64,000 nucleotides of DNA from Klebsormidium nitens (lineage: Eukaryota; Plantae; Klebsormidiophyceae): positions 62,001-126,000 of the forward strand of contig DF237015.1 of assembly GCA_000708835.1 (NCBI GenBank), given 5' to 3'. The notes below the pieces were generated by a model. It saw only the letters and a list, made by a program, of their open reading frames with translations. It did no database searches and was not told the origin of the DNA. The position numbers and the translations under genes were made by a program. Each line of letters opens with the position of its first letter. Within the stretch, counting starts at the first letter, position 1. This document shows positions 1 through 64,000 of the stretch, in pieces.

Positions 1-304
1 AAGCAACAAGTGGCTGACTCGTGCGAATCAGGATTTCAAGCGGTTGAGCAGCAATTTGCAAGTCAGTGGTTCGCTGGCCATCAGTAGAACAAAAGCATCC
101 TTGTAGAGAGTGAGGGTACCTTGAATTCAATTCAAGGGCGCTGGACCTTTAGTGGGCCAACGATTTGTGAAATATACATTCCTGTTCCTGTATGAAATTG
201 GGTTCCCTTGTGAATATTGTTCACAGGCATCAGTTTGTAGTGCATAACAAATGCAAGGATGGAGTGAGTATTCTAATCAAGTGCCTGAACACGGTCCTTT
301 GCAG

Positions 305-3300
305 GCTGTAGCAATTGCGGCGCTCAATCTTTTAGATCAGGACGACATCAAGAAGCTGATGAAGACAGACCTCATTCCGCAATGGGTGCAATTTCCTGAA
401 ATGGAGCGGGTGAGCGTTTTCCCTTGGAAGAAAGCAAGCAAACAGTCTTGTATATCAGTGGGTGGGTCGTGTATAGTGTAACTTGCTCATTGTTTGCGAA
501 GCACAATTTCCAGACAAGGCAGCTGCAAACTGCCTTCTTGACTGGCAGGTCCAAGCCTTCAAAACTGCCATGGGACATCAAGTGTAAAACGCAAGCCTGA
601 GCGAGAGTCTCAAGCCTTTACCTGCGCAGGTTCACTGGCTGAACAAGGAGCTCCGTGAGATCTGGCCTTATGTGAACAAGGTGCGGCATCCACTATCCAG
701 AAAAGCTTTGCTATGCTTGCCCTTCAAGATGGTGGAACGATTGCTGGTGTTTGAGAGTAGGATTGCGCTTAGATGTTCAATGTTGTGGGAGTTCGTTTAT
801 CTGATTGACATAGTCGTTGGTTCACCTGCTTTAGACTTACATTGTCAAACTCATGCCCCACACAGAGCAAGTGGAATCCGACTTCAGTGAGGAACAGAAT
901 TATCTCTTGATTGGAGAAGACAATGGAAGGGAGGGGTCCTTCATTCTCATACGGCGTCTTCTCATGAGCTAGGACTCGCCCGGGGTTGTCAAACCACTGG
1001 CCACCATCTGCCAAGTTGGCAGACCCGTTAACCACAGAGTTTCTTACAGGTCAAATGGTGATGTTCATTGCAGGCCGCTTCTGCCATCATCAAGGAACAA
1101 GTGGAGCCCATTCTGAAACAGTATAAGCCCCCAGTCTTTCTGTCAATCAAGTTCAACAAGGTGAGAAAGGATTGTCTATGGTGCCCAGACTTCCTGAAGA
1201 GCCCCGGTCTGGCTGCATTCGTCCTCAGGCTTTTACGCCATGTACTGGACAAGAACAGAACAGCGCGCACCACGTTATGCACCTACTCAAATGTGCTCAG
1301 GGGTTTGTCCGAGTTTCGATTATCAGTCCATACATGCTCATGTCACTGACATAGTTGTGTCTCGACTCGCGCAGCTCACGCTGGGAACCATCGCTCCACA
1401 AATAGCAGGTACGTATCTTGATGCTATCAGGTATCGGCCAGTCACCCTTCTGTACCTGTTATTAATTTTCAGTTGCGAACTAGTCATAGGAGTGTCCAGA
1501 GGAATGATGTCCACTTCAATGTGAGGCAACACCAAACAGAAGGCTAGAACAAAATGTTTGACGTTTGCAGTCCTCAGTCGCCCACGTTCTCTTGAAAGCA
1601 ATTCAAGTGTTCTTGAGCCACGATGTTACTTGTCCATGGAGAATTTGTTGGTGAAGCTGAGACGAACGGAGCTGAAATCATCTTATGCTGCCACGATCAA
1701 ATTTCGCAGGACCACGATCTTTCTGAATATGTTATGAATGCTCCAGAAGCATTACACAGTTACTTCCGAGCAACTCAGCATTCCATGGTAACGTAGTCTA
1801 CCATAGTTCGTCTCCACTCAGCAGCAGACTGACTTGATCTACCTTGATGTTCTTCTTCACTGGATCCGGCAGGATGCTGGGAAGAAGCTGTCGGGTAAAT
1901 AACTCAAGCGGCAGACAGTACACACGCCTAAAAGGTGGCACACGGCTGACTGCAGGTGTGAAGGTGGTCGAGACCGACGAGGAGGAGATCATTTTGGAGG
2001 TGGACGTCAAGTGGGGCGGCAACCCGAGCATCATCCTGGGGATGACAACAATCGTGGGCCTTCCGCTGCAAGTGCAAGTGAGCGATCGAGAAAGCACCTT
2101 TCAATCACCACAGAGGGGCAGACGCTTGGTTGGCCTGACCCCGGCACTCCGTTGGCATGCCGCTCGTTGAATGATTGATCCTGGCTTTTGAAACGAAGCA
2201 TTTTGTCGGGCAACGGCTGGATTTCGTGCAGGGGTCTGACCATATGTCGCTCTCAGGCCTTCTTCGTTTCGAACATGAAACGCAGGAGGAAGTAGGAAAC
2301 CAGTCGTGGCGAAAGTAAGCTGGGATTGCGAGCAGGGTGCATCACTGCGCAAAACCGCACTTTCCGTCCTATCTGGCCGCCTTGACAAAACGTGAACCGC
2401 CCGATGACTATGGACGAAACCTTAAGAAGGAACCGCTTGAAGTGTCGACCTTGTAAATGTTACCAAAACGGTCCTTCGAATGTCCGCTAAGTTGTTAAGC
2501 GTAACACCTGAGATGCAGAGTACGAGGACAGAACAGGTAGCGCAGGGAAGGATCGGCGGTCCAATAATCCCAGATTTGAGGCACCCTACCTTACTTTCAT
2601 CCTCAAAAGCAAGCAATTTTGCCGACAGGAGGATGCGGGTTGTTACTTCTCACAAACTGACCCTTACAAAAGAATCTTTCTAAAGACAGTTTCCTGAACC
2701 ACGGAGAATCTCAAACAGTCTTCGTCTTGATGCAAACGTGTTTCTGGGGATCCGCAGGTCAAGGACGTCCAATTCTTTGGGCTTTTCCGGCTCCGGTTCC
2801 GGCCACTGGTGGGGCAGTTCCCGTGCTTTGGAGCGCTTACGATCGCGTTGCGGAACAAGGTGAGCACACGGCGCCTTGTGCCGGGCACTTCCTGCTGTGC
2901 CGTCGTGAGTCAACCCGCTTCCTCCGGCTTTGCGGCATACTGAAGAATGACAGACACGGCACAAACTTCGCATGAGTCGAAGAGCTGACGTCGAAGTTTC
3001 AAATCTGGTTCGAACTCGCAAATTTTCGAAGCCGCAGTATTCTTTGGGCAACAAACGTCTTGCTTGGATGTGGTCCTTGGAAGGTTTGGGCCCCACAAAG
3101 ACTTTCACCTTTTTGTTATGTTGTGGTCCCAGGCGAGACCAGCATTCGGCATAGTCAACAGTCTGTAATACTGAAATTCCACTTGTAGAGAAATCGTTCG
3201 CACCCTTGTATTTGAACCAGTTGAAGGTTTGTACCAAAGCCACGGGTGGGGCCAAACTCAGAATTCCTCTTCTAAGCTGCTATTGCAAAGATAATCTTCA

Positions 3301-6300
3301 TGTTCGCCGGTGTGCAGCCAAGCATGGACTTTCGATTGAAGATCATCGGTGGGGAGCTGCCCGGTATTCACGGCATCGTCGACGTGAGCCATCAGGATGC
3401 TCATCCCATCTAGAATCTGACAGAAGCATCGCGTTTGCTTTTGGAATGCTAAGATTTTCCTCAAAGAATCGTCTCCAATCTTTGCCGGCGTTTCCGTGAC
3501 CGGGCCGATCGTGCAGTCCAATCACTTACCAGGCTGCTTCTCTAGGCCTCTTGTCGGGAGCACTGTAACGCTTTGGTAGAAAGTCTTCTTTATTCTGGGG
3601 GGATCAGATTCTGCACCGTTATACGACTTAGTCCATTAAATTCCTGTTTATGTGCAGAATTTGCTAAGAACGGCTGTCGTGGACTCACTCCTCTGGCCGA
3701 GCCGCATCGTCGTGCCCATCTTAGAAGGAGACTACAAGTGAGCATCGCGGCTCTTGGCTTGCTTCTCTCCTTTCCTCCCTTTTCTGTTTTCCTTTTTCCC
3801 TGCTTTCCTTGCTTTCCTGTCATCTCCTTTCAAAAACGGTGCCAAAATTCTGAAGCGACGGTGTTGAGGGACATAGTTGAGTGATCTTGCTCAACGAACT
3901 AGATTGCACACAAACCCGCTCCTCTCACGAGCAGCAAATGAAGGAAGAACACTAAGTCTTGTCTTCAGCATAAGGCTGATCTCCAGACGCATGCAAGTAA
4001 AAGTGCATATGTTGAGATACCTTCGTTTGCTTCAGCGGAACAGTTGGTCTTTGAAACAAGCCTTTTCAGCTCAACATCCCTCGTAAAGAGAATGTCCGAT
4101 TTCGACTTCGACTTCGAATTCACTTCGATTTGAGTTGACACCGGGCCTTCAACTTGTCAACTCCCGTTCGTCCTAAGGTTCTAAGAAGACTTTCAGCGGT
4201 TTTTTTCCTTCCTCTCCTCTGTTTCCTGTACCCCCTTGCCTCGCCCTTGCTATACGTTTTGGCTAAGAAAACCCTGATTCAGTCTTTGAAATTGGGCGTA
4301 CATCATATGCGGACGGCTTCACCCAATCGTGAAGGCGGAAGATTAACATCACTACTACCCTCCGATAGCTTCAACTTGGTGTTTTGTACCGGCCAGTGGA
4401 GAATTACGAGCTTTACGCCCAATCGAACAAACAGCTCAGGACAACTCCAGGTATTTAATCATGGTCAGGCTAAAAATAATCAATTGCCATTTCTCTTGCT
4501 CAGGGATCTGGAGTTGCGCCCGACGGGCACCCTGGACGTGAAGCTCGTCGAGGCGCGCAACCTGAAGAACACGGACTTCATCGGCAAGTCGGATCCGTTC
4601 GCGATCCTGTTCGTCCGTCCAATCCCGAGCAAGATGGAGAAGAGCAAGGTCATTTCAAACAACTTGAACCCCATCTGGAACGAGTCGTTCAAGCTCGTCG
4701 TGGAAGACCCCGCCACGCAACGACTCATGATCAAGGTGCGCGCGCGAATATGAATATTTCTTTCGTTATAGTCGGTCGATTTCAGGAAGGCGCCACCCAG
4801 TGCCGCTCGATCAAGGTGTGCGCACCCTTTGCAGCGTTTCCCAACAGAGGTAATCAGAAGCAGATCAAGTCTGTGATGGGATTAAACATTCGCAAACGAG
4901 GCCTCCTATGATGCGCTCCATGGAATCTCTTCAAGGCTGGTTGTCATCGGCACGTGAAGCTGGGCCGACGTTCCCGTTTTGCTTGTTCTTGCGGCCTGGT
5001 CAATATTCCCACAGACAAACCCGGAGATATGGCTGCTGATATTTTGGGCGCACTTGAGCTTGTCGTTCGAGCACGTTCAAGTTTGAAGCAGCGTCCGAAA
5101 AGATTCTTGTCAAACCTGCCCGAACCCGCGCAGGTTTTGGACAAGGAGGCCCTGGAAAAGGCGGAGCCGTTGGGCGAGTTGTCGCTGAAGCTATCAGACT
5201 TGGAACCAGGAAAGCTGTTAGACGTCTGGCTGCCGCTCGTGGAGGACATGGACAACCCGAGGGCGGGGAACGCGCAGGGCGAGGTGAGCCTGAATCCGTC
5301 CACGTCAAATTACAAGCAGACTCTTGGGAGTGTCTAAAGGAATACACAAAGGACCCTCTGAAAGGTCTGAAGGTGATTACAAACGGTCGCCATTCAAGTG
5401 GGACGGCGCAGTTATTTATGTTCCGTGTTTCTTTTGCGGATCTCCATAAATGGTCAGATAGTATGGCGTTGTGTCTCCTTCCCATCCGGTCTCTTGCGAC
5501 TTTAAGACGGTCACGTGGTTGCCATGCTGGCAGTGTTAGCTGAGCTGCCAGAGCACGACACGGACGTCGAGAGTTTGCAAGTATGTTACTCTGATTTGAG
5601 CAAAACTGTTCAGAACCGGAACGCTGCAATGCGCTCTGTGCGGAGCATACCTGTCCATTGCATCAATCAAAATTCGTAACGTTTGTTTCCTCGAGCCCCG
5701 TAGGAAGGTGCCGAGTCTGGTCAACCCTGTGATGCTTGCGAGCGGCTCTACCAAAACGCACGAGTGCCTTGACAGGACTTATCTTACACGGACGGTACAT
5801 GCCGCGACAGGGTGCCCCGATATTCCAGAGGCCATGTTCACACTTCCTCGCCATTGCTGCGTAACTGCTCGCAGTCGGGTCGGTTGACCACCAAAATATG
5901 AGGTGAAGTGTTCGGTCCTGCATCGTATCACCCCCACCTTGGGGCTCCAGATCTGCAAAGCGATGACGATATGAGCTCCAGCGTCGCTCCCTCCATCGAT
6001 CGTACTCCTGAAGTGGCAGGGTGAGGAAAGCACGCTGACGTCACCCGCAGGTCCACCTGGAGGTGATGTACCGGCCGCACCCGCCCGACGGCGGCGCCCC
6101 GTCGACGTCCGACATTGCGGGGGACCTCAACATGCGCGACGGCCTCGATGCGCGCGCAGTCGATGGGCGCTCGCTGAGCCACATGCCGTCGATTGTGCGC
6201 GGAGTGCTGACGGTGACGGTGCGGAAAGCGGAGGAACTGCGCGCGGCGGACATGGGCGGCACGAGCGACCCGTTCGTGCGGGTGTTCATGCGCAACGGAG

Positions 6301-7268
6301 ACATGAAGAAGAAGACCAAGGTGAGCTTCGGAGAGGTTTGGCTTTGAGTTGAGGCTCGATATACTTTTGAAGGGCGTGCTCATGCGCAACAGAGACATAA
6401 ATGAGAAGACCAGGGTGGGAGGTTTGGAAATTAGGGGCTTGGTTTGCTTTGTAAGTTCGTGTTCATGCGCAACATAGTATTTGGACGTAGGTACGCCAGA
6501 ACGGCCCATACTTGCGAATCCTTCTCACCCTATCAGAGACTGCTTTTGACGTCATTTCAGGGAAGCTTTCACACTGCCAGAAATCACCCTCGTTGAGAGC
6601 AGTCAGCTCAAATACATTCTATGACGCGAAAGAAGGATAAGATTCAGGATGGTTCTGGTTCACATTCAGAGCGAGATCTCGGGCACTTCAGGAGCGAACG
6701 TCAAATCAAATGTTCAGCAAGCTCTTGATGCAAACGAGCGGTCTGTTTGTTTCCAGGTGATCCCGAAGACGTTGAACCCCGTTTGGGACCAGACGTTTGA
6801 GTTCTTGGTGGAGGACGCAGCCCGGGATATGTTGCAACTAGAAGTGTGGGACCACGACACCTTCGGAAAGGTCAGCGGTCAAGCCGATAAACCCTGGCAT
6901 CATGCAAGCCCCTTCGCCTTTTTAATGTTTGTTGGACCTTTATGCTTTGCCGAGGGAGGCATGGTGCAATGCACCGTTCTTTGGGATGCGGGATCCATTC
7001 CTGTTTCGCCTCGAAGCGTTTGCATGTCAAAGCATGGAGCTCCAATGAGCCGTTCCTGCCTTCCATAAAGTCTTCGCTACCACAGACGGAGCCTGACTCA
7101 CTGATATTCTGGTCTGTTCAGGACTTCTTGGGGAGGGTTTCTATCACACTGACACGAGTTATGAAAGAAGGGGAGTACGAAGACGTTTTCAAGCTTTCTG
7201 AGGTAGACACGGGCAAACTCCACGTGAATCTGAAATGGAAACAGGTGGGACCGACCGGAAAAGTTTGA
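305..7268 (+). CDS. SYT: Synaptotagmin (SMP + two C2 domains), plant SYT4/SYT5-like; 5'-partial, first exon(s) lie before the window
   Basis: Frame-consistent GT-AG exons: 305-409, 630-680, 1074-1160, 1375-1408, 1956-2077, 2758-2859, 3318-3383, 3658-3737, 4504-4735, 5134-5283, 6051-6320, 6757-6870, 7122-7268. SMP motifs WLNKELREIWPYV, LTLGTIAPQ, FPCFGAL, LLWPSRIVVPI. C2A LDVKLVEARNLKNTDFIGKSDPF. C2B GVLTVTVRKAEELRAADMGGTSDPF ... LEVWDHDTFGKDFLGR. Confidence 0.95.
6282..6473 (+). repeat. Diverged tandem copies of the exon 3' end and donor inside the following synaptotagmin intron
   Basis: Exon end GTGTTCATGCGCAACGGAGACATGAAGAAGAAGACCAAG|GTGAGC is echoed at about 6376-6427 (GTGCTCATGCGCAACAGAGACATAAATGAGAAGACCAGGGTGGG). 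A further exact 15-mer, GTGTTCATGCGCAAC, sits at 6459-6473. Confidence 0.8.
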
Positions 7269-8179
7269 GAAAAGGGCTACTAGTCAAGACATGTATATAC
7301 GAGAGATTAGACAAGAAAGGCTACTGCCCTTGCCTGCGCCAATATCAAGCAAGCCTGAGGCCAATAAGGCATGAATCTGCGATGCTCGACATTATGCGGA
7401 TTAAGATCGTGGTTGACGCATGCATATGGCAGTCATCATTGCCGAATGATATCCGGCCATTTATGTACGGGTATTCAGCTTATGAGGTCATCATACACGC
7501 GCGCCATGCGCATGCACTGAGCACGTCTTGCGCGCAAACGAGCTATAGCTGCCATGCAGCACTGCTTGTACAGGCAATTCAAGCTGTATACCGCGGCAAC
7601 AGCTCGTGTGCACGTACATGGTGCGGCCGAATGCCACACGGCACACTGACGTATCAGGCAACATTTGCACTTCCGACGCTTGAAAATCGAGTCCCATGAT
7701 TCGCGGTAGTACAGAAAAAAGAAACACGCGCACATGCTCTATGTGACGTATATTCGCCTTGGAAGCCGGCCCAGATTTTGTATATACCAAAGGAGTGACA
7801 GGGACGATCCTAGGCTAGTGAGCGTTTGGACATCATCATGGGCATCTTTGACAGCTCGATCTGTCGATCTCGCTGAGTGTGCTTATACTTTGACGGTCCG
7901 AGCACAATGTTGTTTGAAGGGAACTTTACTTAGTTACCTGTTGTGCAGCTACTACCATGAGCGTATGTACATTCTAGGTACCTTGCTTGCCGTGGGGTCA
8001 CTGCCTTGTCTTACACGAGCTGCTTCACACTGCCAACTCTTCTGAGTAGAAGTGACACTACGAGCAAAATCAATCCGTTCAAACGCAAAGGACGTAACAT
8101 ACAATCTGCAGGATGGGGACGGGCTATGAAACAGCGGCTATCGAACAAAGTGTACACCTGGCCCGTCGACTTCAAAGAT

Positions 8180-10990
8180 TCAGTACCCGCCCTGGATGTA
8201 GTCGTTGAGCCGCTTGACCTCCTCGCGATGCTCGTCGACAACCGCGCGGACAACGTCACCAATGGAGATCATGGCGTGCATCTTGTGGTCATCCACGACG
8301 GGAATGTGACGGATCCGATGCTCTGAAAGCAACGAGATGCAATCGCTTGAGACTGAAGTAAGCACTTTTTTGTCGAACTTCTTGCCAGGTTGACACCAAT
8401 TTGAATAAAACCTCGATTCTGATTGAGGACCAGGCGATGACGAATGCTCCTTGATGGAGTTTGCTACAGATAGGCCGACTTGAAAAGGTTGAGCATTCAA
8501 ATCTGACGTCCTAAGTAAGACGTGTATAGTACGTGGGCAACCGAACTTATGATTAAAGTAGGCCAGTCCTGTTTCGAGTGAGCATCGATACAGCGATAGG
8601 ACCCTGGTTCAACTGGATGATTGTGATCACTCCTAGTTATCACTAAACCTTCGCTGCATTGATTATTCAAAAGGTCCGTCCTACGCACCCCAACATAATG
8701 CCATGTGCCGACCATTATAATCATGTACATATGCAGGGCCAGCCAGGAAACCGTACAACTGATGTGCTTTTCCCCATCCGCATCATCTCAGTCAGCAATA
8801 GAAATAGATGCAGTGTTGCAAAAATTTTTCAGTGAATGTTAAAGAGTCTCTTAGCCAAGCGAGTCCAGAATTGTGGGTAGATTTCCCCTGGATCGGACAA
8901 CTATCTACGACAGTTGGAGAAGATAAAAGGGGAAATCTGGGTTTTGGGCGCACCTGTCATGAGCTGCATTGCCTGGAGCACCTGGGTGTCCGGAGTGACC
9001 GTTACAAGCTTTGCCTGTAGAAAGGAGGAGTCTTTGTGAGAACCCTTTAAATGCGAGTTTGCATTAAATGCGAGTTTGCAAAAGAAAGGCTGAAGAGCGT
9101 CCAGTTGCAAGGAGTGTACCTTTTGTGAAACCACTACTTGCACTTTGGAATGGCGCAAAAGGGTCACTAACCGTGGGCGAAAGACGAGAAGAGAGGCTAG
9201 ACAAGCTGAAAGTTCTGAGCAGCGCGTATCGTTCGCCACATCCAGATTACGGTGTCTTGAGAAATATAGAACGGGAATTGGTGCTTTCATTAAGACTAGA
9301 AATATTGGAGCAAGTGAGGAAACGTCAGCCACAGGCTGCTTTTGAATGTAGGAGCTCAGATATACAGGGAGAGCCCCAACCACTGCTTACTTCCTCAAAT
9401 GCAGTGCTGCTCGACTCTTAAGGGCGTCAGTTCTCAACAAGCATCATTTCTTAAAGAAGCAACTCTCAGTACAGTGCTGAATTGCGGTATGGAACAAGAT
9501 CAAAGAAGAGCAGAAGCTTGAGAACACTTCACAAGTTTCACTCCTGTGATCAGCCCTGGTCTTCTAGAGCAAGCGCTACAAAAGCTTGGGCCAATACTTG
9601 TCATGTCAAAATCAGTGCCATTGTAAGGAAGCAGGTCAAAGTTCACTTCTTGCTCTCATTGCATATAAGTCACTATAATAACGAAGTCACTATTTCTTGA
9701 TCGATCACACTTGGATCAGCACACAATGCAGGCTTCAGAGCTTGAAATGAAAAACCTCACCTCAACCGTCATGATGTCCCCGACCTTCGTCTCTTTGGAG
9801 GTTCTGTTCTCTATGGCAACCTTTCGAAGGTAATCTGTCAGGAATGAAGTGGTGGCTTAAACATCGACAAGCAAGGCTGCGAATCTGACAAGAGCCTCCA
9901 TAATCTCAGGAAAAGCAACAACTAATTCAGCAAATAAAGTTCGCATGATACTTGAGTACAGTGTGTAGTTTGCAAATTGCCGACGGGCGGGCTTTGGGGA
10001 TGAACGTAAATGGTGCCAAGGGAAGGCAGACATCATCCAGAGTGGTTTAGGGTTCTTGTAGATAGTTTGGCGGCCAAGCGAGAATCAACAATCAGAAAAG
10101 ACTCCTTTTTGCATCTTGGCAATCCAGGCTCAGTCTGTGAAAGGACTCATTCTGTGCCATCAGCAAAAAGGCTTCCAAACCACACCAAGACAGTCTTCCT
10201 GTCGTTTTGTAAGAGGAGCGCGCACCTCTTTCAGTGATGATCCCAGCAATCCCGTCCTTGCCCGACTTCATGACCACCAGCGCACCGACATTGTGCTGAG
10301 TCATCTGCATTTGATAGACAAATTTTGCTCAATCGCCAACATGGCTGCTTTTGTGCGCAAGGGATCATACAAAACAATTGAAAGGGCGACTGCTATCCAG
10401 TACAAGCAGTTCTCCTTGCATAAATCTTTGTCTTTCAGAAGCAGCTGTCCAAGAACCACGACTCCCAATTTCAGCGGCAGAGCAGATTGGAAATATTTTG
10501 GTTTGAAATTCCACAAAACAATGACTGGAATTTAGCAATCCTATCAAAGATTATGTGCGCTTGTTTGGAGAAAAGTCCTCTACAAAAAGAACACTGTTGT
10601 TACAGAAATGAATGAACAGAGCTATTAATCAACTTACACGCTTTGCGAAGAAGATGATTCTAATGCAAAAAACAAAAAATGACAAACTTCCATGCAGTCC
10701 AATGCACGAACCTGCCTCACAGCATCGTAGACGGTGTCATCAGTCTGGCACCAGAGGAAGGAGCCCCGCTCCTTTTCCCCCTTCTTGTTCCTCAGAATGT
10801 CTGCAATCGTTGACCTTTCCAGGTGCGCATCATGCTCGTCTGTGTCCTCAGCCTCTGCTGCCGCACTCTTTGCGTTCCCCCTCACTTGCAACCTGCTCAT
10901 GCAAGACACCTGGCCAGCCCGAAGGGTCTGCAGGAGCGAACCCCTCAGGTCCAAGGCCCCCCGCTGCAACACCTTAGAGACGCTCTGCAT
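8180..10990 (-). CDS. CBSX3: CBS-domain-only protein, CBSX3-like, probable mitochondrial presequence (211 aa)
   Basis: Exons 10990-10712, 10304-10226, 9834-9761, 9014-8954, 8322-8180 join in frame. Motifs TDDTVYDAVRQMTQHNVGALVV, GIITERDYLRKV, TKVGDIMT, HRIRHIPVVD, ISIGDVVRAVVDEHREEVKRLNDYIQGGY*. Confidence 0.93.
9047..9080. repeat. Perfect 17-bp tandem duplication in a CBS-gene intron
   Basis: TTAAATGCGAGTTTGCA x2, 30-65 nt upstream (minus-strand sense) of the acceptor at 9015. Confidence 0.9.
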
Positions 10991-12378
10991 CGTGGCCAGG
11001 GTTTTGAGAAGGGGGGGATGCAGAGCTCCTAGTGAAGAGCCAACTTTTGATTAAGAGTAACCAGAAAGTACTCGATTCTCCAAACCTCCTTGCAACGCAA
11101 AATCTATTATATGAGCAGCCGATGAGGTGCGGCGATTTAAGCTAGTGCCTCGCCCCGTCCTTCCCCAAACCAATGAAAAACTGAACCAATTGAGCAGAGC
11201 AGAGGCGAACACGAGCAGCCGTGGTCCCGTAAGATGGTTCTTGGGCGCTCAATGACACGAAAGTTGATAAATGTAGGAATGCAGCAGGAGCTCCGAGTCA
11301 TGCAGGAAGAAGCTGGCCTGCATTGCTGAAAACAGACGCGTGCACAGCTTGAGTGTGAGCAGACTGCAGTCTGCAAAACCAAAGTTGAGTTGGAACCCAT
11401 GTGGGCCGTAGCAGGTACCGTAGTTCGCCACATCCGTTCCTCTCCGGCAAATCAAGCATACGAGGCTACTTCAGGTATATAAGCTCCGCGACATTACCTA
11501 TCATAACGAAACTGCCGAGATGAATTTCCTCTTATCACTTGTGCCACCCTGTTCTCGTTGATCACTCAGCAGATAATACCAAAACGTTCAGGAAAATAGA
11601 GTACATACGATGAAACATAAAGATACTCTATCCGAGGAGGACGTCTGACAGAAGAAGCCCGTGTGCCAAGTCAGCAAGCAGTATGAGCGGTCCGATGAGA
11701 CGTTTGTGCGTTTGGCTGCCGTCGATGAAAAAAGACTTCGAAGTTCCACACAAGCATCATGATTGCGAAGTCCGGGCTCCGTCAATGCTGCTTGAAGCTG
11801 GCATGCATGACGGCCTAAGGGCTATTTCGTAGATACAGTTTCACACAAAGCACTCTTCGGATGAATATGATGCACTGATATTACCAACACGGTTCGATTG
11901 ATCGGTGGATCTCATTCGGCATTCCCAGTCAAGTACTCGTGCTTCGATGTTTGCAAGACAGCGCGCTGTGATGTGACTACAGTTAGGAAACGGTGTAATA
12001 AGTTTTCCCTGTCACCCACCTTGATAGTCGAAACGTTAAGAGTTACTCGTTGGCAATCTTAGCGTGACAACCTGGCAAGTCATCATATCGTCCACAAAGC
12101 ATTTCAACGACAAAGATAAGCTCTGAGGTGTGCCGTGCAGTGCTCAAGGGCCGGGGCAAGGGATGCGGATTTGCATGGCTCTAAATGTCGAGCGGATCAT
12201 TCGGAGATTGTAGGACCATCCCGTCACCACTCTTATCTAGGATGCCCGTCCGCAGAATTGACAAGCTTTGTAAAGGATGCAATGATGGCCGATGTGTGGA
12301 GCCTTAGCCCATGCTGGAATAAGCACCCAAAAAGTCGGCTTTTCTCAATGCCGAAGTGTAATAAGAACGACAGATTTG

Positions 12379-14951
12379 TCAAGTGCAGTCGGCAATGAAC
12401 GGCTTGATTGCATCAACAAACTCCGACACTTCGAGCCCTAGTTTCAGATCCACTTCTCCGGCCCCAAGCCAGAAGAACGGTGGCGACAAAGTCGTGATGG
12501 CGTCAGACAGGATGACCTGCAAATGTGAGGTGCGATACACATCACGTTAAGGTGGGAAGCTTGACAAAATGACGGCGCAACACGAGCCCGACAGATGTAG
12601 TAAAACTTCACGAAAAGTACAGAGTGCACCAGAAATGTAGAACGTCAGAGTCACACGCAACGAAACAGAAGTACCTAACATCATCAAATGGCAGCCGTCA
12701 GGATAGACTACTGACTCTCAGCATCTTAAAGCTTCTGTTCCGTAGACGAGCCGGCTGAGAAGTCGAAGTTGGTGAGTCAACTTCTCAGCCGGCTGAATGT
12801 TGGAGGAACTTCAGAAGCCCTCGTTGCGACTTCCAGGAACTAAGGCGCTTACCGGAATGTCGGTCCTCATGCCAAACGGAGTGACGCTGTTGTGCGTGTA
12901 GCCGGTCAACTCGTCGGACACTTCAGATGGCGCAAGCCGCACTGCAGTGAAGGCGTATTGAAGGCGGCTGAGTGACTGTCCAAAAAGAATACAAACGAAG
13001 GCAACAACAAAAAACATTCGTAGAAGAAGCAGAGTAGAGTGGCAAGGACTGAAACTACGATAGAAAAGGCTCAGACGACTTCTTGGACGAAGAAGGCATT
13101 GAACGACCTCGATTGTGCTTGATAACGGAAGCCATGAAAGGTCTCGCTTTGAGGAAGTGAGGAAGCTGTTGGGACATAGCAAGCTTCATGGGCAAGCACA
13201 GAATCCGCTCTCTGTTGCCGGTGTGGTGCGACTCACTGTTGATCCGCTTTTTGGGAAGCTTGCCCTCGTTCAGACCATAAACGAAGTTCTTTAGTTTCTC
13301 TGTGTTCAGCTTCGCAACATACTGCACAACGAACGTCGACGGGTGTGATCAGTCCGGCAGTTGATGCCTGCAAATCGAGCATTGAGCGAACCTCATTTCC
13401 TCAAAACAACTCAAGGCGGTCAAAAAGCATCAAGATCAGGTGCGGGGTAGTCCATTCGCCCAGGCAGAAAGCCATACCTCAGGATAGAACGACAAGAAAC
13501 AAGGAGCCAGATTAGGCCCGTGAGTACAAGCAAAAACTGATTCTGAAACAGCCAAATCTAGATAAGGCACAATGGATTCCAACCAAGGTCAAGGGGCAGC
13601 TAGGTTAACTAGATGCGGGAGGAGTGGGATGGAAGGTGGCGTACCTGGACGACCACGACATAATACTTGGAGTTCCTCGGATTGCTGCAGTTGACAACAT
13701 CGGCGGGCGCCTGCGTATTCGTCTGCAACAGCACATGCAGGCGACAGTGAGCCAGCAAAGTCAATGACTTCATTTTTAGAAAACGGGATCAGCAGTTGGC
13801 CAACTCTGTCGAGTTCACGGGCCCCTCTTCGAGAGAGGCTTGGAAAGGCTGGCCTGAATGAAGAACCGAGAGGGCGCCTGCATATTTTCATGAATTACAG
13901 TAAACGGCGGTTCACAAAATGGGAGTCATAGCTTTTCCGTGTACTCTGGGTGAAGAATGGTAGGATCACTTATTGATTGAGAGCCTTGAGTGTGCCAAGC
14001 AGGTAGTCAACTCTGCCAAGTTCGGAACACAGCGCGAACAGGCTAACCAGCTTGAGAGTAAGGATCACTGTCCAGGGGGGCGGTTTCCACTCTAGGGGGA
14101 CGGCTGGTAGTGCAGGCAAATAAGGGGTGGGGGGGAGAAGGGGGGGGGAAAAGAAGAAAACAACTTCTGGCAGGATCGAACCCCATCGAATTGGGGAGTG
14201 TTTGAATGCTTCCTTCCAGGATGGAGCTCCTACCTTGCTAATCATTGCAAAGACGACTCTCCAGAAAAGATCCAGCACGATGGCGACTCACCATGACTAT
14301 GCTCTTGCACAGGTGGTCAACCGAAGGCGCCCCCAGCAGGTCTCGCCGCTCCTCGAGGCTCCTCTCATAGTAGTCTTCTGGAACAGCCTTGAATCGCACG
14401 GTTTGACAACCCAGCGATCGGCAGATCTTTTCCAACCTCTGTCGCGTGGTGCATGACGTTTCACCCTCCTCCGCATTTGTATGAGCGCTCAGCCCATCGG
14501 GCTTTGCTGCAGCACCATTTGATTCACTGCCTTTGTCTACTGGAAGCGCAATCTTTGGTGCTTCGCTTTGTAGACCGTTTGCCCCTGTCTCCGACCTTGT
14601 AAACTGCTCCGAGATATCCCGCTTAGTTTGTGCTTCGTCCTGCGATGTCCCAGCGTGATCTGGCCGCTCAATTGTGCTGACAGCAGCCAAGTCCACATGC
14701 CTGCCAACTGAGTCTCGAAGATCAGGCGGACTTTTCTGCCGAGAGGCTGCTTCCGCATCCTGCGTACCTTTTGCAGCATTTTCCCTCATGGTTGAAGCTT
14801 CTGCACAAAAAGAGCCTGGCCGTCTAAGCTCCTTCATGATTAGCTCAAGGTCGGCAATGCGGTCCAATATCCGCGTCTGCCTCTCTGCCAGCCTCCGCAA
14901 TGCTGGGCCATCGGCCGGGACATTTGAACCGTCTGATTGGGCCATGCTCAT
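12379..14951 (-). CDS. YbaK / prolyl-tRNA editing domain protein with N-terminal coiled coil
   Basis: Exons 14951-14292, 13722-13645, 13321-13237, 12941-12853, 12516-12379 join in frame. Motifs VPEDYYERSLEERRDLLGAPSVDHLCKSIVM, SKYYVVVVQY, RLAPSEVSDELTGYTHNSVTPFGM, FFWLGAGEVDLKLG. First ATG is at 14951; the track start at 14984 is a GTG. Confidence 0.92.
12749..12794. repeat. Perfect 15-bp inverted repeat with a 16-nt loop in the last YbaK intron
   Basis: AGCCGGCTGAGAAGT (12749-12763) and ACTTCTCAGCCGGCT (12780-12794) are exact reverse complements. Confidence 0.9.
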
Positions 14952-15364
14952 TGCAGCCTCTCCTCTTCTTGTCTGCCGCACCACCCGCCTCTGCAGTCTG
15001 CCACCAGCTTTTAGATGTAAAAGAAGCTCCAGAGCGGCTCCAGAAGTAGAGTAGGTAGGACCTAGGTACCTAAGGCTATCGCTGTCGCTTCGTTTGCTCC
15101 TAGAACTTGAAGGCCAGCGCCTGCATATTTAATGAGTGAGTAATTTAAGATCATAGGAAGGACCAAATTGCAGAAGATAGACGTAAATTTGTTTTACATT
15201 CTGCTGAAAGCCACTGGATCTAGCTGATGTCGTATGACTCACCGAGACGGCTTCTGGCGCCCCTGGCAACAGTCGACGAACCTGAGACAGGTGAGTGGTA
15301 AAGGTGGCTTCCGAGGGAACGGCAAGTTATAAGTATGCCCTTTCTAAAATGCGCAATTAGAAAT

Positions 15365-15392
15365 TTCAAACATTAGAAATTTGAAATTTGAA
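15365..15392. promoter_or_regulatory. Cluster of three TTTGAA (CHR-like) hexamers in the YbaK/TK divergent spacer
   Basis: TTCAAA 15365-15370, TTTGAA 15380-15385, TTTGAA 15387-15392, in an AT-rich block flanked by AAATGCGCAATT twice. Function is inferred only. Confidence 0.35.
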
Positions 15393-15770
15393 ATGCGCAA
15401 TTTTGCAATTCTAAATTTGCGCCATCTTCAACTATGGTCCAACTGATCAGCCCCTGGACGTCAGGATCTTGTGAGCTCCACCAGTGGCGCAAGGAAAAGG
15501 CCCCCTCGAATCAACAGCAGCTTCTCAGATCTTTCATCAAGGGGACATCAGATGCAAGGAAGCTCTAATCTTACAGCGCTGGTGTGCCAGTCCCACAGAC
15601 TCCCTCTTACGAGCTGCGTGTGGCTTGATATTCATCTCTGGAAACGTTGGCGGTTTTCTCAACAGCATCATACTACGCGCTTCCTAGACTTGAGGCGCGT
15701 CGAGAATCCTGCTTGGACTTTGTAGAGGCTCAGGGGTGCTGAGCAGAGCAAAGAGTGTTTCGCCACTGCC

Positions 15771-18482
15771 ATGAGTCATGCAGACATGATCACCCCATTT
15801 TCGGCCAGTGTCGGGCGAAACTGCCTGCACTGGGCCCTGACCAACACCCAAAGTGCGCTGCGCGCGGCCACCCTGAATGTGCCTGCCCTACAACCCACTC
15901 CGCTTCTCAAGAGAAGCTTGCAAACGACTCCATGTGCCACAATCGCCAGCATAAGCGAGCAGTGTCCCTCTCGGGGGGGCTTCCAAAGCTTGGGGCGTGA
16001 TGATTTGCAGCATAGCAGTCTCCCAAGGCTGCGGGGAATTCACTCGCAGCCTTACTGGGGGAAATCAGTGTTTCTCTCCCCCGCTTCTAGTTCTTCCAGC
16101 CTCTTCTCCCCCACCCCCCAATGCCACGGTGGCACAGCAGCAGCCCATGCGAGCGGTCGCAACTCGCAACCATCGACACAGAGTCGGTGTTCCTCATCTG
16201 ACTCAGCGAGCACTTCTTCAAGATCTGCAGACGAGAGTGTTGAGCCCCCCAGCGAAAGCGGGGTGCGTGTTGCGGTGGGCTCCATCCACCTGATCATGGG
16301 GCCCATGTTTGCGGGCAAAACGACTGCGCTGCTCGCGCGAATGCAGGATGCAGTGTCGGCCGGAAAGTGAGTGAACATCCTCTCCTTGCCTCTGGCCTTC
16401 ATACTCTTTGCTCGATCGTTCATATAAGACCTCTTTGTGCAGTCTTCCTTTCCACAAGATGTTTTCTGTAGGGTCATGTGTCCTGACGCCAAAGACTGGT
16501 TCACGGTAACCCGTCCTGAGCTCAGGCTAAGACACTTTCTGAATATGGCGTTGAGATCCCATTCGCAAAGCTGAGAAAATGTGCTGACAACCAAGTTCGT
16601 CCATTCACGCGCTCAACGGATGTCACTGGGAATTGCGGACGGTTCCTGGATCGTGCTTCAATTGGAGCACAGAATCCTAATCTGTTCATGTTTGGGTAAA
16701 CGGCAACTTTCCTCAGGAGGCTGATCTTCTGGGTCAAAAGTGTCCACAGATCCATTTCTGTGAAGCCTACTTACCATTGTGAAGGTGCCATCTTCCCTTT
16801 AATCAAGTTGCACATTGCACCCAAGTCTCCTAATCCCCTTCTTGTTGACGCCTGTTTGTCCGGCCTGCACTCTCCCACCAAATCGAATTATCGATGTGGG
16901 AAAAACTGGGGTAAGAATCTTAAGAATATCAGCCGCATTTGTTTTTCCGCCTTCTGCAGAAAGATTGCGCTAGTGAAGTCGGGCATCGACGTGCGGTACG
17001 GTCTGACGGACGTTGTTTCGCATGACGGGACCCGTATGCCCTGCTTAGCGGTGAACACTCTGCAGGACTTTCGCACCACCATAGGGGATGCGGAGTATGA
17101 CGAGGTCAGTTGTATGCAGCATCTGACTTGTTCTAATTATGAAAGAGCAATCTGAAGCAGGTTTAAGGTGTTCTGGGTGTCCACTTTGAATCTAGTGGAA
17201 GGATGGCAGATGACACTTTTGCAGTGCAAGTTTTCATCTATGTGGTCGATTGGAAGTCAAGGAAGAACACGTTTTGGGGGTCGAGGAAACACGAGAAACC
17301 GGCATGTTGGCAAAGCTCAACGTTACTTAGCTGTCTAGCAAACTTGCCGTTGAGATGAATGTTGCAATCGAAATTACATGTGAGGCACGCTGATCTTCCC
17401 AACGTCCTGCAGTTCCGTGAAGAGGACCCGAGAATTGAGTAATCAGTAAGGTTTCCTTCAAAAAGTACGAGTTTCGTCGAGTAGCACCAACAGTACTTTT
17501 CAAGGAACGACCCTCTTTTCCTAAAGCACGATATAGAATCTCATGCCGGTCTTGTTCGACAGCTGGAGGTCATTGGCATCGACGAAGCCCAGTTCTTTTC
17601 GGACCTGGACGCCTTCTGTCGGCAAGCAGCGGACAGAGACCACAAGGAGCTGGTGGTTGCTGGTCTCGACGGAGATTTTAAAAGGTGAGTCCTAATCTTG
17701 CTCTTGACGTCTTGGAAGCCTGACTTTAAAGGGTATAGGGTTTTGCACTTTCCCTCGAACCTTTCCGAGATCAGTAAAAGATCCCCGAGCGCCATGCACG
17801 GTGTCCTTCTTCGACGTAGTGTAATGACGCTTCAGGAACTTTGCAAAGGGCACCTATGGTAGCGAATTTTCTGGCCAAGTGGAGCGAACCGGCTACCTTG
17901 CAGATGGGGGAAAATTTAAATTCGGGCACCAATCTGTTGATTCAGTCCCATTCATTGACTGTTTGTAAATTCAGACTGATTCGAAGGAGGCTGCGATAGC
18001 CCTTTCGCGACCACGCGGTTTGCCTGCTTGATCGCAAACGTTGAACTTGTTTCTACTCAAAACCATTGCCTTCCTATCACGTACGAGCTTCACTGCGAGA
18101 AAGCAATACCATGCATTTGACTGCCGATTGCATCCTGAGAACTCCCGTCACCTAGGGAGCACCTCACTCTTCGAAGCTCGGTCTTTCGCTTCCCTTTTGA
18201 CACCCGCCTTCGCATTGCAGGCGAAAGTTCGGACAGCTTTTGGACCTGGTCCCCACTGCGGACAGCATCGTGAAGCTGTCTGCGACTTGCGAGCTGTGCA
18301 AGCAGCCCGCGTCGTTCACGCTGCGCACCACGGAGGAGACGGAGACGCAGGTGGTGGGAGGCGCGGATAAGTATATGCCGGTATGTCGGAAGCACTGGGT
18401 AGAGGGTACGTACGCCATAAAAATGGCCCGGACTTTTCTGCGGCGGTCGAAGGTAGGAGAGCCTGCGCCAGCAGCAAAGTGA
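15771..18482 (+). CDS. TK1: Thymidine kinase (TK1 family) with a long Ser-rich N-terminal extension, probably an organellar targeting sequence
   Basis: Exons 15771-16366, 16960-17104, 17563-17684, 18221-18482. P-loop GPMFAGKTT, Walker [26 protein letters not shown], Zn lasso CELC ... [13 protein letters not shown]. Confidence 0.96.
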
Positions 18483-19207
18483 GGGCCATGGGGGCAAATG
18501 GGAGAGGATCGAGGTTTGCAGGTTGATGGGACCGGCCAAGCTTGATTCAAAGGGAACGATTGTCGAGACGTACCAACTTATTATATAAGTCATAAATCAA
18601 GTGCGACACTGTGTAGACGCACCGACGCGTCCTTTGCTTGTTCAGAATCTTTCTGATGTTTGATATGGCGGTCTCTTTGTATTACTCAATCAGGAAGGCC
18701 GTGGAATCTCATTCATCTCAGTGAGCACCAACCATTCTGAGTCCATGCTCAAGTATTAACACACGCAGTAGATTCAGTAGCATGATAGAACGTACACACA
18801 GAATTCTGCCAGATGTCGATCAGGAGGTCTCTGCTGCCCGTGGCCGCACGCCCCAGCTAATATGCAAGTAAACATGTCGACTACGGGACTCTCTGTCATG
18901 AGCTAATTCGATCCGCATGCCATCATGCATGTGATGCCGCTAGGCTGCCGACCCACTATCATGTGAGATATAGTGGGCGTCCCAAGACCACATGCAAATA
19001 AGCGGCCGCCTAAATCAAGGTTAAATAAGCAAGGATATATGGTGCACACAATTTTGTTACCCGCACGCGATCAAAGATATCGCTTCCTGATCGTATATGG
19101 GCCCGCCGCTGATCATCACTCTCGGCCATACACAGTGCAATGCATGACGACGGCCAGAGTATACCGGTCGCGTACGCATAGTGCCCCCCAGTCCAGAGGG
19201 CCTTCCT

Positions 19208-22200
19208 TCACATGAAGATCTCTGTAAGGGGTTTCGTCTTCAATTGGCAGCCTAAAGGACACTTGTAAGTGGGCCGCCTGCCTTTCGAAACCTCCCGAGC
19301 ACGATTGCTGGCTAGGTAATCGTTTGCACAACTAAGGCAAGCCTTGGCGTGACCACAACCGAAAGAAGCTCTCCGTGTCGTCTCGCTCCATTGCTCGAAG
19401 CATATGTCACATCCGCTAGGCTCGTGGACCTGCAGAGGGTCACAAGAAAGATTGCTCGAGTGAGCGCATTGAGCGTATTGGGATCGCATGCCAGTTTCAA
19501 GCGCCCGTGACATCCAAAAATATCAGAAAAGAACAATCTTCTAGGCCGCTTTGGATGTGAAAATACCCCTTACGAAAAGATAATAGCTTCGAATGTCTGG
19601 CTTGAATTTCTGATGCAGCATTCCTTTGATAGTCTTACGACAAATGTTGCAGATTAGAGATGGTGAAAGTCTGGGGACTTGCGACCAGTGGACGAAAAGG
19701 GAACTTGAAGATTTCAAAAACCTCAGGCATGGTAGATGGAGAACGGCATCTTGTAACCAGCAGCAAACGTTCAGAATTTATGGAAAGCTCCTGTGTCCTC
19801 ATTGGCGTGACGCCATACAACAGAAGGTGGCCACCAGAAGCGGTTATCTCAGCTACGTACCTTGACAATCTCGTCTTCTCTTTTTTGGCCAACGCAAGCT
19901 GGGTCTCCAGGGCCCGCACCTCTTCCTTCAAGGCGGCCATGTCTTTCGTTTTTTCTTCGAGTATGACTTTGTATGCTTCCAACTTCCTGCATGCAGAAAG
20001 ACGAAGAACGTGACGAGGGTGCTTTTGCAAACTAAAAGGTTCATGTGCTTTTCGTTAAGGCAAGTTTCTAAAGGCGTTTAATCTATCCTTCACCCCTCCT
20101 CGAACCCTACAGTCCAGTGATGCTAGGCGTGTTTATGACTGCGTTTTCCTCTCGCTTGCGGCTATGCTCACATAGTTCTTTGGAAACATGCAGCGTCCCA
20201 GGTTTTGCGCGAATCGCCCGTGGCAGCAAACATGAAATATCGCAAAGATCTTACGAGCGCAACACATAGAGTTGAAGACATAAATGAAAGCATTGTGCAC
20301 TTACGTAGTCAAGTCCTTATTGAGGGAGTGCTGATCATCCTGGTACTTTAGGAATCTCGCCTCCTTTTGTTGCAGCCTCCTCAAAAGATTCTCCGTCTCA
20401 GCATTGTCTGTCGTCTTCGACTCTTTTACCGCCCTATTCCAAGTCTCCGCTAGTTCTTCAGAGTGTAGCGCCTTCAAGCACCTGAGTTGCTCGAGAAACT
20501 GCATGATTACATGTGAAAATCAGGAAATCCAAGCTTATTGTATGACTACTACAAGGAGGAATAACCTACTTCGCTGGAAGAACCCTTGAGTTAGAGAAGG
20601 GTTAGGCTGGGGCTCGATGGCAACGGCAGATTGGCTGCTATGATGAAGTATTACATTATGTTAGGCTTCGACTTGTGTCTGACTGAGAACAGTTTATCGT
20701 GGGAGCCAGAACCACGTACTCTGCGTCAAGCGGTCACGGCGTTCGGATAACGCCTCTCACCTCGTCCTTCTCGGACGCTCCTTGCATTTCCTGGAGGCGC
20801 CGCTCTTGTTCTTCAATCTGCTCGACAGCCGTTGCTTTGCGGTTCACTTCCTTCTGGCTTGTTCCGGCGGTCACCACTTCAGGAAGAAGATGCTTCGAGG
20901 CTTTCCTTGTAGTTGCGGCTTCCGACTCGCCGCATCTTCGTTCCGCCTCTTTGACGCTTATAGCTACCCACCTCCGTGAACGTTTGCGACCGCGCGGAAA
21001 CCTGCAAAAGTGAACATCACTTGTGCAAGATCCTATCAAAGCAAGGGGTGTGCGCTTTGGAATGTGCTCGTCGGCTCCATCTATCATCATTTCAGCTTAA
21101 GGTCACGCAGACCTTACAACCTTGTGGTCTCTTTCTACAGAAAACTGCACCCGTTTGGCTGGCCGTTCACAAACTTATCCTGCAACAAAATCACAGCGGT
21201 GATCGAGGTTGATTCTTGCCTTTCACCAAAACCAGAGAAAGGCGCTTTGAAGCTAGAGGCGAACCACTTTCAGTCAATCAGTCATTTCCTTCTCCTGTTC
21301 TCTAAGGAATGCGCTTGCAAAAGTGATTCTCAGGACCTCGATTCCGGATCTTGTGATGAGAAAAGCAGTCCAAAGCACATCCTCGAACAGTTTGGTGCTG
21401 AAAACAAACAGGGGAGGTGCCGTCAACAACAAGGAACTTTTACTGTCGGTAGAGACCCCGGTCTCGGAGGTCGTTTTCCCTAGTAGCAAGATAACAGAAC
21501 AGCCGCCGACTTCCATTCTCCTCGACAAGGCCTTGCACGTGCTGCAGCCACGCGCTGAGCTCTTTCTCTACGTTCCGAGAACTGATTGGGAGTCCGCTCT
21601 TAATCAAAACCCGTCCCCATTCTCTTCGGCCTTGTCCCATTGCTTTGAAGTGAGCGTCCATTCCTTTGGCAGCGCTGATGCCTTCGCGGTTTCCTTTGAT
21701 GACGAGGACGGCAGCGCCTGGAGAAGCAGAATAAGCGGTTCCCTTGGTTTCGAAACTTGGGACAAGGATCACGTCATAGTTGACAAGCAATGACAATGCG
21801 GAGTGATTGTGAACCCCCTTCAAACGTTGCTGTTTGTGCATATCATCAAGGGATCTAACAGAATCAAAGAAGACAAGAATCTTCCAGAGCACGGGTATCC
21901 AGAGAAGACTTCACTACCTCAAACAACTCTCTAAGCTGGTCCTGTATCAAACGAAAGATTCATATGTTCTCAGAGAAGCGAACACGTCCAATGATGGTGA
22001 ACCAGCACCAAAAGTTTATTGGTCATGACCCGAAATGCGTCCTGAAACTTTGAAAATAATCTTGAAGACCCTTGGTAGGCTGCAAACGCTGTCACCCAAC
22101 TCTACGCTTATCCATCTTCTTGTATCATTTTTCGAGTTCACGGACCAAGAAGTCCTCCACCTTGCAATCGTTTGAGAGCCACGAGCCATCAGTAGAAAAA

Positions 22201-23500
22201 ATGAGAAGCTCACCCATGTGGCCGTCTTTTCGTGGATTGCTATACACGTTCTGGAAGTGCCATCGGTAGCCAAGTGTCTTCTGGAGGCTTTCTTCAGCGA
22301 CCCCGGTCCACTTTCCATCGAGAACTCCAGTGCGCAGATTATGGACAACGACAGTAGGCGGCCAGATCACGGAATCAAACGGAGACCCAGGCCCACTGTC
22401 ATCTTCCGGTGCCTGAGCGTTCACAGACGGAGGTGCTCCCTGCTTCGAATAGACCCCGGGCCTAACAGAGCTTGCTCCTGCCCCTTCTTCTGCCTCCCGA
22501 TTATCGGAAAGCTGAACCTTGATCTCCTGCTGCCCTGTCTCTGACGATGCTTTCAACCTTTTTGCTCGCGGCTCCGCTAATACACTATCTCGCCTCCCTT
22601 TTTGAAACAGCTGCTTAGGGCTGTGTCCCTGCTCGAAGTCCTGTCCTGGACCATCTTTGCAACGTGACATCGGACGGGAACCGGAAGCACAGAAACTCAT
22701 TTCGCGCTTGCTTCGAGCTCCCTCGACGCTGTCGCTAGTCCCACCCTTCCTAGTCGTTTCTCCTTTCATTGCTGGAAGCTCATTTGTACATCAGTTCTTT
22801 TAGCTTTTCTTCTATTTGAGCTTTCTCTGCAGACTGCACCTAATCCGGAGTGCTTTGTGAAGGACACAAGTCACTGCGGTGTATTTCCCTTCCAGATCCG
22901 TCGGGCGAAGCGAATCCGGTCCTATCGTCGCCATCAACAGAAAAAGCTCCACTGTCTGACCCCCCAGCACCGCAGACCAGGTTGCATTTGCACGGTCCGC
23001 CTTTCTCAGAACGAACCATAGGCCGAGCTCTGAAGGGGGGGATCACTGGCAGGGAACGTTGATTGGACGAAACTGCACCCGTGGATGTCAGAACGCTCGA
23101 ACTCCCTGTCATGCCCGAATATGGAGACACCCTAGTCGAAGAATTGAAGCTTTGGGTGGGATGTGAATTCATCGCAGGGGTTGACTGCGGATGCAAGCAA
23201 AGAGTGGCAGGAGCGCAACCGAGAGAAACCAAATTTGGCGAGGCCCAGTTTGTCGTGGTCTGACTGCTCCATGGTGCCCAGGATATAGAGCTGGGCCGAG
23301 GAAGGGGCACAACTAAAAGGCCCTGTTGCGAGGGGTGCAGAAGGCGAGTATGCTGGAGTTTGTGCATGGGGGAAAGTCACAGCAGCTGTCTGGGACCTCC
23401 ATTGCGGACCAGCAGGCAGATAGGGGTTCTGTTGCTGCCAGAGCGAAGGTGGCCCGCCGGTCATACCTAACGGCTCTGCGTAGCCGCTGCTTGGCTGCAT
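19208..23500 (-). CDS. XS-domain (SGS3/IDN2-like) + coiled coil + C-terminal RING finger protein; spliced model, two junctions uncertain
   Basis: XS domain across exons 22771-22214 and 21717-21444: VIWPPTVVVHNLRTG...GKWTG...DGHMG|AAVLVIKGNREGISAAKGMDAHFKAMGQGRREW...RRLFCYLAT. In-frame downstream exons 21179-21151, 21001-20761, 20498-20305, 19986-19861 are coiled-coil-like. Last exon 19429-19208 reads CDIC..GCGH..CLSC..CPLGC..EIFM*. Possible 5' exons 23500-23467 and 23312 to about 22877. Linking exons 21397-21337 (needs a 46-nt intron) and 19670-19574 were inferred from frame only. Confidence 0.65.
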
Positions 23501-25131
23501 GCTGGAGCGAAGTATGTACTAGGACAAGAAATAAAGTTCGCCTGGTCACTTATAAGTGACTGCGTCTCCCAGAATTGAAAGACCAGTGTGACGTAGTACG
23601 CTGTGGCAATCTGCGGTGCCAAAGCTCATGTTTTGATCCTGTCAATCGAAACGCGGAAAAGTCAGCTGTTTCGAGGCAAATCTCGAGCGCTTAGCGGAGA
23701 GGATTAAAACAGGGTGCGCAAAGCGAATCGAATAAGGGAGGAGCTCCCGCAAAAATTTGCGAAAGGCACACCAATCTTGCGAAGAGAGAGGCTGCCCAAG
23801 GAGCAAGACGAAAGCATTGTCGAGGTCTTCTCTTTGCATGCTGATGTCAAGACAAGCCGGACTGGATCGAACTTTTTGTTGGTGGGGCGTACAACAATTG
23901 TTGACCTTCTAATGTTGACGAAACTGGCTACTACCTACTGGCTGGCGTAAGCTGTCGCGGTCACGTGCGCGCAGGTTTCCCTGAAGCGGCCGCGCCGGCG
24001 CGGGGCGATCGTCGACAGTGACTGTGTAGCGCGCTCGGGCCGGTCCCCAGTCGTCCGCTCCAGGAAGCCATTATTGACGGATCACTCAAGCTTTTGTTAG
24101 GCGCAGATGTTATAGAAGCGCTGATGTCGCTTCTAAACGAAAAGAAGACTCCGTTTTGTGGAGCACAACACTGGCAGTCCAGTAAAGACGGCTTGCGACC
24201 TTAATCTCAAGTGGTAAGACTGACGCTCCGCTACATTTCATGATTCTTGGCAAAGGAATGCCAACTATTGTATAGATGCGAAAAGGGTTTGGAGGAGTCT
24301 CCTCCTTAAAAAGTTGGCATAAGCTGCACGCACTGTCTCATCAGGGAATATTGCAAAGTGCATGATCGAGGCATCAGCCATCTTCTTAAATCAGGAAGGG
24401 TCTAATGCGGCTTACTTGGTGCTTCTTTGAATAGGTAGACCGTTGAACAAAACCATTCAATTCGATACTTGAGCCTTTTTCTCAGTCGTAAACATTGGTC
24501 AACCATAGGCCTTGGCTATGTACAAATAGTAAGCCTAAGAGCCTGGTCCATAACGCCATCCTAAACGACTCCGACACCGGCTTTCGATCGAACGATGAAG
24601 ATGCCAACAGCAGTTACTTTCTCCAGACAGAAAGATTAGCCTGCTTCCGAAAACTTGTCAACATGCTGACTGTGCCTTGGTGATGAACTTTCAGCGGTGA
24701 CAACGGATCTGTTCTGATACAAGAAACGTTTCGCGAAAAACACTGACCTATCCTTGCTGTTTTTGTTCAGAGTCGGCTTGTTTGTTGATGAACAAGCCAA
24801 TATATCTCACTCTTGCAGGTGACTTGGTTTCGGCTGAAAATACGTGGCAAATATATTGGAGGCCTCCAAGCTTAGCGGACCTACTCTCAACTCCAGCGGA
24901 CTCAGCTGCATACAATCATCTTGGATCCAAACAGAGGGCCCTCCAGACCGTTGTGCATCAGCTCATTCGTCCGTCATTGGTTCTGAAAGAACAGTAGTGT
25001 GACTCCTTTGAAGCTTCTCAGCACGTCATTGGTTCGAGACTTGCCACAAGGAGCGGAAAGAGGGGCACGGGAAATCCGTTGTCTAATTCTAATGAAGTTT
25101 CTGTCCTGGAGTTGGCTACACGTGTGTTGCC

Positions 25132-26214
25132 TTGGAGCTTCGCACGCAACGATCAGCAGCAATGCAGACAGATCTTGATCGGATTCAAGCGGAGGGTCCC
25201 GCGAAGATCAGCCGTCTTCAAACAGAGCTTGCGGCGCTTCAAAAGTGCCTCGATGCTGCGAACGAAGAGAAGAAAAGGAGAGAGGGGGAGCTTAAGAGCA
25301 AGCGCGCGGCGCTTCGCAACGTTGTTGCACAAAGAGACGGCCTTCGAGCGGGCACTAGCAAGCTTCAAGAAAGGGTCGCCGCCGAGAAGCGGAAGCGGGC
25401 TGACATCAGCAAGGAAGTGTCCCTGCTCCAGAGCGAATTGGAGCGCGCGCGTAAGGCGGTGCGAGACCTAGAGAACGCCACGGCAGCGCGCGCGCGCGAG
25501 AGCGACCGCTTTTACTACGTCCTCGCCTTTAACGGGCAGGTCGGTTCCATTCCGCGCAGCGTCCTGGCATCAGCCCCAGAGTCTGTTCTGTACAAAATGT
25601 ACTGCGGCGCTTGGGACTATGCGCGAGACGAAGACGGTCGCGCAATCGTCACGTGCCACCCGGACCGATGGGCCGCAATTCTGGAGCACCTGGCGACTGG
25701 AGCGGTTCCCTTGCAGCGGGACTCGCAGCTGTTGGAACAGGCGCGGTTCTGGAATCTGCGGAGACTCGTGGCACGCTTGGAAGCACTCACTCCAGGAGTA
25801 ACCGTCAGAAATGACCGGGACGAAATGGGTTTCAAGGCCCGGCTTACGTTTGTTGACGTCACGAGCGAATACGACAAGTATGGCGCAGAGCTAAGTCTCA
25901 CCTATGCGACGCCCGGAAAGCGCTGGTGGAAGGTGAAGGTGGACAAAGATGGCGTCTTCCAGTACCCGTTGTGGACGCCGGATACAAAGCTCCGAAAAGT
26001 AACAGTCAGAAGCAAGTTCGGACTGCTGTTGCACGGTCGAAGGTTGTTCGCTGATTGGGAAACGCAGGAGTTTTCTGAGGGTAAGGTTGAAAAGGGGTGG
26101 GGTCACAGATGGTCTGATTTAGGCTACAGCATCCATCAGCTGGTGAGTGAACCCTTGGCTCGAGCCCATGATAGCCTCGTCATTGAGATACAGACTCGTT
26201 ATTTGGACGAGTAA
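25132..26214 (+). CDS. Intronless coiled-coil + KCTD-type BTB/POZ + probable C-terminal MATH/TRAF-like domain protein (first ATG 25162)
   Basis: Single 360-codon ORF. N-terminal about 120 aa are heptad-rich. BTB: LAFNGQVGSIPRSVLASAPESVLYKMY..DEDGRAIVTCHPDRWAAILEHLATG..LLEQARFWNLRRL. C-terminal beta-rich part has WWKVKV, VTVRSKFGLLL, GWG and DSLVIEI, resembling MATH (inference). Confidence 0.85.
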   Translation: MELRTQRSAAMQTDLDRIQAEGPAKISRLQTELAALQKCLDAANEEKKRREGELKSKRAALRNVVAQRDGLRAGTSKLQERVAAEKRKRADISKEVSLLQSELERARKAVRDLENATAARARESDRFYYVLAFNGQVGSIPRSVLASAPESVLYKMYCGAWDYARDEDGRAIVTCHPDRWAAILEHLATGAVPLQRDSQLLEQARFWNLRRLVARLEALTPGVTVRNDRDEMGFKARLTFVDVTSEYDKYGAELSLTYATPGKRWWKVKVDKDGVFQYPLWTPDTKLRKVTVRSKFGLLLHGRRLFADWETQEFSEGKVEKGWGHRWSDLGYSIHQLVSEPLARAHDSLVIEIQTRYLDE

Positions 26215-27225
26215 GGACGGGTATGCGTTCACCATGGTCGCCAGGCCGTTGACACGTGTAGGCGAATCATTGAAGCGTCCCAAACCTTACTAAATTACTT
26301 GTGGTTACATTTAGCGAGCTTGTCTGTACTCTGGCAGTAATTGAAGGACCGGTATATGCATGGCGACTTGCCGTGCCACACAAGCAAAGCAGGACGCCGC
26401 CATGGCAGTGACTTGTCTGGTAAGTAAATAATTTTGAAACAAGGTTCACTTGGTCATTCCAGTGACGAGCCTGTGCATAACGTGCGGCTAGCTGCCCATC
26501 GACTCACTTCCAGATAGTACTATAAGCAAACATAGTTCGACATTTCTGTAGACGTTTATCATTGAGCAGATTACATTGACTCGAACAGCATACGCACCAT
26601 GAGCTCTTTTCATGAGATATACAGTGCTTGCCCGGCTCTTGAACTTGATATGATCCGACGGATTAAAGAGCGTGTTCAATGCGCGAATCGGTTTTACTGC
26701 TACAAGTACAACTCGCTTACACCATGCCAACAAATCGAGGCATGTCAAGCGCTATACAGATCCAAAAGTTTGAAAGTCAGCTAAAGTTAGTCCATATTAA
26801 TTTACTCCACAATAATTGTCATTGCATGATGACATTTTGCATCCCGGCGCAACCAACAAGCGAAGGTACACTTGCATTTCCGTGCGCGGGCAAGCTCCTA
26901 TGAGTCAGGATGGCACATGGCCGTCTCATTGCATCTTGGCCCAGGATCCGAAGGCGGGCCCAGGAGGCATCACAACTCCATTTCCCGCCTGCAACCCGCC
27001 CTGATCCATATACCTACTGTCACAGGCGGCTAGACATTGTCCAAGTCGAAGTCTTCATGCAGTTGCACATCAAGTCTAAGTAACTGCAGTAATAAATGAA
27101 TAGCGTGCGAATCAGGTAAGTATCTGAGTTACTTGAAAAGTATCATCAGAGCTAGTGTACGGTATCAGTAGAAAATTGAGTGCATGTCAACCCCACTTTT
27201 CACCCTGCGGCACTGCCTCCCAACT

Positions 27226-30200
27226 CTAAGCAGCAGGCGGTCGTATCGTGGGGTCATTTTCAGGCAGCTCTAGTGCTGACTGGAAGCTCCCCGTCCACAC
27301 GTCTCCACAGCGTGACCCACTGGAAGACGAGCTGCAATTACTCAGTTGACTACCCATGCCCAACGGCGATGACTGCAATCCTTGCGCCACTGACCTATCC
27401 CTCTCAACACCTCCTTGTGGACTTAGCTCCGGTTGTTGCAGCCGCTCTGGCGAGGCCGCCGGGCTCAGCTCCTGAGCTTGACCTGGTAACGCCCCCGCCC
27501 ACTCTTCTGGCGCTGCTTCGTCATCCAATGGACGGGCGGCTTCTTCTTCTGACGTGTCCACTCTTGCACGCTTCGCAGCCTGCGTGTCCGCCGTTTCGGG
27601 CTGTTCATGTCCTTCACCCGTTCTCTGCTGCTCTTCAAATCGTGCATCAAATGTTCCTGCCTCGTTCACTGGCTCGGCAAACGACTCCGTCGTTCTACCC
27701 CCGTCCTCAGGCGTCGCTTCTCTAGTTTCCGCTCCGACTTGCCCCTCTTCCGTCGCATCGTTTCCTGCGGGTAAGTGCACTTGAGCGACCTTTGTTGCGC
27801 TTGGTCTCTGCACGTTCGCAGGGCGGGGGGGCTCTGCCTGCGGCTGTTGACCACCCGGGGGCGGTGCAAACATCCCCGGAGCTCCATACGGCGGCGCATA
27901 CCCAAACGGAGCGTAAGCCATCGGATGATGTCCGGCCGGAAACATGGGGTAGGGGTAACCGGGCGGGTTACCAGGCTGACCGTAGCCATAACCGTGGTAC
28001 GGGTAGGGCGCAGGAGGGGCCTGTTGGGCGTTGTCGGGGGGGGGCGTGCCCGCGTTTGGAATGGCCATTTGGGGGGGGTATGAGTAGGGGTGCATTCCCA
28101 TCATGCCTGGGAACGCGCCCATGTAGGGCATGGGAGCGAATCCGGGGGGGTAAGGATGGGGCTGCTGGAGGGGGGGCGCCGGCGCAACCGGCTTTTCCGC
28201 CTCTTGGCGAGCGGGTTCCGACCTCACACTACTACTGACCTGCGCTGTACTCTTCTCAGCCGTCGGTGCAACCATCGACGGCCCTGGGGCTGCCACGTGT
28301 CTCCCTTTGGCGACCCTGGAATCTAGCGAATCCTGCCGGGCCGTTTCTGGCTGCCTGCTCGCGGGCTGGGCGCCATGTTCTCTCCCGATCCTAGTTGGTC
28401 CGGGCTGAGAAGGAGCCGCTACCGATGGCGCAGGCAGCACCCTAGGGTTCTGCTGAGGAGGGGGTTGCCGGGGCGCACTTGGTTGCGTGCGCGGAACTTT
28501 CCGCTGCTGCTGCGGAGCTACCGGTCGGCTCGGAGGGGGCCCCAGCTGCCTTGCTTGTGTTGGGGGGGGGTTCCCCGGCGGCTTTGGCTGCAAGTTTCGG
28601 AGACCCGTTGGATTTCTTTGGGCTGGGGGGGGTAGGATGGGAGGCCGGAAGTGGGCTGCCTGGGGTCGGGTCGGGTGGTGCATCGAGCCCCCCCGTTGCG
28701 AAATTTTCTCCTGATTGGACCCTTCTGCTGCCGGCGCAGGTGCCTGCCTGGAACCCAGGGTTACCCCGACACCCCCGCCTTGCTGGCCCGCTCCGCCGCC
28801 GGAAAACGCGTCCCTGACACCGGCTTCGCCCAGCCTCTCTCGCCCTTCGTTACTTGGCTGCATCAGTCGCGGGACCCCCCCGCCGCTCTGTCCCCCCTCG
28901 ACAACCGCACTCCCTTGCACCCCCCCGTGTGGCGGGTTCGCCTCCGGCAGGGCGCTGTTGCTAGAGGGGTCCACATGTGGCGGCGCCTGTGCATCCTGTT
29001 GCGGGGGGGCAGCCGCAGAGCCGTCCAAGGGGGGGGCTTGCGCGTTGTTTGTGAGCGCAGCCATCATGAGACTCGGGTTGAAGTTGATCCAGGACAACAT
29101 GCTCTGGAGGCGCCGCTCGAGCGCCTCCTTCTCGGCCTTGACCTGCATCCGCTCCTCGCGCAACTCATTCTTCTCGGCCGTCAACTGGAAGGGAAAGAAC
29201 GAGCGCGCTTTTAGAACCCTTACAATCCTGCATTCGGGTTTTCACATTGGGTTCTCTATGACCAGACAATGTTATACTACATTTGACCTGCAGCCGCTCC
29301 TCGCGCTCTTCGTTCTTCTGCACGGTTGAAAGAAACGGGAGCGGTTTTAGGGTCTTTATGTTCTTATAGTCCCAGAGGTTGGAGTTTGAAGTTTGCTTCA
29401 TACAGTGGAAGGTCGACGCTGAGCGTTTGGGCTTTCACTTGGAGCCACTCCATGCGCAATTTGCTCTTTTCCGAAGTCAGCTGGGGAAAAGGAACGACGG
29501 CGCCTGCCAAAACAATCATGGTCCTAGAATTTGATGTTCAACGGGTTAACCAAGAAGTAAATGTATGTTGAAACGTTGGACCTTTGACTTGAAGCAATTC
29601 CTTGCCCGGCTCCTGCTTCTGGCCATCAACTAGTAAAAATTCATGGATCAACTAATGAAGTTTGACACCAAGAAATAAACTCTGTCGTTCAAAAGTGGGA
29701 CAAAAAGGATTCGTGGCTGGTACATGATCGAACGAAGAGGCACTAAGGAGCAAAGCACAGATCACGTGATTGGGCAAGTTTCTCGGATGAATGTACCACT
29801 TGTGCCAACCTTCAGCCCCAGAGTTTTCCAACTAGTATGAACACGAAAGGCCTCTGGAAGACACCTTAATTAACCCGACCACTTTGGACGACTCTAGCGC
29901 GGGGCTGGCGGTGCATTCACATAATTTATCGAAAGCCACGGCGGCAAAGCTCGCGATACTGAACAGATGGGACACTTTGCTATACGAGGAGCCGTGCAAG
30001 CTACACGAGATCTCGATTGCGAGGTTAAAAAAGTGGGGCGAGCAAGCGTAAGACCCTGCTCATTATCAGGCTCCTGCTTTCCGTTGCGTGCGCGCACCTC
30101 CAGCCCCTATTAGCGGATTGCAGCGTTCAACTGGTACAATCTGGTCGCAATGCGTATGTTTCTAGTGCTCACCTCTTTCGACTCGTCCATCAGGAGAGCG

Positions 30201-32538
30201 TGCTCGCTCTGCAGCTTTGCAATGTCGTCCCTCAGCTTCTTGACCACATTCACGCCGTCGTTTAGGATGCTCGCCTTGTCGTTCTTCGGAGGGCGGCCCG
30301 GGTCTGTTTCAGAATAAGAACATGCAAAGATAAGCTGTATGCAAACCTGGCTAGATTTTCAGAGGGACTTGGTATGTACCGGGGCTCATCCAGGCACCTA
30401 GTCATGATGTGTTGAGCAGCCTGAAGAGCAACTAAGGCTCTTATGATATTGCAGAGTAGAGTTTTCCGGGAGATGCCCCTCTCTGCTTGGAAATTTCCTT
30501 CTGCAAAAACCAGCAGCGCTGTAGCTTCTGATTGGTATTGTGCGGCCCACATGGTCCTGTTCCAGCCGATCAGACTTTGCTGAGGCAATTGCGGAAGAAG
30601 TCGGCGCTCACTGACGCCGCTTTAGTTCCTGCCCTGAGTGAGGTCACATGCTCAGACAGTTAAGACAGGTGCTGCGGAGCAACAGCAACCCACCACGGTG
30701 ATCCGGCGCGTGGCACAGTAACACGCCGCTCTTGTTTCCAGACCTAGAAAAGCAGACACATCAAATTCTGACTGCTCACCGAGCACCCCCGCCAGCTCCG
30801 CAAAGTGCTCGTTCATGCGATCCCGCAAGAGCTTCTCCCGGTTGGACTTCATCTCCTTCCGAGCAGCGTGCACCTCGTCGTCTTGGCTCCTGGTCCCCGA
30901 ATCGGACGGTCCCATTGCCGTTCCTGCAGAACCCTCCGCCCTGCGCAGGCCGAGATCCTTCAGTCAGCGATGGCTATGTGTGAGGTTTTTGAGGTCACAC
31001 TGTCCGTCAGGCCTTCGAACGGCGGGACTGCTCGTGCGGCTCCGACTTGTTTGGCTGAGAAGCTTGTCGGGCTCTGAATCTGGCAGTGGAGGTGCGGACG
31101 AATGCAGGCACCCCAGCTTCAGTTCTGCCAATGGTGAGGACTTCGCAAATTTTCAGAGAGCGGCAGGGTGGGAGAGGAGAACGGCGGCCAACTTAACTTG
31201 GCAGTCAAAGAAACATGGGAGACCGCATCAATATTCAACTCCATCCTGTGGATGTGGAAATCTGCATCCAGGGTCCAACTCGACTTGATTTGCCGACCTG
31301 AGCAGAAGTTGAGCCGAAGAAGACTGTTCCTCAAAGCAATTTTGATTTAGAGAAAGCCACTCGTTGCTGAAGCCACGAATCTGTTGTCAAGTCGATGAAT
31401 GTTGGTGACTGTCACTGTTTTGATTTGCATGCCAACATGATCGACGAACCAATGGTGCTCCCAGATGCTGGCACTGCATTTTCTGGAAAGTGAAGCTTAA
31501 AAAACGAGTGGCAGACGGAGACAGCGACCACAATGTAGATCAAGGCCGCAATGCGGCCAGCTGCAAACCGTTGGCGCGCATGACTCCAATGCCTCTAACA
31601 AAGCAACAGATTATGGCTGTAAAACCATTACCAAGAATGCTCATTTTTGGACAACATTTTCAACGAATGCCTGACAGAGAAAAGTGCCCCATTGTCAGTG
31701 TGGCGAGGAAAGCTGACACTTTTGGGAGTGCGGACAAGCAGTAAGTCGCCAATCAATCGAAGAACCAATGCGGGCCTAACAATTTGCCATAAACTAGCAT
31801 GTCCCTCCATCAGCTTCTTCAAATTCTATAATGTACAACCACACTAAGGTGCACAGTAACGCAGAAAGGGCGGGAGCAAGCAAGAGCTGTCACACTATTT
31901 GTAAAATGCACACGGACAGAGCTTTAATAAAATGCAGACTGAAGCAAATGCACCTCAAGGCCGATGTCCCTCTCCAGCCCTCAGGACTTCACAGTTCGAT
32001 ATTTCCACCCCAATAATGTAGCCAACCGAGTCTAAATCGGTCCACTTGAGCTGACAAGGCACGTCATTGCAAACAGTCGGCACCCTGCTATGGTAAAAAC
32101 GACCATTTCAGCGTGCATGGATTCAGAGCTCAACTGCTCGCAATGCAAAGGCATCCTGGCGTTGAAATTCTCGAATCCCATTTCCCACCTGTTCATCGGC
32201 TGGAGCTGCTGCTGATGCAAGAACGTCAAGTTCCCCGAACCTCCATGCCCCCCGCCTTCATACTGCATCCGCTCCCCCCCCCTCAGCCAACTGCTCTGCC
32301 CGTGCGTCCCCTCGCCACTCAAATCCGGCTGCGGTTTGGCGTCCTCTACTCCTAACCGTGCATAACCCTCAATGTGACCCTGTCCATTCTGCACCGCGAG
32401 CGGATTGTACATCAACCCGTCCAAGAAGCCACCATCCTCATTGGAGACAGGGTTGAACGGGAAGTCTAGACTGAGGCTTTGCTGGTACGGCCCTGGCACA
32501 TGGTCCGGGAGCCATGGGTTGCGGTTGTGGTCTGCCAT
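27226..32538 (-). CDS. bHLH-ZIP transcription factor, subgroup IVb/IVc (bHLH121 / ILR3-like, iron-homeostasis family)
   Basis: Core exons: about 30923-30780 (NREKLLRDRMNEHFAELAGVL), 30303-30173 (DPGRPPKNDKASILNDGVNVVKKLRDDIAKLQSEHALLMDESKE), 29184-27226 (LTAEKNELREE ... IRPPAA*). A probable first coding exon starts MADHNRN at 32538; its links to the core are not resolved. Confidence 0.88.
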
Positions 32539-33345
32539 TGTCAGGTTGAAGCTCCGCTTAGCATCAGTATGTTGATCCTGCACGAATGTACCTCTAATTT
32601 CGCAGTTTCAGCTTCTGCTTCAGCACATTCCCGTCAATGAGCCTTCGCAGCCGGCGCCTGTTGTCTGGGGGGTTAGGGCTCAATGCCGGTCACTACCGGA
32701 ATGCCGGGATCTACATTAACCAATAGCAACATTATGCAGTCAAGACCGCAACTGTCAGTAACGACTGAATGTGCATGCCCATCCTTCCCCAGCAGCTGTA
32801 GCCGCTTCCTCGGCCTTCAGCAAGCCTTTCATTCTTTGACGCCACCCTTGGAGAGGGTGAAAGGCGCCTCCCGAGTCCCTTGCCATTGTTGCCATTGGCC
32901 GACTCCTCCATATCCCTGCCAAACTTTGAAATTGGGGATAGCATTTTGATTCTGAAAGGCAGGGTTTATTTCAGGACTTTTTGAAGTAAAGCCTGATCTC
33001 ATTGGGACCACTCTCGTCCATTATGAACTTCAAGAAGCAATTTGCGGCGTCCGATGGAAGTCGTAGGATTGTCAACGGCTCGGATGCCGCAACGCGATCA
33101 GTTTAAGTCAAGACACTCGCTACTTGAGTCTCTTGTTAGGGAGGCCCTGAGCCTTCGAGGAGATCAGGGTTTAAAAGATTATGTGATGTACTAGTAGCTC
33201 AAACTTCAGAGCGCAACGGCATCGCTTCCAGCTGCATTTCACCTTCATTGACCAACACTGCTTCTCATTTCATCAGCAGTGACGGCATTGCAGTGGCAGC
33301 ATTGTGAAGGATTCTGGTTTTTAACTTACTGTGTCGAAGTCGGTG

Positions 33346-36300
33346 ATGGCGTCCGCTTTTGCACCTCAGGCGTCCTTGCCGACAACCAATCTCTTCAGTA
33401 AAGAGGTAGCTTTCTGCAGATTATCTGTTGGACGCTTGCGTTGTCGTTTTTGAGCGTCGCCAGTCGTCCAAATCGTTTTCAAAGCGTTCCTGCCTATCAA
33501 AGACCCGGTCTTTGCTCAGAATGAAGGCTCCTATCCCCGCTTCTTCCAGTACACTAATGGTCTGCAAAAGCTTTCTTAACTGAAAGCACATTGCGTTTGC
33601 GTGCGGTATTGTGGACATGCCTCAGGGCCAGCCGCTCTTTCCGCCTTACTTCTGTTGGATTTTTGAGTGACTATTCATCAAGTGGTTTGCTGAAATGTTT
33701 TGAGAGTGGTGTTAAAATGGTGGCTTGCCTACTGGCATATTCTTTGGGATCTCATCTGAGGCATTCAAGGGGACTTTCATGGATTGTGAACTAGGGGGGA
33801 CTAGAAGTAGGGGGCTGGTTTGTCACAATCACCAAGCTCTTGGCAAACCTGCTTCCAATGGCAGTCCAATTCATTCAACAAAATCCAGTCAGCTACTGAA
33901 CCAATCTCTCTCGGCTGAGCATGCAGCTTCTTGAACCTTGAGGGCCGTCCACCTTTTTCAACCAGCCGTTGACATGTTCTATCACAGCAGTGCTTCCTGC
34001 TTGAGATCGTCACAATGGATTGGACTGTGTCTTGCAGCGATCCGGATACTGCAACTGCACCAACCCCCTCTCATGGCAAGCAAACCCCCTCGGCCTGCCT
34101 TCCATACCCAGACGCCATGCAAACAGTGCACGATCAGCTCCTCGATGCACCATGGCCCCCACGCCTGGTTCCGAGTACACCCCTAGTGGCAACACAAGCT
34201 CGATGAATTTGATGACCGGGCTCGTGAATGGCCTCTTCTCCTTTAAGCCCGCCTGGAACTTCATGAAGGGGAAGGCCCGACAGATGATGGTCGACAGGGG
34301 GGACGCGATCGGCTTCCCTTGGAAAGAGCGGCTAGAAGAGCTCAAGAAGCACGATTGGGATGCGGAGGTTGAGGCCGTACGGGATCCGGGGTTGGAGTAT
34401 CCGGAGTATTACACGGTGCCGTTCCACGCGTATGATAGGGGGAATCTGTCGCTGGATGCGGCGCTGGAGGTCGAGTTGGCGGCCAGGGCCGTGCACGCGA
34501 CGGTGTTTGACACAGAGGTGACTTTCAGCTTCTTTGATTTTTGCACTGCTTCCTGACTCCTCATCTATCCAGGCTGTTTCCGGCGCTGCGACTTCTGGCC
34601 ATCTGTATGTGCGGAAGTGCTCGAGCTCCGAGATCACTCGCATGAATGTGCCCGGTCTCTTTGGATCCTAAGCTGGTGAAACAGAAGTTGAGGCCAGTGG
34701 CTTGAACAATGGATTTGTGACTTTCGGTCAGTGGCTTCGAATCTTGTCGACAAATGGTGCTATCTTTGAGAAAACCCGAATTCCATAAAGGCTTCTGCTT
34801 CGGATTCTACTTGGAACCAAGCCCTCCTTTCCTGGTGACCAGTGTCTCTCCTAATTCTCGTTACAAGAACGACGATAGGTTCCCAATGGTGAGTAGATCC
34901 TTGGAATGGGACCAAACTCAGACCACCGAAAGCTGACGTGTGTGGTATCTGCGCAGAGGCAAACACTGGACCCGGAAGGGGATCAGCGGTTACGCGAGAG
35001 CTACCACGAGAAGATGCTGCCTATGCTCAAGATCGAGCCCGCCAAGATTGTGGACCTCGGCTGCTCGACGGGCCTCAGCACGATGGCGCTGCATAAGGTC
35101 CGTAAGACGTGTTGAAAATCCTAGAATCGTACACAGTGAATGCTATTCGTGAAGTGTTAGTCAACAGGGCCTTTGCGAGACAACTTGCATCGCTGTCTTG
35201 CTTGCGGAGTGGATTGAAACGGAAGGACCTTCTCGAGCAGAATGCGATCAAATCTGGCCTGTCGTTTCTGCTCAGTCTTTCTCTGGCATCTATCCCGATA
35301 CTACTGCTTGTCCCTGCACAAAGCCTCTCGTTTCCCAGCTCTTAAGTCTCCAGAGGAAAAGATCGTCTATGCCGAAGTGCATATCACGACAATTTCTCGC
35401 TCATAGCGAGTCGCTGTGAGTCATCAACGAATATGCTGTGTTTGCCGTCATCTAATCGACCTTTTCTCGCCTGATTGCAGACGTTTCCCGAGGCGGAACT
35501 CACGGGGATCGACCTGTCAGAATACTTCGTTGCTGTTGCAAGCTTCAACCTTCGTCGACAAAACGCAGAAAAGGTATGACCGCTTTCTCAGCAAGTCTGA
35601 ACTGCCTGCTCAGTGGCTAAGATGTCAAGGTGATTGTTATCTCTCCCTTGCGAAATCGACGTAGGACCTTACTTTCATCAAAGCTTTGCATTGAGGCATT
35701 TGCTGAGGGTCTCGTCGTGCGGCCAAGTTCACCATTTCCAAAAACAACGAAAAGTTTGCCAACCTTCGTTGAAAAGCTGACAACACCTCTCCGTCTTCAT
35801 GTCAAGATTACATGGAAACGTATACACAAGTCGAGGCTAAATAAGCTGTTCCGTGATTTTCACCAAGTCGACGTTTTGTGAGGCTGGTATACAAGCTCTT
35901 GGTGAGTGGTACATATTCTGGGCAAATCGAGGGGCAGCCTTTCTAAGGTACCAGACTACACCTTCTACCCCTTTTTCAAAGCCGTCTTTCGTCGACTAGG
36001 GTCAAAGGTTGCCTTATCCTACCTCGTTTGAGCCGACTAAGACGCCCAATGACCACCGCCCGAAACCGCCACACAGAAAAGCGAATACTGGCTCCCCCGG
36101 TAAGCCTCACGGAAGGAACCCGCACCTGCTCAGAAACTCGCAGCTTCGCAGCTGATTTTTGGGCCATGCACCACGAACAAAAGCCCGTCACCTTTGCCTC
36201 CTCCGTTATGTCAGGACAAAGACGCCTGATGGTCGCCTGTCTTTTCCGCTGTCCAGGGTAAGGACCTCCCGATCCGGTACGTCCATGGGGCCGCGGAGCG

Positions 36301-37571
36301 GACGGGTATCCCGGCAGGTTCCGTAGATCTGGTGTCAATGTGCCTGGTGTGTCACGAGCTGCCGCGGGCTGCCACCAAACAAGTGAGCGTCTCAAGGTCT
36401 TGAATGCGCAACGAGTGGACAGCGTTACACTGTCAAGCCTCGCAATGTCAAGTTGAAAAGGAAAAACCCTGTGTACTTGGTAGAGCACGTCTCGCTCTGT
36501 GTTGAAGAAGAATGTACCCAGGGTTTTTTTTTTTGGCGAATCTGCTTTCTCGTGTTTGAGATGAGGCGACTGGTGGGCCTGCATCCGGTGATTCGGCGGA
36601 CGCGGCGTTTTGCGATATGTCATCTTTTCGAGCAGACCCCCAATCCCGCTTTTTGCAACAGTTCTCGTTGTCGCTTTTTGCAACAGTCGTCGGCCGGATT
36701 GCGGGACCCACATCATTTCCTGGTCACGATCTGCTCAAGAGATCGCCTATAATCCCTCTTGTACTCGTCATTTGACAGCCCTCGCCGTCAAGCGCTTGAG
36801 TGAGACTCGCTCATGTTCCGTGTATTCCGGTCCGTCCGCAGATCATCGAGGAAGCGCACCGGATCCTACGGCCGGGTGGCGCCTTGTGCATCATGGAGAT
36901 GAACCCGCGGTCGCCCTTCCTTCAAAAGATGGTCAACAACGTGTTTGCGTTTACCGCTGTAAGTCCTGCCGTCCAGCGAGGATCGCACGGACAAACGATC
37001 TCTTATGACAAAAGTCGTGGGTCAAAGTGTCGGCTTCTCGTCCTGTTCTTAAACCCGTGCAGCGGGGACGCGATTGCTCTGTTTTTGTTGTCCTTCTAGT
37101 TCTTTTTGGTCAAGTCAACATTCGTCTCAGTGATAAACTCACGCAATTCAATTGGAGCAGATTCTTCTTATAGTAACCACCTTTTAGAAGGGCTGCGTGC
37201 CTGCAGAGCTGAAGTTGTTGCTTTGGCAGCCTGCGTAGCTGCGGACAGCGACATTGCAGAGGAGTCGTAGGAAGGCGCACGAAGAAAATTCGCTGCCCGA
37301 TAGCCGCAGTATCCAAAGCGGTCTCCCACTGAACGGCAAAGTGCACCCGAACGCCTGATCTGCCTTCGGTCGGCAGATTGGAGATAGTAAACGGTGTTAT
37401 GACCGCTAACAGCACTACTCCTCGCGTTTGCAGTTCAAAGCGACAGAGCCTTACTTTGACGACTACAGGACGTTCCCGATCGAGGAGGCGATTCAAGAGC
37501 GGGGTTTTGAGGCGGTCCAACAGACCGAAAGCAGCCCGCGGCATAGGACCATGGTAGCACACAAACTGTAA
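33346..37571 (+). CDS. Class I SAM-dependent methyltransferase, probably plastid-targeted
   Basis: Exons 33346-33405 (MASAFAPQASLPTT, transit-peptide-like), 34038-34517, 34957-35097, 35481-35573, 36257-36382, 36842-36958, 37434-37571 join in frame. Motif I IVDLGCSTG, then LTGIDLS, VDLVSMCLVCHELP, AHRILRPGG, SPRHRTMVA. Confidence 0.92.
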
Positions 37572-38769
37572 AATGTCTGCGAGGAAAGCTTGAAGTCATT
37601 TTGAGCCATTTTTTGAGCTTATTGAGCGCTATTTTCTTGTACTACCACTACCTCACTCTGAGGAGCCAAAAGATGCTGAGATGCGTCGAAACAAGCAATC
37701 AGACGAGTTGCGGACATAACTTTCGCCCAGAGCATGGCACTCCAGCCAGGCGCATGTGTAGCCCTGGTCATGGATCATGCAGAAAGCCATTCTCTGAGTC
37801 GAACAAGCGAAAGAAGAGCTACCGGCTCGCCTGCCTAGGTTTTTGACCCTCTCTTTGCCACTTGGGAAATTGAAGATGCTGTGCCCGAGGCGCTACTAGG
37901 TATCGGTCGCAATTAAGGGCAACCAGCGACGAATGCACAGGCCTGCGTGTCGCTGCATACGACAGTGATCCCTGTCCGACCGTCTAGCACGTACGGTGGC
38001 CCCACTTTACAGAACATGGTGACATGTATCAGGTCATGTGGTGGCCGCGACGATCCACGTCGGAGTGTTCACGTACATGTAAAACATGGGCGATGAGGCC
38101 GAATCAGCCTAACTTAATAGTGAGCCTCCATGTCACATCCGGCCAATCTCAGTTTAAACTTCGCAGCTGCCCTTTGATCGGGGATTGGAACATGCGAGGC
38201 CTGCCGCCGCGCCGCGCTCATCATCATTTCAATCCCGATCAAGCCCATGCTTGGCCGCGGCGCATGTGCCTCGGCCGCCGCCGAGTATACGATGCCGACG
38301 TCGCCAAAGCATGCAATATGACCCTGAAAGTGTGGTCATGGAGCAATTACTGTGAATGAATCTGCTCTCTCCTCAAAAAGGGCTTTCTTAAGCTGCAATT
38401 TGCATTGCTTTTGACCTCACTTTTGTCTTAGTCTTGCAGTGAGCGCTCGGTTGTAAAGTACCGTACGTTGTCCTGTCTTGCCCGTATCCGATCAGCTCAA
38501 TTGATCGGATCCTGAGCGTACTCGCGTTGAAACTTTGAGCCCACAGTACGTTGCGGATAGCTGCAGCGACTCACATGGAGCAGCGGATCACAATATGGCC
38601 TCACCGGCCCTTTTCAGTAGAGTTCAAATTCGTAATTGGGGCCTACTGGATCTTACATGCTACAAAGTGCTCCATGCTTCCGTCTTAAGATGGCACTTAT
38701 TCTGCTGGACCTTTCAACGCTTCGCAGCACTCAACGTAGCTGGTCGTCTTAAAGGAGGATGGCGCCCAA

Positions 38770-41700
38770 TCACAGCTTCAAGCTTGTAGCAAGGCTGATG
38801 CGCCCGCTGTTTCCTCTACTGCCTGCGAGCCCGTTTTGTGCCGGCTGCTTTTCATCGCGTTCAGGAGTGGCGTTTCCGTCCGTCTCGGCGTTTGACTCGA
38901 GTTGCAGCTGCAATGAGAGGAAAAAGCAACCGGTTTCAACGTAGGATGCAGATTCCTGTGAGAATCATGTGCAGGTCTGAATTGTGCCAGAAGGAACCGC
39001 CAAGCGCACCAGCATTCGAAGACGGACAAAAAGTCGACGGCCGTTCCCATAGTTTGCACCTAATGATTGTCGTTTGCACTCTCTGAGTTTCTGTGGTTCT
39101 GCCAACGGTGTGGATCGTTGGCTTGTTGGCGGCCAACTCTCTACAAGCACGCAATGAAACGAGGTGAGCCGGGTTCACAATACCTCCAAAGATCGTCTTA
39201 GCATGAAGAATTGCTAACAAGACGACCACCCGACCTTCAAATGCAAGTTTAAGTTCAAACCTCAAGGAGAATTCGCATCGATGTTAACGAGTCGGAAAGG
39301 AAGCCTGGCAGTGCGATGGGGGTCTCACCTCCGTCAAGAGAAACTCCGCCGTCCAAACCGTGTCCTCCTCTGCAACCTGTAAACAATGTGCACGTCGTTA
39401 TGAGCTCGATGTGCACGTCGTATGAGCTCAATGTGCATGTCGTATGAGCTCCACGTGCATGTCGTATAAGTTTAGAACCTTTCGATGCAACATGCGACGA
39501 AGAAGGTTCTGTTCACATGCGAGAATCGTTCTGAGGCCTAAAGTCCTGCTGGGAGAAGTAATGTGATGCCTTGTTAAAGCTCTTTGGAAGGCCCAAACTC
39601 AAGTCTTTGCCGAGTTAGGCATGCTCAATGCTTTACTTACTTCAACACGCGGGCAAGACTCTGAGATCTTTAGCATTGTACATGGTCGATCTTACGGTAG
39701 AGGCGAGGTAAGTACGTACTCTTCAACGCCAAAATTTGCGCAACCTCCGGACAGCCCCATCTGTTCGACTGATCTCCTCAACTAAAGAATGACCAAACTT
39801 TTCAAACGGTGATTGCTTGTAATCGAATTAATTCCATTCTGCAATGAAGCATCTTCCGTCCTTGCGCAACGCTCAGACGCTGTGAAGTTTCTTCCGCACT
39901 TCCATGTTGAGTGCGGCTCGTAACAGTGCGTGCATCAGGCTTGCGAGCGAGCGACTGGGCGGAAATGCAGGCACAGCAAATCTTCGGCAAGTATGATGTT
40001 TGAGAGGGACCCGTTCCGACCATAAGCTGCGGCATTACGACACGTCGAGAGAGGTCCACCTTGGAAGCAGAGAGGAAGTGCCATGGAGAGACACAGGAAA
40101 GGGGCCTCTTATCAGAAGGCAATTCTCGAGAAGACTCTCAGGATACTCCAAAGTCACGATCTGTGCGGATCAGGAATGAGAGCTGCGTTCCTTTCGCTTT
40201 TCCTCAGGAATAAGTCAGGGCTCACCTGAGCCGGTGGACAGAGGACGGACGTGAGAAGACTCAGATCGATCCCGGTATCCTGCACCGCAGACTACGGGGT
40301 TAACTTCCTCGATTGAATGCTTGCTAGTGGCTTGCAACAGGCGACTGAGCAAACAAACGCGCCTGAATTGACAAACAAAGTGTCGCACACATAGACTTGC
40401 CCTGCAGCCAATCTCCGACGGATCCAGGGGCTTTGCATCATACAAGTTGTGTTGAGCATGTAGCGAGAAATCGTGGACACCACACCGGGCGCCTAACTTA
40501 CCGACGTGGAGGGCAGAGAGTAGTGAGCACTCCGATCTAGTTCTCGGATGGTTTGCACCCTCAGGCCTGACTGCTTGGGAGGCGCCGCCACCTGTCAAGC
40601 AGGAATAGAGATGGAGGGATGAGATGATTTATCAGTTCTACAAATGAAATGTTCCATCCGCGAGATGGAAGCCATTGTGAAGCAGTTGCCTTCCGTCCAA
40701 TGCTCCAGTGCACCGGTCTCTGATCGAATTCAACTTGGTTCGAGGGCTTGGGCCACCACAGAGCTTGCAAATCCGGCAAAGCGTCGACAAAGCGCCGCAG
40801 AAGACTGCCGAAGTATGTCTGGTTCAGCCAACAGGAATTCTCAACTCACCTGCGAGCTCGAGTTTTCAGTCTCGTCCGCGTCGAGAGTGGCAATCTCCTG
40901 CACCTCTGCAAATCGGAACCAGAAAAGCACTCTCAAATTGTCCAGAAGCCGTATCTACTGTGATTTGTGAGGTTCATGAACGTGCTTCCGGGTTTGATAG
41001 CTCAATTGAAATCTCTGTCAAGACTCTATAAGATGCAAAAGAGTGTGGAATGTGGTTGAACGGCCTTTCAAAGATGTCAGCAAGCCGTGATGACTGTCAA
41101 TCAAGATCAGTCTCAGACCTCAGCTACGAGCACAGCCGACGTTTGCGAGCACATACTGCAAGGCTGATTGGCATGGGGGCCAGTTTTTGAGAGACGAACA
41201 TGGCATTCAGGAGCGCTTACCATCCTCCATTTCTGCATTGTGCCGACTCCGATCGGGCCCTTTGGACTCTTCTCTGCGTTCACAGTAAAGGAGCCATAAG
41301 CGAGGGCTCACACACATCTTAAAATCAATCAGCGAGCGACTGGAAGAATCAGACAAAGAGGTCCGACTTGATACGCTGCGGATCTCATTCTCACTCGTGG
41401 GCCTTAGCCTCTTCTGGAGCTTGATTGGGGGTTACAAAGTTTAAAACACTTCGATCCATAGCACAAGTCTTCATGTGGATACACGAAAACTAGTGAAGTC
41501 TGCATTTTCATAGCTTTCAACCTATACGCGGACCCAGGGCCATGTCAAGTACAGGTTGAAGGAATCCAGGCAATCGTCCAAAAGCTCACGTTTCTGAAAG
41601 ATTTCTCCTCCGACGGTGTTCTGCTGCGGCGCTGGCAACCGAAGCGTCGGTCTTGACTGTGTCAACTCCCCAGCCCGACTTTGAAGTTGGCGGAGGGGCA

Positions 41701-42371
41701 GCCTAAAAGCACGATGAAGGGCTGATTGTACTTAGCGGTGGAAGGGTGGTTGTTAAAACTTGAACAAGGTGTTTCATCCAACATGTTTGGAAAAACTGCT
41801 CCTCCAGTCCGCAGGACAAGCATTTGGGTGTCATTCACAAATTACAAGCAAAGACTCTTCTGAAATGAGCTAGGGATGTAACTTATTGGACCTCTTTCAA
41901 AAGTAGGTTGGTAGTTTTATGTCCACCAGATTGCAACTCCATAGGGGAAAGTTGGTAAAAGAGAAGGTAGAATCGAGGGGCTGATCAGCAGCCAAACCAG
42001 CCTTTGATGCAGGCGAAGGATCCAGGATGTTGTGCCAATACTTTTGAGCAAATCAAGCTGAGCAGCTTGGAATAGCTCGTGTACTTCTGGATAAGAAGGG
42101 AGTCAGATTTCGACCGAAGAACAGCCAACAGTACTCCGCACAAGATAACATGACAATCGGTGTAGCCTCTTATGACAATTGCTGTTTCCACCATTCGGAC
42201 TCTCAACAGCAGCAGCGTCACATTGAGTAGTAGACTCACCGATGCTTCTGCCCCCCTCCCTGTAGGGGATTCTGCATCTGCCGCAGTGTTGGCTGCTGCT
42301 AGCATGCCTGTTATGCTCCTCCGTCCAAACCGTTTCGTGGACACCCCTGGCTCGGACCCATCGCCAGCCAT
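38770..42371 (-). CDS. IFT43: Intraflagellar transport protein 43 (IFT-A subunit)
   Basis: Largely missed by the ORF track because the exons are small. Exons 42371-42240, 41702-41590, 41273-41221, 40905-40850, 40591-40502, 40279-40226, 39376-39329, 38907-38770 are all GT-AG and phase-consistent. C-terminal half EIATLDADETENSSSQVAAPPKQSGLRVQTIRELD..DTGIDLSLLTSVLCPPAQVAEEDTVWTAEFLLTE matches the IFT43 signature as I recall it (QVAAPP..V.T.RDLD..IDLKLLT.VL.P...V.EDDV.W). Confidence 0.88.
39386..39470. repeat. 22-bp tandem repeat, about 4 units, abutting an IFT43 acceptor
   Basis: ATGTGCACGTCGTTATGAGCTCG / ATGTGCACGTCGTATGAGCTCA / ATGTGCATGTCGTATGAGCTCC / ACGTGCATGTCGTATAAG. Confidence 0.92.
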
Positions 42372-43359
42372 GGTGTCAAAAAGAAGCTCACAGTTTCTGG
42401 CTTGTTCTTGACTCTCTGATGGACACGAACGTTAGAGCTTCAAGTTAGCGATTGCAGGTGGTGTGATGTACTGAGAGTAGATTGTACTCTAGCTTCCAGA
42501 TCTCATGTCAAGGGATGAATTGAAAAGCAGTGCATGAGAGCTGAGACTCTGAGCTCAGAGTGCTCATGAGTACTAAGAAATAAGGCTGCAGGTTGTCAAT
42601 GCAGGCCCTTTGGTCTTATCTCCAACCAAGCTGGACGAACTCCGCGAGCGAAAGCAAGGCGCTGCTGCGCCTTTTGGATCACAGAGTTGCCTTCACCAAA
42701 GACCAACGCTCCCAGCTGCACCAAAAAGCGGCTGCAGGACTGCGGAGCAGGATTCCTCACAGCTGATGCACATGTAGAAGAGCTGCGGCTATCAATCAAA
42801 TACTTCCTACTAGTAGGTGATTTGAATAAAGAAGAGCTGTTCAAAGAGCTGAAGAGCAAACTGAGCAGATGTGGACAAGGAACCCTAATTTTCTGGCGGT
42901 CATTCGGACGGCCCAGTCTTTCATTGCAACGTCCGCTCCTGAGTGGGACCGTCCGAGTGAAACCTCCCCCATCATTTGAGCCAGTAATTGAATCGAAGCA
43001 GGAACAAATCAGGAACTGCCACTTGGCTGGCTGCTTGGGGACTTTATCCAGGCTCGCTTTTGACGTCACGATCCTCCAAACCTGTGACGTGGGCCTGTCC
43101 AGAGCAAGGCAGAGGACGTCAGCAACGGCCCGCGAAAAGCAAAAGATCTGCGACCACGAAAGGTGCGCAGGAAGTTTTGAGGAAGCAGATTGAGCACCCT
43201 GCATTCTGCATTGATCCAGTTTCCAGCACCCGGGTTGCTAGGCAGAGGTAGGAGTGAAGTGGGAAGCCGAAAGAAAGTCTGTCAGGTTGGTAGCTTAGAT
43301 TCGCGCCTTCCGTTGTTTCTCCTTCAGGAACACTCGTCGCGGCCCAGACAGACCCCTGG

Positions 43360-43464
43360 ATGAAAGAGTTTGGCACCCGCTTTACGGACGGAAGTGTGCG
43401 GGGGCTGCGTGCTTATTGGGATTTCCAACTCTGGCTGCAGAGAGGCAGCTCCTACCCTTCCTAA
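43360..43464 (+). promoter_or_regulatory. Candidate 34-codon upstream ORF in the symporter 5' leader
   Basis: ATG 43360 to TAA 43464 (MKEFGTRFTDGSVRGLRAYWDFQLWLQRGSSYPS*), ending 31 nt before the main ATG at 43496. It lies inside an exon opened by the acceptor at 43327. Confidence 0.35.
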
Positions 43465-43495
43465 GTTGCAGGTTGAACCAGTCACAACTTGCAAG

Positions 43496-46400
43496 ATGAC
43501 AGTGGTAAAGAATCTCTTTTTGCCGAGTGAGACGGAGGGCTCCGTCTGGCGGCGGTACTTGCTGCAGCCCACCGGGTGGCTGCCGCTCCTTATTGGCACC
43601 ATCCTTCTCATCGTGGTCAACGCCCTGGGCTACAGCCTCCAATGGAACTGGTGAGTGGTCAAAATTACTAGCATCGTCTTCACTCGTTTGCTTGTGCTAC
43701 CACTGTCTGTTTTCCTCCACAGACCACATTGGCTCGCTTCTTCCACACCACTTTCATTTGTTTTGCAATACAAGAGAGAAAGGGACTTGGGAGCTTCTTT
43801 TTAGTAGGAGCAATCAGTGACCCTCGATGGGGATGGTGGTTATCAACCTGCTTTACCATTGAGAAGTCTATAAGTGGCTGGGTTTCTACCAGTGGCCTTT
43901 CTCATCAGCATTGCAGAGAGGAGCAGAGTTTTCTCATCAAGCACTACGGCCGGGCAAGTAGCAGTCATTTGCGATGATTGTAAGTATCACTCTTTTCTGA
44001 GGCGTTCTGACACTCACAGCAGTGGCCACAACGGCTTGTCTCTCTTTAGACCCAGCCTGTTCCCCCTTGTACCATGGACAAGTCCTTTGGAAGTGGGGAG
44101 GCAAGCGAAAGGTAGAGAGAAGCTGAGGGCGGCGCGCTTCAGTGTGCTTGAAGTGGGCTTTCTGAACACCTATGGAACGTCGATTGACACATTTCCTCAA
44201 TCACAGCAAATTGAGCAGGGACAAATCGCAATCTTTCGTCATGCAGGCTGATCATCTATGGCATGACAATGCTGCCACTCTCGCCTTGGGTCAGCAATCC
44301 AGTGCGCTTCTTCAAGTGAGCGAGCCTACTTTGTTCCGATGGAGTCGGATGCTGGCTTCCTAGGATGTTTGTTCCAAGCTGTTTCAGCATTATGTATTAA
44401 TGTTCAGTGACTCATATTTAGTGACTCTTCAAGGCTACTATGGCTGCTGAATCTACCAAGCAAGCTGGATGCCTCTTGCGTCTACTCAAGCTAACATTGG
44501 TGGTCGTGGCACCCCTGATTCTCAAGATAAAAAAAGCGACTATATCTGGATGACCCTCCTTATTGGCATCCATCTGTCTAGTGGTCAGAGCACTGTGGAG
44601 TAGTCTTCAACGGGATTTATTGACTCTCAGATTCCACAGGCTTTTTGCTCCTTTACTGGCCAACACCTTTCACAGGACATTCTGATTGTCCCGTATTGGG
44701 CAGTTCTTTTCATTCAATAAATGGCACCATGCACCTGCCATGTGTCTGGGTTCGGAGATACTAGTAAGGAAACGTGACCAACTGCTGGAGAATTAGACTT
44801 AGCTGCAAATTGAAACTACTTTTTTCCTTTTGCAGTGGCGGTCTGAAAGAAGATTCCAAGTCCAACTCCAGCATCCTCCTACTGGCCAGCTCCGCTTTCA
44901 TTGTGTGGATTTTTGCAAAGTCCATTAACAATGCCAGCACGCTGGGGGCCAAGTATGGGGTCCTGGGCGGCTTCGCTTATGGTGCGGACATTGTTTTATG
45001 AGGGTCCATACTCGTGTGTCTGCTTCTTAGTCAGAGGTTTCGGGCATTGGGTTGAGCCTTCAAACCTGACCTGAGAGCGTAGTATGAGTATCAGTACATA
45101 TGCGTTGCATTGTTGCTGCGCTGGTTTAAGTACACAACCATTGGAAATGTTGTGCCGGGTATGCATCAGTTGGCTTGCTCCTCCCAGCTTCTTACCCTCT
45201 CAGTTGGTGTATCAGATTATGGTCTATTGTCTTGAGATCGGACTGTCAGACGGCCAAAAATACCCAGGCCGCAGGCAATCCCTTCTTGCAGTTTAATATG
45301 ACGCTTTTTCCTTAAGGGTCCAAGTAAATTTTACCTCTTTAAGCACGAGCCTGCGGATCGAAAAGGTCGAACATTGCAAAATAAGCATCTGCATTTGTTT
45401 CTAATAGCTGACGACCCCTGGTTCTGCCGCACCCTTATGCAGCCACGTACTACACTTCCTTCTTCTCGGCGTCAATCGTCATCTACTTCCTGCGCACGCG
45501 CATGGGTTACAAGTCGCTACCAGAGGCGATCAATGCGCGCTACGGAACGCTTGCTTGCCTCTCATTCGGGGCCGCCGTTCTGTACCGGCTCTTCCAGGAG
45601 GTCTGGAGCAACTCGATCGTTGTCGCGGGTTTCTATGGGACAGCGGTGAGGGGTCTGCTTTTAGCTGGCAACTCGAATTCTTTCAGATAAATCGCAGGTA
45701 GAACGTCTGGCGACCTCCATGTATATTGGTGTGTGTGCCCGATCAGGAGCGGTGGTAGCTTTTACGAAGTTGGACGAAGAGACTCAATATGCGAACGTAG
45801 AGCACCTTCTTCTGGAAAATATTGGTTTGAGCTCTTATCAGAAAGCAGTCTGAAATGTTGATTATCTGTGAGCTCGTGGAACAGGATAAACGGGAATGGA
45901 AAAGGGAACGGTTTGAGTTTTTGTAGGCTCCTCAGACTCGAGGACTGCTGTTTGCGAGGCCACATTGGTGTTTCTTCCTCTGCTATCGCACCAGAAAGGC
46001 ACGACTGCAGTGTTGTCAAAACATTTTGCACCCACGATGGGCCACGGCACAGTGAGGTATTCGAGCACTCAAGCAACGGGACTCGCCCGCTGGGCTGGCG
46101 CTCACAGAGAAAATTTCGAAACGGGAGCACTCAAACGAACCTTTCCATTGCCTTTGCAGGGCAGCGGCCCCTGGTGGACTGCTGCGATTCTGAGCACGCT
46201 ACTGCCGCTCGTGTACAGCTTTACGGGGGGAATGCGGGCCAGCCTCCTTACGGACGCCGTTCAGGTGAGCCTGTCAGCGCAAAAGTGAAACATAACCCTG
46301 AAACCACACGTGTTGCCCTTGAAGCGTCCGAAGTGCCGTTGAGTTTGTATAGAGCGTCACGGGGGCAGTGCGGGCCAGCCTTGTCACGGACGCCGTTCAG

Positions 46401-49400
46401 ATGGGTTCGTAAATGCTGTCCGAACACGTGTCGCCCCAGTCCGAAAACGACCATAAAGTTTGTGTGTGGCTGCACGGGGATTGGCGAGCCAGCCAATCCC
46501 CTCGACGGTTGCTGTAAAGGTGGGTTCGGTCGCGCTGTCCGCACTTGTGTCGCCCAGATTCGTCCGAAGCGTCCAAGAGTTCGGGAACGCGGGCCCGCCT
46601 CGTTACGGATGCTGTTCGGTGGGGTCTGGTAACGCTGTCCAGAGATGTGTCACTCTAAAAAGCCGTACGAAAAGCTCAAGCTGCGAGCCACGTCTTTTGT
46701 GTCGGCCGTCTAGGCGCTAGATTAGGTGCTTAAAGGTGGCGGACGGCTTGGTAATTGATCTCTACGAACTCGACAAGACGCTTCGAAATTTGGCGAAGCT
46801 CTCGTCGTGGGGAGATCGTTTCTCATCCAGTCAGCCGGAAAACGTTCTTCCGAAACCAAAATTCTCCTGTATTCAGCGTCCTAATTCACACGTTCCCGTC
46901 ACAGGCCGTCATTGCCATCGTGTTCCTCATCGCGACGCTCGCCTACCTAGTTCCCAAGGCCGACCGTCAGCTCTTCGCCTGGAACGGCGCCGGTTCCTGC
47001 GCGCTCGCCGCTACGCCTCCGGGCTTGTCCACCTTCAACGGGTGCGCGCTCGCGGGGGGCGCGTTCCAGGGTGTGAATGGGCTCACGGGCCTGGCAAAAG
47101 TGCAGTCCGCATTCACACCGGCGCGCTGCAACTACACAGGTGGGGGGATGATAGGTGTTGCTTGCGATCACGTCTGATCTTCATGGACGAGCGTTAATTA
47201 AGAGTCGGTTGTCGTTGGGGTCAAAGGCTTGCGAGGCCTTTCTGTAAAGGCTATCAGAGCGAAGCCCGTTGCGGGTTTGTCTTTGCCTGAGAAGTGAGTA
47301 TCTCGCTTGCGAATGCTAGATGCGCGGGTTCAGTGGGCTTTGGGACCTGGCATACGACCAACTGGTGTACAGCGGTTTCTCTCAAAACTGACCAAGTTCA
47401 CGAAAATGTTTCGGGGCGGTGCAGTGCACGGTATCGAGCCTCGTGCTTCAAGAAATGGAACCAGTACCTACCGATTTCAGCGTCTTGGCCCGGGTTTGGA
47501 CCGGATACATTCCAGGTTTGAACCGACTGTTCCGCGCATTGATGTCGACCTTCAGATCCGTGCACCGCGCAATTTAAGATATCCGTAAACCGGACAGGTT
47601 CGAAGGAAACCGCTGTACTTTCCGGCTTACTGAAAATACATCTGGGGGGTCGGCCCGCTGACGTTGACGCCCAGACCGCTGACGACTTTTCGTGCTTTGC
47701 AGCCATAACGGATCCGGCCATGTGTTCCCTGGTGAAGGGGGTTTTCTCCGCTCCGAAGTGCGCATTAAAAAGCGAGCCGGTATGCACCGGCAATGGCGGG
47801 GTCTGGAGCGCGCGCAGTCCTTGGTCGCTCGCGGGAGGATGGGACCTGCTCATTGTCGGCCTCATGCAGGTGAGGCTCCGTTCTTTTTGCCCGTCCCTTT
47901 TGTGTCTTTCCTTGCTTGTCTTTCAACCGTTGTTTCCTTGCTGGTTTCCTTTCCTTTTCGTCCAGCTTTTGCTTCGATTTCTCGTATTCCTCGCGTGGGG
48001 ATAGAGCACGATTGAGGTGCTTGCATCCAAGTCCCCTTGCTTTGCTGTAGGTGAGTTTGGGGTTATGCCGCAATCCCCATCTGAAAGTGTACAGGAGTGG
48101 GAAGCCTTTAGAGCTCCATCGTCCTCTTTTTTAGAAATTGGGGCACATACTCTAGAAGCGGGCGACTAATCAGCGAATCAATCTCGTTATGTCATCAACG
48201 GGACAATCGCTCCTCACTGTCGCAGGGCATTCTGAGCTACCCCTTCTTCGACCCAGTGTTGACGGACCGCTGCTTCCTAGCCGAACCCAAGGCCATGGTT
48301 AAGGCGTTCTCTCTTGGCGGTTCTCTCGCGGGTTGTTTCATCATTCTCTTCTCCCTCATTGGAGTCTTCGGCAACCAGACGGCTATCCTTCATCCGGAAC
48401 GGTAAGAACCGGGCTGCCAGTTCCCCTCAATTTGTGAGTTCCTGAAGTGGGAAGTTCGTTTAGAACATCTATCTTCATTTCGATTGGCATCAATATGTTC
48501 CTTTCCAGCATTGAATTGCCTTTAAGCAAGAGTGCTGAAGCGGAAAGTACCTAGAGTCTTGAGGATGAAGAAAAAAACGGACAATAATGTTGCCTCTTAG
48601 GACGCTTGACACTCCATTTTGCAATGAAACTTTCCATGCGGTGTCTGTGACGCAGTGTTGTCTCCAGCCGCGACCCGAATCAATCCTGTATTCTGGTGGT
48701 TGCGAACGCTCTTTTCCCAAAACCGCCAAGCCTAGATCCTTGTGTCGCCTTTAGCTACTCGGGATGAGGTCCGTCCTGCTTCAAGCGGAACGTGTCATTT
48801 ACACTGTTCCTTATGTCTCGCAGCGTTCCGGAGGCTCTGTTCGCCGGAATGCTGGGCGGGGCCCCTGCCGCCGTTTCCAAGTATCTAGGCACGGCGATTT
48901 TCAGCATCATCAATATCATTTTCCTAACCGAGAGCATCTCGACCGTCGATTCGACCTTCACATCGACGGCCAAGCTGTTCGGGCCCGAATTCGCTGGTGT
49001 GATCGAAAGGGGGGCGCCGGATACGCCGGCCAATGCCAGCAAGAGGTGAGGGCGTGTCGCACCAAAATATTACACTTCCTGTTCTTGGTCTAGCTCGGCT
49101 TCATCGTGCGCTTTGTACATTAGTTCTGTCCCATAGCGGCGCTTGAGCAGCTTCTTCTTGTGAGACTGGAGCCTGAACGGGGTCATTGATCCTGGAGAGA
49201 TTTATACGATTGCGGCACTCTGAAAAGGTCTGCCAGCCACAATTGTAAGACATCCGTCGTGCAGGTCTCTGCGGACGATGGCTCATTGCCACCTCAAAAA
49301 AGTGTTGCCATTATTCTTATTTCAAGTACGAGGTTCCACGTGGTTCGAAGAACAATAGTTGACTATTCAAGGGCGGGATTTTTGTATTTTCGTTTCCAAC

Positions 49401-51190
49401 GAACAGGTGTTACCAGCCGCTTCTCGTTAGTGCAGCATTCCTCGCACCTTCCATCTTTCTGAGTTGCGCAGAAACTTTCTTTCGGCCGCCGCTCGTACGT
49501 TGAGGCTGAACTCTCGCCTCCCTATGCTGAAATGATTTTGCCGGCCAGGTGCAAACGGTTTAAGGATCCGTTCGACTTAGAACGCGATGAGTTGAGAGAT
49601 CTTCCACTCGACTTACTTCAACGATCGCGTCGGGGAACCGGTTCCTCTCAGGCGACCAGATACTGCGTCATGGACTCCCTTTGGTCGCCAAACGCAATTT
49701 CAATTTGAGATGCCGGCTGTCGGATGATACTTTACCTCAGCCTGGAAGCACGAATGTACCTCGACAATTCACGCCCGAATGCTAAAATCCTCTCATCACT
49801 GTTTGATCTGCTGACGTCGTCTTGCTGACGTCGTCTCGATCAATTTTGTGCAGGCATCTGTACCTGGGCCGTCTCGCCATCGTCATCATGGCTGGCGTCG
49901 GGGGATCGATCCCCCTTAGGCGACCAAATACTGCCCCACAGAGCTGCTTTGGTCGCCAAAGGCAGTTTCCAAGATGTCATGTGGGCCGTCGAATATTTTT
50001 TCCCTCAAAATTAGTCGCGCTTATCAACGTTTAATCTCACTGATCAACACTGCGCAGGCATCTGTACCTCGGCCGTCTCGCCATCGTCATAATGGCCGTC
50101 GGCGGAACCCTTCCGCTTCTCGCGGACCCCAAGGTCCTCAACGCGACCACCGTGAGCGGGACTGTAGTGCTCGGGCTGGGCCCCCCGGTCTACGCCCTCA
50201 TGTTCATCAAGGGCTACCGACCGCTCGTGTTCCACCTGCCTTTCTGGACCGGGGTCGCCTTCGGCGTCGTCTTCCAGGTGAGTCTCGAGTCCAGGTTCTA
50301 TGGGGGGAGAATAAAGCGACTGTCTCAAGTGCATGCTTCGGTTAACTTTTGAGCCTCAACCATTGATGACCTGACCTCTGGAAACTGTAGCGAAGCAGGG
50401 GAAGGAGGCTCTCTTCGGAATTCAAGCAAGAAACAACGAAATTCATAACAAAGCTCTCAGCTAAAGAGCTCCACAAACGTCTGTGACCTGACGGTCGGTG
50501 CAATCCTGGCTGAACCAGATGACTCACAGAAGGTCTCCTTCTGGAACTATCTCAGCAAAACGGGGGACTCCGTTCATTCTTGGGTTTTCCAGATGTGAAG
50601 AACCCTGGAAAGCAGGCCAGGTCAATTTCTTCACCAGTATCGATTGTTTTTGCGTTGAGCCAGATTAAGATCCATATTTATTGGCAGCGGGTGGACGCAC
50701 ATTACCAGAACTCTAAATACAGATTCTGACGTTCCGCACCATTTTCTACCCTAACCTCCAAAGTAGCCCCAACCCGCCGCTCGGGCACCGACTTACCTCA
50801 GGCCGGCGATTACTTGACCTGAACCCGTAGGATTGGTTCTAAACGCTTAACCAACGTTCAACTAACGCCACTGCTTTTCAGTTATCTTCCGCGAGTTGCT
50901 GCCGCGACTACATCAACGTCAAAGGCTTTGCCATGGGCTCCGGGTCGGAGCAGCTGCTCCTCGGGTTCAACGTCATTGGGTCGCTGTGCGCGTGGGGCGT
51001 GTGCGGAATCTGTCTTCTGGAAAACGTGCCGGCGTATCACTTACTGAAGACGCCGGGCGCGGACGAGTCCGTGCTTGGGTCAATGACCGGTTGGTTCCGC
51101 CGGGGGAGGAAGGACGACCGGAAGGAAGCGGAAGCGGACTACGAGGACGTCAAAAGCGCGGACGTCGAAACGCCCGCGAGCGCGCGCTAG
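43496..51190 (+). CDS. Sodium:solute symporter (SSS/SLC5-like, bacterial 'Na+/proline symporter' type), multi-pass membrane protein
   Basis: Exons 43496-43650, 44247-44315, 44836-44981, 45443-45645, 46160-46264, 46905-47139, 47703-47869, 48226-48401, 48824-49045, 50058-50277, 50882-51190 join in frame. Motifs WIFAKSINNASTLG, YRLFQEVWSNS, YSFTGGMRASLLTDAVQ, SYPFFDPVLTDRCF, SISTVDSTFTSTAKL. Substrate unknown. Confidence 0.9.
46223..46660 (+). repeat. Diverged 4-unit array (about 110-135 bp period) made of the exon 3' end plus intron start
   Basis: Exon end ACGGGGGGAATGCGGGCCAGCCTCCTTACGGACGCCGTTCAG|GTGAG recurs at about 46359-46405, 46474-46525 and 46582-46623. Each recurrence is followed by GCTGTCC..(C/T/A)(G/T)TGTC. 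Confidence 0.75.
49627..50130 (+). repeat. Duplicated acceptor and exon start, with repeated palindrome + hairpin units, upstream of symporter exon 50058
   Basis: TGCAG|GCATCTGTACCTGGGCCGTCTCGCCATCGTCATCATGGC at 49854 versus GCGCAG|GCATCTGTACCTCGGCCGTCTCGCCATCGTCATAATGGC at 50058. Palindrome + hairpin units at 49632-49689 and 49900-49957. Confidence 0.85.
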
Positions 51191-52879
51191 GAGCGATTTG
51201 ACAGTCAGCGAGGCGATTGCCGTAGACTCCTTTTTCGTTGATAGTACTGGTCGGAATCAGAGCTTGTACTCGGAATCTAGGTTGCATTCACTGTGTGGCG
51301 CGCACGCGTTGCATAGCCGAGCCTTTTGAACGAGTCGCGCAAAGGAAAAAATTGCTCGCGTGTTGGCTGGGGGTTGGACAAGGACAAGGACTCGTAGCTA
51401 GATATTCCCGTGAGGCCCATTGCTTCAGGACCGAAGCCGATTCAACGAAACGCAGAGTATTTTCTGACGGGTCAGAGATCAAGATTCAGACCATCATAAG
51501 CTTGCAGGATAATTTGAGAATCTGAGTCTGGGCAAGCATCGGTGTAGGTAGTGGCGAGGAGCCTAGAATAAGCCGCTGGTAAAAGCTGCCATCGGCCAGC
51601 CGACGCTGCAGCACACGTTGGAACAACAATCCATACCTATGCTTTTCAGGCCGAATTCGACCGTCCGACGTGATCGATGATATAATAATTTGGTCATTTT
51701 AGTGAATACGTCTATGATCGTTCTTCTGCAACTCTGTGCATGGCCATGTCATGGATCATAATTAAGCCGAAGCGCCTAGTGACTTTAAGGAAATACCAAG
51801 TTGCGCTTTGGTTGCAGTCCCATGGCTTGCCATGCTTTAAAATTTCAAAGCATTTGAACCATTAATGGGCGAAGCGCCGGTCCGACTTAACCAGTCGTCT
51901 TTGATGAATGATGCATCAACCGTTGCGCGGGCATCCGGATTCGGCTTTAATTGATCTAATGATCTAGATATATCGAACAAGCCCCGGTGCCTTGGGCGGC
52001 CTGCCGGCCATGCATCATGTTGCTGGCGCATGGGCGCCTAGCTGTTGTTTGTAAGTTCTCAGTGGACCGGACACTGTGCGCATATATATCATGCAGCGCC
52101 TAACAGGCTCGCAGATTTCACGTGCGCAATGCCACCGCGTGACATAATGCACATGATCAGTATCGAATTCTATAATTCATATTGCGAATGCGCAAATTTT
52201 CATGAAAATCGGGTCACAAGCAGCATCAATCTTATGATATCTTCGTATTGGAACGCGTACGATGATTGGACAGCCGAAGCTGCGCGCCGGTTTGAACTAC
52301 AGATGTATACCAACACGAACTGCACTTCAAATTCAATACCCTACGACAATCGTTCTATAATTTGCCTGGTCGGCGGCAGTGACGCATATGCGATCTGAAG
52401 TGCGACGTCACATGTATAATTCTAAGTATAGATAAGAATAAAAGAACCAGTTTCAAGAGAGCCTACTACCGTCTAACTCCAATCAGAGAAGCCTATGGCC
52501 GAATTGGGTACGGCATATTTGAAAGAGACCATCATACCTATGTATGTAGCTATGCAGATCGGACAAATGGTATTAAGCGATTGGTCACAAGTCCGGCACA
52601 TAAAAAAGGCTTGACTTGTAGGTTTGGCCACTTGCCTGATTGATCGTTCTCACCCACTCCGACCATCTTGTATGAATTACGTACCTACTCTGGTTATCAT
52701 CTCATGGACCTGGGAGCAAGTGCCTATTCATGATCTCTTCTGGACATGACTTGTAGCGATGGCAAGCTTCAAATTCAAAACCAGATTGGGCTTCGCCGGA
52801 GACCGCATGCTTCCTGGCTCCAAGGTAGCTAAAGGCAGCATTTGTTGAGGACTTGCCATCAAGAATAAATTACCCCGTA

Positions 52880-54513
52880 CTACTTTCTTCGGGCGCAATG
52901 TTTCTTGTGTGATGCCCAATGTAGCTTCTGATGCTCTTTGCTGCACATGGGCCAACTTCTGATTCAGCCAGGGAACTCAAAACATTGAAACAAGAAGCTG
53001 ATCTTTCCGTTTTGGAACTTCTTGCTCTTGGTTGAGCCTATAGTAATCACTCTCATAGAGAGCCAGCCTTGGACACAGCTGTGCTCAGACCTCTTGAGCA
53101 CAAGAAACCCAAGCTAGTGCTATGTTGAAGCAAAGTGTGTTGTCTCCTTCTCGTACTCGCAAACGCTAGTGCAGTCCGATGAATTGCAACAGAAAACGAG
53201 GGGCTCAAACGGCCACATTTGTGAGACTCAAATCTTCACACAAACAGACAGTCACTATCTAAACCTTTCTTTGTCTTATCAATTTGAAGCGAAAGAAGTA
53301 GGTGCAAAAGTGACCCCACAATGATCCATCTACGACAGGGCGCCTTACCTGCAGTAGCGCGACACCCCGCAGCCGCCACAGACACTCAGCATCCTCTCCG
53401 CTGACTGTGGCTCAGCAGTACAGTGTTCCCACGAGCAGACCGTTGGAGCGCCTGTGGACGCCGCCTTTCTTTGCTTCCACAGAAATTTGAGACGGTTCCT
53501 TACCGTGGCACTTCCACGCCGTTGTTTATCATCGCACTCTTCATCCAAGACCACATACTACGGCGCTCAGGGAAGGCTAAGTCGATTATTTTTGAGCAGG
53601 GCTCAAAGATGGCAACCGCCCCGCAGTCTTTGAGCTTTCTAAACGCGTCTATTGAGTCGAACAGTCGCATCAGCACAAAGGTGCAAAGCTCAAGCTCGAC
53701 AGTATCGGTTCTCAACTGCCGGCCGTACTGCTGTTCTAGACAAGTGAAGCCTCCCGCTAGGAGCTTCACAAATTCTGCATCGCCAGCAACCCACTCAATG
53801 CTGTCGGGAGAAAGTGCGAGCGCTATGGTGAAGTTGGTTATCACCGTTTGGTTCAACTTGAAGCTTTCATCCGGTGGCATGTTTCCGTACACTTTCAGAA
53901 GGAACGACATTGCGGGAAAGACAGATGCGGTCCGGATGGTGTCTCTGAACTCCCTCGATATAACGGCAAAGTTGAATAGCCCTTCCAACCCCCAGGTTAT
54001 CATGGACTGGAATGCCTCAAGCGCAAAGGATCCCAGGTCTTTCACCTGGAATGTTTCAGATTCATTCCTGCCAAGAAGCAGGGCACTGCTGAATTAAGAG
54101 CACAACTGATCTGCAGCCCCATCCTCTTTTAGGAGCGCCAGCGCTAAGACGTCGCTGCAACACATCTTAATGATGAACGCGAAGGCAGAGTGGCCAAGTA
54201 GATGGGTGGCATCCATTCTGTCCATACCCACTAGACATTCTTCCAGGTTGGTGGGGAGCTGCTTCAGGAGTTTTCGCAGGATAGCACCTTTCTCATAGAC
54301 AGCTAGCTCTTGCAGAGTTCTTGAAAATCGGATGACAGAGTCTGCTTTTGGTGAGTCCCTCAGCAGAGTCAGAGAAGCTATGGCCTGCCATTGGTCGAGC
54401 GCCTCGCCGGTCAACAGCTGGGCTGCATATGCAGCAACGGCGCTTTCCATCCTCATGACAAGGTCTTGAATTTGTAGCTCGCGAATTGCCAGCACACCAT
54501 GTGACAGATTCAC
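52880..54513 (-). CDS. Helical N-terminal region + C-terminal zf-MYND protein; 5' end and two internal junctions uncertain
   Basis: MYND finger is split by the intron 53348-52941: CSWEHC..CGGCGVSRYC(S)|KEHQKLHWASHKKHCARRK*. The upstream ORFs 54513-54094 and 54045-53500 can be joined by plausible introns (acceptor at 54068 with CTTAAT branch site; GTATGT donor 53558 to CAG 53452). Confidence 0.7.
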
Positions 54514-55020
54514 AGTGACACAGTCAAACGAATGCCTCTGGCATGAGCAAAGTCGTCCGACATCCGCCGCCGGTCCTCATTCAAATTGCAGCTTGCTAAA
54601 CCGACAGGCTGCTCCTGGCCCTGGGCCTGTATTCAGAAAGTTGGTGTCGGATTTCTCGGTGTCGGATTTTGGAGAGTCGTAGCCAGCAGAGGCTCGGTGC
54701 GGACCGCCGAGTTCGTCATAAATTCAAGGGTACCGTTCATCGCACGGAACAAAATTAAGAAGGATAAGTAATCAAATAAGCTGAGATAATAACACGGTAT
54801 CACTGCACCGAAATGGGGTAGGGTTAGTATGGGGGCTTAGGCTGGATATGGGTGGAAAGCGGGTATTAATTCCGGTTACAATTTCTGGTTTTAGTAGGGG
54901 TTTTGGTACTAGGTATATGATATCGAGTGGCATATATTACGCATTATGCATATATTACGGTATATCTCCCTAGTCTCATAAGATGTGCAGTCCGGCCCCA
55001 TTCCAATTGCAGCTAGGCGT

Positions 55021-55074
55021 GCTCTCTCGCGCCAGTTCCCCTTGAGGACATTGGTCGGAACTGGCGCGAAGAGC
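55021..55074. repeat. GC-rich inverted repeat (about 18-bp stem, one bulge, 17-nt loop)
   Basis: GCTCTCTCGCGCCAGTTCC ... GGAACTGGCGCGAAGAGC; the core CGCGCCAGTTCC / GGAACTGGCGCG is a perfect match. Confidence 0.85.
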
Positions 55075-56628
55075 AAGATCTACAAGATTTTCGGCGCGAG
55101 AATGAAGGCGGGGGTAGGTACTGACCGGAGCGTCCTCTTCGATGATGGGAGCCTTGCAAATCCAATACCCGGAAATCTGACACCAAGTTTATGGTTATCT
55201 GGGCCTGGGCCTGGCTACCGGAATTAGGTACCTAGGTAGGTACGGTAGTATTGAGTCTACGCATTGCGGGTGGACTACGGTACGTCAAACCACGCCCGGG
55301 CAGAGAGTACTGCTTCGGAAAAACCTTTATTACTTTCTTGTATATTCAGAGACTAATTCGATTGTCCCTATACATCTGACCCCCTGCGCTGCCTATCATA
55401 AGGGCTTGATAGGCTTTGGAGTCTGAGCTGGCAGTGACGAATTTCATAATCGGTGCAATTCGTGAGATCTTTTGGTGCTACACGAGGCAGGATGTGTCTA
55501 GGTCTGGTCATCAAGATTCAAACCCTGGGGCCTGGTGGCAGTGGCAGAGCCAGTACAGCTCAATAAGGACCTTGCTGGGGGCTGCTATGCATAACGCATA
55601 ACTTATAAGGGGTTGGTCTCACTCCGTTCGTGCCCGGGGGTAATAAGGGGACATGTCCCTGGGAGGCCTGCATACTCATATCCAGGTTAGCCGGTGAAGG
55701 TGGCCGGTTTCATCCGCAGTTATCAGAGGTGTTCCGGTGCCCGAACGTTTAGACGTCCAGGCGTTTCACGGGCTGCAACTCAGCTTCTTTACCGTACAGA
55801 GGCTATCTAGCTGGAAGAGAAGCCTCAAGTTAACCGTCGGCCTGATTGGAAGGATTTGACGGATTTTGATCGTGTGCGCTGCTTTGATTGGCTCGGTTCA
55901 CGTGCCCCGGTCCGCAATCGTCGATCGGAGCACGCGTACGGCTGCATGTCGGTGCTTGGCGAGAAGCGATCCCCTTGCGCGCCCTTCGACCCCTTCCCAA
56001 CCAATTCTCTGCCGACAAACATGGGAAACCAATCATGAACCCTGAATGACATTTATCGAGCCACTCTTAGCTTGCCACGTGGAAATCATGTCAGGTATGA
56101 GCCGTGGATTTGTGTTCGTACTAGGTCGGGCGTATCTTTTTCAAAATTTCAAAATTTGCTCGCGAGTCGCAGTCGCAGCTCTTGAGTTGTCTTGAGTCTT
56201 GACTCAAGACATCAGTCTGCAGCTGACGGGCCAAAAAGAACCGGAACGCCGGAAGGGGGGTGAACGCAGCAGCAACGCTGGGCGAACGGGGGGACAGCAA
56301 AGAAACGCTTGGCGCTCACAATCGAGGCTACGGTACCCGCTCCTGCTCTCTCCTCAGAAGAGCATTGAACTTGAAGAAGTCTACCTACCCAGAAGAGCAT
56401 TGAAGAAGTCAATCAAACTTGCAATCTGACGGATTTCTTGCTCTGTTCAAGAAGGATCTCAGGACAGCCGCCGCCAGCATGGTAAAGTGAAGCTGTTGGA
56501 AATTGCTGGACGGTGAAGGGCGCTAGTCGAAGCTGCTTCGCATGTCTGTTAGAGGCAGACACACTCAGACGTCCAACAATGCGCATTTGGTGCATTGAAA
56601 GATATCAAAGTTGCAGTTCAGCTTTATC

Positions 56629-59600
56629 ATGGAGGACGCATTTAAGCTCTTACAGAATGCTAACAGCATAGACGAGTTGAAGGAGGTTCTTAGCAGCCTT
56701 GAAGAGCTCTTTGCACAGTGTGCAAAATCTTCAACTGTAGGACCCTCCAATAGGCGCAACCCTGGAGCGACAGCCAAAACCCTAGGTCCTTCAATTGCTC
56801 AGTTGCTAAAAATCTGCTTTGGGAAGCTGAACACTGCATCGACCAGCAGTCAAGCGGAGACTGAGAAAGCCTCTTTGTACGCATCTGCTGCCATACTCAG
56901 CATTGACGCTCTCAGCACCTTGCACGGTCTCAGGCCGCTAGAGGTCGAAATCCAGCGGTACAATCTGATTCGAAGGCTAGTGTCATGGCAGAAGCACAGA
57001 GCAGCCCTCCTTCAGGGTTGGATTCTATTTGCAAGCCTTAGATGCCAGGTTGCGGGGTTGCACGCCAGAAGTGATGAGGAGAAGAAGGAAATGCTGATAA
57101 AAGCAAGGGCCTGGCATGTGAAAAAGGTGGGACTACTAAATCTAAGAGCAGCTGCGAGCGGGGGGCCTGGCAGAGAATCAGTGGAGAGCTTAGTTAAGGT
57201 GAAGGTGGTTGAGCTCCAAAGTCCAGGTCAGGAAGAAGCAGCCGAGATGGTGACGCTTGTGGTTGGGAGCATCCTGAACCTGCTCATCTGTTTGTTGGAA
57301 ACAGCGCCTATGAGCATGACAGCTCTTGAAGAGCTGCGGCCAGCCATCGATATTTTGGGTTTGTGGATCAGGTGAGCGAATGCGGCCTTGCCGCAGCATC
57401 AGCAACTCTTTACGAGACTCGTGCTTTCCAGTGACCACTTTACCTCTAGAAACATGGCCATGTGATTTTATGATGTCAAACATCTGAATGCAACTTTGTG
57501 GGGGCTGTTATCCATATTGCTAATCTCGTTCACTGGAATTGCAGCAAGCTGGATGATGCTACGGCGGCAAAGCACCGGGACTCGTTGTTCCGGTGCTTGT
57601 ACAAGGCCGCATGCCAGCTGCTCCAAATGGTGACGTCGCCCATCGGCTTAGCCTGCCACTACTGCAGCTTAGCCCTTCATGCCTGCAGCCAATCTTCCTC
57701 GAACACTCGGTATCTGCAGGTAACTTGACACCTCCCGTAATGCAATTTCTTGAACGCTTCCTGTCTTTCTTGACGTCTTGCTTGGATGTTGGAGCTTACC
57801 ACCTGAGATGCTTGACATGCTCTCTGATGCACCTTGGCATTGTCACAAACCCGAATCTATGCAGGTGGCGCAAAAACTGAGCCGCAGTCTGACAGAGAGG
57901 GACCCAAACAAAGGTCTTGCTTTCTACCAAGATTGCCTCCAGAGCATTTCCGTTGGTACGCAGGTGCGTAACAAAGTTTGCAATCTGCGTCCTCTGTGCA
58001 TTTGCTTACAAACAGGAAACTCTTCCAAATTGACTGAGCAAGCCCTGAAGCACATCATCAAATCGCCAAAGCCAGGACCTTGCAACTGCTGTCCTTTGTG
58101 GTGCCTACCTCCGACGCGTTTCTGAGTGTGCGTGGTCATCCTCACATGGCTCTCTTTTCCTTCAGGGGTCCAGTTCCTCAGACATCCTGGCTCTGGTTGC
58201 AAGTTACACCCAAGCCTGCATTGATCACGCATCTGAAGAAGCCGGGTGTCACATGATGTACAACCTGTCACTTACTCATCAGGTAATGCTCCACCGCTCT
58301 GAATTGTAGATGTGTATCTATTTCCAGAAGCTCAGCTGGAGCTAAGATCACTTCAAAGGACCCCGTTGTGGCTTTCTCATTTCAGCAATAGTACACTCTT
58401 CTGCATGAAGTTTGCACACCCCTAAGCTACCAATTGGAGACAGGGGCTAAGTCCAATTCATGCATCATCTGGCATACCTGACCAGTCTTTCGTCTTGGCA
58501 GATCACTGGTCTCCACATCCTGCCATTGCTCCTTAACTTAGAACCCGACCAGCTGCTGAAGCTGTCAAAAGGGAATCAGAAGCGGTCAGCCAAGCCTTGC
58601 TTGCAGAGCTACCTGTCATCTGTTCAAAAGGCGATGTCTGCAGTCGATAGCACGCTCAATGACCTACTGCAACTGGAGAAGCGCCGGGTAGAGAAGGAAG
58701 CTTTCTCAGAAGCAGAGGCAATCCTGCTCTCACTCGTCCCAGTCCTGGAGCTCCTCCGCAAAGCTGCCTCTAGGCACGTTGAGAACACGTGGCAGGCTTG
58801 GGTTGCGTCTGAAGGTAGCGAAAGGCATGGAAAAGGAAGTGCCGCTGGAGTGGAGGCTGTGCAAGGGGCAGTGGAAGAGGGCCTGCTGCTTTGGGTCACC
58901 AGCCTGGACGTTTTCTGCAGGTATGTGATACGGGTCTAGGCTTCATTTGAGTGGTTGGCACAGACTGTTTTGATGCAGTCTGAGAGTTTGTTGGATCTGC
59001 AGGCCTCTCCTTTCTTATGCTTAACCTGCTATTTCGCAATCCGTCTTCAATCTCACGATACTTAAGCATGCAGACCAGTCCTCTTGTGTTAAGTCTCCTC
59101 CAATCCTGTCTGTGTAAGGTAGACTACGCGGGGCAATGATAGGGCAAGTTTTGGGTACAATCAATATTGATGATGCATGCCTAACGTCCTGCAGTCTGCG
59201 GAAGAAGAGCAAGTTGAGCGGCGATGCATTCACCAAGCTGTTGACCTCGTTGCCGTCCGTTCTGTCAACCCGGATGCGACTGTGCCTGGCGAAGGACGAA
59301 GAAAAGGTTAGCAACTCCCAACCCTTTCATCCCAGTCTTCTCCCCAGTCGTCTCTTGGGCTTCGATCGTTGGAGGCTGCTTCGAGTCTCCCTGACGTCGC
59401 TTTGGTGACTGCTGAGAGACGCTGGTTGATTACTCCCAGCATTGATGAAAATCCTGCTTCAACAAGAACTGGTTGTTCGTTGCCAGGTCCTGACCGAGTT
59501 GCAGCTGGCGAGTAAATGGACGCAGAAGCTGAGCGAGCTTGGCGTGGGTAGAGAGCTCAAGGGGCTGTCCTCAGGCATGTACAACCTGGGTGTGCAGCTC

Positions 59601-62600
59601 TTCAACCAGCACCGATACGACCTGGTGAGCCATGGCTACTTTGCTTCCAACATCGCCTTCTTGCAGGCTCTGGCTCGAAACTGTGCTCTTAAACAGAGCC
59701 TTAGACCTACGTCCTTCGCCATACAGTCTGCTTCGCGTAACCTTCTGAAGCAGGTCTGCTCTGTGTGACCCTGCATTGACTTGACACTCAAGAGGAGTGT
59801 TTTCGCAGCGCCTAGGTCATTTATTGCTATTCTCGTCTATGGCAGGCCAAGCATCCCCTCAGCGTCGCGAGCCTCGCTTCCTGGGAACGATTTGACACAG
59901 CGGCTGCTCCGGTTCGCCCTTCCGACCAGTCGCTGTCGTATCCCTCCACGATCTTGGAGCAGCACTCCCCCTCTGACGTCATCCAAGACGCCTGCTCGAA
60001 AACAGCCAGCCACGCGGACTGCATCCGCCGAGAAGGGGACGCCGAGGCCGCCGCGGATGCGCTAGTGCCTGGCTTTAGGGGACTGTGTCGCATTGCCGGC
60101 GCGCTGCCAGGAGCGGCCCTGCAGATTCTTGTCAAGCAGCTCGATAAGGTGAGCAGTGACACAAACACCTCCGCAATCGAGTTTTCAAATCGGCGCTAGG
60201 TTCCGGCGATATCCGCTTCGATTAGAGCTGTGACTTGATTGATATCGCTTCTGCTGGCTGGTGCGTCTTGAGGTGGTTGGTCCGGGCTACCAGAAGCAGG
60301 ATCACAGCTCGTCCCCATCTTGAATTGAGATCTTTTGCTTGATTCCAGAGTGGGCAGACTAGCTATGAGGTGCTTTTCAGGTGACGAATGTGCTCATTTT
60401 GCGGTCCCTGATTGAAGCCCCTATTTCTTCGCCGCAGATTCAAGCGCTGGACCCGTCCTTCTTCGTCCACAACCACGTCTACCAGAAAATCCTCGAGGAA
60501 GACCGGCAGCTCGCCTCAAGCAGCCATTGTGGGCTCATCTTTGAAGAAGTAGGCCACCCGCACTTCGTCCGCTTCGCGTCGAGCTCATATTCGACTTTAT
60601 CAAACGCCGTTACTCCGGAAGGGTTTTCGCTCCTCGTCTCTCAGCGTTATGGAAGCCATGCTGCTAGACGCTGATCTTACTAGAAACTTGCCGGATTGAC
60701 CGTCTCTGTACAAACGTGCGGTCAGTGGCTTTGGAATACCAGAGTCTCTCACGCATAAGTAATCAGTGAATGTCTTCTGTGAATATTTCAGATACTGGCT
60801 GGCCTCCAGAGCGAGGAGACAGCAACCTTTGCTCCCGCGGTCTCGTCCCTGCTCAACCTCATGCTGACAAGCATCTACGCTGAGAGCAGTCACCCGATCC
60901 GGAGAGCCCGCCTGCTTATGGAGCACGCTCGGTTGACAGCTGCGGACGACGAAGCGACCTGCACCAGGAACCTCAAAGATGCCATCAAGCTCCAGGCAAG
61001 CCGAATATGGACGTTTGCGGAAATCACCTATTCGCTGGCAAGTTTATTTTGGTTCTGACGGGCGGACTTCATGAGGATTGCTTGCGCAAACGCTTTCATT
61101 CGTTGCAACTCTACCCTTCCAAGAAGTGCTGGCTAATCTCGACTGCCGATTTGGATCCGCGGGTCTTCGATCTCGGGTCACTTCTTGACACAGCACGCAG
61201 AAGTTAGAAACGAGCGAAGACGTCAATTTCTGAAAGGCCTGGCGATCGACAGCAGGTGAATTGAGAAGGTTGTCCTTTTCTGCTGCAGCAAGCCGTGCTC
61301 AGTGACTCCCGGAAGGCGGGCAAGGACGGTGGCTTGCTTGCCTCCCTGCGCGACGAGTGTGCTCTGGCGCGGTGCCGACTGCTGCTGCTCAAACACACGG
61401 ACGCCCCCCAGGTCAGACACAAAAGTGATCCCCTCACGAAACTGCTTCTTATCGATCGTTCCATTCAGCCAGCATCCGCGCCCAGTATTGAAGTAGTGCA
61501 CAGGTTGGTCTACTTTCGCGCAGGCTTTCAAAGCAGGTTCTTGCTATTGAGGAGTCACTCGGCGCACTCTCTTTTAAGCTGCTGTTTAGCGACGTTATGC
61601 CCGGGTCCTGCATCTCGCCAAGAGCACTGCTTTTGTTACACGTGCAAAAGCTGCAAAACCAGAGAGTCCTTCTTCTTCAATTCAGGATCTTCAGCCGGCG
61701 GTCCGGGACGCCTTCCAACTGTGGACGTCACTCCTGGAAAGGAAGGATGTTACCGAGGGATGCTTTCTCAGCCCAACGGCCTCTCAATCCTGTCTTCTTC
61801 AAGTGGCGGACCTCCTTGCAGTGAAAGTGAGCCGATGCTGTATCCCTTTCTGCTTTCCCTGTCAGCCTGGCGTCAACATTTTCCTGCGAAACACCGACAG
61901 CTGTTTCTGTATACTTTGTTCATCTGACTGTGTATACAGCCAGCAGACCGGCAACAACTGGCAGAGAAGCCTATCTCCAGCGTGTTAAAATAATCAAACA
62001 AACTCTCGTTTCTTCTCAAGCGTTGTGCGTTGCCGAGGTCGACGGTTTCATGAACTTCCCGCGCCGCTAAAAGGGTGCAAAGCAGTGGAACATCTCTCTC
62101 GTTCGAAAGACCCGCGGCGACCTACTTGTCTGCTCTTGCAGGGCCTTTCATCGTTGCAACAACAGGCCATTCAGCTCGTTACCCGCATCGCCCATGCAGT
62201 CAGCCCCAGCACGCCTCTCCCGCACCACTGCGCCTCGCTGCTCGCGCACTCCCGGCTCTCGCACCTCCTCTGCTGCAACCCCCTCCCCTCGCCAGCAAGC
62301 CTCTCTGACGAGGGGGACCGGGGAAAAACGCACTCATTCTGGGAAAAGTCCGCTGCTCTCTGCCCCGGGTCCCTTCTAGAAGCCACGGTGAAGTCACGCG
62401 CAGGCTGCGCCTGTACGGAGTCCCCGAGCACCAGCGAGAGAGATGACGTCAGCGCTTCCGCAGAGCAGGAGCTCCGTGCGGCGATAGCCCAGAGCGCTTC
62501 CGCCGGAAGGAGGTCCGCGACGGAGCTGGTGAAGCAGAGCGGACTGCTGCAAGCGCTGGCGGAGCGGCTCTTGCGCGAGGGGCGACGAGACGAAGCGCTG

Positions 62601-64000
62601 TGCGAGGCGACGGAGGCCTTACGGATCCGCTTCGGGCTGTTCGGACACACGTTCGGGGCGGGGAGAGAAACAGAGGGGGACAGTCACGCAGAGGGCGAGG
62701 AGAAGCAAGATAGCGGACGGAGCGTGACTTTGACGCCGACTGTCGCGGCGGCTCGGGTGGGCTGGCCCTCGCTGTTCTCTCGCAAGGAAACGAGCGGAAA
62801 GATCAGCGGACTTCACAACTCGTGGAGGGTCGTCGGGGATTACCTGGAGAGTCTTTTCTTCGTCGGGACGCTCTCCGAGAGCGCGGGAATGGTCGACGAT
62901 GCGGAGCAGAATTTTCGGGAGGGGCGGCGGATCGCGGAGGCGGCAGGCGCCGCGCACGTTTGCGCGGCCTTTCTGTCGAGCATGGGGGAGGTGAAGCGGA
63001 AGAAGGGGAAGTGGGACGCGGCAAGCGAGGCGTTCGAGCGGGCCGGGGAGTTCCTCCGGGAGGCCCCGATTGACTGCGAGGGCTGCCGGGTGCTGGCGCT
63101 GGCTCGGCTGGAGAGACGAAAGGGGGATCTGGTGAGAAGGCGCCCGGGGAGCGCGTCAGAAGCGGGGAAAGAGCAGTCGGGGGCTCGGGAGCACTACGAG
63201 AGGGCTGCGAAGATGCTGCATGGCGTCGTTGGGAGCGAACCGGGGAGCGGTCGCAGGGAAAAGCAGCATCTGGTTGAGCGGGCGGGGCTAAGTAAGGGTT
63301 TAGGAGCGACGGCTGAGCTGGAGGAAGGTTCGATGGAAGGGGTGAAACGGAACCTGATGTGGGCGATGTCCGAAGCGGAGCCCAGCAAAGAGCTCGTCGT
63401 TCCGGTCAAACGGAAACCCGGCAGGAAGGCGCCGGCGAACCCGGAACGGACACCGCTCGCGGAGGCCCCCACGAACCACAAGACAGGACGGCCGGGCCGC
63501 AAAAAGGCGGCAGTAGAGGTAGTGACGATTCTTTCGTCCGACGAGGAAGCGAGCTGCGTCACGCGACTCGAGACCGCGAACCCGGCAGGGAAACGGAAAG
63601 GCCCTGTTCGAGGTCGCGCGAGCAAGATTGCGCAGGAGAGCAGCGCGTCGGAGCTCGAGAGCGAGGCCTCGTCGACCAGCGTGGCGAACAGCAGGGCCCC
63701 AGTCACTCGGAAACAGCCCCGGGGAAGGAAGCCGCGAAACGCGGCAACCGGTTCTGACGCTGCGTCGGAGTCGAGCCCACCCGCCAAAAGGGTTCCTGCT
63801 CTTCCGGACCTCGACAAGAGGCAGGAAAAGCTGCGGAGAGTCGTGCTGCTGGAGAAGGATTCCGTGCTGCCCGCTCTCCGGGGGTCCAGGCTGGGGAAGA
63901 TTCCGGTGGGCGCAGCGGAACTGGACGAGCTGCAGGCGGGAGTAGGGCGCATTGCGCTGAATGATGCCGGCGGCGAACGGATGGAGCGGGGCTCAGATGC
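56629..64000 (+). CDS. ESP1: Separase N-terminal and middle region; 3'-partial, protease domain lies beyond the window
   Basis: In-frame exons 56629-57371, 57545-57719, 57865-57963, 58166-58282, 58502-58920, 59195-59306, 59487-59624, 59846-60148, 60438-60548, 60792-60995 (GC donor), 61289-61411, 61686-61826, and 62142 to the window end (open frame, absent from the track). Plant-separase-like motifs as I recall them: RPLEVEIQRYNLIRRLVSW, YAESSHPIRRARLL, VADLLAVKG, SRLSHLLCCNP, SWRVVGDYLESLFFVG, IDCEGCR..LERRKGDL. Confidence 0.88.

Follow-up and report, generated by a model that had tools for sequence, protein, structure and literature searches.

On its minus strand, the window (the whole 64,000-nt stretch of Klebsormidium nitens contig DF237015.1 that was analysed) contains one real gene that is probably eroding. 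Its structure can be read against a genomic contig of a related alga (L001), which is syntenic and carries the orthologous locus, with five of five donors and acceptors conserved. The parts of the gene are as follows (a slash marks the exon-intron boundary).

22843-23500, minus strand: conserved, formerly coding N-terminal region rich in P, Q and S, starting at ATG 23500
22214-22769, minus strand: exon 1, read from the conserved ATG 22769; phase-1 donor GG/gtgagc
21444-21717, minus strand: exon 2, with the C-terminal XS half (about 21712-21476); phase-2 donor CA/GTAAAA
20761-21001, minus strand: exon 3, basic patch and start of the helical region; acceptor ttttgcag/G, donor GACGAG/gtgaga
20603-20630, minus strand: 28-nt block in intron 3, identical in the related alga, with no Rfam match
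20305-20498, minus strand: exon 4, helical/coiled-coil core; phase-2 donor AC/gtaagt
19861-19986, minus strand: exon 5, last helical exon, 126 nt; donor AAG/gtacgt
19430-19860, minus strand: intron 5, with three unconserved rescues of the RING frame inside it
19208-19429, minus strand: terminal RING exon; acceptor ctctgcag/G, RING at 19411-19247, stop TGA at 19210-19208

An Rfam scan of 18800-23800 gave no match, exact look-ups of the window's ORFs found none, and a cluster look-up added nothing.

The XS domain is divided between the first two exons. Exon 1 consists of a charged, poorly conserved linker followed by the N-terminal half of the domain (about 22373-22254), which matches positions 3-42 of the Pfam XS profile (PF03468) at 21.1 bits, while exon 2 matches positions 58-109 at 19.0 bits. 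The intron that the sequence-only reading had placed within the domain (22214/gtgagc ... ctccag/21717) is indeed phase-matched (G+GC, giving Gly) and joins halves that are complementary in the profile, and the exon 1 donor is also conserved in the related alga. The profile search thus recovered XS as two complementary halves, but each half, scored separately, remained below the Pfam gathering score of 25 bits. Exon 2 of the orthologue reaches this cut-off by itself (26.0 bits), as does a more distant relative, P0002 (25.1 bits). Relative to the orthologous contig, dN/dS was 0.22 for the XS part of exon 1 and 0.33 for exon 2, the latter being 81% identical to the orthologous ORF P0001. A whole-library HMMER search with exon 2 returned two short ORFs only, PDB profile searches with the XS half-domains returned no relative, and an ESM Atlas search with half of the domain yielded only noise. 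The earlier observation that no zf-XS accompanies the domain held in Pfam searches of exon 1, of either upstream ORF, and of the upstream ORFs of the orthologue.

Directly after XS, an in-frame TAA (21442-21440) overlaps the GT of the exon 2 donor, CA/GTAAAA, and the sequence-only reading had allowed that the gene might end there, which would make XS and RING separate genes. We find instead that this TAA arises from a GTAA donor in phase 2. The donor recurs as CA/GTGAGG at the orthologous locus and as CA/GTGAGC at a third locus (L002), and it overlaps a stop at all three. The join from exon 2 to exon 3 is in frame (CA+G, giving Gln), and exon 3 has both splice sites conserved and differs from its orthologue by indels of 9+9 nt. 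Since the splice sites are kept in the related alga, the TAA is part of the donor, and exon 3 has no conserved start, XS and coiled coil belong to one gene. A pair of genes, one XS-only and ending at the TAA and the other encoding a coiled-coil–RING protein from ATG 21090, is very improbable. This arrangement could draw on the stop being in frame and on an ATG ATG at 21090 in frame with exon 3; however, any phase-2 GTAA or GTGA donor makes such a stop, and the donor consensus is kept at the three loci although the stop codon varies from TAA to TGA. Moreover, ATG 21090 is not conserved, the orthologue carrying a stop 22 nt ahead of the acceptor and lacking a start codon throughout the first 136 nt of exon 3, protein conservation starts exactly at the exon 3 acceptor, and just 350 nt would separate the two genes. 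Further exons between 21440 and 21001 were ruled out by the lack of conservation in that stretch. More generally, a stop codon in frame should not be taken as the end of a gene when it overlaps a GTAA or GTGA donor in phase 2.

Exons 3 to 5 form the coiled-coil region. Four phase-matched coiled-coil exons had been proposed here; the helical exons are present, but we count three (21001-20761, 20498-20305 and 19986-19861), and with the conserved sites the last junction does not match in phase. Exon 3 opens with an NLS-like basic patch, FPRGRKRSRRW (about 20997-20968). Charged residues and Leu are abundant throughout the three exons, which weakly match coiled-coil families, and a single-sequence AlphaFold model of exon 4 consists of two long helices (pLDDT 78.5). 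A coiled coil following XS, as in SGS3 and IDN2/FDM, is thus indicated by composition, by the exon 4 fold and by the weak family matches. Exon 4 shares 87% amino-acid identity with its orthologue (dN/dS 0.11) and also occurs on a metagenome contig of 544 nt (L003), where its donor is GTGAGT. The word search with this exon returned only the orthologue's ORF and that contig, and the metagenome scan with it gave no match. A Pfam search of every exon found no XH domain, and the C-terminus is the RING exon.

The C3HC4 RING exon ending in EIFM and a stop (19429-19208) was confirmed. It has the pattern C-x2-C-x14-C-x-H-x3-C-x2-C-x22-C-x3-C, with eight zinc ligands in C3HC4 order at 19411-19247 and a last pair spaced C-x3-C rather than C-x2-C; the pattern occurs nowhere else in the six frames of the window and in none of 100 shuffles. 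Seven Pfam models of the RING clan matched the exon at 15-24 bits (best E 4.5e-5), but none of them rose above its gathering score. In the C-terminal part of the orthologue, all Cys and His ligands present there are identical, and dN/dS over the C-terminal 55 codons was 0.10. A single-sequence structure model of this exon was of no use (pLDDT 45), word searches with the RING ORF and with exon 1 were both blank, and the metagenome scan with the RING exon gave no match.

The frame breaks just before this exon. Exon 5 measures 126 nt in the window and 127 nt at the orthologous locus, and the base missing from the window lies within 19886-19876 (an A6 run and GAG-AAG). As a result, the donor AAG/gtacgt is in phase 2 in the window versus phase 0 in the related alga, and past the indel the aligned substitutions are conservative only in the latter's frame; the direction of the indels was judged from a single orthologue and three substitutions. 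When the conserved donor (19861/GTACGT) and acceptor (cag/19429) are used, the missing base shifts the reading frame of the RING exon, which is then read as a tail, ..STSLADVTYASS.., that ends at TAG 19314-19312. The RING exon of the related alga carries its own, independent 4-nt frameshift (222 nt in the window vs 220 nt there), and with the conserved sites neither species reaches the shared TGA in frame. We therefore consider it probable, judging from the two sequences, that this is a single minus-strand gene of ancestral XS–coiled-coil–RING organization in which, in the present assembly, exon 5 has lost one nucleotide at its end and the RING has thereby left the frame. Against this reading, the RING has a very low dN/dS, which suggests that its function was required until not long ago.

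Only unconserved sites connect the RING to the preceding exons in the same frame, and three such rescues lie in intron 5: an acceptor ctcgag/19454, a donor GTAGCT after 19857, and a candidate 97-nt exon at 19670-19574. Any of these, or an A missing from the assembly, would restore an intact XS–coiled-coil–RING E3 of ~538-545 residues, an outcome that we regard as possible but rather unlikely. Both splice models are open through to the conserved TGA, the candidate exon is phase-compatible with sites cccag/../gtaagg, and the RING retains eight of eight ligands together with its low dN/dS; an assembly error is conceivable because the missing base adjoins the A6 run. The rescue sites are, however, weak and unconserved. 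Among the 12 donors and 10 acceptors of the locus and its relatives, a GAG acceptor and a donor lacking +5G would be out of keeping, and both would compete with a strong conserved donor and acceptor. As for the candidate fourth exon, the orthologue has no AG at its acceptor, and its sequence does not resemble a coiled coil. Furthermore, the two neighbouring genes (~3 kb coding) are free of indel noise, with zero frame-breaking differences between the two species, whereas the XS gene carries three further lesions upstream. A path that is phase-matched by way of weak splice sites is, in general, no evidence for a fusion.

At the other end of the gene, similarity to the orthologous contig sets in sharply ~10 nt before ATG 23500, at an identity of 72-82%. 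The N-terminal region, which has no Pfam match, is contained in a single 205-aa ORF there but needs two frames in the window, with a +1 frameshift near 23296, a TAG at 22842-22840 where the orthologue reads CAG, and a second +1 frameshift near 22785. The conserved N-terminal extension is broken in both species. In total, six frame-breaking differences separate the two XS genes, and all six fall in the 971 nt of the terminal regions and none in the 1373-nt XS–coiled-coil core (p ~0.005 under uniform placement). Such clustering might mean that both species make a selected XS–coiled-coil core from the internal ATG and shed the disordered N-terminal region and the RING independently, the core acting as an SGS3-like adaptor or as a RING-less partner of RING-bearing paralogues. 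We judge this unlikely: indels arise more readily in low-complexity ends, it is unparsimonious for two lineages to have lost both ends in parallel, and the RING dN/dS implies that the loss would be very recent. That two related algae each independently removed the RING and the disordered N-terminus from an XS–coiled-coil–RING ligase, with the core kept by selection, is, on the sequences compared, less likely still; if true, it would catch an RNA-guided E3 in the course of becoming an SGS3-like adaptor without a RING, or else a dominant-negative partner of paralogues that bear one.

Returning to the single eroding gene, the comparison supports a recent ancestor in which an SGS3-type XS, a coiled coil and a RING were parts of a single gene: XS, exon 4 and RING are under purifying selection (dN/dS 0.10-0.33), from which we take the ancestral protein to have been XS–coiled-coil–RING. 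The SGS3-like XS and RING fusion proposed earlier therefore appears to hold for that ancestor, with splice sites, phases and purifying selection shared with the syntenic orthologue, but not for the gene as assembled, where the RING is out of frame with the conserved splice sites. The ancestral product would have comprised a disordered N-terminus, XS, the basic NLS-like patch, ~150 residues of helical coiled coil and a C3HC4 RING at the C-terminus. The analysis established the exon structure, the domain matches, the conservation and the frame breaks, and from these we infer which product the locus makes: with the conserved splice sites, the main present product is predicted to be a ~502-residue XS–coiled-coil protein that lacks the RING and ends in a 38-residue nonsense tail. 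Alternatively, the locus may be a young pseudogene. The dsRNA-guided ubiquitination suggested earlier is purely speculative for the ancestral protein, in which RNA might have been bound by XS, as in SGS3 and IDN2, dimerisation might have proceeded through the coiled coil, and the RING might have recruited an E2, leading to ubiquitination of proteins on the bound RNA.

SGS3 consists of zf-XS, XS and a coiled coil, and IDN2/FDM of zf-XS, XS, a coiled coil and XH. Like these proteins, the locus has XS leading directly into a long helical coiled coil, and it shares a disordered N-terminus with SGS3; it differs from them in lacking zf-XS and XH, in the RING exon at its end, and in the weakness of its XS match (about 20 bits per half). 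The combination of XS and RING had been thought possibly undescribed, but a Selaginella moellendorffii XS protein (XP_002979112) without zf-XS and with a C-terminal RING was already noted in 2018 (PMC5907777). By its description, this protein has its parts in the order of the ancestral form here: no zf-XS, then XS, then a C-terminal RING. XS without zf-XS and a C-terminal RING would have shared one polypeptide in the inferred ancestor, as opposed to the window under the conserved sites; the window copy further differs from the Selaginella protein in being very divergent (the XS exon 2 search found two relatives) and in having its RING out of frame as assembled. A paper on the plant RING repertoire does not mention XS (PMC6118397).

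The best explanation of the locus is that it is a divergent member of a little-known XS–coiled-coil–RING family, which purifying selection has maintained in the lineage of Klebsormidium. Proteins of this kind would connect silencing-type RNA recognition to ubiquitination, and we know of no study of them. For experiments the locus itself is a poor representative, since in the assembly its RING is uncoupled. Joining an RNA-binding module to a RING is an idea shared with the RNA-binding RING ligases Roquin-1, MEX3C and the TRIM family, which use unrelated RNA-binding domains (ROQ, KH and others) and have no detectable homology to the locus beyond a generic RING; compared with PDB sequences, the RING exon came closest to Roquin-1, TRIM32 and MEX3C, without reaching significance (E 0.3-1).

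The minus-strand locus is a real, single gene that formerly encoded an XS domain, a coiled coil and a RING, and, most likely, the assembled form no longer couples the RING to the remainder of the protein. As the sequence-only reading had proposed, the XS domain is split by an intron, across which two phase-matched exons join to restore a Gly codon (G + GC):

Exon 1, ATG 22769 to 22214, minus strand: first XS half, donor GG/gtgagc
Exon 2, from 21717, minus strand: second XS half, acceptor ctccag/G

In Pfam searches of the window, run exon by exon with each half scored alone, XS scored 21.1 bits over profile positions 3-42 in exon 1 and 19.0 bits over positions 58-109 in exon 2, individually below the 25-bit cut-off and complementary in coverage. 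The second half alone reached the cut-off in relatives (26.0 bits in L001, a genomic contig of a related alga; 25.1 bits in P0002, a more distant protein). Neither zf-XS, whose absence had already been noted, nor XH was found at the locus by Pfam profile search.

A HMMER search of the whole library with XS exon 2 as query returned two relatives only. One of these, the ORF P0001, is 81% identical to exon 2 and sits on L001, an 18.9-kb Logan contig collinear with window 29161-19204, two neighbouring genes included, which identifies it as an orthologue from a related species. Two long ORFs without a clear Pfam family, 27229-29184 (-) and 25132-26211 (+), are conserved and collinear in L001, the latter with weak coiled-coil and Rx_N-like matches. 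Exon 4 has a third relative, 89% identical in amino acids, on the 544-nt ENA metagenome contig ERZ23789742; this relative has a GTGAGT donor and, immediately before it, one extra C, which at low coverage may be an error.

An in-frame TAA at 21442-21440 would allow the locus to be read as two separate genes, an XS gene ending there and a coiled-coil–RING gene starting at ATG 21090. This stop, however, overlaps the phase-2 donor of exon 2 (CA/GTAAAA), and splicing to the strong acceptor ttttgcag/G (21001) yields CAG and keeps the frame open, as checked by counting stops over exon pieces. An in-frame stop is inherent to any phase-2 GTAA or GTGA donor, and exon 4 ends likewise (AC/GTAAGT). The exon 2 donor is CA/GTGAGG in L001 and CA/GTGAGC in the more distant locus L002, such that the stop codon varies across loci while the donor consensus persists. 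Exon 3 has both acceptor and donor conserved in L001, with indels of 9 + 9 nt; there, its frame is closed by a stop lying 22 nt before the acceptor, the following 136 nt lack a start codon, and ATG 21090 is not conserved. Exon 3 is thus an internal exon, and two genes are unlikely. Within intron 3, a 28-nt block (20603-20630, minus; L001 8750-8777) is identical in both species amid ~60-65% similarity; it occurs once in the window, and Rfam gave no match.

The RING resides in one exon, which agrees with the proposed C-terminal RING:

Terminal exon, 19429-19208, minus strand: complete C3HC4 pattern, ending EIFM-stop

Seven RING-clan Pfam models matched it (best E 4.5e-5), all below their respective cut-offs, and the C3HC4 pattern is the sole instance in six frames of the 64-kb window (0 in 100 shuffles). 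The best matches among PDB sequences, non-significant, were Roquin-1, TRIM32 and MEX3C. RNA-binding RING ligases are an established concept. Nei-Gojobori comparison of the window with L001 gave the following dN/dS values:

XS part of exon 1: 0.22
Exon 2: 0.33
Exon 3: 0.55
Exon 4: 0.11
Exon 5: 0.34
RING exon, C-terminal 55 codons: 0.10

The RING segment carries 25 synonymous and 18 non-synonymous differences, with every Cys, every His and the TGA stop conserved, and exon 4 is predicted to form two long helices (pLDDT 78.5). On these grounds, the product of the ancestral gene comprised XS, a basic patch, a coiled coil and a RING. Over its first 36 nt (19388-19423), the RING exon shows just 2 differences from L001, a much lower rate than the synonymous divergence in the remaining exon (pS 0.66), which suggests extra constraint, e.g., from a splicing enhancer or from a second reading frame.

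This architecture had been thought possibly undescribed, but a Selaginella XS protein (XP_002979112) was already noted to lack zf-XS and to carry a C-terminal RING instead (PMC5907777). The gene is a new, very divergent member of an architecture noted but unstudied.

The proposed fusion holds for the ancestral gene, given the conserved sites and dN/dS, and in the assembly most likely fails at the last junction, where the conserved sites leave the RING out of frame. The exon 5 donor (AAG/GTACGT, exon end 19861; AAA/GTATGT in L001) and the RING-exon acceptor (ctctgcag/G, 19429) are conserved, but exon 5 measures 126 nt in the window versus 127 nt in L001. Because a base is missing within 19886-19876, adjoining an A6 run, the donor is phase 2 in the window and phase 0 in L001. 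Through the conserved sites the RING exon is read in the wrong frame (..STSLADVTYASS..) to a TAG at 19314-19312, for a predicted product of about 502 residues without the RING. Since only the L001 frame makes the three substitutions 3' of the indel conservative or synonymous (L/I, A/V, K=K), the comparison suggests a derived deletion in the window, polarised on a single orthologue. Only three routes recover the RING frame, all on the minus strand:

GAG acceptor at 19454
Donor GTAGCT after 19857, without the +5 G present in 11/12 donors at these loci
Candidate 97-nt exon (19670-19574) with an acceptor AG that L001 lacks

The last is probably the fourth of the four coiled-coil exons originally counted, and is neither conserved nor coiled-coil-like. 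In L001, the RING exon has its own 4-nt insertion, which falls after the first Cys pair and before the C-x-H motif and places these in different frames.

Upstream of exon 1, similarity to L001 starts sharply ~10 nt before ATG 23500 and continues at 72-82% identity. L001 has one 205-aa P/Q/S-rich ORF here, over which the window requires two frames (+1 near 23296); the window also has TAG at 22842-22840 versus CAG in L001 and a further +1 near 22785, and L001 itself is shifted by -1 near position 6196. Since either the window or L001 preserves each of these upstream junctions, exon 1 probably had about 245 more codons in the past. A phase-matched donor/acceptor pair present in both species, 23467/23466 (G/GT) and 22772/22771 (AG/CA), would join the first 11 codons after ATG 23500 to the codon that precedes ATG 22769 and would bypass the broken region; it may be due to chance.

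All six frame-breaking differences between the window and L001 lie in the terminal regions, with none in the XS–coiled-coil core or in ~3 kb of neighbouring coding sequence. This confinement argues against general assembly noise and favours erosion of the gene ends, or a young pseudogene. Elsewhere in the window, the ORF 56611-57372 (+) matches Pfam TPR_ESP1 (separase-like TPR repeats; 39.6 bits), and 62001-64000 has a G+C of 0.65 versus ~0.51 in the remainder.
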